DNA of 64,000 bases from positions 307,458,001-307,522,000 of the forward strand of contig OZ024742.1 in the NCBI GenBank assembly GCA_964016885.1, written 5' to 3'. Source of the DNA: Eledone cirrhosa. Taxonomy: Eukaryota. The notes beneath the pieces were generated by a model. It did no database searches, was not told the origin of the DNA, and saw only the letters and a list, made by a program, of their open reading frames with translations. Below, in pieces: positions 1-64,000 of this stretch; position 1 is the first letter of the stretch, and every line of letters begins with the position of its first letter. The position numbers and the translations under genes are program-made.

Positions 1-189
1 CTCGGCCTTTTGGCTAAGATCAAAGTGTAGTATCTGTTCTTAATATCTTATATGGTCCCTATATGGGATCATCGATATTAAACTGATTTTTTAGAACTTG
101 GCGAAGAGTTAGGGGCTTGCTCCGCCTTTGCTCCGCCTTTGCCACGGGTTGGCCTGGTATTGCAGTATATCCAGGATTTGGCCCATCTC
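1..189 (+). pseudogene. U2: U2 snRNA variant/pseudogene (first ~7 nt outside the window)
   Basis: CTCGGCCTTTTGGCTAAGATCAAAGTGTAGTATCTGTTCTT matches the U2 5' end including the GTAGTA branch-point recognition sequence. Stem IIb (TGGTCCC/GGGATCA), an Sm site (GATTTTTTAG) and the SL4 loop (TTGCAGTA) are present. About 8 nt of stem IIa are missing and TGCTCCGCCTT is duplicated in tandem. Confidence 0.93.
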
Positions 190-1182
190 CTACTCGGGAG
201 ATATAACTAATCCAAAATCAGACTCAGTTTTTAACTATGTATGCTTCATATTGTCATGTTATGATATTCTATGTTTCAATAACTGCCCAGGTTAATTTTT
301 GACTTTCGGAGACGAGAAAGTAAAGTGCCAGTAACTCATTGGATCCATGTAACCACATCCCTTTCAATACATCGCCTTGTCACGAAATTACAATTAATGA
401 ACTACAGAGAATGCATGCAAGTCGAGGTTCATGCTGAAAGCGCCGATCATTCAGAACTCTTACCTAATGCTCTAAAACCTATTCCTTACCGCCAAAATAG
501 TGGATGATACATGCACTAGAGTTTACGATCACAATTCGCACCCGGGAGACGGGATAATACAGCCTTCCGAGCAGATTTACATTAGCCATTCGAAACTAAG
601 TTCTACACATCTGCAGTAAAGATTTCATGTAGGAAAATCGTATGCTTTACCATTTCTTCTGATAACAATCCAGGCAAATTATTGAAAAATCCTGTCTTTA
701 ACTTCAGCGTTCAAGTGGGAATTGTAGAGTTTCGTCTAGGTTACGATGAAGAAAGATAAGTGCCGCAAAATTTCAATGAATTTTGTGTAAACCGGAAGGA
801 TGGAAATCATAATAGTTTCGATTAGGATGAAATAATGTGTGAAGTTTGATCCTATCAGTAGTCATAGCTTGAAAGAATGTTTGGAAATCGGAAGAATAAA
901 AGTAGCAGACAACATCAGTCGGCTTTTAACTGACATTGCAGAAGAGGCGTATATTCTGTCAAAGATAATTTTTCTAATTTTCTGCAGATTTTCATTATTC
1001 TTTAGTCTTTATGACAATATATCAATTTCTTATGAGGCACAATAACAGCATTTTAAAGGGAGGTAAAATTGGGCTAAGTTGACACCATATTGGATTTAAA
1101 ATATATTCTATCAAATCCGTAATGATGAAAAGCAAAGTTGTCATTGGCAGGTATTGAAACCAGAACGTAGAGATCCATAACG

Positions 1183-1377
1183 AAATAATTGTTTCTACTA
1201 TTGGCACAAGGCCAGCAATTACCCAGTACATTACTGCTACTTTATTTTATCCAGCCCGTAGGGATGAAAGGCAAAGTTAACCTCTGCGGGATTTGAACTC
1301 AGAATGGCAAGAGTCGTAACTCTATGCGTCAAAGCATGGCGTCCGACCCTCTACCGATACAGCCAATTCACCACCCT
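1183..1377 (-). mobile_element. tRNA-derived SINE (Octopus-type family A)
   Basis: On the minus strand: B-box-like GAGTTCAAATCC, body CTTTGCCTTTCATCC and an ATT tail. Homologous to the copies at 7294, 21093, 28020, 39480 and 39912. Confidence 0.85.
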
Positions 1378-1419
1378 TAATAACGAAATAATGCAATATA
1401 TTACATCAGACGACCTTAC

Positions 1420-1804
1420 CGAATGAGCTAGCTTCAGCATTCAGTATTGAGAAGAAAGGAGGTAGGTGTATAAGAGAAACTTGCTATGTTCAATTCAGTA
1501 TTCGTGCCAAGCGTTACTTATGGTCATGTATGTTGGGTAATGATCGAAAATATACGATCAAGAATACAAGGGCTTGAAATGGGTTTCCTCCGAAGGATCT
1601 TTGGAGTAAGGTTACTCGATAAAGTACGTAACTCGGAGATCAGAGTGTCACTCCAGATAGATCCTCTACATCTCATAACTGAGAGTACACAGTTCTGTTA
1701 ATATTGGCATGTGGTTAGAATTTCTGAGGAAAGAATGGCCGTGCAGATTTTTTCGAGCAGAACCAATCGGCAGATAACTCTGTAGTAGAGCCCGAGCAAG
1801 ATGT
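1420..1804 (+). mobile_element. RTE-clade LINE fragment (C-terminal to RT)
   Basis: Translation VPSVTYGHVCW...EMGFLRRIFGVRLLDKVRNSEIR is typical of the RTE post-RT region. It contains stops and is cut off by the Penelope element. Confidence 0.8.
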
Positions 1805-3570
1805 TTGGATAACACAACGATCCCACACCAATACGGACTACATGCAATAGGATTCTGGATAGAGAAATATCCCAATGAAATACCTGACAGAATAGAAAAA
1901 ATCTTCATCACCGAGGGATTAAAATTTATGTTACAGAACAACTATTTTGATTTTGATGGCTGTACTTACAAGCAAATATCGGGGACTGCGATGGGTACAA
2001 AAGCCGCTCCAACTTATGCCAACTTAGTCATGGCATAGTTTGAAGTCCAGATTTATGAACAGTCCAAATCAAAATACGGATTGAACTACCACAAATATTT
2101 ATCAGAGAATTGGAAAAGCTACTTGGATGATTGTCTTATTATTTGGCCCCACACACTCGACCAACTGAATGATTTCAAAAATTTAATAAACGGCATCAAT
2201 AACCACATCCCATTCACAATGGAATACAGCCAAGATCAACTCCCATTTCTGGACATCTTAATCTTAAAAAAAGACACACATATTGAAACTGACATACACT
2301 ACAAACCAACAGATTCCAAACAATACCTGCTATTCACCTCCAACCATCCAAAGCACACGAAGACGAACATTCCTTTTAACCTAGCAAGAAGAATTTGCAC
2401 CATTGTCTCCAATTATAAAACGCGAAATAAAAGACTTCAAGAATTAAAGGAAATTCTACTCGAAAGACAGTACAACACTATTCACAAGAACATCCCACTA
2501 TTGAAACAAGACCCAAGAATGAAAAAAGCCCTTGAAACACAAAATAATCAAAAGCAAAAGACAACCGAAATCACTGAAAACATTACTCACCAATGCCAAA
2601 TTACCTACCACAAACCCACAACCAACTATCAAAAAATGTGGTCGCTCTAATTGTGGAACCTGCACTCACCTCATTGAAGGCAACACGTATACATTTAAAT
2701 CAGTACAACATTTTGCTGTAAAAAGTCACTTCACTTGCTTATTAAAAAATCTAATTTATGCCATTAAATGTAAAGGATGCAATGAAGATTATATAGGACA
2801 AACTAAACTCACACTCAGAAATAGAATGACAGTTCATCGCCAACAATTACGAGATCCAACCACGAGACAGATACCACTAAGCGCATATCTAGACATTTGC
2901 GCAAGTAATAAGACGCCCAAATTCAAAGTCTTCCCATTTTACCTTTGCGCTGACAATACAACAGAACAAATACGAATAAATAAGGAAAATATGTTTATTC
3001 AAAAATATAGACCAGCATTAAATATGGTTTAATATACATTATGTCAACACCATAACATGCTAACCATCCAAACAGACACATACACACACACATAACACCT
3101 TCTACTTTAGAAAATAAAAACCCGAACTAAATAAACCTTAACATACGTTTACGGTGACAATACAACAGAACAAATACGAATAAGTAAGGAAAATACGTTC
3201 ATTCAAAAATATTCCTACTAACGGATTCATTTTCCTACACACAAAATATATATTCTCTTCATCTTAACATGCTAACCATACTCCCACACACACATAACAC
3301 CCATACATACACACATAACCCCCCCCCCCCCCACACACACAACTCCCTCCCCCATTCCTACTAATAGAATCACTTTCATACACACACACACACAAAATAT
3401 ATATATTATCTCCACCTTAACATACTCCCACACCCCCCACACACACATAACACCCATATACACACACAACTCCCTCCCCCATTTCTACCAATAGAATCAT
3501 TTGAAAATAGAATTAGAAAAAAGAATTGAGATATACATATAGAGACATACAGAGGCAATTACACACATCG

Positions 3571-3659
<89 letters not shown>

Positions 3660-4480
3660 TAAACATACATATATCTACTTTCTTTATTTCAATAGAAAAT
3701 CTGAACTCTGACACCCCAGCGAACTAGCCCTATTCACTGAACCAGAACAATTCTCGCATTTCTCTTGACCATTATCTTTTGCTCATCATAAAATTCTCTA
3801 AATGGCTACAAAAGTAATTCCCAAATACGTGCGCGGAACTTGTTCACGTGACAGTCATAATTTCATTTATAACCAATCAAATTGCATTTAAAAAAAAAGC
3901 CTACGGGAGTCACTTTTTTTATCGTCATAAAATTCTGTAAAAGGCTACAAAATAAATTCCCAAATATGGACGCGAAATTTTAATGAACTTGTTCACATGA
4001 CAACCATAATTTCATTTATAACCAATCAAATTACATTAAAAAAAAAAGCCTTTGTGAGCCCCCTTTTTTAAGTAAAAAGTAATTCAAACACTCATATCTG
4101 AAAAACCAACTTGAGACCCCCCCCATTTATTTGAAGAACTTTGTAACGCGAACTGGCGCGAAATTTATTAAACTTATTGACAAACCAATCAAATTACTTC
4201 TCTAAAAACCTGGCGTTTTGAGCCACTTTTTTCCATATAAAACAAGTAACATTCAAAGACCAACCAGATGTGAGAAAAACCACAGACCCTCCATCTCAAC
4301 TCTACCTTTGAAAAGCAGAAGAACTGCGAAACCGGTAGAGGAACCAACTAAAAATATGTATATTTAAAAAAAAATAAGCCTCCAGTTGCATTTTCGATTT
4401 CATCCCTTTTTCTTTATACTTTCACTCGTGTAGGACACCTCGGTTATTTTTCATTTTGTAAAAAAACCTCACTTTCTAAT
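1805..4480 (+). mobile_element. 5'-truncated, decayed Penelope-like element (Neptune-type): RT, Cys linker, GIY-YIG, pLTR
   Basis: RT motifs QISGTAMGTKAAPTYANLVM, YLDD, LPFLD and thumb TDSKQYLLFTSNHPKH are present. A CGRSNCGTC linker precedes GIY-YIG NLIYAIKC..C...YIGQT..LRNR..H...PALN (2532-3032). The frame is broken by stops and frameshifts. The 3' region has internal tandem repeats and a hammerhead-like motif. Confidence 0.92.
4300..4341 (+). ncRNA. minimal hammerhead-like motif (U3-A8 core variant) in the Neptune pLTR
   Basis: TTGAAAA-GCAG-aagaa-CTGC-GAAA-CCGG-TA-GAGG: perfect stem II and palindromic stem III, with an imperfect stem I. Confidence 0.55.
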
Positions 4481-4489
4481 ATATATATA

Positions 4490-4848
4490 TATATTAAAAT
4501 GAACCACCTAGAATATTAGTCTACGACTTCTTTTATACCATAAACGTGGTTTTGTCCTTGCGTGTAATTGTTTTTCAACTCTCCCAATAATGACGTATTA
4601 TATTCGTTTTTTCCCGTTCTTTACCAGGGAACGTTTTCACGAACCAAAGTATCGTCTTCCTGTCTTCCTCCGGCTGCAACGTCTTTTGAAATATCCACTT
4701 CTGCGTTCACAGATTGACTTTGTTAGTTTCAGAAGATCCCGTTAAGCAGCGATTCTTTGCTTAAACTTTAATCTGTTATTTTAATATTTGCTATATATTT
4801 ATCCTTATCGAGCCCTATTTGGATTTTAGTCTTCAAATTTATTATTAT

Positions 4849-4850
<2 letters not shown>
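4490..4850. mobile_element. (TA)n-embedded repeat, probable PLE pLTR remnant
   Basis: Shares two segments with 12490-12680, where the first segment is inverted. Both copies are flanked by (TA)n. Confidence 0.55.
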
Positions 4851-4890
<40 letters not shown>

Positions 4891-5407
4891 TTGCGTGTTT
4901 GTGTGTGTAACGTGTGTGTGTGTGTGTAGCGTGTGTATGTACACACGCACACACCTACATTGGTAAATACGAAAAAAACTACAATTAAAAATAAATAGAT
5001 AATGGACTTGACATGAAATATGAAACATGTTAATGCATTTGCGTGTGTATATAAATTGCTTGAGCGTTGGCCGTAATAATAAAGATGTGTCATGTTAATC
5101 CCCAACCTTTTTACCAGCTCAATCATCATCATCAACATCGACATATTCTTGTATACTAGCAACATCTTCACCATCTTCGCCTTTACTACCAACATCACCA
5201 TCCTCATCAGCCTCATTATCTTCTCTACCACTTATCAAATAACTACTACTAACGTCACTAGAACCAATGAAGAGATTATAGCTTGTTATTATTTATTATA
5301 TTCTTTATGTAATACTTTGCAAGATTTCTAAGATTTAACGAAAAATTGTCTTTTCACTCAAGGAGGAATTTTTCTTGTTAACATTCTTTATGTACTAAAC
5401 TTACAGC

Positions 5408-5512
<105 letters not shown>

Positions 5513-5725
5513 CGTGTATGTGGCATGTGTGCATTTGAGCATCTGTACAAACACATTCACAGACATGTATCTACACATGCGTATATGTGTGAAAGTGTGT
5601 GAGTGTCTCTTGTTCTTAATTTAAATAAGTTATCTTTAGGCACCAACAGACTTCGTTCATGTTTAGAAAACTGCCAAGTATGATAAAGAAATCGTTGTTT
5701 AGCACACATGCACACATGCACACAT

Positions 5726-5793
<68 letters not shown>

Positions 5794-5823
5794 GCATTCA
5801 TAAGCATATATATATATATATAA

Positions 5824-5932
<109 letters not shown>

Positions 5933-5942
5933 TATAATTATA

Positions 5943-5994
<52 letters not shown>

Positions 5995-6006
5995 CATATG
6001 TATATC

Positions 6007-6055
<49 letters not shown>

Positions 6056-6082
6056 ATATATATACATATGTATATATATATG

Positions 6083-6114
<32 letters not shown>

Positions 6115-7293
6115 TGCATATATACATATATACATATAATGTGTAACTCTACTTTCCTTTCTTTCTCTCTCTCTCTCTAACGCAAACAAACTATCAAATG
6201 TATATATGCATCTTAAAATACGTATATACATATGCGAGTAAATGTATGCCTACGCATACATTTTCTCCTATGAAAATACACACATATCAACGTATGCAGA
6301 AATTATTATACACACGCACACACAGACACACACACACCACACACACACACATATACACACGCACATATATCTGTGTGTGTTTGTTTGTGTGTACGTGTGT
6401 GGGTGTAGGTGTGTGGGTTTGTGTGTAGGTGTATGTGTGTATACACGTCATAAAAATGTATTCTCTTAAATTGCTATTGTTATTAAAGGGTAAATAATTC
6501 CAACGAGAAAGTATCCTTTGAGAAGAAATATAAGGAGAATGCATAAAAGACAGAAGTGTTAGAAAAGAAAAAAAGAATTAAAAGAATTCGTTGATTGAGC
6601 GAAAAGAAATTAAAAAAAATAGCCAGAAAGCAAGCTAGAAAAATGGAAGTAAGAAATGAAATGAAAAAATATGTAAGATGAAACATTGCAGATTGTGTAT
6701 TATGTGACTACACAAAGACGTAGAAAGATTAAGGTGTGTAGAATGTTTATGATAAAAGTATAATATAAAATATTAATTTGTATAGAATTGAATTTTTATA
6801 AAGCGAACTTAAAGATGTGAGACGATAAAATATTTGGATAATATGTACTTTTGGAATTTTGTTGAAACATGTTATTTTCTTCATTGTTGTACAATGGCTG
6901 TCTTAAATGTAATCTCTTCTAGTCCAAATTAACCGTTTGAATGCTTTAAATATTGAACTGTTTAACACGTAATTATTAGAAGAATTAACAATCGTTTTAT
7001 TTGCTTTAGGTTTTTCTACTTTATTCTTTAATCTATCAGTCACAAATGGCTGAAACCCGTGGGTGTGGAATTACCGATTTTTCAAGACCGCTATTTATAG
7101 CTCACCAAGTATAGCTGTGGAATTATAAACTTCTTTTCACAAGTATGCAGTTTCATATTCAGTCCCACTTAACCAAGTACATATCTTCCACATCAAACAA
7201 TCCCAGACAAAAGACGACCACCTTTATTTTAAAATAATTTGTAGCTACTCCACATCTCGTTAGGTAAAAGAAATTCCCTGTGTCGTTATTTCA

Positions 7294-7486
7294 GGCGGTG
7301 GATTGGTAGTATCGGTAGAGAGTCGGACGCCATGCTTTGCAGCATAGAGTTATGTCCCTTTATAGTCTGAGTTCAAATCCCGCCGAGGTCAACTTTGCCT
7401 TTCATCCTTACGGGTCGATGAAATAAAGTACCAGTAATGCACTGGAGAAATTGCTGATCTTGTGCCAAAAGTAGAAACGATTATTT
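7294..7486 (+). mobile_element. tRNA-derived SINE family A
   Basis: GGCGGTGGATTGGTAG...GAGTTCAAATCCCGCCGAGGTCAACTTTGCCTTTCATCC...GTAGAAACGATTATT. Confidence 0.85.
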
Positions 7487-7879
7487 CATTATAACATAAT
7501 TTTTCAGAATGTTTATTAATATTTTAAATTTGTGGATTTTTAAAATGTAAAATTGCAAAGTATTTTGTTGGAAAAATTGCAATAACCAATAATCAATTAT
7601 TCTAAAGCAAGAATATAAAAATAAAACCTATTTCTCAATTCCACTCACGTCAACATTGACATTTTATGCCACCCTCACTTTGGAAAGTCTTGCTCTACGT
7701 TAGCATCATGTCGACTAAAGCCAAAGACTTATAAGTGAAATTTGTAGACTAGAATTTATAAAGAATGTTGTTGTTCTCATGAAGAAGAATATGTATAACT
7801 TAATCGCACCACATGGAGTATATAAAGTAACGACAATATTTAATTATATTTTCGGCCAATATAGCCACTTGAGTATTAA

Positions 7880-8320
7880 GTTGTTGACCAAAATATATAT
7901 GAGTGTTGGTTGTTTATCCGATATTTCTTGGATTCCTTTTTCCAGGTACTGTTTGAAGGTAATGGGATCTTGGATTTGATTTGGAATGATTTTGAAGAGA
8001 GCAGAGACTACTGGGGATGAACGAGTTTTGATGTAGTGTGATTATGTGAGGTGAGCTCGATTTCTGTAGGGGAAATACGGTCGCAGTCTTTGTGGAATTT
8101 TAAAATTTCATGCAAGCTTCATTTGAGCAATTGAGGCGGAATAGATTTTGTTGGAGAGAATAGAGCTTGAGCTCTTCGAGCAGGTACCAATAATCGAGAC
8201 CTGTCATATTAGTTTTAGTAATTGACATCTGAGGGGGATTTATTTCTCATAATAATGTGCTTGGTATGGGGACACCACAGCGGTCAACAGTATTCTAGGT
8301 GTGACTGAACAAACATAAAG
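7880..8320 (-). mobile_element. CR1-group LINE 3' fragment
   Basis: Minus-strand translation YWYLLEELKLYSLQ ... LFKIIPNQIQDPITFKQYLE resembles the YW.RL..L.LYSLE and FN.LP...FK..LD motifs of the CR1-group C-terminus. Confidence 0.6.
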
Positions 8321-9354
8321 AAGAGAATGATGGTGGAAGATAGATCTCTAAACCGTCAAATTCTAAGGATCAACATATACAGGCCAAGTCGACTTTGCTG
8401 TTGATATAGCTGCTTTAGATTATGTTGCTACCGTAAACTACACCTAAGACTCTGATACTCTTAGATATCACAATGATTTAGCAGAATAGAATATTGTCCT
8501 TTATATGTACCTTATCTCTTCTAATGTGGATTGGCTCAACATTTTTCTACCTTTCGTTGCATACTATTTTTTCCGCACATTGAAAACAAAACGTAGACCA
8601 AATTGAAGGTCTGTCCAGCCTCCTACTTTACTGATGGCATTTATATAAATAACAACGAGGATTTGACTCCAGAAAATGACCTGTGAGACACAACTATCGA
8701 ATTTTGCTGGGCTTCATTATTTACTGTCGGTCATAAGAGACTTTGTTTCTGTTCATTGGGAGACAATTTGCTATTGTAGCTCACGACAGACTGTAATAAG
8801 TAATTGATTGTTTTTTTAAGTCAAATTATATATCACAAACAATCTTTAGTTTGCCATCAAAGGGATGCAAAGCTGTATTAATCAGTCCCTACTATCACCG
8901 AAAACGTAATGGTTCGGAGTAAATTCTTCCCATTAAGGAATTAAGTCATTGTTGATCTCATTACCATTTCAAGTAATTTAATAATACGCAAAGTAACTGA
9001 GGCCGATTGGTAATTTACAGAGAGTGTCTCATTTCCTCTTTTGAAAGCTGTTATCACACACGCACAGACGCATATATTCCAACCATACATGTATATAGTC
9101 ACGCTCACAAACATATATATGTATACTATTTTAAGTTCTCCTGTATATAGACACCTTCACGAACGATTTATAGACCTTACCACCTATATATACAGTGATA
9201 CACACGAAAGAATTAACAACACATACACCCTCACATATTCACCTTTGTTTTTCTTCTTTTTACTTGCACTATCCTGACGAAAGACTAAAGTTCGATACGT
9301 TGAACTTTTGTTCTCTTTCATCTTGTTTTTGCATCTCTGTATTTTCATTGCTTT

Positions 9355-9410
<56 letters not shown>

Positions 9411-9613
9411 TATGTATACGTACATACATATATGTATACAGACGTACAGTAGTATGTATATACATACTTACATGCACACATATATATATGTACGTATGGA
9501 TTGACCGAACATTTATTATAATGCTCGGTTTGTTTGTAAACAAACAGCCAGAATTATTAGCCGTACAGTGCTCGGCAACCATCGTTGCCATTTTGTCCAA
9601 CACTGACAAAGGA

Positions 9614-9655
9614 ACGTTGAACTAGTTTCTAGCTTATTAGCTGTCATCAGCATCG
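9614..9655 (-). ncRNA. minimal type I hammerhead ribozyme, copy 1
   Basis: Minus strand: CGATG-CTGATGA-CAGCT-aata-AGCTA-GAAAC-ta-GTT-CAACG. Confidence 0.8.
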
Positions 9656-9899
9656 CATACCTTCCTGTCAGTCGATTGAACGTTTGAAAGTATATACTTT
9701 CCTTATGCATATTAACGGCTGAGCAGCCTAATTTGCATATCGAGTGAGTTAGTCGGCCGGGCGTACCGAAAACGATAAATGGAAAAAATGAAATTTCATT
9801 TCTCACACTTAGTACGGCTGATACTTAAATATAAGTATGTATACGTACATACATATATGTATACAGACGTACAGTAGTATGTATATACATATATACATG

Positions 9900-9997
<98 letters not shown>

Positions 9998-10118
9998 CGT
10001 ATGGGTATACCGAACATTTATTATAATATTCGGTTTGTTTGCAAACAAACAGCCCGAATTATTAGCCGTACAGTGTGCGGCAACCATCGTTGCCATTTTG
10101 TTCAACACTGACAAAGGA

Positions 10119-10161
10119 ACGATGAACTACTTTCTAGCTTATTAGCTGTCATCAGCATCGT
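10119..10161 (-). ncRNA. minimal type I hammerhead ribozyme, copy 2
   Basis: Minus strand: ACGATG-CTGATGA-CAGCT-aata-AGCTA-GAAAG-ta-GTT-CATCGT. Stem I is a perfect 6 bp; C15.2 is mutated. Confidence 0.75.
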
Positions 10162-10501
10162 ATACCTTCCTGTCAGTCGATTGAACGTTTGAAATTATAT
10201 ACTTTCCTGATGCATATTAACGGCTGAGCAGCCTAATTTGCATATCGAGTGAGTTAGTCGGCCGGGCGTACCGAAAACGATACGTCTGTATACATATATG
10301 TATGTACGTATACATACTTATATTTAAGTATCAGCCGTACTAAGAGTGAGAAATTAAATTTCATTTCATTCTTTTCCATTTATCGTTTTCGGTACGCCCG
10401 GCCGACTAACTCACTCGATATGCAAATTAGGCTGCCCAACCGTTAATATGCATAAAGAAAGTATATACTTTCAAAAGTTCAATCATTTGACAGAAAGGTA
10501 T

Positions 10502-10544
10502 ACGATGCTGACGATAGCTAATAAGCTAGAAACTAGTAGATCGT
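10502..10544 (+). ncRNA. minimal type I hammerhead ribozyme, copy 3
   Basis: ACGATG-CTGACGA-TAGCT-aata-AGCTA-GAAAC-ta-GTA-GATCGT. Stem II is perfect and stem III is the palindrome ACTAGT. Confidence 0.8.
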
Positions 10545-10806
10545 TCCTGTATCAGTGTTGAACAAAAGGGCAACGATGGTTGCCGAGCACTGTACGGCGT
10601 AATTCGGGCTGTTTGTTGTTTACAAACAAACCGAGCATTATATTAAATGTTAGGTCAACCCATACGTACATATATATATATATATGTGCATGTATGTATG
10701 TATATACATACTACTGTTCGTCTGTATACATATATGTATGTATGTATACATACTTATATTTAAGTATCACCCGTACTAAGAATGAGAAATGAAATTTCAT
10801 TTTTTC

Positions 10807-10858
<52 letters not shown>

Positions 10859-11036
10859 TATTACACAAAGAGAAGTGTGTTACACAGTGAGATGTGTGTA
10901 AAGAATTATTACAAGTGAGTTTAACCGTTACTGTATGGAGAACAATATCTACAGGTTAGCAATTAGATAGAAAAAAACTAAGTCAGAATCATATCTCTGA
11001 AGTAGAGTTTTAAATTACCAACCTTATAACTATAAG

Positions 11037-11112
11037 TTTGCTGATACGAATCTAGTTCGTTTCACCACAGAAATGTGCAGTTTAACAGCCCACAGGTTCC
11101 TCAGTCAGCAAA
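11037..11112 (-). ncRNA. type I hammerhead ribozyme with intact core and full-length stems
   Basis: Minus strand: TTTGCTGA-CTGAGGA-ACC...GGT-GAAA-CGAA-ctaga-TTCG-TA-TCAGCAAA. Stem I is 8 bp, stem III is 5 bp and the cleavage triplet is GUA. It lies in a ~440-bp non-coding element (10856-11295). Confidence 0.88.
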
Positions 11113-11515
11113 TGTCGATTCTGTTCACGACACATCTAACCTCATGGATAGAGAGAAAGCTAATATACACGTTGCCCAGAGTAGGGCGAAATCACGTGTT
11201 ATTTGCATAAAATAACGGCTCTCATGGATTGGAGAAAATGCTAGAGAGTGCAGCCCAACCATTCGAATTTATTAGCTCAACAATTTGGAGCTCGTTAAGT
11301 ATACGAGGATCGGAATTAAGAAGTATGTATGTGTATGTATGTATGTGTATGTATGTATGTATATATGTATGTATATGTATATATGTATATGTGTATGTAT
11401 ATATATAGGTATATATGCATGTATGTGTATGTATGTGTGTATGTATGTATATGTATATATGTATGTGTGTGTATGTATGTATATGTATATGTGTATATAT
11501 GTATGTATATATGTG

Positions 11516-11547
<32 letters not shown>

Positions 11548-11681
11548 TGTATGTATGTGTATGTGTATGTGTGTATGTATATATATATATGTATATGTGT
11601 ATATATATGTATGTATATATATGTGTATGTATATGTGTGTATATATATGTGTATATATATGTGTATGTATGTATATATGTG

Positions 11682-11713
<32 letters not shown>

Positions 11714-11839
11714 TATGTATATGTATGTATGTGTGTATATGTATATATGTATATATATATATATGTATATGTGTATGTATGTGTATATGTATGTATATGT
11801 GTGTATGTATGTATGTATGTATGTATGTATATATGTGTT

Positions 11840-12432
11840 GGTGCTACTGGTAACATGTATCCCAGTACAACCTGTTTCATGGTCGGGTCATCGGCGACTA
11901 AACTAACAACCCCACCAAGGTTTCTTGGTGAGGAGGGTGACTTTGGACATCCTGCAGGACTAAAAACAAAACCTGTCAAAGGGCAAAGGAGCTCTTAAGA
12001 GTCAATGGCCATCCAAAATCACCGGGAGAGATGACCCCTTAACCTTTGTCAAGGCAGAATTCTAGGAGAAGGAAAACTCTGATATAACACCTGCAACCCT
12101 GATGGTATCCAATGATGTTGACTTGTTATTCTTTTTGGTAAATATCATCTTGGTTAAGAGAGTGGGACTGGCTTTGTGCAGTGCCTTTGCTCACTATAAA
12201 AGCTTCACAGCACAGGCATTGCTTTATATCTGGAGATCTCTCTGCACTTGTCGTCACATGGTACCATGGGCCCAGCACTATGTGTCAATAATTGTCGCAA
12301 GTGTAGTGTTTGGACCAGAGTTTTCAAGTCGCTGGCTGGACTAAAAAGTCACACTCGTTCAGCGCATTGGTAGGGGTTCTCCTACATGGATGTAAAGTAG
12401 TGGCCGTACTCGAAAACGAGTTGGCAGCCACC

Positions 12433-12433
<1 letters not shown>
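11840..12433 (+). mobile_element. bipartite non-autonomous RTE derivative (5' UTR + 3' end)
   Basis: The 5' part is shared with 56460-56680. The 3' part encodes a C2H2 remnant ([22 protein letters not shown]) and ends in the stem-loop TGGCCGTACTCGAAAACGAGTTGGCAGCCA. A near-identical copy lies at 63318-63806. Confidence 0.75.
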
Positions 12434-12489
<56 letters not shown>

Positions 12490-12492
<3 letters not shown>

Positions 12493-12680
12493 TAAAATAA
12501 CAGATTAAAGTTTTAGCAAAGAATCGCTGCTTTCACCCTTAACGGGATCTTCTGAAACTAACAAAGTCAATCTGTAAACGCAGAAGTGGATATTTCAAAA
12601 AACGTTGCAACCGGAGGATATATTTATCCTTATCGAGCCCTCTTTGGATTTTAGTCTTCAAATTTATTATTATTACTATA
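12490..12680. mobile_element. (TA)n-embedded repeat with internal inversion (same family as 4490-4850)
   Basis: 12490-12617 is the reverse complement of ~4667-4785, and 12618-12680 is a direct copy of ~4792-4855. Confidence 0.6.
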
Positions 12681-12724
12681 TATATATATATGTAGTAATA
12701 ATAATAAATATGTATGTATATATA

Positions 12725-12835
<111 letters not shown>

Positions 12836-13479
12836 GTATATATATGTATATATCTATATGCATATACAATGTATGTGTGCATGTGTGTGTGCGTGTATAC
12901 ATGTGTATGCCTTGATACGCTATGTCACTGCTTATAAACATACCACCAAATAGCCCACTGTTCAGTTCTTTGTAATTTCCATTCATCAAACATAGATACC
13001 TTTGTTTCTCAATAAGAAATATTTAAATATAAATAATATTCTATCAAGATATCATTACTGCTACATGGTGTAAATGGGGTAACTACAGACACGATTTACG
13101 TCACAAGATACTGATTGTGATGAAAACTTTAGGTTATTTCATGCTTTGCATTCTGAGAGTAAATAAACATTAAATTGATATATTATTTACGTACATATTT
13201 ACTTATGTTATGTTATGTTAAACTATGATATATAATGACATGTGATTTTATCAAATTAAAATTTCCTTACTCAATGCAACGTCGATATTTACGTGTCCCA
13301 ACGTTTTTAACTGGTTACCCATTCATTTCGTTTATGTTATCACTCTATTCTGTTTTATTTACTAAAGTTATATATATATACATATATCAATATTTTTGCT
13401 ATTTTTATTAATTAATTTGATTTATCGATTGCTTGTTATTATTTGTATATAGTTTATTGATGACCCTACTTAGTCATAA

Positions 13480-13960
13480 CTAGTGATGTAAAAATAGTCA
13501 AGGAAATAGAGAATCGAATTGCAAAGACCAGATCTGCTTTTGGTAAATTATATCACAGGCTATGGGATTATAGTGATGTGCCTTAGGGTAAAGGTTAAGA
13601 ACTCAAAGAGTTTTTTTTTGCCAGAGTTTGACCCCGTTACTTCACCTGACACACCATCATCACATGCCTTGCCGTTGGACAGCTGTCTGATGGCAGAGTT
13701 ATTTTCTGAAAGAGAAGGATTGTTTGAAATGTATTGCAATACAGGCTACAGCGAAGGATTGTTAACAATACCTATATTAACGTTTGAGTCTCTATTCAGA
13801 ACCCTTACGAAATATTTAGCCCACATTTTGGTTATGTCATGCTTGTCGGTTAATAATTCGTTTTCTAGAAAAAGGACTGAAGATAAACTGTTTGAAATAG
13901 GAACAAAGACCCCTTTAAGGTTCTGATAAAATGATTTCAAATCAACTTTGTTATATACTT
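13480..13960. mobile_element. rearranged RTE LINE fragments (plus 13480-13595; minus ~13600-13960)
   Basis: Plus: KEIENRIAKTRSAFGKLYHRLW. Minus: KSFYQNLKGVF...LLTDKHDITKMWAKYFVRVLNR. Both are RTE-type motifs. Confidence 0.7.
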
Positions 13961-15554
13961 CTAAGAGTATTTTTGCTGCTCCTGTCCCCCAGTTTTGTTT
14001 CATTTCATGAAGTTTGTTCCAAGTACGACTTTTTTGTATGTTTAAAATCTTTATGTTTGGAAATTGAGTTCTTATTAAGCATTCATATGCATTGACGTTT
14101 ATGCCTGTCCCCAAGAAGTGATTGTATTTTGGATCATTTGAGTCAAACATGCCGTGCTGCTTATAATGGATATAAACCTAATGATATTTTTGCTATCTCA
14201 AAGAGTGTGTCCCTCAGACTTGACCAAGAGTAACATCATGTTGGATGGTTGTTTATTGGATTCAGTAAAGAACACAGAAATGACGATATACCACAAATCA
14301 GGTAAAAAAAAAGATCATCATAAATAAAACGATGTGAAAGGTTTCAACATCCAAATTTTCGATTGATCGATTTGGCATACCTCTTCATAACTCAAATATG
14401 GGCATAATCAACATGAGGTGATTGACGAATCGGTTGCAAAATGGAACACCCTAACGCACAGTCACACACTCATATGATGACCCTATGATAAACAGGCGAA
14501 ACTACAGAGCAACATGACTCACTATTTAGCTTTAATAAAATGAATATTAAAATTCTAGTTAGGTATTGATTACTTTTCTATCAGCCGTCAACTACATGCG
14601 GATGTATATATATATATAAAAATATATATAATCTGAGTTTTTCGAATATTAATAATAATATTCGATTCGTTTGCAATTATGCAAACAGCCCCTTTAAAGC
14701 TATGTCAGTAGAATGATACCGTCATTCTTTCTCTTGTGTTGGCATGTAAAACAGAGCAGCAGACACTAACCTTTCATCAGTGCAGTATACTGCTTACTTG
14801 CTAACTGTCAGAGCTAGTGAATATATGTTATATTTTCTAAAATATACAGTGACTGATCGGTCTGATTTTCTTATTAACAGTTCTGTTTACATACCAACAT
14901 AAGAGCAAGTTTCTAATTGTTGCTGGACCGGCAACTACTCTACTTAATTAGATCCTAAACATCACTGGAATTCTATAAGAATGCAGCTTCTATAAGTTTC
15001 CATAAAAGCGAAGGGATAAGCAATCTTGATAACCGTTAACAAACGAGAAACAGCTGACGGTTGCTTCTCTTTGTTTTTGCCGAGACAAAGTAAGTGACAT
15101 AGTTACTACTTTAAAACTCATAGCGAATCGTCTTCAAAATGTTTTAAAATAAACAAACAGTATATTATTAAATATACTATTCATACATTCATACATACAT
15201 CGCTATTTGAGAGCACTGATACAAATTTATATATATATATATATAATTATCTACGTTCTGGCAGTAACATTACGATTATACCTCGCTTATGAGGCCTAAT
15301 AACATCTGAGTATGTCAAGATTTGTTGCTGTACTGCCAATATTCAATTTATTCTAATCTGAATCAATTTTAATTATATTGAATTACGGTGTTTTTTCAGC
15401 GGCTTTCCCGGCGTGAGAATTAAGATAATATTTTTCTTTTTCATTGTCCGTGTAATTATTATTAATTAAAATCTCTTCGCTCTCTACAATTGAATGAAGC
15501 AATTGTCTGTGTTTATTTTACCTTGTTATGCTATTTATTTGAAGCGTAAATATC

Positions 15555-15556
<2 letters not shown>

Positions 15557-15585
<29 letters not shown>

Positions 15586-15684
15586 CTTCTTCTTCTTCTT
15601 CTTCTTCTTCTTCTTCTTCTTCTTCTTCTTCTTCTTCTTCTTCTTCTTCTTCTTCTTCTTCTTCTTCTTCTTCTTCTTCTTCTT
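15557..15684. repeat. (TTC)n microsatellite
   Basis: Uninterrupted trinucleotide run that explains the poly-F/E/K ORFs. Confidence 0.97.
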
Positions 15685-16826
15685 CAACAGTAGACGATGG
15701 TTGGATCTGATAACAAATACGAATAACCACTTGTATTCTAGACACATTTTTACAAATTTGATATGGGGGCATATGCATGATTGATTAAATACAAGGTTGG
15801 CCTCAGATGGATTTGGACTTATCAACCAAATCTCCTTTCCTTTCTCAGTTCAAATCCTTCTGCCAGGGCCTCCAAAAGAAATTATGCAAGCCGGTACAAG
15901 ACCCCTTTGGGGCCTGAAGCAAACAAAGATTTTTCTCAAAATGGATGTTGCATTGTTGCTGTGGGGCCTTCAGCGATCTTGGGTCTCGGAACAAAGTACC
16001 GGCTGGACGCACCCCCCTTCCCCGCTCAAATAGGCCCTGACTGTTATCGAAGACATGATCGAAATATTTAAAACAATGAAAGAATATTATAAAGATAAAA
16101 AATTCATACATCAAAACAAAGAAAACATGGAATTTCCACGGGCTTCACTATTTTCTCCTATTCTAGTTTTGCAATCAAATGTTATTACTCTAATTTACTA
16201 TTATTAGATAATATTTTATTGTATTCGCATTCTCATAAGTTATATGCTTGTTGTTTGCAATTCAAGGAAAACTTACTTTTACAAATACAATGAAAATAAG
16301 ATATATTGAAATCAATTACATTCTTGTCTCATTTTACTGGTTTCAGTAATTGAACTGGTTTTATGCTGATGATTCACATTGATTATATTGATGTTAGTAT
16401 TCTACCATCAAATTGTTTCATCTCTTCTCGGCCATTCTCGGCCAATCTTCAACTGCTGAACAATATTTAAGCCACACGTCTACGGTTTTACTATTACTCC
16501 CACCGTGACCACTGAAAATACACATGAACAATACGTCAAATATATTACCATTCTTATTCTGATGAGGGGACTATGAAGGTCTAGAAACAATTCATAGATC
16601 TGAAAAAGAAATAATTATTCCAAACAAAACAAATACCTCAAAATGAAAATATATGTATAGAGCACAGTCAGGTTTTCAATAACACACAACACTCATGCGC
16701 GTACTCACACACATATTCAAATTTAATGGTATCAGACATTAGACAGCACCCAAACTGGAACACCCCGTTGAATTAGTCGATCATACGTATATACATCCCA
16801 GTGTTTATATTATCGATGATGTTTAC

Positions 16827-16913
<87 letters not shown>

Positions 16914-17144
16914 TATATTATATATATATGTTCATTTATTATGGTAAGCTTTGTTTCTCTGGAATATCACCTACGCACTCGCAGTACCACCAGACAGACC
17001 TGTCTGATGAACCTGCGAGTGCGCATGTGCAACTCAATAGTAATCAGGTTCACCACATAGTCAAAATATATGAGTATTTAAACTCTACTTCAGTTTCCAG
17101 TAATGTTCACGTCCCTCAACTCAATATCTCCTCTCTTTCTCTCT

Positions 17145-17395
<251 letters not shown>

Positions 17396-17880
17396 ATATA
17401 TATATATATATAAATGTAAATAGAGAAATTAATGTGAGCAAGAAGCCAACAGTGTTTCATAATATATGTGACTATAACATCAAAATGGAAAATATTTAAC
17501 GTAAGATATGGGAAAATAATTCAAACTCAATTAAAAAAAAATCAAGACAGAGATTTTATCCACAGATTTTGTGAAATCCATTGAAAAAAACCAATGGAGT
17601 CTTAACTCAGAATAAAATAAAGTTTAAATACTCATCCTTCAATTTAGAAAAACTACAAATGCTAAAATATGCCAGAAAGGGAATTTAAAAGCAGGCTAGT
17701 TCACCTCGTGCGGAATTATGAAAATAAACACACATGGAGAAACATGGCTGGTGACGTCAGAATGAGACGAATGTCTGTTTACAAGAAACAGCAGTCAAAA
17801 CATTGCGAAAAACTCAACAAAAATGTATGGAGTTCAGCATATAGCAATATTATCTCGGTTATATATATATATATATATAC

Positions 17881-17995
<115 letters not shown>

Positions 17996-19061
17996 TATAT
18001 AATTTCTTTCATTAATTTTAGTGTTATTTAGGAAATGCATTTCGAACGAATTTAAAGTTCAAATTTGACAAGTAATCATGAAAATCCATTGTCACATAAT
18101 TTCTCTAAATCGCTGTATCCATTCAGCGCACGTTTCTGTGTCGAGGAATTACTAAAGATTTCTCTATAATTTAAATGGCGCCAGTATTGATTTATTTAGC
18201 AGATACAGGTTTCGTAGAGTTATAAATGAAGGGGAATGAAACTTTGATGTTCATTTGGGCATTTTTCTGACGTAAGTGACGTGAAATCGATCTCGTTAAG
18301 ATAAAGGCAAAACAGATCCTGGTATACATAATCCCGGTGGCGAATTGTAAGTGTCGATAAGGCTTTGGACTCACAGTCCCTCATTATCTTTTCCGGCTCA
18401 CTGTGTTCTGAGTTTAAATTCCAATGATGTTTACTTTGCCTTCCAGTTTTTCTAGGTCGATACATACACTGCCAGTATAATATTGGGTTCGATTCTTTCT
18501 CTCATCTGCTCTCTTTCACCTCTTTATTTTTTCTCTCGTTGCCTTTTTCTTTGAAGGAAATGAGTTGTGTTCTGATTTGGAAAGAGAATCAAATTCTTCA
18601 CCAGGTTTAAAAATGTCCAAAGCATGGCGTGTCTCGACGGCCCACCTAGGACTCCGTTAGGATGTTTGAGCGGGTATTTTACCTATATTTCATCTGTTTT
18701 CTTGTTTGACACTATCACTTGTACCCTGATTATCTTTAGCGCAATACACTCTATTGTAAACTTTCGGACCTGTTGACTCATTTGAGGGTCCATTCCTCAG
18801 TCTCAACAATTTCAGAGGCCCTGAAGAAGCATGGGCTATCACTCTAAATTCAGACTAAATGATATTATTAATTTCGACTATGTTTTCGATTCCGTTCATT
18901 AGCTTAGAAGTCAGTGAATTGGCAGAGTCGTTGTTAGAACGTCGGATAGCATGCGTTACAATATTAGTTTCGGCTTTCTCTCTCTCTATATATATATACA
19001 CACATACATACACATAAATACACACATATACATACACATAAATATACATAAATACACATAA

Positions 19062-19135
<74 letters not shown>

Positions 19136-19956
19136 GTGTGTGTGTGTGTGTGTGTACTTGTATATAGATACAGACAGTTAGTCAAATACAACTTATATTC
19201 TCAACGTATTCACGTGGCAGTTCATACTTTGCGATTAACGCTTTGGACACTTGAATTATTAAGTCTGTTTCTGACAAATGTATTTTCAAGCGAATATCTT
19301 TTAAAAAATTACATGTTATATTGGCAGACTGAAATACTAACTGACAAATCACGCATACCTGCCTGTCGGCTAGAGTATATATAATCTTACATCCATTTTC
19401 TAGCAGCATCCGATTTATTCTCTAGCTTTCTCTGTTGTCTATATCTCTCTACCCACTTCTTTCTCTTTCTGAATTTCATTTTTTGCCTGTTGTTTGTTTT
19501 CTATGCTTACTTCCTTGTGTTTATCTACGTCTGACTACTACAAACCATCAAAGAATTCTCTATGTTAATGTACAACCTTCAGGCACTTCGTCAAATAACA
19601 AGCTACCATCTTAGAAAAGAAAGATACATTGAATCTTGTGCTTCTAGATGAAATGTGTCTGGTAAAAATACACGGCATTCACGTCTGGAACGTCTTTTGA
19701 CTATAGCTCTGGGCTCACCTACGGCTAAACAATGACGTCAACAACGACGATGACGTTGACTGCAACAACGATGACGTTGACTGCAACAACAGTGACGTCG
19801 ACAACAACATCAAAAACTAACGTGATGTCGATAACGACAATAACAACAAAATCAACATCAACAGTATCGATGGCAATAACCACAGAAAATGCAACAACGA
19901 CAACAATAACAATAGAATCAATATTAATGACATCAACAATAACATCAATAATGACA

Positions 19957-20429
19957 AGGTGGTTTTCTGCTCGCAAGTGTAGTGTGCATATTGATATATA
20001 AGCATTTAGATACGATACGTCAAATAAAATCGTAATTGAGAATATGCACAGAAATTGAAGAGAGACTGTGTTACAGTCTCTTCTGCAATCAGTAAAGTAA
20101 TCCATGATACATAAAAAAAAGACGATATTATATATAAACTGCATTAGGAGAAAATTAGCGACGGAAATATATGCACGTTTATATAAGCGATGTAATAATA
20201 ATATAACGGGCGCTAACCGGAAGTGTTGACATTTGAAAATTTTAAAGAAGTGAATCTTGAAATAACCAATACAATTATTTTTATTTAATCAAGAGTTACG
20301 AAATTTAGTACTTAAATTATGTAATATTCATTGATTATTTATTCAAAGTAATCCAACTTATTTTACAAACGGGGTAAAAAAAATATATCCTGGACGCAGT
20401 CCCGCACTCCTTCCTTTATTATATTATGA
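19957..20429 (-). mobile_element. non-autonomous Helitron-like repeat (3'-truncated)
   Basis: Reverse-complement homologue of 38357-38797. The minus-strand start is A|TCATAATATAATAAAGG. Confidence 0.5.
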
Positions 20430-21092
20430 TTACAACAAATACAATAATAACAAGAACAACAATAACAACAAAAACATCAACAATAACAATAACAACAGGA
20501 ACAAAAGCAATAACGAGCCAATAAAGGAGACTCTATGTTCGCAGTTGACTTACGAGAATTAATAGTCAAATCACCGATAACATCATTTAAAGTAAGAACA
20601 CCGATAGTGTATTCCTCAATTTACTGATTCTGTAATGTAGATGACGTGGTCCCAACTGGAGCATCTTTGACAATAGTTGTACTAAAAATATTAAAAACAA
20701 AGATTGATATAATAAATAGGAAAAGAGAAAAAGGAGAATAGAAGGCAAGGAGTGAGAAACATGGGAGCGACAAAGGAGGAAGGGAGAAGAGAAGGGAAAA
20801 GTTTACACCCCTTGGATGGTTGCTATATCGCAGCTGTGACCCGCGGACAAGGTAGGGTAAGTATTGCCACAACAACCGCTGCATCAATCATTCCACCCCA
20901 TATGAATGTTACGCTAATGTATATCGGTGAAATATGTAAACATTGGAATAAGTAGCGCAAGATACTTTTCTTCGAAATCACAGATCTGTGATTTCCCAAA
21001 CCTTCTTTCGTCACTGTCGCCATCAAAAATATAGTGTAGCTGTAATTGGTCAGTTGGAATACATGGTACTGTTGTTTAAAATTGCAATATGA

Positions 21093-21307
21093 AATAATTG
21101 TTTCTATTTTTGGCACAAGGCCAGCAATTATCCCAGTGGATAATTGCTGGCCTTATGCCAAAAATAGTACTTTATTTTATCGACCCGGTAAGGATGAAAG
21201 GCAAAGTTAACCTTGGCAGGATTTGAACTCAGACCGTAAAGGGACGTAACTCTATGTTGCAAACCGTGGCGTCCGACCCGCTACTGATACTGCCAATCAA
21301 CCGCCCT
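21093..21307 (-). mobile_element. tRNA-derived SINE family A with internal fold-back
   Basis: Family A sequence containing a hairpin with 30-bp arms at 21104-21167. Confidence 0.85.
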
Positions 21308-22179
21308 TTGCAATATAAAATAATGCCTCGTAGATGTAGCTTGTGACAAGTGGAGCAAAATTTGTGTTTAGCCATAGACGTTTTTTGAAGCGCGAATGTT
21401 TGTTTATCCACATTACAATAAATATTTTCGAATTGTATGAAAGAAGAACCCTATTTTATAAGAGCGAAAGAGATGAGATTTAATGATATTCATATTCTCA
21501 AAGATATTAGTAGAGTTGCCAAAAAAATACAGTTTCAACATCGACACACTGTCACCTACTGCAAGATTTGATCTACGATATTAACTTCTCAAGAAGTAAT
21601 AATGATAATTGTATTACAACTATCATAGGGGAAATAATTATTTCTTATACAAACATTTAGTGAAAGTTTAAAAACAAAAGATATTTGCGCTTGTATTTTG
21701 TGGTTTACACATCAAAATTAAATTCTCTCTTATAATTAGACGATGAAAATGCAAAAAGTATTTTAATTCTGTTCAAATACGACTTACCAGATCTCCTTCA
21801 GTGTATTTTTATGTATCTAATTAGCGTCTATTTGATAAGAGAAATCGTAGATTATAGAGGATTAAATGGAGTAGAGCAAATTAGCTGTGTAGATAAGAAC
21901 TTACCTTCACAACTACATGGTTTCATCTTCAATAGGGCTGGGTCAACCAAATGTGTTTTAGTATAATCTGGCAAGCAGAAACTGTGTGGAAGCTCTCGTC
22001 GAGGAGGTCAATCATGTTCTTAGTTATCAGACATATCCGTTGCCCAGTTCAACACTAGTACATGGTCCCGGAGGCTTTTAATGGAGTACATTCTGTTACA
22101 AATATTACGGCTCCAAGAACGAGTGTTCCAGTTGATTTTATGAAAGGAACAGCCTGCTCATTGCAGGTAAAGGTCATTT

Positions 22180-22307
22180 TTGTTAGTCAGCCAAGTGGAC
22201 CGTAGCAACGTGAAATAATGTGTTTTGTACAAAGGCAAGGCACCAGTGGGAATCGAACTCACGATCGTAATATCCTGAACCAAACACTCTAACAATTAAG
22301 CCACGCA
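22180..22307 (-). mobile_element. tRNA-derived SINE (second family)
   Basis: Minus strand GCGTGGCTTAATTGTTAG (A-box-like) and GAGTTCGATTCC (B-box-like), with a body similar to 63033-63137. Confidence 0.65.
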
Positions 22308-22727
22308 TCTTTACTCTGATGTACCTATTTGGGTTATGTCTCCTGTGTGAAAATAATTTCTCCCCAGATCCAGTCAATTCGAAGGGCATCCAAACAGTTT
22401 CCGTCTACCGAATTCCACACACAAGACATGGGTCAGTACGAAGCTATGGTAAATGACACTTGGCCGAGAGGACACAAAATGGGATCGAAATCTGGACAGA
22501 AATATTACGAGGCGAATATTTTAACTTTTCGCCCACAGCCGTAAATAATATGCGTGTGAAATAATCAGTTAATACATTCGTCAGCTAAGTGAAATTTCCC
22601 TGTGGCAAGTCGGAATGAAATGACAGTGACCAACTTTAAGCTAATGGCAGTGATGAACAGGAAATGTAGTTTTGTATATGGATATGTGTGTCTGAAGATA
22701 TTTTCACTTCATGCCTTTGTATTTCAG

Positions 22728-22909
22728 TTCTTATTACACCTGTCAATTACTCGTTACAGCAATGCTTTGCTGAAGGAATAATTACTGATCGTTCACGTCC
22801 ATTGCTCGTGTTGCTGACCACTTACCAAACAAGAATATTACAACTCAATACACCTTTATGGTGGATTTATATGCAGCAATATATTGATGTCATAAAGAAA
22901 GATTTTATA
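22728..22909 (+). CDS. possible host exon (unverified)
   Basis: Acceptor TTGTATTTCAG, an open non-repetitive frame (LITPVNYSLQQCFAEG...KKDFI) and donor GTGAGC. No recognisable homology. Confidence 0.25.
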
Positions 22910-23690
22910 GTGAGCTTTCATTTCTCTAACCCACATTTCCCTCGTCCATATTCCAACTTTTACTTGTTTCTTTTTCAATATATTTATACCAAAGGCCCCT
23001 ACAATGTATAACAACCTTCCTATGTTACACAATCAGGGCCAACGGTCGAATATTTTATGTGACCGACCGATTGATGGATCTCCGTCGGTTCCAATGACGG
23101 ATGTACATGGCTGATGACTCTTGCCCAGGAAGTAACGATAGCAAAGCAAACCTTTTAACAATTTGGCCACGATACATCCACAGGAATCACATATATATTC
23201 ATGTGTAGGTTGATATATCGTTGACTACTTAAAAATAAGCATTTTGTGAGTAAATCGAACCTCGTTAAAAGTCTGATATTTATTTTAACTCGAGAGAATG
23301 AAACCTGAACTTAACATTCGAGAAATTATGTATTATGATACGAAAATGCATATTAAAATTAAATATAGGTAACGTTATAATATTTCATAATTAATAACAA
23401 TTATGAAACTACTATTTGAGAGCATATGATGACAAAATCAGGTAAGGTTTATCGTAGCTTCTACTATTTATTGCCATTGGGCTGTCACTCAAAAATACAG
23501 CCTTTTGTACACAATATGTCTTATGTTTAGGAATAGAATGTAATACATATTTTGTACAAAAGGTCGTGCTGTTAACTGACACAGTTCAATGGCAATAAAA
23601 ATTAATAACTTTACCAATATTGCCGCTATTTTTATCTCAGGCTAATACTGACACATACACGCACTCAAACAGACACACCCCCCCCCCCCC

Positions 23691-23787
<97 letters not shown>

Positions 23788-25723
23788 CTGTGTGTGTCTG
23801 TGTGCCTGTGTGTGTCTGTGTGTATGTGTATGTGTGTGTGTGTGTATATGTGCGTGTGTATAGATGTCTGAGTGTGTGAAAGCTAGTGTAAGTGTAAGTG
23901 TATGTATATAACAATATATAACCCCGGAAACAATTAGAAAAGAAGAATATTTCATCTTTTGAGCAATAAATCATTTTTTGCTTCGCATTGATGTGGTTAT
24001 TGTTTCAACTGTTATTGTAGTTGGCATTTTTGAATTTATTACAATGGTCATTGTTACAGCTAGTTTTATTCTTGATTTTGCTACTGGTTTTAATGTCGTT
24101 AAGTTTATTGTAGTTCTTTCAGTTTCTAATTTTGTCAGAACTTGCACAACTATTTTAGCTAATTAGTTTTTTCCTGACAATAGAGTTAACATAAATATAT
24201 ACTTGTTTCGTTTTCAGTTTCTAAGACAGGAAATTTATAGTCGGAAGCGAAGACAGAGTAACCTTCCCGGAGTCGGAAAAAAACATTGCTTTTATTTCCT
24301 GTTCATACTGACAGAAATAAAGAAACAATATAATAGGCAATACTTTTGTATTCTAATTCTATGTGGGGAGATTCTAATTTATCAGGCCTTTATTTTAATT
24401 GTAGAAAGTTTAAGTACTTAGGGAATTGGTTCTACAAAAAACAAATTAACACAAAAACTTTGAATGAATTAAATTATTTTTCTAGACATTTTTGACCAGT
24501 TTTGTATAAGGCGTAGAAGCATTCAAATAATTCGGCAGAGTATATTAGTGATACACATCTAATGATCTCAGTGTAGTGACAAGGAAAAATTACCCTCACC
24601 GGAGTACAGTTTTAAATCTGAAAAGGATTTATTCTGGCGCCTTCAGCAATTTACCACAACGAATTACTAGATTCTTATTCAGAATCAAAGCTACTATTTT
24701 GAAAAATGGACAAATGAGACCATGTGGCTATCGTGAGGATTAGCAAGGAAAATGAAATATGTTGGATTGAGTCGCGAATCAAAACCTATCTTGTAAAGCT
24801 ACTGATATAGCAACGGTGAAAATTAATATGCCAGTGACATAATTTTGGTGAATTATATTAATGGTAATTGAAAGTCAATTGTTTCGACCACAGTTATCAA
24901 AGGCAGTATAACAACTAAATGTCTTACCACCTACAGCTGATTGTCTGATAAGCTACCAACTTGGATGGTAGAGTTATTAATCACACAGTTTAATACCACT
25001 ATGTGGCTCTTGTGTAACTTTAGCAGAGTCTGCAAGCATTTGAACAAGATATTGGAGGGCTTAGTCATGAGTATTACCCCTCTCTTATTGACAAAACAGA
25101 AAAATTCAACAAGAGAAAACTACACCTGTCTCTATATTCCATGCTGGCAATGTAATGTTTTTATTTTCTTATTTGTTCCTCTATTCCCTCGGTTATATTC
25201 AAAAGGCCAGCCATGTCACATACTCTGTCCCGATGAATTTTCCCGAGAACTCACGTTAGGGATACATGTGTTTGTCTAATAATTAGACACTTGTACGTTT
25301 ATTTCACGAGCAAGCTGGTTCATTGAGCTAACAATTAGAATAATCATCGTCGAAATCGATGGATGTTCATTCCACCAATCCAGTAAAAATGTCGTATCAT
25401 CTTTCTAGCTTTATACCCCTACCCTTCAATTTCTCTCTCGAAGTAATCGGTGAATGCTGCGAGCCAAGTTTAAATATCCAAGAAACGTTGTCTGTTAGAA
25501 AGGCGCCCCTACGACTCCATCAAGAATTGTAACACATGAGGTCATAGATTTAGGCAGAGAAGATGAGAGATAGAGAGAGGGGGGGGGGGGTAGAAAAAGA
25601 CGGAGAATCACAAAGAGAGAGAGAATGGGGAGTTGGGGGGGGGGAGACAGAGAGTCATAAAGAGAGAGGAAGAGACATAGAGAGAGAAAGAGGAGGATAA
25701 AAAGACGGAGAGTCATAAAGAGT

Positions 25724-25780
<57 letters not shown>

Positions 25781-26342
25781 GGAGAGTCATAAAGAGTTTT
25801 GATACAGGATTTAAAATCAGAATGAAAATGGATGTTGTTATTTAATACCACATGGCGCATTGTCCAACAATTTACAGCTGTGCCAATTCAGCCAGTCAAC
25901 CACAATGTTTTGTATGTTCACCTATATTTGTTTGGTTATTGAGTTCTTACATTCACACACGTTTATAAAGGAATTAGAAACTGTTGATTCAATCGATTCC
26001 AGTCCAGTCCTCTCTATTCTAGTTCATTTCGGTTTACTCAAATTCATTCCCCTTCACTTCCGTTCGTTCCAGTTCATTACGCTTCATTCTAATCCATTCC
26101 AACTTTTTCTGGGTACTAACGTTATTGATTATCACCATAGAGGTTTGAAAACTAAAGTCGATCCTGTGGAGAGTTAAACTAAGAATATTGAGGAACGGAA
26201 TTAACGAACGCAAGTAATGCATTCTGCCGATCTGTCACTAAGCTAATCACTTATCGCTAATCACATTATGAAAATTTAAGTTGAGCACATGTACATTGGA
26301 TATACCATTCATGTGACATTTATAGTAGCTGTAACAATAATT

Positions 26343-26435
<93 letters not shown>

Positions 26436-26534
26436 GTATATAATTAAAAGTTTAATAAGGTTCATTGAATTAATCAATGAATAAAGTTTTACAATAGATT
26501 AGAAGCACTCAACAAGTAGGTTTTCTGGAGTTAT

Positions 26535-26759
26535 TAATATTACTTCAAAATATTAATAAATATAGACATTCATGTGATCAAAAATATTTTATTATCCTGC
26601 CAAGACTGGATTGGAACCATCAGCACAGTCGAGGTATGTCAGACATCAATTTAGTTTATCTGATGAGAACGTACTGATGAAATAGTTCAGTACCTCTGAA
26701 ATATGTATAATAAAATATATTTGATCACATGAATGTCTATATTTATTAATATTTTGAAG

Positions 26760-26765
<6 letters not shown>
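26535..26765. mobile_element. PLE-like remnant with ~55-bp inverted ends
   Basis: 26538-26595 is the reverse complement of ~26707-26765. CTGATGA occurs twice internally and (TA)n is adjacent. Confidence 0.5.
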
Positions 26766-26850
<85 letters not shown>

Positions 26851-27065
26851 ATAATTTAATAAACAACACAATATAATTATTCCATTACCCAAGGATTCAC
26901 AAAGTCAGACGATTCTAACAGAGGCGTCTGAATCCGTTCATGAGATAGATCTCCAAATAAAGATTTTTATCTGATGAACGGATTCAGAGGCGTCTGTTAG
27001 AATCGTCGAACTTCGTGAAACCTTGGGTAATGGAATAATTATATTGTGTTGTTTATTACATAATT
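26851..27065. mobile_element. fold-back PLE pLTR-like element
   Basis: Imperfect palindrome with ~95-bp arms centred near 26957, next to (TA)n. Confidence 0.7.
26966..27034 (+). ncRNA. type I hammerhead ribozyme candidate
   Basis: TTTAT-CTGATGA-ACGGA...TTCGT-GAAA-CC-ttg-GG-TA-ATGGA. The core is complete, the triplet is GUA and the stems include G-U pairs. Confidence 0.7.
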
Positions 27066-28019
27066 AAATAGCTCTGTACCATACATTGAGCATTCTTCAC
27101 TCCTTTACCTTTTACACGGAAATACTTAACGCACACATCAGGTGAAGGGGGCGAGAGGGTCTCCTCATAGGTGTTCTTATTCACTGGATAGACGCTAGTT
27201 AAATTCCATAAAGTGTTGTCCGTGGTCAGGTGAAGTTGTTATTCTGAGTGTTCCGCTAGTCCATAGGGATGAGTTGGCTCATCTGGTCAACTCTGGTATT
27301 CAAAATGAAGTGGATTTTTAAGTCCAGTCCGTTGCTACGTGCAGTGTGATTCGGGCAGAACATATGAAGCAATCGCCTGTATATTGTTTCAGCAAAGCGC
27401 TCAACTTATTATTATGTGGCTATGTGGTGATGTGTTTCGCATCTGTATTTTGGGAAATTTCTTTCCGTTTTATGCAAAAATGTGACTGGTTGTGGAAGCT
27501 CACGCGATTATGTATAGAGTTGGGAAGGTTTTGTGCCAGCATTGGAAACGACTATAAATTTCATGAGAAGAAAAGAAGGGAAAGAGCAAGGACTATAATG
27601 CAAATGAAGAAATAAGGGGAAGAGAGAGGGTGACAGACTCTACACCTAGGCCAGAGTGGTGTTTCGGCTGCACCCCGCGAACAAAATGGCATAGGCATTT
27701 CCGTCGCTTTCGGCGATGGGTATTCCAATTGTGCACTCAACGGACCAACCTGCACAAGAAATTAACTTGTAAGATTGTCCCCTTAACAGAATTCTCAGTT
27801 TTGATAATAAAAAAAAGGCGCTGGGATTTCATCGATAACGGAGTACCCTTCTTTTTTTAGTGGCCCATGGATTCAGTGCTTATAAATTCACTGTTACTAA
27901 CGGCTTAGATATAAGGAATAGAACGATTTGCTACTCTACTATATTACAGAATATATGAGTAGCTTCGAGCAATCACTCTCACCCTTAGTAATAGATCAAT
28001 GTAAGCGCCTTTATAACTA

Positions 28020-28230
28020 CTGGTTTCTACTTTCGGCACAAGGCCAGTAATAGTTTAGAAGAAGAGCAAAGTTCTTTAAGTCAATTACAGGTACATTACT
28101 TTATTGACCCTAGAATGATTAAAAGCAAAGTTGACCCCGACGGGATTCGAACTCCGAATGTATAGAGCCAGAACAAATACTACAATGGTATTTTAACTGA
28201 CGCTCTATCAATTCTGCCACTAATCCACCA
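28020..28230 (-). mobile_element. tRNA-derived SINE, family A relative
   Basis: GGCACAAGGCCAG...AAAGTTGACCCCGACGGGATTCGAACTC...TCTGCCACTAATCCACC. Confidence 0.75.
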
Positions 28231-29346
28231 TTTACAATTATTGACATGTCTGTTATATCATGTGTTACATTTACACGTGTTTATAATGTTCGCTAAAATC
28301 TATCGATAAATTCTGTCGTTCAGCATATTATTATTTAGGTGAATTTCTTTACTTCAATTTGTATGATTATAGGGTGGTTCTAAAATATCCTAATTTTATT
28401 TTATGTTCTCTGTTACATAATAAACGTTTTGTCTCCAAATAAATCAGAGTGCATTTATTCATAAACATTTTTTCCCATGATTTGTATACTGTATTTGCAG
28501 TACTAGATATAACTTTTCTTTAAAAAACATCATACATCCTTCTTATTTCGCACTCACTGTCGCTATTTTTATCATAATGTTGATGATGCTGATAGTATTT
28601 GAGTAGTTTTTCTTATTTGATTCAGCATGTTATGCAAATGTTTATCAACTTCAGACAAAATCAATAACGCTGTTTTGATGTTAGACAAGCAACACACAAT
28701 ACAATATAACACTCTCACGTTTCACACAAATAATTAAAAACCTTTACATTCATTTCATTGTTCTCGTTCGATTTTTGTTCTTTTGTCTGGACCTACACCT
28801 CTGTCTGTCTTCCATTTCAATTCGTGAATTATTAATCTTATTTCATTATTGGAGATTATTTTTCAAGTTAATATCTTTAATGTTTAATACGTTATAAGAT
28901 ATTAATTTTTTTCTAAATCTTAAAATGAAATTTTCAATTTTCTTATATATAAATTTTGGCATGTCTGAAAAACAGACATTCCTGAATTTCTATGCAAAAT
29001 ATGACTGAGATTTCATTGCTGAACATAGCGGGGCAAAATCTCGGTGTTTCTTGGGGGCGACAATTCTTCGAAATAGCTGAAATAAAATAGCAACTTTTTC
29101 ATTACTAATTATTGATGTTATTCAAATAATGCAGAGAACTGTATGCATTCTATCCAAGGTACCTCAGGAAAATAACGAAGTTTACCTGGCGAGTATAGAT
29201 TACATATGAAGGTATCTTGCGGAAAGCAAAGTCATGACTATTGCAAAAATAAATTCGGAACGATCGTTCCGCCTGACTGAGCACATTCGTCTATTCGATC
29301 CCCGGCACTCGAAGCTGTGGTGACTTGGACTCTCCCTTTTATTTAT

Positions 29347-29876
29347 TGTTATGTCCTTATGGATAAATGAATACACTGCAACAGTGTAATAACAATATAT
29401 TCGAAACAAACGGCAATAACCACACGTAACGGGACAACAATCCAGCACGCTAACTCGAACTGTGAACTTGAACTCCAGCTTTGACTGGAACTAGTACTAA
29501 CTGTGGAACTAGTACCAGCTTCGACTATCAACACACGAACTGAGGAACTAGTACCAGCTTCGACTATCAACACACGAACTGAGGAACTAGTACCAGCTTC
29601 GACTATCAACACACGAACTGAGGAACTAGTACCAGCTTCGACTATCAACACACGAACTGAGGAACTAGTACCAGCTTCGACTATCAACACACGAACTGAG
29701 AAACTAGTACCAGCTTCGACTATCAACACACGAACTGAGAAACTAGTACCAGCTTCGACTATCAACACACGAACTGAGAAACTAGTACCAACTTTTCCAC
29801 TTACTCAGGCCGCTGCTATTTATATGTAGTGGTCCAGCCCAATCTTATCAGGGGGGCGTCGTACTCTCGCACAACA
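29347..29876 (-). mobile_element. solo LTR (LTR retrotransposon) with internal minisatellite
   Basis: Termini TGTTATG...CACAACA form a 6/7 inverted match. The flanks TTTAT/CTTAT fit a 5-bp TSD with one mismatch. A TATAAATA box lies on the minus strand at ~29817-29824. Confidence 0.75.
29506..29790. repeat. 39-bp tandem repeat, ~7.3 copies
   Basis: Unit GAACTAGTACCAGCTTCGACTATCAACACACGAACTGAG, nearly identical between copies, with no spacers. Confidence 0.95.
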
Positions 29877-32800
29877 CTTATTCATCAAAATTCATGTTAT
29901 TTTCTCATTTGAGTTATTTTTCTTTATTATGCTGACCGAAATGATTGCTACAATTTTTCTAGATGCAAATATATTTGTCAACAGATTAGACGATTTTCAT
30001 ATGTTATCCTACACAGAGAGGGGAAATACACCGAAACGTGTCCATAGCTGATTTTTACTTACAAATAAACATCGGATTTGTTGTAGGAATGTAAATAATG
30101 TAAATTGAATTCCAGAATTTAATTCTAATTTCTTCAAATTAGTTCCTCTTTGAGAGATACTGGCAATTGCTGGTAGATTCGTTCTCTTTTGCTTCATATA
30201 AGGCATGAATTCCAATTAATTAAGAATTTTGTTTGTTTACAGTAATACGCAATGTACCACCCCTTAATATATTTATCCAAATGAATGCCCTTGGTCCATA
30301 TTAGTTATTTTCCTCGAATCATTATATTTCTTTAATTCGGATCTGTAAATATTGCTATGATATATTCACACTGTATGCATTTTTTTATGCTTGATTAGCA
30401 ACATGTATCGAATATATTTTTAATGAATTATAATGCTGTATACCCCAAATCATTAACAATATAGATAATAATAACAATGATAATAATGAAAATGATGATG
30501 ATGATGGTGGTGGTGATTATAAGGATGATCACGATGATGAGGAGGATTAGGGTGATGAGGATGACTATAATGGAGATAGCATAAGCAAACTATCAACATA
30601 GAGCTTGCGAAATTTTTAACAGAAATTTGAATTCGTGAAGAGCTTCATGTAATGACTGGATATTTGTTTGGATAAACGTCAATATGTTGTTTAATTAATA
30701 TGGCATATTGTGTAAACAGACATGTTGCCTAGAGGCTAAGACAGTGTGACCAATCAGATTGGTGCTGATGCAGATAGTCTTTGAAATATGATTTCTGCCA
30801 GAGTCAACCACAATGACATAATATAATCATATCCAATTCTAACTGCATCCGATATACTTGCATGCAGTTATATATAGTTGTTTCGAGGTGATGAGTCACT
30901 AAACGTCAGATTAAATGCTTTCCGGTATTTTTTCCGATGCTCATCGTTTTCAATTCAAATCCAGCTTAGGTTAAATTTCGAAGTTGCTAAATTAAGTACC
31001 AGTTTTGGCCGATGTGTTGTCAAAATTATTAGAGCGTCGAGCGGGATGCATTGAGTATCTGTTTTGGCTCTGGTTTCTGAGTTTAAATCTCTGCTCCTAT
31101 CACTGAAGTAGTAATGACATGATAGGACTGGGAATCCTACTATTAAAACAACTAAAATCCTAGTATGATATGCAGCCACATTGGAGGTTGGCTAAAATCT
31201 TTCGCATGTGTGAGCCATAAAAACAATTCTCACTGTCATTTTACTAGAAAAATAACTGATCCATATTACATAGTACTAAGTCTCCTTCTATTGTAAGGAT
31301 TAGAAAATAAAGCTTGTACAATTTATACATTTGATCTGATAGGATTAGTAGCGAAAACTCAATTTATATCATATTATCTTAAAAGAAAGATACAATGTAG
31401 TTATAGATATACAAAAATACGAGATAGTAACTATTTCAAAGCCTTTCATCATAGGTCTGCTCAATCAGGATTGAATTCGGCTAAACAGAAAGAATCGTTT
31501 AGAAAAATACCATATCGTTGAAATGTAGCGAGACCCGTTATAACTTGCATTCGATGGACCGAGTTAGAGACAACGTGCTGTCGTTAACGTACATTGGTAT
31601 GAAGACCGTTTTTTCTGAGTAAGGTAACAAAGGTATGGTGAGGAGAAATACCCATAAAATGAGAAGGAAATGAATAAATAATGTGCCAATGTTATATCTA
31701 ATAAACACTAAAACGTTTCAAGCACTTGTAGAAATATGTACCTAGTATATCAAGTCTGCTATATGTCATAAGTTCATCTAAATGGCGTAGAATCATGTGT
31801 TGCACTTTAGTAGCAAAACCGATTCAAAGCAGTTCAATTACCGACATCCCAATTTCCCATTTCAACCTTGTTGCTCATCTAAAAAGAAAAGGTAATAATT
31901 CTTCATGGTTTTTGTTGACAAAAATAACGGCAATAATAAAAAATATTAATCATTATTTTTTTTTTTACATTACATCAGAATAATGACTTTATTCATTTAT
32001 TTTCATTAAAATTTCTATGTCGAAAGGATGAGTTCACTGAAAGAATCCCATTATAAAGAGAAAGATTGGAATTCAATTCAGTTTATTGTCATTGTATAGA
32101 TATATAATGAAAAAATGGAAAGCCAATAACCATATTTTTTATTGATATATTCATATTTGGCAATATTTAATGCATCATTTCATTTCCTAATATATTTTCG
32201 TAGTTACCATTATTGATCTTGATATTTTCTTTATTGTTATAGTTTATGGTTCTTTTGTAATAATTTTGTTATCTTTAAAATATTTATTGTTTCGTTTTGG
32301 TTCATCATTATTTTGTTTCAATTCTTTTTTTAAACACATACATGTGTGTATGTATGTAAAAGTATATAAAAATGTGTATGTAGTTGTAGTTATTTATTTC
32401 CATATATCCGTTCTTAATTCCAGAACTCACGTAAAAGCTGGAATTAAACAAACAGACAGACGAAATGAAATAAAAATGTTCTAGTGATTCAGAATTATGA
32501 ATAGAAATTACTAGATTGTCCATCTGCTGAAAACGTAGAATTCCATTTGGTTTTAATCATTTTTTTTTATATCTCCAAAGATTTCTATCACTAACTCATT
32601 CCAATTCCCGGTCACTGATTATCCTGACAAATGACCAGTGAAAAGAAATAAAAAAAAAAACGAAGCTGAAAAGCTTCATATGTCCCGAACAATCGTTTTA
32701 TCATTTATCTATTTGCTTACAGAATATATTGTTTGCATGCTTCATTTGTTTATTTACACCAGTGATAGTTACAAAAGGTAAATCAGTAACCGAATTTTCT

Positions 32801-34007
32801 TCAACAATCACCTGATTCTCTTTAGAAATGAGAATAATGTTTTAAGACCTAATTGTTAAGCTTGCGCACTCCACCGTAAAGATAGGAGTTGTGCTTAATA
32901 GGTCAACTCATTATTTAATCATAGATCCACTTAAACGGAACAGACCCAAACTACTGAATAACAAATGCTACAAAAGAATCGTGAAGAACAACAGCATCAA
33001 ATGCAAGACAAATAAAGAGTTCTTTCTTGATCAATTACGTCTGGCTTTAGTCTAGTGATATCTACATAGGGACATTGTTATCTCAGCTAATAAGAGCAAT
33101 GGAAATACTTTAGAATACGTTAGCTTAGAGTAATGTAAAAATCTATTTCATTAATTCTGAAACTTTCTCTATTATGAACATTGTCCAGAATTTCTCGTCG
33201 ACTGCCAGCTTCAGATGAGAATTCAATCATTTTAAACAGATGTTTTGAAAATTTTAATAACACATACGCACACACAGACAGACACGTACACACACATATA
33301 TATATACACCTACCCCATATATACATATAAGCTTCAGCTTATATAATTGTAGCTCCTGGTTTCACATTTACGACTGTTTAATCAATTAAAAGTAATAGAA
33401 ATATATAAAAAGAAATATTCGCAGTCTACTTAATTTCATTCACAAGTCATGGGTTGACCAGAAACTCTGGTAAATGACATTTCCCCAAGATGATACACAA
33501 TGGGATCGATTTCGGGACTTAATTATTACAAGGCAAACTTCTTAGGTATTCTATCATGTTGCGTCCACACTGGTAACAACCCATAGAAAATTACAACTAT
33601 AACAAACCCTGATTTTATTAGTGTATTTCATCCAAGAAATATGTAGGAAAATATCCTCTGTTTTTCGATTATAAATATTATTTATATGTGAAATTAAATA
33701 TTAAACAAATATGAATTTCTGAAAAGTATCGTTATTTCGGAATGAAATATATACATGTATCATACAATCGATATATGCCTTATGATCATAGGCATCATTG
33801 AACCCTTACCTCTCGAAGGAGACGTTTCTGTGGCTACGAAACCTCTCCAGGTTTGACTGCAGGTGACTTATCCCATACTCATACACACATACATATACTA
33901 TTTGATTTAACTCCACACTACTAGAAGTATCAAGATGAAAACACACATAAATCACCAGGTGCTCTCTACCTTCGTTTAAACTTACAAGTATATATATATA
34001 TATATAT

Positions 34008-34427
34008 ATAGGAAAATGTTCAAGACCCCGACGGAAGAGCTCAAGCCGTTGCATCGAAGCGGCTTGAGCTCTGCCGTCGGGATCTTGAACATTTTCCTAT
34101 AACACACTCAACTATCCTAAGTATTGAGTACTCTGGTTCCTTACCACACTTCCTTCGTTATCTAGCTCCTACCTTCATAGTATAGCACTTTCCGACCCTA
34201 ACACGCCATATCCCGACTTTTCCACCCAGCTCCAGTTTCTTCATAATACCTACCATGCGAAAACACACTATCGACTTTTCCACCAAGAACATCCCAGTGG
34301 GTCGAAACGGCTTGAGCTGTGCTATCGGGGTCTTGAACATTTTCCTATTACCCACTCTTCTACTACCCTAAGTATTGAGTACTCTGGTGCGTTATGGTCC
34401 ACCTGGTTCCTTACAACACTTCCTTCG

Positions 34428-34430
<3 letters not shown>
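34008..34430. mobile_element. PLE pLTR-like family B: fold-back plus two tandem terminal copies
   Basis: Palindrome at 34008-34099, then the terminal segment ...CTTCCTTCGTTA at ~34160 and again at ~34430. Flanked by (TA)n. Confidence 0.7.
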
Positions 34431-34469
<39 letters not shown>

Positions 34470-35913
34470 AAATAAGATGCTGAGGTTACATATATCGTTT
34501 AATCATAATAATTATTTCTACGGTTCTCCATGCAATCGAGATGTCCTTCATGAATTTGCTGTTGATTATGAGAACGGATTCCTCAGATGAAGATCGATAT
34601 ATTTGATATGTCGCTGGCAGGAAATCACACATCCTAATGCATGTGTGCCCCGCATACATATGAGTTCCTTGAAGGGTTTGCCAGCCGTCGCGTTTGTTAG
34701 AAAAAGCTATCAACGAAAAAAGACGAAAAGAACGAAGAACCGTGTGCAGCCAAAACCCAGTAGACAGTTGAATCAACACAAGGAGCTCTGAGAGGGGTGG
34801 GGCATACATTTAGTTGATGACCACCTATAGACAACAACAACAACGACAACTACAACCACAACAATGACAATAACATCAAACCGCCGACCAAAGTTATCCA
34901 CACTGGTCGCAATAGTTGTGCTGATACCATCACCCTATTGACAACAACAACTAAAACAACAGCAACAGTAAAAACACTTACAACGACAACAACAGCAAAA
35001 ACACAGACCAGCGTCGTGTATACAGGTCGTAGTTGTCGCAGTGACGGTACCACCATGTTGACCGTAAACAGCGATAACGCCAAAGCAATAAAAAGGAGTT
35101 TAGAGGTAGGTGGGTACACAGAGTTGGTGATATCAATCAACATGACCATAAACAGTAACAACAACAATGACAACGACAACAAACACCAACACCGCCCATC
35201 ATCCACCCCGTTCGTCGCAGTAGTGGTGGTATCATCTATCTCAGTATTACGCCATTGGTAACACCAATAACAACAACAAGACCAGCGATAACCCCTCCAC
35301 GGCGACGGCGGCAACAGGAAAAAAAGCCACGCTTTTGCTGGTGTTTGTTAGTTTAGTATTGTTGAAACTACTAGAATTTCAACAATACTAAACTAGCATA
35401 CATCATCTTTAGCTGAAACGGTAAATAATTATAAAAAAAAAAATAAATAGATTTCAAGTTATCGTGGAACACCATTCTACAATTCTACAAAGAACTCCAT
35501 ATCTTGGGAACAGGAGGGAATGCAGATGATATTCAGGGGAGATCTTGGAAATTATTAAATCTAAGGACGATTTATTAGGTAAAAGGCAGGAACTGATCAT
35601 AGTTTGTAATCAACGTATACGAAGAACATTTAAATACTATACACCTAATTAAATATTCTAAATAGCAACTCACTATAATTCTATATAGTACCCCTTTCCC
35701 CTAATTATATGCATTCATGCTTATTTTTTACCTTTTAATGTTTTAGTTTCCTTAGGTTTACGCATTAATGACTAAAGGCAACAAGGTACACAACCACCCG
35801 TAATTGCATGAGTAAATATATATCTATGTATGATATGGAAATATATTTATATGTGTGTGTATATATATATATATGTATGTGTATATATGTATATATATGT
35901 ATCTGTATGTGTC

Positions 35914-35946
<33 letters not shown>

Positions 35947-36086
35947 GGGTTTGTGTGTGTGTATATGTGAGTATAGGTGTATGAGTGTTTATATATGAGT
36001 GTGTGTACATGTATGAGGAGTGTACACACACACACATATATATATATATGTATGTGTGTGTATATATATGTATAAGTATATATATA

Positions 36087-36187
<101 letters not shown>

Positions 36188-37278
36188 ATGTATGTATATA
36201 TATATATATATACATGTATATATGTGGGTATAGGTATGTATGTGTGGATATATATATGTATGGATATGTGTGTATATGATTATGTGCATATGTGTAAATG
36301 TGTATTTAGGTTTGCATCTATTTGTGCGTATGTATATTTTGGGTTGGATATCAATTTAACTGTACCTCTCTATATATATAGTGTGGATATATGCATTTTG
36401 TAATCTATTAAATTTATGTGTTTTAACTATGCCAACATGTATTTATCTGAGTTTGATTATTTATGCATAAACATACTTGATAGTATTTTAGAGCGTATCA
36501 TATGCTGTATTATACTAAGTGCAATTTACCACACCGTACTATATTGTGTTGGTTAAGTTGTATATTATCGCATTACTGTATTTCATTATCTTATTATAAT
36601 TTTCATCTTTTAATATACTATCTTTCCTATCCATAACCTTAATTTATATTCACCTAAAAACTCAATACAACACTAATCACCATTTATTTTGACATTCTTT
36701 TTAACTTCACTATACCAGATAATTCAACTATCAGTTTGACAATCCCTTTCCTCCTAATAGATATTTATGCCAATTCTACTATCAACACCATTCAACCATT
36801 CCTTTCAAGGGTCATGACCTCAACTAAAGTGTATTACTTTTCATCTTAACACCATATGAAAAAAACAATTTGATTCGTTAGTTCTTCAACGCCTCCAAAT
36901 AAGGACATGATACTAACATACTACTAATTCTGAATAAAATTATTATTGAATAAAATTATTATTGCTTTTGAAAACAGCTGGTGATATGCATGTAAGTAAA
37001 TATTCTTTTTATCTGATATTTTGTAACTAACCTTACATAGATCAATAACGGAGTATAGCTACAATGTATTATCATCATCTAGAAACGATTGTAAAGCAGT
37101 GAAGTATATCTCTAATGACTTGATTTTTTATTTCATTGTTTTAACATATATCATGACTCTGTTCTCCTTTTAATGTTTTATTGTTTTCCGAGATTAATCT
37201 TAACCTACAACATTTTCAACATATGGATTACATCGAGTTCTTCATACAGAATAGACCCCTCAACTTACTGTGGATACC

Positions 37279-37344
<66 letters not shown>

Positions 37345-37348
<4 letters not shown>

Positions 37349-37460
37349 CCAGTAAGACCCCGTCGGGGTCTTACTGGTTCCTATTACCCACTCTACTACC
37401 CTAAGTATTGAGTACTTTGGTGCGCTATGGTCCACCTGGTTCCTTACCACATTTCCTTCG

Positions 37461-37463
<3 letters not shown>
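37345..37463 (+). mobile_element. PLE pLTR-like family B remnant
   Basis: Palindrome GAACCAGTAAGACCCCG-T-CGGGGTCTTACTGGTTC followed by the family 3' end ATTTCCTTCGTTA(TA)n. Confidence 0.7.
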
Positions 37464-37524
<61 letters not shown>

Positions 37525-37528
<4 letters not shown>

Positions 37529-37912
37529 GATAACAAAATATCGTTATAGGTAATCCAGTTAGAGGTTGTGAATACTTGGTATTGTGGATAGTTTTAGCGT
37601 ACGGCGTTGTTTGAATCAACAAGAGGTTTTCGTAGGTGGCTAGTTTATGAGTTCTCTTGCATTCCTATGTAAGTTAATCTTGGAGTAATAATATTGAAAG
37701 AGTGAAGAATAACATGTACAACAGTACAAAACAAGGTTTTATTTACAGTCTAACAATTGTTAGACTGTAAATAAAACCTTGTTTTGTGCTGTTGACCATG
37801 TTATTCTTCACTCTTTCAATATTATTACTCCAAGATTAGTGAAACAATTGTTAGACTGTAAATAAACCCTTTTTTGTACTGTTGACCATATTATTCTTCA
37901 CTCTTTCAATAT
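37525..37912. mobile_element. PLE-like remnant with a palindrome of ~80-bp arms and a tandem pLTR end
   Basis: 37675-37838 is a palindrome centred on ACAATTGT. It is followed by GAAACAATTGTTAGAC (hammerhead 3' half) and a repeat of the arm. Confidence 0.65.
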
Positions 37913-38356
37913 ATATATATATATATATATAGGGAGAGAGAGAGAGAGATAAAGAGAGAAGGGGAGAGGGGGGGGGGGCGAGTGTGTGTTTGAGTGAAAG
38001 AGCGAGAGGAAGAGAAATCCTTCCGAAGTTAAATAGTTAAACCTCCAGCTAAGACATAGCAAACTAATAGAAAAACAACGGTAAATTAATTTTAGTTGCG
38101 CTGGTACTATGCTTTCCCTGCACTGAAGTCAATTCTATACCAGTTATTCGCGTGTTAAAAGCGCTACTTTAAGGTCTCCCTGGATATTGTCTTGTTATAT
38201 CATTGGTAGTCTGCTTCTTTTTCTTAAACTTTGAAATTTTTTAGATTATAGATATCTGAAACATTCTTGATTAAGATTATGAACTTTTAGGTATGAAACG
38301 TTTTAAAAATATATATTTCTACATTACCTTTTGAAATTATACTGTATTATTGGATA

Positions 38357-38817
38357 TCTAATATAAAAGGAGCGCGGGAGTGCGTACGGTTTATAATTTT
38401 TTTATCACATTAGTAAAATAAGTTGCATTACTTTGAATAAATAATGAATGAATATTACATAATTTATCAACTAAATTTTGTGGCTGTTAATTAAATATAT
38501 TTTGTTAATCTAAATATTCACTGCTTTAAAATTTCTGATATGTCAACACTTCCGGTTCGCCATCGCTTAAATAAACATACTAATTTTCTGTCACTAATTT
38601 TCTCCTAATGCAGTTTATATATAATATCGTCTTTTTTTAATGTATCATGGATTACGTTACTGATTACATAAGAGAGTGTAACGTAGTCTTCGTTCAATTT
38701 CTGTGTATTATATATTGTCAATTACGATTTTATTTGATGTATATACCTGCGTATAATATCAATATACACACTACACATGCTAGCAGAAAACCACCTGAGC
38801 GGTGGTTTTTCTGCTAG
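38357..38817 (+). mobile_element. non-autonomous Helitron-like element
   Basis: 5' end A|TCTAATATAAAAGG. The 3' end has the hairpin AACCACC-tgagc-GGTGGTT followed by CTAG. A second copy lies at 19957-20429. Confidence 0.55.
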
Positions 38818-39479
38818 CATTTTTTATAATACATCTTGCCACAAAAATGTTTTCTCAATAATCTGAAACTGGATATCAATTTCTACATTACGTGACGGAG
38901 ATGATCAGATACAATACTAAAACACTTATGCCCCCAATATGATGCCCCAAAGTGATTTATGTTACGCTTAACCATATTTCATCGATCTCAAGAAAGGAAA
39001 ATCAAAATCGCCGAATACAAGTCAGAAAGGTGAGGAACGAAATTAATAATGAAATGCCAACTATATAATGTTGCGAAAATTATTCATTGGATAATTCTGT
39101 ATGATATATGGCCATACATTAGAGTGACACATACCTAATATAGTGAGTTGAAAAACTTTGATTAATTAAGAGAATATCTGTAATTAGTAGAATAAAACAA
39201 ACTACATTTAAAGGTATATAAAATCTAACAAGGAAAATCTCCAATGCTATCATAAAAGAGAACATTTTCGAAAGTAAGGAAGATACAGTTAAGAGTGAAT
39301 TCTGTTTTTAAAGAGAGCTGATAAAAAACAACGGACATGTTTCGATTTTATAAGCTCTTCTTATTGAAGCATAATGTACTCAGCTGGCACACTAGCATCC
39401 TACAAGACGAACTGTCTAGACTACCATTAAAAAATCTGTGCCATTCAACATTAATAAAAAAAGAAAAATCATATATATA

Positions 39480-39790
39480 ATAATTGTTTCTACTATTGGC
39501 ACAAGGCCAGCAATTACCCAGTACATTATTTGTACTTTATTTTATCGACCCCGATAATCGTAAATAATAATTGTTTCTTATATAGGCACAAGGCCAGCAA
39601 TTTTTGGCGGAGGGGAAAGTCGATTAAATCGACCCCAGTGCGTGACTGGTACTTTATTTTATCGGCCCCGTAAGGATGAAAGGCAAAGTTAACCTCGGCC
39701 GGATTTGAACTCAAATCATAAAGGGGCGTAACTCTATGCTGCAAAGCATGGTCTCCGATACTCTACCGATACTGCCAATCCACAGCCCTT
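39480..39790 (-). mobile_element. SINE family A, full copy plus tandem 3' fragment
   Basis: Full copy at ~39565-39790 and an extra 3' end at 39480-39553. Confidence 0.85.
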
Positions 39791-39847
39791 AATAATCGTA
39801 AATAATAATGATATTCAATATATGATAAAAGCAATAATAAACATTAT

Positions 39848-39908
<61 letters not shown>

Positions 39909-39911
39909 GCT

Positions 39912-40111
39912 ATGGATTGACAGGATTGGTAGGGGGTCGGACGCCATGCTTTAACGTATAGAGTTACGGCCCTTGCCATTCTCAGTTCAAATCCCGCCGA
40001 GGTTAACTTTGCCTTTCATCCTTACGGGGTAGATAAAATAAAGTACCAGTAATGCACTGGGTAATTGCTGGCCTAGTGCCAAACGTAGAAACAATTATTA
40101 TTATTATTATT
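39912..40111 (+). mobile_element. SINE family A with (ATT)n tail
   Basis: Head-to-head with the previous SINE across (TAC)n. The tail abuts the 3' end of the R4 element. Confidence 0.85.
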
Positions 40112-43100
40112 ACAGTTGCATTATGTTCATACGAGTTATCACCAAGTCACAACCAGTGACCTCAAGAGACAACAAGGTCCGCCATGTTCAAGAAAGAACA
40201 TACTTACACACACATGCATCTTTAAGTGTTTAGACTTGTGATGTACTTATATTGACAGAATCTTCCTTAGTATATGGGCAGTTCCCATTAGTACTATCTT
40301 TTGTATTTCTCCTATACGCGGGTTTGCTGGGATTTGCGATAAGTAATCATTAGACCCCGTAGGTATCATTCCTAGAGCGCCTACAACCACTGGTATTGTT
40401 TTAGTTCTCAATTTCCACATTTTTCCAATTTCTATCTCCAGGTCCTTATACTTGCTCAATTCTTCAAATGTTTTTATAGATACATTCTTGTCTATTGGAA
40501 CGGAGATATCAATTAGCAAGCATACCCTCTTTTTAAAGTCCTTCAGTATTATATCAGGTCTATTTGCATCTATTTTTCGGTCTGTTTGGATGCTAAAGTT
40601 CCACAAGATTGAGATGTGATCTTTTTCAAGTATGGGAGGTGGTTGATGCTCCCACCAATTCTTTTGATGGAGCAGGTCAAAATGCTCACACATCCAATGC
40701 AATGTATGTATTGTGCAGCTCTGTCATGCCTGTTTAGGTATTCGGTTGGAGCTATAGGACTGCACATTGAATTATATGATCAATTATATGATCAATGGTC
40801 TCTGGTTGTTTTTTACATACACGGCATAATGGGTTGCATCCATTTTTTATTTTGTTGGCTTGGTAAATTTTGTTGGCAGACACTGATCTTGTGCTGATAT
40901 AATCAGTCCTTCAGTCTCCGATTTCAGTCCAGAGGATGCCAACCACTGATGGGGTAAAGTTTTGTCAACATCAGGATTGTTAGCTCTTTCTGGGTATTTT
41001 CCATACAGATGCTTTTCTTGCCATTTCTTAGCCAGTTTCTGTAGCAGTTCTTTCTTTGCAGTTACTTTTACCTGCTTTGCTTTTTCTGTGTTTTTCATTT
41101 CAGCAGTAAATGGAACTTCTGAAATTTGTAGTCCATTACTGTATCTTTGTGCATCTTTTATAATGGAGTAACATCTTTTGATGCTTTCGTGTTTCAAAAC
41201 GAGTTTGATCATCCAATCCTGTGATTCCCTTAGATATGTAGATAATCCAGTTGTTGCAGTTTTCAACGCAATATATAACTGGATTAACCCACCTCCTACT
41301 TTCCTAGGGAGATATATTCTATCTGTATCTGCCTTAGGGTGATGCATTCTGTGCATGGTTAAGAATTTTCTAATTTTTGTATCGAGCCTACAGATCTCTG
41401 TCCTTGACCAGTTGATGACATTGTAACTGTAGGTTACTACTGGTATGGCAAGCGTGTTTATGGCATCGATCCTATTCCTTGCATTCAATTCCGTTCTTAA
41501 GATTGCTCTTACTCTGCGGTAACATTCCTTCCTTATCCTTTCCCTCATTGTCAAGTGCTTGATTCCGTCTCCTTCACAAACACCTAGATATTTGTAAGTT
41601 TCCTCTTGATCAAGTTCTCTTATCACATTTCCCCGATCAAGATTAATGTTTGAACTTTTTCAGCAGCTTTCCACTGGTGAACGTTGCTTTGGCGCATTTA
41701 TCTAGTCCAAACTCCATTTTAATGTCATCACTGAACTGCTCCACAGTGGATAATAGCCCTTGCAATTGTTCATCATTTTTTGCAAATAGTTTCAGGTCAT
41801 CCATGTAGAACAAGTGACTAATGGTTTCGTCATAGACTTTATGTCCATGTTTTGTTTCATTGAGTATTTTACTTAATGGTATAAGTGCGATGTAGAATAA
41901 AAGCGGTGATAAAGGGTCGCCCTGAAAAATTCCACAATTAATATTAACTTCTCCAGCTTCCAGTGATTTCTTTTCAATATTTAGGAGTTTTCCATGTCTT
42001 CATACTGAATGACAGGAACCTCCTGACAACGGGAGATATTTTGAAAATCTCTAAACATATTTCAATCCAACTGTGTGGCAAACTATCGAATGCTTTTTTT
42101 ATAATCTATCCAAGCAATAGATAGATTTTTGTGTCTATTATGACAATCTTCCAGTATCATTTTGTTAACCAAAAGCTGATCTTGACAGCCATATGAGCCT
42201 CGTTTACACCCTTTCTGCTCATTGGGAAATAAATCATTTGTTATCAGGTGGTCATATGTATATTCAGTTCGGACTGATGTTAAAATGTTATACATTGTGG
42301 TCAAGCAAGTTATCGGTCTGTAATTTTTGGGATTGTTTGTCTCCTCATTCTTCGGAAGTAGGCATGTAATGCCTTTAACTAGCAATGATGGTATCTTTTC
42401 TGGCTCCTTAACTATTTCATTGTAAAGGCATTTATCCAAAAATTTGGTATTTTGTCTTTTCCTGGGGATTTCCATTTGCTGGTTTTTCAAGAGCCAAACG
42501 CAACTGTTCAACTGTTATACTTTCCCATGTTTGTTCCTCAAGGTAAGCTGTACCTTTCATTTGTCTGTCTATCCATGGGGCATGTATATTATGAACTTTT
42601 CCTTCGGCCCAGATCTTTTCCCAGAATTCTTGCACTTCCTCCTTGGGTGGTATTGATTTAGCAGTTATTGTTGACTTGCCAATTTTTCTGTAGAAGTTTC
42701 TTTGGTTGTTTTTGAACATATTATTGTCCTTATAGAATCTAGATCGTTTTTCAAAGCGCCTTATACTAGCAGCTTTGGCTGACACTTTTTGTTTGATTAT
42801 TTCTATCAGCATGTCTATGTCAATTGTTGATTTTATACTGATTTTCTTGTCAATTTTAAAGTTTAGTTTCTTTAACATGTTCACCTTCTTTGTAGTTTGT
42901 TAAAATTTCTATGTCAGATCGGAGAAGGTTTATTTGGCGATTGTTGTTCTCTTTCCAAGTAGATTTCTTGTGGGAATTCCTTTGTTTTTTCATTTTCACT
43001 CCACATAAGTGAGTGGTGACTTTAGCCGATGCATAATAAAGATGATTTAGATCAGTAATGTTTAGTTTGTTTGTGATGATAATGTTTTTGAGAATTATGT

Positions 43101-44030
43101 TAGTCTTGTGTATTATCTTTTGGTTCTGTTTGGAGTTCTGGATCTTAGGGAGAGTGTTTCGTTCCCCCATGTCAGATTCTTTCATTTTCATCCATTCGAT
43201 CATAATTTCATCCTTCAAGTTGGCAAGTTCATTCTCATTCATTTCTTTATCATTTATGGTCTCATTATTTTCATTTTGAGTTTCATCTTGAGCATGCACT
43301 CTCTCCACTTTTCCGATGCTTTCTTTAATTTGTTCCGCTGTCAGTGATTCCGCCCCAACCCTGGGATTCGAAGTGTTACAATTTACCTCGTTTTCACTGA
43401 CACATGTTTCATTTTCCCTTCGCTGGCACCTGTGCTAATAGCTTGATCTGAACAATTTCTATATCAGTTAGTAACTATTTTTTAACAATATTTCTTCGTA
43501 TATTGACTAGTTTGTTACTGTCAATATAGCCTCTATTTTCGGGATGTTTCTTTTTCCAGTTGATATATGTCTGTTCTGTATTCGATCTATTTGATGGGTA
43601 GTACATGGGAGTGTAGAAAGCCTCAAGGACTTCTTTATTGTCTTGCTTTGACCATTTTTCTCTCTTTTTCTTTGGATTCCTTGGTGGTGAGAATGGAAGG
43701 CCAACAGTAGGAGTATTCCGGTTATGGGAGGTCTCCAGCTCAGAAGTGATGGGAAGGTTTGAACCATTAGCTGATTTTTCGACCCCAGTCTGTTTCCTCT
43801 CTGAGGGACGCAGCCCTTTTTGACCCGCGTAGCGGCCGATCCGGTATGAGATTTTATCATTTGACATTTACTTTATTTAGTCGCGTTTTATCCTTAACCT
43901 TCAAGGGGTAATCATTTCGTGTTACCACTTCTAGGACGAGTGTCAACCAAGACTAGAGGGGTCGTCCTCCTCTAGAGACACGGCTATACCCCGCCGGCCG
44001 CCATCCCGGTATTTCTTGGTCATGGGGTTT
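40112..44030 (-). mobile_element. near full-length, decayed R4/Dong-clade non-LTR retrotransposon (copy 1)
   Basis: Fragmented ORF from ATG 43867 to stop 40247: N-terminal region, NYRPITCL, WIDYKK, FYMDD, YKYLG, RHD, NRPDII...[14 protein letters not shown]. Many frameshifts. The 3' end lies in (TAA)n. Confidence 0.93.
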
Positions 44031-44183
44031 TCTTTTTTTGTTGTTTTTTAAATTGTTATTATCATGAGTGGTTCCTTAATGTGAGCATTGCATGGCTTAA
44101 GAATGAAATTATTATTAATAATATAATACACTTTTTGTTGAAGTTGCCTGTTGTTGTTGGCTATGTCGCAACAACAGGCAACT

Positions 44184-44215
<32 letters not shown>

Positions 44216-46357
44216 GTTATTTGCATTTATCTTGCTTTATGTTTATACGAGTTATCACCAAGTCACAACCAGTGACCTCAAGAGACAACAAGGTCCGCCA
44301 TGTTCAAGAAAGAACACACATATTCACACATGCATCCTTAGTGTTTAGACTTGTGATGTACTTATATTGACAGGATCTTCCTTAGTATATGGGCAGTTCC
44401 CATTAGTACTATCTTTTGTATTTCTCCTATACGCGGGTTTCCTGGGATTTGCGATAAGTAGTCGTTAGACCCCTTAGGTATCATTCCCAGAGCGCCTACA
44501 ACCACTGGTATTGTTTTAGTTCCCAATTTCCACATTTTTCCAATTTCTATCTCCAGGTCCTTATACTTGCTCAATTTTTCAAATGTTTTTATAGATACAT
44601 TCTTGTCTATTGGAACAGACATATCAATTAGCAGGCATACCCTCCTTTGAAAGTCCTTCAATATTATATCAGGTCTATTTGCATCTATTTTTCGGTCTGT
44701 TTGGATGCTAAAGTTCCACAAGATTGAGATGTGATCTTTTTCAAGTATGGGAGGTGGTTGATGCTCCCACCAATTCTTTTGATGGGGCAGGTCAAAATGC
44801 TTGCACATTATCCAATGTATGTATTGTGCAGCTCTGTCATGCCTGTTTAGGTATTCGGTTGGAGCTATAGGACTGCACATTGAAATTATATGGTCAATGG
44901 TCTCTGGTTGTTTTTTGCATACACGGCATAATGGGCTGCACCCATTTTTTATTATGTTGGCTTGGTAATTTTTTGTTGGCAGACACTGATCTTGTGCGGA
45001 TATAATCAGTCCTTCAGTCTCCGATTTCAGTCCAGAGGATGCCAACCACTGATGGGTTAAAGTTTTGTCAACATCAGGATTGTTAGCTCGCTCTGGGTAT
45101 TTTCCATACAGAGGCTTTTCTTGCCATTTCTTAGCCAGTTTCTGTAGCAGTTCTTTCTTTGCAGTTACTTTTACCTGCTTTGCTTTTTCTGTGTTTTCCA
45201 TTTCAGCAGTAAATGGGACTTCTGAAATTTGTAGTCCATTACTGTATCTTTGTGCATCTTTTGTAATGGAATATGATCTTTTGGTGCTTTCGTGTTTCAA
45301 AACGAGTTTGATCATCCAATCATGTGATTCCCTTAGATATGTGGATAATCCAATTGTTGCAGTTTTCAACGCAATGTCTAACTGGATTAACCCACGTCCT
45401 CCTTCTTTCCCAGGGAGATATATTCTATCTATGTCTGCCTTAGGGTGATGCATTCTGTGCATGGTTAAGAATTTTCGGATTTTTGTATCGAGCCTACGGA
45501 TCTCTGTGCTTGACCAGTTGATGACATTGTAACTGTAGGTTACTACTGGTATGGCAAGCGTGTTTATGGCATCGATCCTATTCCTTGCATTCAATTCCGT
45601 TCTTAAGATTGCTCTGACTCTGCGGTAACATTCCTTCCTTATCCTTTCCCTCATTGTCGAGTGCTTGATTCCGTCTCCTTCACAAACACCTAGATATTTG
45701 TAAGTTTGTTCTTGATCAAGCTCTCTTATCACGTTCCCCCGATCAAGATTAATGTCTGAACTCTTCAGCAGCTTTCCTCTGGTGAACGTTGCTTTGGCGC
45801 ATTTATCCAGTCCAAACTCCATTTTAATGTCATCACTGAACTGCTTCACAGTGGATAATAGCCCTTGCAATTGTTCATCATTTTTTGCAAATAGTTTCAG
45901 GTCATCCATGTAGAACAGGTGATTAATGGTTTTGTCATAGACTCTATATCCATGTTTTGTTTCATTGAGCATTTTACTTAATGGTATAAGTGCGATGCAG
46001 AATAAAAGCGGTGATAAAGAGTCACCCTGAAAAATTCCACAATTAATGTTAACTTCTCCAGCTTCCAGTGATTTTGTTTCACTATTCAAAAGGAGTGTCG
46101 TTCTCCATGTCCTCATACTGAATGACAAAAACCTCCTGATAACGGGGGATATTTTGAAAATCTCTAAACATTTTTCAATCCAACTGTGTGGCAAACTATC
46201 GAATGCTTTTTTATAATCTATCCAAGCAATCGATAGATTTTTGTGTCTATTATGACAATCTTCCAGTATCATTTTGTTAACCAGAAGCTGATCCTTACAG
46301 CCATATGAGCCTCGTTTACACCCTTTCTGCTCAATGGGAAATAGGTCATTTTGGTTA
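44216..46357 (-). mobile_element. 5'-truncated R4/Dong element (copy 2, same family as copy 1)
   Basis: Closely similar to copy 1 including the 3' UTR. Followed by (TAA)n at 44186-44215. Confidence 0.95.
44362..46357 (-). CDS. uninterrupted partial ORF: RT, CCHC zinc knuckle, PD-(D/E)xK restriction-like endonuclease
   Basis: [52 protein letters not shown]. The first ~10 codons of the 674-aa track ORF come from the 3' UTR of the neighbouring element. Confidence 0.9.
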
Positions 46358-48878
46358 ACTGGAAAGTCCGTTGGATTGAATATCAAGCCACTACCTGCAG
46401 CCTCAGATATTCAGGACGTATCGGAGGGTTCTTGCTGTTCCAAGCAAGCATGCCTTTTGAAGCGTTCCAAAAAGCGTGAAGGGGCCGATTTTCTTTAACC
46501 ATCCCTGGAAACCTTTGGAGATAGTCCCCAGTGCGCCTATGACAATCGGGATCACTTTGACTTCATGGCAGTTCCAAATCCTTTTCACCTCCCACTTTAG
46601 GTCCTGGTATCGGTTAATTTTCTCCCTCTCCTTCTCTTGCACTCTCGTGTCGAACGGGCAGGCCACATCCACAATCAGGCACGATCTTTTTTCTTTGTCC
46701 ATAACCACCAGGTCAGGTCTATTGTGTTCCAGTTTTTTGTCCGTCTGTATCCTAAAATCCCACAGCACCTTCACCTGACTGTTCTCCATCACCGCCTCTG
46801 GCCTATGCTCATACCATTTCTCAGAATGTGGTAGATTGTTTACTTTGCACAGGTGCCAGTGGATCACCCTGCCCATCACATCGTGTCTCCAGCCCTTATA
46901 GTGGGTCTGGGCTAGGTGTTTACACTCGGACACAATGTGAGCCACAGTCTCCTCTCTCTCTCCACAGATCCTGCACAGTGGGCTAGCCTCCTCCTTGTTG
47001 ATATGGTGCTTCAACCACTTCGTTTTGAGGGCCTGCTCCTGCGCAGCCATTAGCATTCCTTCTGTAGCCTTTTTGAGGTCTCCTCTTCTCAATCAGTTCC
47101 ATGTCTGTGGATCTCTAAATTCAGTTTTCTCAAAGAAGGTACTATGAAGGGATTTTCCCTTAAGGCTGCTCTTCCTCCTTGATGTTATTTCCTCCTTGGA
47201 CATCCCCTGGCCTACTGTCCCCTCCTTCAGTACAGTTCTGAGCATTGGCTCCTTACTATAGGTCACGTATTTGTATAGGTTGTTTTTCTCCATCTGAACA
47301 CAGTCCTCTATGCTGATAAGACCTCTTCCACCCTCAGATCTCCTTAGGTAGAGTCTATCGACATCACTCCTCTTGTGGAACATGTTGTAGATAGTCAATA
47401 GCTTCCTAGTCTTCCTATCCATTTCTTTTTGTTCAGCAACATTCCATCTCAGAATTCCCGCACTGTACCTAATAATAGACACAGCTCGGGAATTTACTGC
47501 GCTTATGGCATTTCTGCTGTTCAGATGTGACTTCAATACGCTCCTTACTCTCCGAATGTATTCAGTTCTTAACAATTCCTTCATTTTTTTGTTCTTTATG
47601 CCATCAGCCTCCAGAACGCCCAAATACTTGTATCCTTCCTCAGAGTCAATTTCCTTTATCATCTCACCTGTTGGTATCTGGATCCCGTTACTTCTGCTCA
47701 ACCTACCCCTCTTCATCACAATGACTCCACATTTACCAATACCAAACTGCATACATATATCACTGCTGAAAATACGGACAGTGTCAACAAGCACATCCAA
47801 CTCCTTCTCACTTTTCCCGAAGAGCTTAAGATCGTCCATGAAGAGGAGGTGATTGATGGTAAGCTCTCCCCTTCCCAACTTGTATCCTGCTCTCACTTTT
47901 CGCAGCATAATGGTCAAGGGCATCAGGGCAAGGACAAACAACAGAGGGGACAGGCTATCTCCCTGGAAGATACCACTCTTGATCTTTACGCTTCCCAAGG
48001 ATACTCCAGTTGATGTCAACTCTGTCTCCCAGGACCCCATACTCCTGCCCAGCAACTGTCTGATGTTATCTGCCACCCTGAAGACCTCCAGGCTTTTGGT
48101 GATCCAGGAATGAGGCACCATGTCAAATGCCTTTCTGTAGTCTATCCATCCCATGGCAAGATCAGTGTGTCTCCTCCTGCAATTCCCCATTACCATCTTA
48201 TCAATAAGCAACTGGTCCTTTGTACCACGTGACTTCTTTCGGCATCCTTTCTGTTCGTCCGGTAACAAGTTGTTTGTGTGGAGGTGATGGTAGATTTCCT
48301 CAGACACAATGCTCGTCAACAGTTTCCACATTACGGGCAGACATGTGATAGGTCTATAGTTGGTAACATCATTACCCTTCATTCGGTCTTTCATTATCAG
48401 AACTGTGGTACCTTTTGTCAACCACTCTGGCACCTCACCCGACACCAAGCAGTCATTGAACATGGCCGTCAGCTTCGGGTGGAGGGATGTTAAATGTTTA
48501 ATCCAATACCCCTGCACACCATCTGGGCCTGGTGATTTCCAGTTGGTTAGTTTTTTGGCTTGCCCCTTAAGAGTTTCAACTGTGATACTCAAATCAGTCT
48601 GTTGTTGTGCCTTCTCACCGATCTCCCTCTGTACTGTCTCAATCCACCCTGCCTGGGCATTGTGTCTAACATCCTGCTCCCATATTCCTCTGCAGAATGT
48701 TTTAGCTTGTTCCGCCCCAGGGATCAAGTCGTTGCCTCTTTCTTTCCCCTCAAGCTGTCCAAACAGCATCTTCTGGTTGTTGTCGAACATGCGGTTCTGT
48801 TTATACTGACTGACTCTGTTCTCGTATCGCCTGATTTTGGCACTCTTTGCTACAATGCGTTGCTTCAATTCCTCTATG
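46358..48878 (-). mobile_element. 5'-truncated R4/Dong element of a different family (copy 3)
   Basis: Single reading frame 48878-46403 with RT (LFMDD), CRIC...H...C, RHD and RPD. One in-frame TGA at 47093-47095. The 5' end abuts (TAA)n at 48879-48977. Confidence 0.95.
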
Positions 48879-48977
<99 letters not shown>

Positions 48978-49819
48978 GTGTATTTGACACCGGAGTTAAA
49001 TGCTTTTCGGCATCTTTCATTCATTTATCTTGTTGGCATCGGTTGGTTTTTACTTTGCTTGAGGTGTGCATTCATTCTAATAGTGACAGTTTTATAATTG
49101 GCTTTTACTTGTACTTGACCTCTGCCAACCAATTTCATTTTATACATAGCTTATGGACATCTGCCTCTGGCTGATGTCTATGAGACATCGTGATGAGTTT
49201 GCTGCCATTGCAGACCAAATTCACTCTATTACTGAGATTCAATTCAATGCTAACGATACTTGTCAACGAACGAGCTTCAATGGTGTTCAGTCTTTCTTTG
49301 TTTTTCTTGTTATTTTGAATTAACCTATTCGCCAACAACAAATTTCCCTTGACGACTGTATATTCAGATAACGATTTTTAATTTTGCTTTCTTTAATTTG
49401 GTTATAGATTAACATCTTTGAATTCTCTGCAGAGCTTAATATCATTTAATATATATCCTATAAGATCATAGTTGAATTGCTGGGTACTTGTTCAATAATG
49501 TACTGTTCTGTTGTGTTTTGACTATTCTTGTTTCTTTCTGCTTTAGTTAACCTGGACCATGTAGTTATCTAAAGAAACAAGGGAAAAAATTCGACGTTTT
49601 TTACAACCTAGTGACTCATTTTACTCTTTTCACACACTGGATAGCGATTTATGCGGGGACGTCCCCTTCAAGATTTTAGTTTTTAGTCACAGTATCTATT
49701 TCACCCTGATACTTATTCTATAGATCTCTATTTACAGAACAGCTATGTTATGCGACATAAAATAACATAGAATTTTAGAGCAATTATTACATAAATAGTG
49801 ACACAGACACACACCAATG

Positions 49820-49852
<33 letters not shown>

Positions 49853-49857
<5 letters not shown>

Positions 49858-50151
49858 AAAAGAGAAAACACAGGTAAGCATTAAAAAAAGGATTTTATCC
49901 AGGCATTTACGACTGTTTCATTGGTAAATGCAACCATATATTGCTATACTGCAAATAGCAGCCACTCAATAATAATTGTTGTTCACCTCCAAATTTTCAA
50001 AATATTGAATAAGTTACTCGTAAAAGGTTCTTAATATATAAAAAAACAATTTTTTGGAATTGTATATACTACTATAGAGAGAGAGGAAGGGGGAGAAGAA
50101 TTAGGAAGCAGAGGGACAAACGGAGTAGTATGAGAAGAATTAGGAAATAGA
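49853..50151 (-). mobile_element. Naiad-type pLTR fragment
   Basis: Direct copy of ~51990-52310, adjacent to (TA)n. Confidence 0.85.
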
Positions 50152-50542
50152 GTTTTGTTTTTTGTCCTGCAGGGTGTCCCAAATCACCCTCCTCATCAAG
50201 TAAACTTGGTGGGGTTGCCGGTTTAGTCGCCGACGATCCGACCATGCGACAGGTTCTACTGGGTTACATGCTACCAGTAGCACTCAAGAGTGACCTGACA
50301 TTGGCCAAGAAACAACACAAAAACCACTTTTACAGACATACACACACATAACCACACCCACACGTAAGCACACATTCACATATATGCATGAAGTACATCT
50401 GATACTAAAGAAAAGGGCACACGGTAGAACATTTCCATAAAACACATGAATTCGATCTAGAACTTATTGCCTGTGCATTGGCCAGGAAAACAAGATGAAT
50501 TGTCAATATTGAGATTGTTTCAATGTTCACCTCATTTGTTTT

Positions 50543-50578
<36 letters not shown>

Positions 50579-51989
50579 CTCTCTTGCGCTCTTGTTCTCT
50601 TTTTCTCTCTGTGTGTGTCTCTCTCTCTCTCTGATTCAAAATGAAGATATTTATATGGATAATGCTATAAATCTATGTAATTAATTAATTTAATACCTTC
50701 TCTTCCATTATTAATTTTGGATAAAATACGTAATACCTACCTGAAATAGGTACAGAAGTTAATATGATCAAATAAAGCCATTGGGGGTCATACCACATCA
50801 TGACCGAAATCATATCGTTGAGAGATGCTGAAGAGTAAAAGAATGTATTACGCGACAGTCTTCCATTCTTTCAAAGTCAGCAAAATTGATGCAAGTAATG
50901 TAAGTAATATACAAGGAGGTTATTCGATCACCTTTGGCTCTGTAAGAAAATTAATGTGGTTGGCCGTTACTTAAATAAGAAACAATATATTTATAGGATT
51001 AAGCAAAGTGCCGTTGGTTAATCTAGCATATCATTCTGCCGGATTGATAGAGCTATATATATATATATATTAATTGATGTGCGTAATTCTTCTTTGTCGA
51101 TTCTCTTAATTGATTATTCATTATAACACTTTGGAAATAATTACCACCTCGTCTGTGAATTAATGGCACTAATAATTAATTTCACACACACATACATATA
51201 TGAAGTAAATATTTTCAGGAAATGGTGGAAATATTCAGCAAAGTCATTTGGAAAGGAGGATATCATTGTTCGTTTTGTTTTTAAATATATACTAAAATAT
51301 ATAATGTTTTACAATTTTTCTTCTCCAAGCACATTTGAACACAACATTACTGCATTCCTCTATAATGAAATATTTATTGAATATATATCTCAGCGTTCTC
51401 ATAGCAGATATTTATGATTCATTATGCTACACATTTAATAACAATGTAACTCAACACCAATTATCAAATGTGAAATGTAACTATTTCCTGAAACAGTGAA
51501 CAGTTCTTTCGAGACGTTTTCTGTAGCTGTTCTTCCAATTCAGAAAATTTCTTCATTTAGCAATCTCAATACGAATAATTTATTTTTTAATGTTCGGAAG
51601 TTTAATAGAGCATGATTTGTGATAATATAAAAAAAAATGGTTATGCCTTATAAATTATGATTAACTCAAGATCAAACATTGAAAATATCTTCATAGCAGC
51701 AAGCAAGGCTGTGTATTTAATAATTTGCTTTGTAAGCAGGTTTTGCCAGGTTCGATCCAACATCGTAATTCTTTCGTTGTCACTTTACTGTGGTATTGGG
51801 GTGACCCATGTCTTCGAAATAGGATTCAGTCGATGCAACTGTTCAGATATCTGTCATATATATATATATATATAGTTAGGGAAGCAGAACATTCGTGGTT
51901 AAGATAGCCAGTTTCATGGACGGTTTCAACGTACAGTTAGGGGTAACTCCACACGTTTGTAAGAATAAAGTTCAATCTTGGAGTATAAA

Positions 51990-54010
51990 GAATAAGAGAA
52001 AAAAACACAGGTAAGCATTAAAAAAAAGGATTTTATCCAGGTATTTACGACCGTTTCATTGGTAAGTGCAACCTTATATTGCTATACTGCAAATAGTAGC
52101 CACTCAATAATAATTGTTGTTCACCTCCAAATATTCAAAATAATGAATAAGTCACTCGTAAAAGGTTCTTAATATATAAAAAAACATTTTTTAAAAATTG
52201 TATATACTAGTATAGAGAGAGAGGAAGGGGGAGAAGAATTAGGAAGTAGAGGGACAAGCGGAGTAGTATAGAGAGAGAGTAGAAGGGGAGAAGAATTAGG
52301 AAGTAGAGTGACAAACGGAGATGGAGGGAGGGGTAAAGGTGGAAGGATTCCTCGATCAGTTTTGATTTGTAGATTTGATGTCGTCAATTTACAGTGTAGG
52401 AAGTTAAAGAGAATTAAATTGTTTATAGTGGGAGGGAGAGAGAGAGAAAGTGTGGGGGGGGGGGTAGTGAAATAAATATATATATATAAATAAAAATAAA
52501 GAAGGGTGGGGGTAGAAAAAAGAAAAGAAAAGATAGCAAAATAGGGAGAGAAAGAAAGAAAAAAACGAAAAAAAGAGAAAAGAAATTAAGGAGGAGGGAC
52601 GGACATAGGTATTGGTTATTGTGGGTAATTAAAGGGGTTAGATTCAATAAGAGGGTATAAAGTCTAAGTATATGCAGTTTGTCAGGTGGTAGTAAACGGT
52701 TAAGTGTTCAATCTGTACTTGTAGTGCGAAATTTTTCTTTGAGTCTATGGTTACAATAAATTGATCTTTCGATTTTATTGTTGAGTAACTTATTCTTCGA
52801 ACTCAAAACGTGGAACATCTCAAGGTCACATAAACGACAGCTTCTCATACCACTCCGATATGGGGGCGTATCCGATAATTTTTTCCACTTCAGGGTGTAT
52901 TGATGGTTACTTTCCCCCAGTTGCCAGGTCTTGTTCGCAAGGGTAGTTACATAACGATGTTGGGAATGTTTCATTGCGTAACGGTGTGTATACCAACGAG
53001 CTTTAAATGTATTCCCAGTCGCTCCGATGTAATACCATTTCTGGTTGTCTGATTCTATTGTGCATTGGTAAACCAGGTTAGACTGCATACATTCATTATG
53101 CAATGGACAGATTTCAGGTAGGTGGCAATTACAATTCTTGTCATGGGCAACTTTGGCATTATTGGTGGGCTGCGATGCCTGTACAAATGTGTTACGTTTT
53201 GTTTGCCTATTAGTGGGTGGTTGTGTATTAGATATTCTGTTGTGTTCGATGGTAATTGTATTGTTACTGTTATAAATTTGTGTTCCGGTGTTGTTACGTG
53301 TCTTTTTAGCGTTAAGTATCTTAATGTGTGCCTCTATATTTGGTGCCGTGGAGTAAGATAGTCTAATAGATTTAGTGTTAAGGATTTTGCTGTATCTATG
53401 TGAATCTGGAAAGTGCTTATTTATTATTCTAAAGAAGGCAGAGGGTAGATTGGTACCAATAGAGGTGTTAAATATAGGGTTATACCAAATATATTTTCTA
53501 CTGCGTGACTTATTTGATTTTGATGTATTTCTATTTTCAGTATAATTTCTAGTTCTATGCGTAAATGCGTGTGTGCGTGTGTTCCTGAAGTTTGTGTTAT
53601 GCCTGTTCGTGTGTGCTTTGCCGATGCTTTCATCTATATATTCTACTCTATCTAGGTGGCCTGCCTTGTCTAGTGCGGTATTGTAGTACTCCGCGTGTTC
53701 CTCGAAGATTTGTCGGTTAGACGAGAGGCGGGAGATCCTAAGGGATTTAATTATGGAGAGTGGGTGGTTCGAATTACAGTTGATGTATGCTAAGTTTTCA
53801 TTAATCTTGTGAAAAGGTCTTATTTAGGTTAAGCATTGCGTCTAGAAAGTTAACTATTTTAGTGCTATATTCATACGTTTTGCTAAGGCCTAGTTTCCCG
53901 AGAGTCTATCTAATATTCTTACGCAGTCGTTCTATGCTCTGGTTATTTAGGTTTTAACTAGGAAAAGGGCGTCGTTTCTGTAGATTCCAGCGTGAAGGTC
54001 GCTAAATTCC
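51990..54010 (-). mobile_element. 5'-truncated Penelope-like element, Naiad-type
   Basis: Minus strand GIYRND (degenerate YRDD), VNFLD, SNHP, RKYIWYNP..N...KHFP..H..KILN...LSYS..PN, CNC....CPL...C, GIY-YIG LVYQC...YYIGAT...FKARW..H, CRLC..E and CNH. Confidence 0.88.
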
Positions 54011-54055
54011 ATAGTTTACAGAGGGAATTTAGCGACCTACACGGTGGAATCTACA

Positions 54056-54800
54056 GAAAAATTTCGCACTACAAGTACAAATTGAACCCTTAACCCCTTA
54101 CTACCACCTTACAAACTGCATATACTTAGACTTTCTACAAACTTATTGAATCTAACCCCTTTAATTACCCACAATAACCAATACCTATGTCCCTCCCTCC
54201 TCCTTAATTTCTTTTCTCTTTATTTCGTTTTCTTCTTTTCTTCTCTCCCTTTTTTTGCTATCTTTTCTTTTCTTTTTTCTACCCCCCCTCCCTTCTTTAT
54301 TTTTATTTATATATATATATTTATATATATATATTTATATATATATTTATATATATTTATTTCACTATCCCCCCAACTTTCTCTCTCCCTCCCACTATAA
54401 ACAATTTAATTCTTTTTAACTCCCTACACTGTAAAATGATCGAGGAATCCTTCCACCTTTACCACTCCCTCCATCTCCGTTTGTCACTCTACTTCCTAAT
54501 TCTTCTCCCCCTTCTCCTCTCTCTCTATACTACTCCGCTTGTCCCTCTACTTCCTAATTCTTCTCCCCCTTCCTCTCTCTCTATACTAGTATATACAATT
54601 CCAAAAAAATGTTTTTTTATATATTAATGACCTTTTACGAGTAACTTATTCATTATTTTGAAAATTTGGAGGTGAACAACAATTATTAATGAGTGGCTGC
54701 TATTTGCAGTATAGCAATATAAGGTTGCACTTACCAATGAAACGGTCGTAAATACCTGGAAAATCCTTTTATTTAATGCTTACTTGTGTTTTCTCTCTTA
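54056..54800 (+). mobile_element. inverted pLTR of the Naiad-type element
   Basis: Reverse complement of 51990-52740, placed at the truncated 5' end as is typical of PLE insertions. Confidence 0.88.
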
Positions 54801-56459
54801 TTCTTTATACTCCAAGATTGAACTTGATTCTTACAAACTTGTGGAGTTACCCCTAACTGTACGTTGAAACCGTCCATGAAACTGGCTATCTTAACCACGA
54901 ATTGGATTACAATAAGCAATGTTCTGCTTCCCTAACTATATATATATATATATATATATGACAGATATCTGAACAGTTGCATCGACTGAATCCTATTTCG
55001 AAGACATGGGTCACCCCAATACCACAGTAAAGTGACAACGAAAGAATTACGATGTTGGATCGAACCTGGCAAAACCTGCTTACAAAGCAAATTATTAAAT
55101 ACACAGCCTTGCTTGCTGCTATGAAGATATTTTCAATGTTTGATCTTGAGTTAATCATAATTTATAAGGCATAACCATTTTTTTTTATATTATCACAAAT
55201 CATGAACATTAAAAAATAAATTATTCGTATTGTGATTGCTAAATGAAGAAATTTTCTGAATTGGAAGAACAGCTACAGAAAACGTCTCGAAAGAACTGTT
55301 CACTGTTTCAGGAAATAGTTACATTTCACATTTGATAATTGGTGTTGAGTTACATTGTTATTAAATGTGTAGCATAATGAATCATAAATATCTGCTATGA
55401 GAACGCTGAGATATATATTCAATAAATATTTCATTATAGAGGAATGCAGTAATGTTGTGTTCAAATGTGCTTGGGGAAGAAAAATTGTAAAACATTATAT
55501 ATTTTAGTATATATTTAAAAACAAAACGAACAATGATATCCTCCTTTCCAAATGACTTTGCTGAATATTTCCACCATTTCCTGAAAATATTTACTTCATA
55601 TATGTATGTGTGTGTGAAATTAATTATTAGTGCCATTAATTCACAGACGAGGTGGTAATTATTTCCAAAGTGTTATAATGAATAATCAATTAAGAGAATC
55701 GACAAAGAAGAATTACGCACATCAATTAATATATATATATATAGCTCTATCAATCCGGCAGAATGATATGCTAGATTAACCAACGGCACTTTGCTTAATC
55801 CTATAAATATATTGTTTCTTATTTAAGTAACGGCCAACCACATTAATTTTCTTACAGAGCCAAAGGTGATCGAATAACCTCCTTGTATATTACTTACATT
55901 ACTTGCATCAATTTTGCTGACTTTGAAAGAATGGAAGACTGTCGCGTAATACATTCTTTTACTCTTCAGCATCTCTCAACGATATGATTTCGGTCATGAT
56001 GTGGTATGACCCCCAATGGCTTTATTTGATCATATTAACTTCTGTACCTATTTCAGGTAGGTATTACGTATTTTATCCAAAATTAATAATGGAAGAGAAG
56101 GTATTAAATTAATTAATTACATAGATTTATAGCATTATCCATATAAATATCTTCATTTTGAATCAGAGAGAGAGAGAGACACACACAGAGAGAAAAAGAG
56201 AACAAGAGCGCAAGAGAGAGAGAGAGTGAGAGAGAGAGAGAGAGAAGAAAAACAAATGAGGTGAACATTGAAACAATCTCAATATTGACAATTCATCTTG
56301 TTTTCCTGGCCAATGCACAGGCAATAAGTTCTAGATCGAATTCATGTGTTTTATGGAAATGTTCTACCGTGTGCCCTTTTCTTTAGTATCAGATGCACTT
56401 CATGCATATATGTGAATGTGTGCTTACGTGTGGGTGTGGTTATGTGTGTGTATGTCTGT

Positions 56460-57060
56460 AAAAGTGGTTTTTGTGTTGTTTCTTGGCCAATGTCAGGTCA
56501 CTCTTGAGTGCTACTGGTAGCATGTAACCCAGTAGAACCTGTCGCATGGTCGGATCGTCGGCGACTAAACCGGCAACCCCACCAGTTTACTTGATGAGGA
56601 GGGTGATTTGGGACACCCTGCAGGACAAAAATCAAAACCTGACAAAGGGCGGAAGAACTCATAAGAGTCAACGGTCATCTAAAAAATCCTGCCTAATCAA
56701 TGGGTGGCAGTAGTTCTAGCGGCACGCATCGACAGACTAGTGTAGTGGTTCTGTGAACAATGCGGCTCTGCAGATGATCAATGCAAATTGACAATGGAAA
56801 GGCGCTACCGCTCGAGTGAGAAGAGGACTATTGACCTTCAGGAGAAGCAGCGAACCCTGATTGTATTCAACAACCGGAACAAATACTAAGTACACCAAAT
56901 CCAATGCTCCTAGAGACGGCTCTGGTTGTTATTATTTGCGAGTGTAAACCCGGCCAGATCAGATTAGATTAGATCTTGGCCAGCATCCTGGAATATATTA
57001 TGCCATGCGAATGAGAACATTAAACTAGTAGTTCAGACAACGTAGATATGGGTTAACCAA
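56460..57060 (+). mobile_element. RTE-related 5' UTR element (partly duplicated, inverted, at 50152-50330)
   Basis: GTGCTACTGG...GGCGACTAAAC...GAGGAGGGTGA...CAAAACCTG.CAAAGGGC is shared with 11840-12020. Confidence 0.6.
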
Positions 57061-58533
57061 TTTCTCTTGGAAGGGTGAAAAGCACGAGGAAATTATTATA
57101 TTTGTAATTAGTAAAGCTATTATATTATCCCCAACCACACATAAGAACTACCACAGCCCCAGAGAAGAATACATTCCCCATATAGCAAGAATGCGAGTTG
57201 ATTTACTTTTCTGATATTTTCCGAGGTATATCAGTTTTTATGTGTGATGGAAAATTATGAAATAAAAAGGTGAGAAAATATAGGAAGGCCAGAATTCGAA
57301 TAATTAAAGTAATGTAAGAATGTTATGGAAATTATGATCTTCAAATTCAGAAAGTAAAAGTATGTTTAAATGGCTCCCCTCCCCCCACTAGTAAGATTAA
57401 AGCTCACAACACAATTTGGTATACACCCCCTCCTTTTGTAAACCTTATGTAAAGAATGGTTAGAAATCTAAATATAACAGATAAGCATTCCCCAATTAGC
57501 CTCGCTATATAAGAATTTTCAGCAGGAATTGTCTAAAAGTGAGTTATAACCGTAATTTCAGCATGAAAATTAATGTAACATATACTCAACAAATGTAACA
57601 GAAGCCATCATCAATTTCAGTACACCACTACTCAAACAACTCAACAAATCATGCGAAAAGATATGAAGAAGCAGTCATCCGCAGAAAAATGAGCCACACT
57701 ATACAGCCTAATTACTATATTGGCATGATGGTGTGTAAGTTTAAACAACGAAACGTTTACCACATATACTGTTGACATATAGAAAAGGAAAATACAAAAA
57801 GAAATCATCATTTTACATTTGGCATTTAAAACGGCACGGCTCTGATTTTGACATCAAAGAGAAAATTCTAAGGCAATGCAGACCATACGCAAATGGGACG
57901 AAAGATGAAGTTTACGCAAAACTGAGAAGCGACGCATACTAAATAGCAGCAACATATCAGTGAATGATCTAAATACAACATTATATGTGTATACGAGTGC
58001 ATGCGTGGATGTATATATGCGCGTATGTGTGTTTGTGCGTATGTGTTTGTAAACACACAATATACACTTCCAAACACACAAATATACGCACACACGCACA
58101 CAAATAAACATATACACACAAAAACATATAAGCAGAAGCACCACACAGGCACATTCAATCACAGTTACATACAGAGTATATGCGCAGATATAAACAGTCA
58201 TGTCACTTTACAGATATTTACGCATATAAATACATAATAAAAAAAGCAATGGCTCACATACAACTACAGTATATGTGCACAAAATATGAATACAAACACA
58301 GTAAAAACATATTTAAAAAACACCTACCCATGTTTGTATTCAATCTGTGTGCAGCTCACGAAGAGGGATGCACACATATCAGAAACTGATATCCACACAG
58401 TATTCCACAACTATAAATTATACTTACAAAGACACATTCATGCAGAAACAAAGACAGACACACACATACACATACCCATACATACGCACACACTCTCACA
58501 CAATGATACACACACACTCGCACAGACACACAC

Positions 58534-58591
<58 letters not shown>

Positions 58592-58595
<4 letters not shown>

Positions 58596-58793
58596 CGAAG
58601 GAAATGTGGTAAGGAACCAGGTGGACCATAACGCACCAAAGTACTCAATACTTAGGGTAGTAGAGTGGGTAATAGGAACAAGTAAGACCCCGACGGCTGA
58701 GCTCAAGCCGTTTCGACGGCTAATTCTGTACCCGGTACAGAATTAGCCGTCGAAACAGCTTGAGCTCAGCCGTCGGGGTCTTACTTGTTCCTA
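58592..58793. mobile_element. PLE pLTR-like family B with a fold-back of ~60-bp arms
   Basis: Near-perfect palindrome 58672-58794 centred on TGTACCCGGTACA. It contains a hammerhead 3' half and is flanked by (TA)n. Confidence 0.75.
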
Positions 58794-58815
58794 TATATAT
58801 ATATATATATATACA

Positions 58816-58922
<107 letters not shown>

Positions 58923-58926
58923 CATA

Positions 58927-59079
<153 letters not shown>

Positions 59080-59505
59080 CGGATACACATATACAATAAC
59101 GGATACACATACAAAGACTCACACAGAAAGATACTCACCCACACACATACACACATAAACTGACTGATCGTCTGAGCTGAAAAAAAAAATATTAGAATTC
59201 CTGTCTTCCACACAGTACACATTAAAAAATGGACAGATTTTAAATGCAAATATAATATAAGTGCCAGATTTAGTTGCTAAAGGACATAAATTGAGTGCTG
59301 TAACTTGCCATATTCTATCGGATTTTGATTCATCTGCCTTTTCTTCGACATAACTTACACGGTGAAACATTTGGAAAATCAATTCCTAGAAGAATTATGC
59401 CATACGATTTGATATTGGAAAAGTTAGGTGTCCAAAGCATCTGACATCTTTAATGTTGATGCTTAAGATTCATCTCTCTCTCTCTCGCCCCCCCTCTATC
59501 TTCTT

Positions 59506-59556
<51 letters not shown>

Positions 59557-59667
59557 GTCTATATATATATGTGCATATACATATATGTGCTTATACACAT
59601 ATATATGTGTGCGTATGCATATATATATATGTATGTACATATATGCATATAGATATATACATATAGG

Positions 59668-59698
<31 letters not shown>

Positions 59699-59894
59699 AT
59701 GTGTGTGTATGTGTGTGCATGTGTGTGTATGTATGTATAAATACATACACATAAATACTTAGAAGCATACTATGTACATTCATACCTATCTACCTACTTC
59801 CATTTATACACACACATGTAAATATGCATGCATACGTATATCCATAGGCACATGCACACATACATACACACACAAACATACACAGACACATATA

Positions 59895-60180
59895 CATACA
59901 CTGTGCTCAGTTATAAGTAGATGTCATTTGCCCAGCAGATATTAACACGTTAAAGATAAGTTGAAAAGAAAATCAATGAGAATTCTGCAGATTGTACACC
60001 TAAATAATTGATTGAGATTTATACCTGTAATTACTGGAGCACTTGCATATATAACTAACAGTCTGAGTCGCAATTGTAAGAATCTTTCCATTCATAAATG
60101 CGGAAAGGCCTCAGCTAATTAAGGACTTACAATGGCAAGTCATTAATAAAACTGAAAATATGTGAAAGTTTCCAAACGTT
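59895..60180 (+). mobile_element. highly decayed RLE (R4-like) 3' fragment
   Basis: Translations VDVICPADIN and IPVITGALAYIT resemble the endonuclease end of copies 1-3. Confidence 0.55.
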
Positions 60181-60382
60181 TAGCCTGTAATAAATACATA
60201 TACACGTGTATGGTCATAGAATATATATGTATGCGTATAGATAAATATATCAAAACAAAGACTTGCATATGCCATGGCATCTACATGTCTGGAAATACAT
60301 GTATAGATGTGTACATTCAATGATACATACATACATACATACATACATACATACATACATACATACATACATACATACATAC

Positions 60383-60488
60383 ATGATGATGATGGCTGCC
60401 CCCTCGTTATCGAGTATGGCCATTGCACGACGGAAAAAAAAAATTAATAAATAAATAAAAAATAAAATAAAAATAAAAAATAAATATA

Positions 60489-60520
<32 letters not shown>

Positions 60521-60687
60521 CACATATACACATACATATATACACACACATATATATATACACACACACATATACATTAATAACAATAATAATAATAATA
60601 ATAACAACAATAATAATAACGACAACAACAATAATAATATACATATACATATACATATACACATACACGCACACACATAAAAATATC

Positions 60688-60754
<67 letters not shown>

Positions 60755-61300
60755 TAGCAACTAACAGCGCTGCGATCGAATGTGGCTTTTTAGCCCAGCC
60801 AATGATCTAAAATGTCTTGCACAGAGTCGGCAACCAAAACATTCACTGGGAATAGACGGCTGTGGTTGGAGTTCGTGTACTTTTGCATGTCGCTTGAGCC
60901 CTCCTGCTGATTTACACTCTCCACCACATGTTTGGCAAGCATGATGAGTAGCATCTCCAACAGCAGCATGGTAGTCAACCACTGGTCTTACTTTATGACT
61001 GCGAAGATGACTTTCGAGTCCAGCTTTGCTTAGGCAGTCTCGCACATACAAACATTCATAACTACATACATACATATATGAATTGTTGTAACTCGATTTC
61101 AAGTAATGCCATCGTTTGATTCTTAAACATGAGCATCAGGGACGTGGCTTTTTAGTCCTACTAGGGACTTGTCTATGGCAAGCAATACTATGTCACATAT
61201 CAAGCGATGCTTGTGCTTGAAGCTTTTTTAAGTGAGGAAAAGCTTTGCACGGGCCATTCCCACTCTCTGAACATCGAATGCATTTGCTCAAAAATTAGAA
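60383..61300 (-). mobile_element. RTE-type LINE 3' end with multiple C2H2 zinc fingers
   Basis: CLSKAGLESHLRSH, CQTCGGECKSAGGLKRHAKVH, CRLCARHFRSLAGLKSHIRS* (60761). The terminal stem-loop TGGCCATACTCGATAACGAGGGGGCAGCCA plus (TCA)n at 60383-60425 matches the end of 11840-12433. Confidence 0.7.
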
Positions 61301-61404
61301 CTGGTCTACATTATTGGATGCAAACGAAGTCGCATGTTTTATATCAGAGATCAGAGTAACCTTCTCCCAGAGAGATGTTTTAATGAAGACAAGGAGTCTC
61401 TCGC

Positions 61405-61442
<38 letters not shown>

Positions 61443-62705
61443 ATAGGTGTTGACTCTCCTGAGTTCCTCCACCCTTTGACGGGTTTTGTTTTTCATCCCA
61501 CAGGGTGCCAGAAATGTTTTTCATCCCACAGGGTGCGTATGTGTGCGTGTGTCTGCGCGTGTGTATACATGTGTGTGTTTGTTCGTATATATGCTTGTTG
61601 CATAAATGTCTTCACGATGCAACGCTATTCGTTGTGTTGGCATAGAATATCCTACATACATTTCCAGGTGCACGGACGAACATACACACACACACACACA
61701 CACACTTTCACACAAATGTACATAATATATACATTTCTACATATACGTACCTAACACGAACATATCCTTGTTATAAAATAGCAGCTGCTCCTTTCCCATC
61801 AAATTATAGTTTTACTGGTAGCTAGAAGGAACTATTTGAGTAATCTAAGCAATGAGATATCCTTTACATGGTCGCTAATCATGCTAGAAATAACAGAGAA
61901 ATTTCTCTTTAATCATGACATAGTTTTAACACAGAATGTATGAGTGGGAAAAATAGACGAGTGTCATTGTTGACTGGGATGCTTTTGATCTGTTCAATCA
62001 ATTTTGCACGGATGGTAACAAAAAAACAACATTAATAATGATTTATTGGTTTTTGAAAACTAACTGATAGTTTACTGGGTCTATATTGAACGATTTGGTC
62101 AGTAGAGTCACTGACCCTGCTTCTCATTAGCAACATTATTTTAAATATGTTTATTCCTACAAGCACAGTATTGTGATTTTTTAAAAGAATAATTTAAAGA
62201 TTCGTATGGAAATATGATTCACAGCTTGACTTAAGTTGCCTATTTTTAAATATCTAGAATATTATCAAATATGGAGCATATTATGGAGGTGATGTTAAAC
62301 ATATTCACTCTCTAGATGTATTTAGATAAAGTAAGAGAGAGTTGAAATATATTTTATCACTGGCTCTTGAAGTGTAAGTATGTTGTGTGGCTTTTGGATG
62401 TTTACAAATAGAACAGTAGTAGTCTTTTCAATACCATCTATACTAGCACGTTTGTGGGAGATTTGCTATTAAGGGAGCACGACATGAGGCTGTCGCATTT
62501 TGTTTGAGGATTGATTCGGTATGTTCTTAGCTATATTATTTAAAATCTTTTAGCACATTTGCGCTGCGTGTTTTCCAAGCAAGCAAGTGTAGTTTTTTTG
62601 GTAAACAAATGCCTGAAGATCTGATGTCAAACATCGTCTGCGATTACGCAATATTGTCAGAGTAGAAAACTTAAGATTGCGCAATAATATATATCTATGT
62701 GTGTA

Positions 62706-62772
<67 letters not shown>

Positions 62773-62984
62773 CTTATAGAACGAAACAGATTAAATCTCT
62801 AATCTGTCCGAGAGATGGAATAGTTATTGAGACGGTCTGTATATATATTCTATATCTTACGTTTGCTTCAGGTTAAAATTATCAAACCAATGTGGTATTT
62901 CAACCCTCGTAATTTTAGACACACAATTTACTGTTTATTTCTACATATATATATATGTGTGTGCGTTTGTGTGTGTGTGTGTGT

Positions 62985-63032
<48 letters not shown>

Positions 63033-63033
<1 letters not shown>

Positions 63034-63137
63034 GTGGTAAGAGAATTGGATTAAAAATCGTGAGGTTGTGAGTTCGACACCTGGACCGAGCGATGCGTTA
63101 TGTCCTTGAGCAAGACACTTTATTTCACGCTGCTCCT
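63033..63137 (+). mobile_element. tRNA-derived CORE-like SINE (truncated)
   Basis: B-box-like GAGTTCGACACC, then TGTCCTTGAGCAAGACACTT (CORE-like). Confidence 0.7.
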
Positions 63138-63254
63138 TCTACCTGGAGTTGCGACCGATAGAAAGTATTAGCGATTGCAAAGACCAACGAAACATTGTTT
63201 CCTCGGTCCGATTTGACGAAAGTCGATCGACTATATACATATATATATTTGTGT

Positions 63255-63311
63255 ATAGGAAAAAGTATGACCCCGACGACAGAGCTCAAGTCGTTTCGAC
63301 GGCTATTTCTA
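63255..63311 (-). mobile_element. PLE pLTR-like family B remnant
   Basis: Minus strand GCCGTCGAAACGACTTGAGCTCTGTCGTCGGGGTC. Confidence 0.65.
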
Positions 63312-63317
63312 TATATA

Positions 63318-63804
63318 TGGACATCCTGCAGGACTAAAAACAAAACCTGTCAAAGGGTAAAGGAGCTCTTAAGAGTCAATGGCTATCCAAAATCACCGGG
63401 AGAGATGACCCCTTAGCCTTTGTCAAGGCAGAATTCTAGGGGAAGGAAAACTCTGTTATAACACTTGCAACCCTGATGGTATCCAATGATGTTGACTTGT
63501 TCTTCTTTTTGGTAAATATCATCTTGGTTAAGAGAGTGGGACTGGCTTTGTGCAGTGCCTTTGCTCACTATAAAAGCTTCACGGCACAGGCATTGCTTTA
63601 TATCTGGAGATCTCTCTGCACTTGTCGTCACATGGTACCATGGGCCCAGCACTATGTGTCAATAATTGCCACAAGTGTAGTGTTTGTACCAGAGATTTCA
63701 AGTAGCTGGCTGGACTAAAAAGTCACACTCGTTCAGCGCATCGGTAGGGGTTCTCCAACATGGATATAAAGTAGTGGCCGTACTCGAAAACGAGTTGGCA
63801 GCCA

Positions 63805-63806
<2 letters not shown>
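63318..63806 (+). mobile_element. bipartite non-autonomous RTE derivative (5'-truncated copy)
   Basis: Near-identical to 11945-12433, with C2H2 remnant [21 protein letters not shown]. Confidence 0.78.
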
Positions 63807-63860
<54 letters not shown>

Positions 63861-64000
63861 GTACATATATATATATTTATATATATATATATATATATAT
63901 ACATACATATATATATATATACACATACATATATTTATATATATATGAGTATGTATGCGTGTATGTGTGTGAGTATGTGTATGTGTGTGTATACATATAT

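What the first reader, a model, noticed from the sequence alone, without database searches (positions are those of the whole stretch)
43933..44021. Compact double-pseudoknot RNA motif at the 5' end of the full-length R4/Dong element
Seen on the element sense strand, ~65 nt upstream of the ATG: GACCAAGA pairs with TCTTGGTT and encloses hairpins CGGC/GCCG and CTAGAGG/CCTCTAG. The loop AGGACGA pairs with downstream TCGTCCT, and linker GTGTC pairs with GACAC. That makes five helices in 89 GC-rich nt, intact although the ORF has decayed. Known: R2 and some other site-specific non-LTR elements use 5' HDV-like ribozymes to cut themselves out of read-through transcripts. This topology does not match HDV, hammerhead or twister by eye. 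Inference: a candidate undescribed self-cleaving ribozyme or translation-initiation element.
Basis: partly seen in the sequence, partly recalled or inferred. Interest (0 to 1): 0.75.

Follow-up and report, generated by a model that had tools for sequence, protein, structure and literature searches.

The report
Knotted leader RNA shared by LINEs
A 95-base stretch in the leader of a common jumping gene is predicted to fold into a compact, multiply knotted RNA whose pairings are kept by matched base changes in two unrelated kinds of jumping gene, and it likely helps the host's ribosomes start on the element's gene rather than cutting the RNA.

Summary
The motif is real but misplaced and partly misdrawn. 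It is not at the element's 5' end: the window copy is truncated, and full-length copies of this young R4/Dong family carry about 980 more bases upstream. It sits at the end of a 1.14-kb leader with 11 upstream AUGs, 65 nt before the ATG. The 3' half is the published conserved RTE 5'-UTR/Ceph-SINE domain (PMC5786205), for which no fold was given; I found no description of the fold in 10 searches and no Rfam match. Strand order equals the HDV nested double pseudoknot plus an extra knot, but the catalytic core is absent and most insertions read through it. Best reading: a host-factor-binding translation-initiation element (0.42); rivals: reverse-transcriptase handle, exonuclease block, new ribozyme. 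This scan noted a related RTE start-codon knot on other DNA (e1-10330631). No function was tested.

The parts
43933..44027 (-). Whole structured leader RNA (95 nt), seven helices in three interlocked knots
44023..44027 (-).
   Evidence: CCCCG/CGGGG in R4 copies, GCGCG/CGCGC in an RTE family
44014..44021 (-). Helix A 5' strand GACCAAGA; pairs with 43945-43952 (G.U-closed)
   Evidence: 2 of 7 positions with double changes, 1 broken cell
44010..44014 (-). Conserved unpaired AAAUA linker
   Evidence: invariant AATAC columns in alignment A3
43994..44009 (-). Hairpin F: CCGG stem, 8-nt loop; loop GGC (44000-44002) predicted to pair with GCC at 43982-43984
   Evidence: CCGG/CCGG, CTGG/CCAG, TCAG/CTGA; GGC/GCC, GGC/GTC, GAT/GTC
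43989..43993 (-). P0 3' strand CGGGG
43977..43981 (-). Helix C 5' strand GTGTC; pairs with GACAC 43940-43944; weakest helix
   Evidence: double change at the end pair in L227 and L224; end G is A in 17 of 104 family copies; not placed in the RTE families
43953..43975 (-). Hairpin D (CTAGAGG/CCTCTAG) with 7-nt loop AGGACGA at 43962-43968
43933..43939 (-). E 3' strand TCGTCCT, pairs with the loop of D (best-supported pseudoknot)
   Evidence: 60 A-T, 43 G-C, 1 G-T, 0 A-C at one pair in 104 copies; double changes at 4 of 7 positions in six lineages
43868..43915 (-). Short upstream ORF; in the family majority 15 codons ending in TAA directly before the main ATG, stopped early in this copy
40247..43867 (-). 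Decayed single ORF of an R4/Dong-type RLE LINE (intact family copies 1216 aa: RT, CCHC, restriction-like endonuclease)
44028..44168 (-). Remaining piece of the 1.14-kb 5' leader; copy truncated here
44169..44185 (.). 17-nt inverted duplication at the truncated 5' junction, next to a (TAA)n tract (44186-44217)
40095..40112 (-). (TAA)n tract at the element's 3' end

Best explanation
The stretch is a conserved leader RNA of single-gene LINEs, predicted to fold into three interlocked knots, that likely binds a host factor and likely helps ribosomes start at the element's ATG at the end of a long leader full of false starts. Shown: sequence, position, family structure, matched base changes, presence in both R4 (RLE) and RTE (APE) elements. 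Inferred: that the helices form together; that the partner is a host factor, because the two clades encode very different proteins yet keep the same fold and the same unpaired letters; that the step served is translation initiation, because of the position and the upstream AUGs; and that non-coding SINEs keep the 3' half to dock on translating ribosomes where new reverse transcriptase appears (analogy to Alu, recalled, not from a call).
For: Position: 65, 72 and 71 nt before the ORF ATG in three R4 lineages, 227 nt in an RTE family; 11 AUGs in the 1.14-kb leader of this family, 8 upstream of the motif in L227. RNA-level selection: the only two substitutions in 265 nt that separate two subfamilies are the two sides of one predicted pair (about 0.001 for one branch), both also seen in contigs of two other organisms; 13 of 38 pairs with double changes vs 7.7 +/- 1.6 shuffled (0 of 500) and 3-6 when slid. 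Shared by unrelated clades: R4 loci L227, L224 and RTE families in the own genome. PMC5786205 (passages, parts 3-4, supplement hits): the domain is in the middle of RTE 5' UTRs from vertebrates to cnidarians, in R4-1_ADi and Ingi-3_AC, and in independently born SINEs. PMC12203849 (passages): R2 leader RNAs, including a pseudoknot, are thought to promote cap-independent initiation.
Against: No translation, ribosome-binding or expression data. Spacing to the ATG varies (65-227 nt) and 1-4 AUGs lie between motif and ORF, unlike an IRES that sets the start codon directly. Non-coding SINEs keep the 3' half, which a reverse-transcriptase handle explains as simply. Sister families B and C with equally long leaders lack the full motif (no hit; B has a different covarying knot); only 2 of 18 metagenome R4 loci with their 5' region carry it whole. 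The elements have a shared, probably promoter-bearing head, so their RNA is probably capped. A small excess of insertions starting just 5' of the fold is not predicted by this model.
Confidence: 0.42

Rival explanations
1. Recognition handle for the element's own protein: the knot would load reverse transcriptase on its RNA or trigger second-strand cleavage, as the R2 5' RNA does.
For: R2 5' RNA holds a conserved pseudoknot that regulates integration (PMC12203849 passages); R2 proteins are the closest solved relatives. Retention in non-coding SINEs (PMC5786205) fits a cis signal for mobilisation. Families A and B share the head but keep different knots beside their own ORFs.
Against: The same fold and unpaired letters sit in RLE and APE elements, and in R4 elements only 43-44% identical in RT; R2's signal is lineage-restricted per the review.
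Confidence: 0.22
2. 5'-to-3' exonuclease block (works like a viral xrRNA): the knot would stop Xrn1 and leave a protected, ORF-containing RNA that can still be copied.
For: Three-way junction plus loop-to-tail knot as in class 1 xrRNAs (PMC13161572, PMC8374639 passages). Insertions joined to (TAA)n pile up at the 5' edge: 20 loci within 6 nt of P0 vs 2 at a like TAAAAC site downstream (p 1e-4), 32 vs 7 and 13 in downstream 30-nt windows (loci counted by eye).
Against: The next 30 nt upstream give 24 loci (p 0.35) and an internal AATA microhomology gives 9 (p 0.06), so microhomology explains much of it. The ring would be about 22-24 nt, not 15-16; no junction nucleotides for the flaviviral PK1/base triple; no Rfam xrRNA hit.
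Confidence: 0.12
3. Self-cleaving ribozyme of a new class: HDV-like scaffold with a different active site, cutting just 5' of P0 at low efficiency to free the ORF from its leader.
For: Strand order P0, A, F, loop, F', P0', PK', D, A' equals HDV P1, P2, P3, L3, P3', P1', P1.1', P4, P2'; conserved unpaired letters; it lies where B. mori Dong and Ascaris R4 keep a tested HDV-like ribozyme relative to the ORF (PMC3774820 passages; L147 control); junction excess at the matching spot.
Against: 37 of 85 copies read through to the head, 3 of 85 start at the motif; about 960 head junctions for families A and B together (481 on one strand) vs 20. No conserved catalytic C before A' (CAG or TAG), loop polarity reversed, HDV descriptor 0 hits. 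SINEs with intact tRNA heads keep the 3' half internally (PMC5786205).
Confidence: 0.12
4. DNA-level element (transcription-factor site), as speculated for the RTE domain, or a relic kept by drift.
For: PMC5786205 discussion suggests binding of a transcriptional regulator; post-insertion decay is neutral.
Against: Matched changes in six helices, including long-range crossing pairs, need a single-stranded fold.
Confidence: 0.06

Closest known systems
Conserved RTE 5'-UTR domain / 3' half of the Ceph-SINE domain (Kojima 2018, PMC5786205; passages, text parts 3-4, supplement hits seen)
   Same: Same sequence block AGCCTTGG..GGCA..TAG..GAAGGAAAACTC; internal in the 5' UTR; also reported in an R4 element; the loop/tail complement of helix E can be read in RTE-3_BF, OegopSINE and Sepioth-SINE2A (by eye).
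   Different: The paper gives no fold and proposes a transcriptional role; the 5' half (P0, AAAUA, hairpin F) had 0 text hits in its supplement (figures not visible); the octopus-type family is diverged enough to lose the GGAAAACTC tail.
HDV-like ribozymes of R2/R4/Dong (PMC3774820; passages and section 16 seen)
   Same: Nested double-pseudoknot strand order; same clade; place before the ORF.
   Different: About 1 kb inside the 5' end; P3 4-5 bp; purine-rich loop; no catalytic C strand; extra P4-loop-to-tail knot of 7 bp.
R2 5' RNA pseudoknot (PMC12203849 passages; the primary paper PMC2728621 was not held)
   Same: Pseudoknotted RNA next to the ORF start of an RLE LINE, with translation and protein-binding roles proposed.
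   Different: No Rfam match; shared across RLE and APE clades rather than limited to some R2 lineages.
Class 1 flaviviral xrRNA (PMC8374639, PMC13161572 passages)
   Same: Three-way junction whose loop pairs 3' of the closing stem; 5' flank also knotted.
   Different: Longer P1 and P3, ring about 22-24 nt, no junction PK1/base triple, larger fold.

Membership tests
R4/Dong non-LTR retrotransposon (host element) | Single ORF with RT followed by CCHC finger and restriction-like endonuclease | tested here: met
   1216-aa intact copies; RVT_1 in a window copy of the family; R2 proteins closest in PDB; CCHC and PD..D motifs read from the sequence, labels recalled
R4/Dong non-LTR retrotransposon (host element) | Insertion in (TAA)n repeats | tested here: met
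R4/Dong non-LTR retrotransposon (host element) | Clade placement by RT tree against named R4 elements | not tested
   no named reference sequences were fetched
Conserved RTE 5'-UTR / Ceph domain | Sequence block AGCCTTGG..GGCA..TAG | tested here: met
   window has AGTCTTGG..GACA..TAG; bridged by L227, L224 and own-genome RTE families
Conserved RTE 5'-UTR / Ceph domain | Internal position in the 5' UTR | tested here: met
HDV-like ribozyme | Nested double-pseudoknot order P1, P2, P3, P1.1, P4 | tested here: met
   revised helices, (P1.1-like pair of 3 bp has one double change)
HDV-like ribozyme | Catalytic C in J4/2 and conserved L3 bases, 3-bp P3 | tested here: not met
   descriptor: 0 hits on either strand and at the head; positive control L147 hit; descriptor is loose (176 hits in a GT-rich stretch of family B); Rfam none
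HDV-like ribozyme | Position at the element's 5' end, insertions starting at the cut | tested here: not met
   37 of 85 read through, 3 of 85 start there
HDV-like ribozyme | Self-cleavage in vitro | not testable with these tools
   bench assay
Hammerhead ribozyme | CUGANGA and GAAA core with NUH site | tested here: not met
   no CTGANGA on either strand; Rfam Hammerhead_1 15.1 bits vs 34 cut-off, antisense
Twister ribozyme | Match to twister covariance models | tested here: not met
   no hit to E 10 or in four homologous loci to E 1
Class 1 xrRNA | Three-way junction with loop-to-tail pseudoknot PK2 | tested here: met
   helices A, D, E
Class 1 xrRNA | 15-16-nt ring, junction PK1 and base triple | tested here: not met
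   about 22-24 nt by count; no unpaired junction bases between D' and A' beyond one
Class 1 xrRNA | Xrn1 arrest | not testable with these tools
   only an indirect junction excess
IRES / cap-independent initiation element | Structure-dependent initiation in a reporter; ribosome binding | not testable with these tools
   bench assay; no Rfam IRES match over the motif

The most novel reading that the evidence does not exclude
A phylum-spanning class of structured LINE leader RNA, swapped between RLE and APE retrotransposons and kept by SINEs, built on the HDV ribozyme scaffold but rewired: either a new self-cleaving or exonuclease-blocking RNA that sets a second RNA 5' end just before the ORF, or the first compact ribosome-recruiting knot of animal LINEs that SINEs use to hijack reverse transcriptase.
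Probability: 0.3. Interest if true: 0.88.

Novelty: new variant of a known kind. Interest (0 to 1): 0.66.

Why it matters
How single-ORF LINEs with long, AUG-rich leaders are translated, and why unrelated SINEs keep a piece of the RTE leader, are open questions; PMC5786205 left the function of this domain to speculation. A covariation-backed fold with named pairs makes it testable by break-and-rescue mutants. RTE UTRs are also being optimised empirically as gene-writing templates (PMC13708176, passages), so a defined structure could guide that work. If it cuts RNA or blocks Xrn1 it would be a new RNA class in animal genomes.

Tried and rejected
Rfam: whole window at gathering score gave only U2; motif region to E 10 and four homologous loci to E 1 gave nothing over the motif. 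Protein search with residues 60-330 found no hit. No RNA holder listed; all six runs were contigs, so RNA ends could not be read. Related organisms B and C were too close to add pairs beyond the known one. A search for an older subfamily gave 0 (mis-spaced pattern) then 5 decayed copies. Viral contigs: 0, 16 and 2 pattern matches, none with the fold; prokaryote genomes: 1 match inside coding-like DNA without the other helices, taken as chance; phages: none. Of 9 own-genome pattern hits, four form one RTE-type family used here, one (L347) looks like a decayed full motif and was not used, four were dropped as partial or chance. GGGATGGCGG shared by families A and B first looked like a conserved core; B's other subfamily changes it, though it may still be the hairpin-F loop. 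Families C and D show no alignable motif. Group I P7, pistol, hatchet and IGR-IRES likenesses were weighed from recall only and dropped. The TAA-ATG upstream ORF is not shared by B, C, L227 or L224. Papers not held: PMC2728621, PMC3308841, PMC3256348, so the RTE and R4 ribozyme alignments of Ruminski 2011 were not seen.

Full report
Observation. Nested folding is ordinary (z -0.96). With pseudoknots allowed the stretch beats 299 of 300 dinucleotide shuffles, but three disjoint 7-bp helices occur in 128 of 2000 shuffles and the optimal set uses A, D and E but neither C nor the CGGC/GCCG hairpin as drawn. Rfam has no match.

The element. The ORF is a decayed copy of a young family (A) with intact 1216-aa members, RT-bearing, closest in PDB to R2 proteins, inserted in (TAA)n. 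The 3.0-Gb own genome gave 991 candidates for the motif region. The host is probably an octopus; this rests on earlier scan notes and on PMC13282606 (passages: five recently active Dong-R4 families), not on a test. The window copy is 5'-truncated near 44168 with a 17-nt inverted duplication; other copies extend about 980 nt further to a sharp head (20 of 30 loci aligned). Of 85 distinct copies taken from the 150 listed ORF-start hits, 37 reach the head and 3 begin at the motif's 5' edge (intermediate values depend on a chaining heuristic). The leader holds 11 AUGs. The head is shared with family B, whose protein is only 36% identical; earlier scan notes derive it from a Tx1 LINE, which I did not test. 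So the motif is at the end of a long leader, not at the 5' end.

Covariation inside the family. In 104 copies the third pair of the loop-tail knot E is A-T in 60, G-C in 43, G-T in 1 and A-C in none; these are the only two substitutions in 265 nt on that subfamily branch, about 0.001 by chance for one branch. It is one event. Contigs of two other organisms carry both changes; in the own species they hold about 85% and 78% of depth. Against the drawing: the G shared by hairpin B and helix C is A in 17 of 104 copies. Post-insertion decay is neutral across paired and unpaired sites.

Homologues. Among the 80 best metagenome loci (of 462 confirmed), 24 include the N-terminal region and 18 also their 5' flank; 2 of these (L227, L224; 43-44% RT identity) carry the whole motif, L224 5'-truncated, and 3 (L219, L238, L264) only the AAUA-hairpin part. 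L216 keeps the 3' flank but the contig starts there. A profile from these seeds found the motif in an old RTE family of the own genome (E 0.17 for one decayed copy; APE-type ORF; 28 copies aligned), and a pattern found a second RTE-type family with the 3' half and a simplified 5' half (4 copies).

The fold. Order on the RNA: P0, A, AAAUA, F, loop, F', P0', PK', C, D, loop, D', A', C', E'. The part up to A' has the strand order of the HDV nested double pseudoknot (P0 as P1, A as P2, F as P3, the 3-bp knot as P1.1, D as P4), with an added 7-bp knot from the D loop to the tail. That all helices form at once is inferred; C is the least secure.

What is known. PMC5786205 (passages, text parts 3 and 4, supplement text hits; figures not visible) reports a well-conserved domain in the middle of RTE 5' UTRs of many animal phyla, in R4-1_ADi and Ingi-3_AC, and in independently born SINEs, gives no structure and speculates on a transcriptional role. 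Its sequences match the 3' half here, and helix E can be read in three of them by eye (AGACGGA/TTCGTCT, AGATTGG/CCAGTCT, GACTAG/CTAGTC). Three 5'-half strings had 0 hits in the supplement text. PMC3774820 (passages, section 16) shows tested HDV-like ribozymes at the 5' ends of B. mori Dong and Ascaris R4; my descriptor finds such a fold in the Dong-type element L147 but none in family A. Ten literature searches (listings only except where named) showed no description of this fold; subscription papers, Ruminski 2011 and Kierzek 2009 were not available, so absence from print is not established. PMC8501958 was seen as abstract only.

Does RNA start here? Insertions joined to (TAA)n, counted by eye as distinct loci per window of about 30 nt: 13 (about 4 are internal deletions), 24, 32 at the motif's 5' edge, 20 of them within 6 nt of P0, 18 inside the motif, 9 at one microhomology, 13 and 7 downstream. 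The edge exceeds the downstream windows (p 7e-5 and 0.007) and a like TAAAAC site (20 vs 2), but not the adjacent upstream window (p 0.35); one window inside the motif was not tested. Head junctions number about 960 for A and B together. So a minor second 5' end is possible, efficient cleavage is not. No RNA reads were available.

Mechanism. A fold kept by proteins as different as RLE and APE LINEs more likely meets a host factor than the element's own protein; its place at the end of an AUG-rich leader points to translation initiation (0.42). Retention in SINEs fits either ribosome docking or a reverse-transcriptase handle (0.22). The junction excess keeps an exonuclease block (0.12) and a slow new ribozyme (0.12) alive; a DNA-level role is unlikely (0.06).

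Verdict. Real, conserved, partly known as sequence, undescribed as structure in what I could search; function untested. Interest 0.66; new variant of a known kind.

Noticed in passing
window 63397-63465 (+): A second, decayed copy of the 3' half of the motif inside an RTE-type leader fragment (profile E 0.0009).
   Followed up: partly
L082:2165-2280, L066:5425-5560 (family B; a truncated copy lies at window 46403-49024): Family B has a different knot before its ATG, with GCCA/TGGC vs GTCA/TGAC between subfamilies, a variable hairpin and further predicted tail knots.
   Followed up: partly
L219:55-115, L238:75-150, L264:420-480: R4 elements that begin GCGCCAG after (TAA)n; this end is complementary to the loop of an AAUA-hairpin like hairpin F, with TCGG/CCGA vs CCGG/CCGG. 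Could be a related fold at a true 5' end, a better ribozyme candidate.
   Followed up: no
L147:2450-2570: A Dong-type LINE in a viral contig, inserted in (TAA)n, with a canonical HDV-like fold at its 5' end.
   Followed up: partly
family A leader, just upstream of window 44112 position in subfamily A2 (e.g. L044, L046): The subfamily with the A-U form of knot E carries a SINE-like insert in its leader (58 of 60 copies); the single G.U copy L046 has it too, suggesting the change went through G.U.
   Followed up: partly
window 43720-43860 (-); L216:90-190; family C: Nucleotide-level likeness at the ORF start across families (CCTCAG..CTGAG/CTGGGG complement), possibly an RNA structure inside the ORF.
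   Followed up: no
window 40095-49024 (-): Head-to-tail array of three truncated R4/Dong copies from two families joined by (TAA)n tracts.
   Followed up: partly
window 1-191 (+): U2 snRNA copy, 117 bits, with an 8-nt deletion.
   Followed up: no
L218:10-90, L221:85-170, L233:105-185: R4 elements whose 5' ends look tRNA-like by eye; no tRNA scan was run.
   Followed up: no
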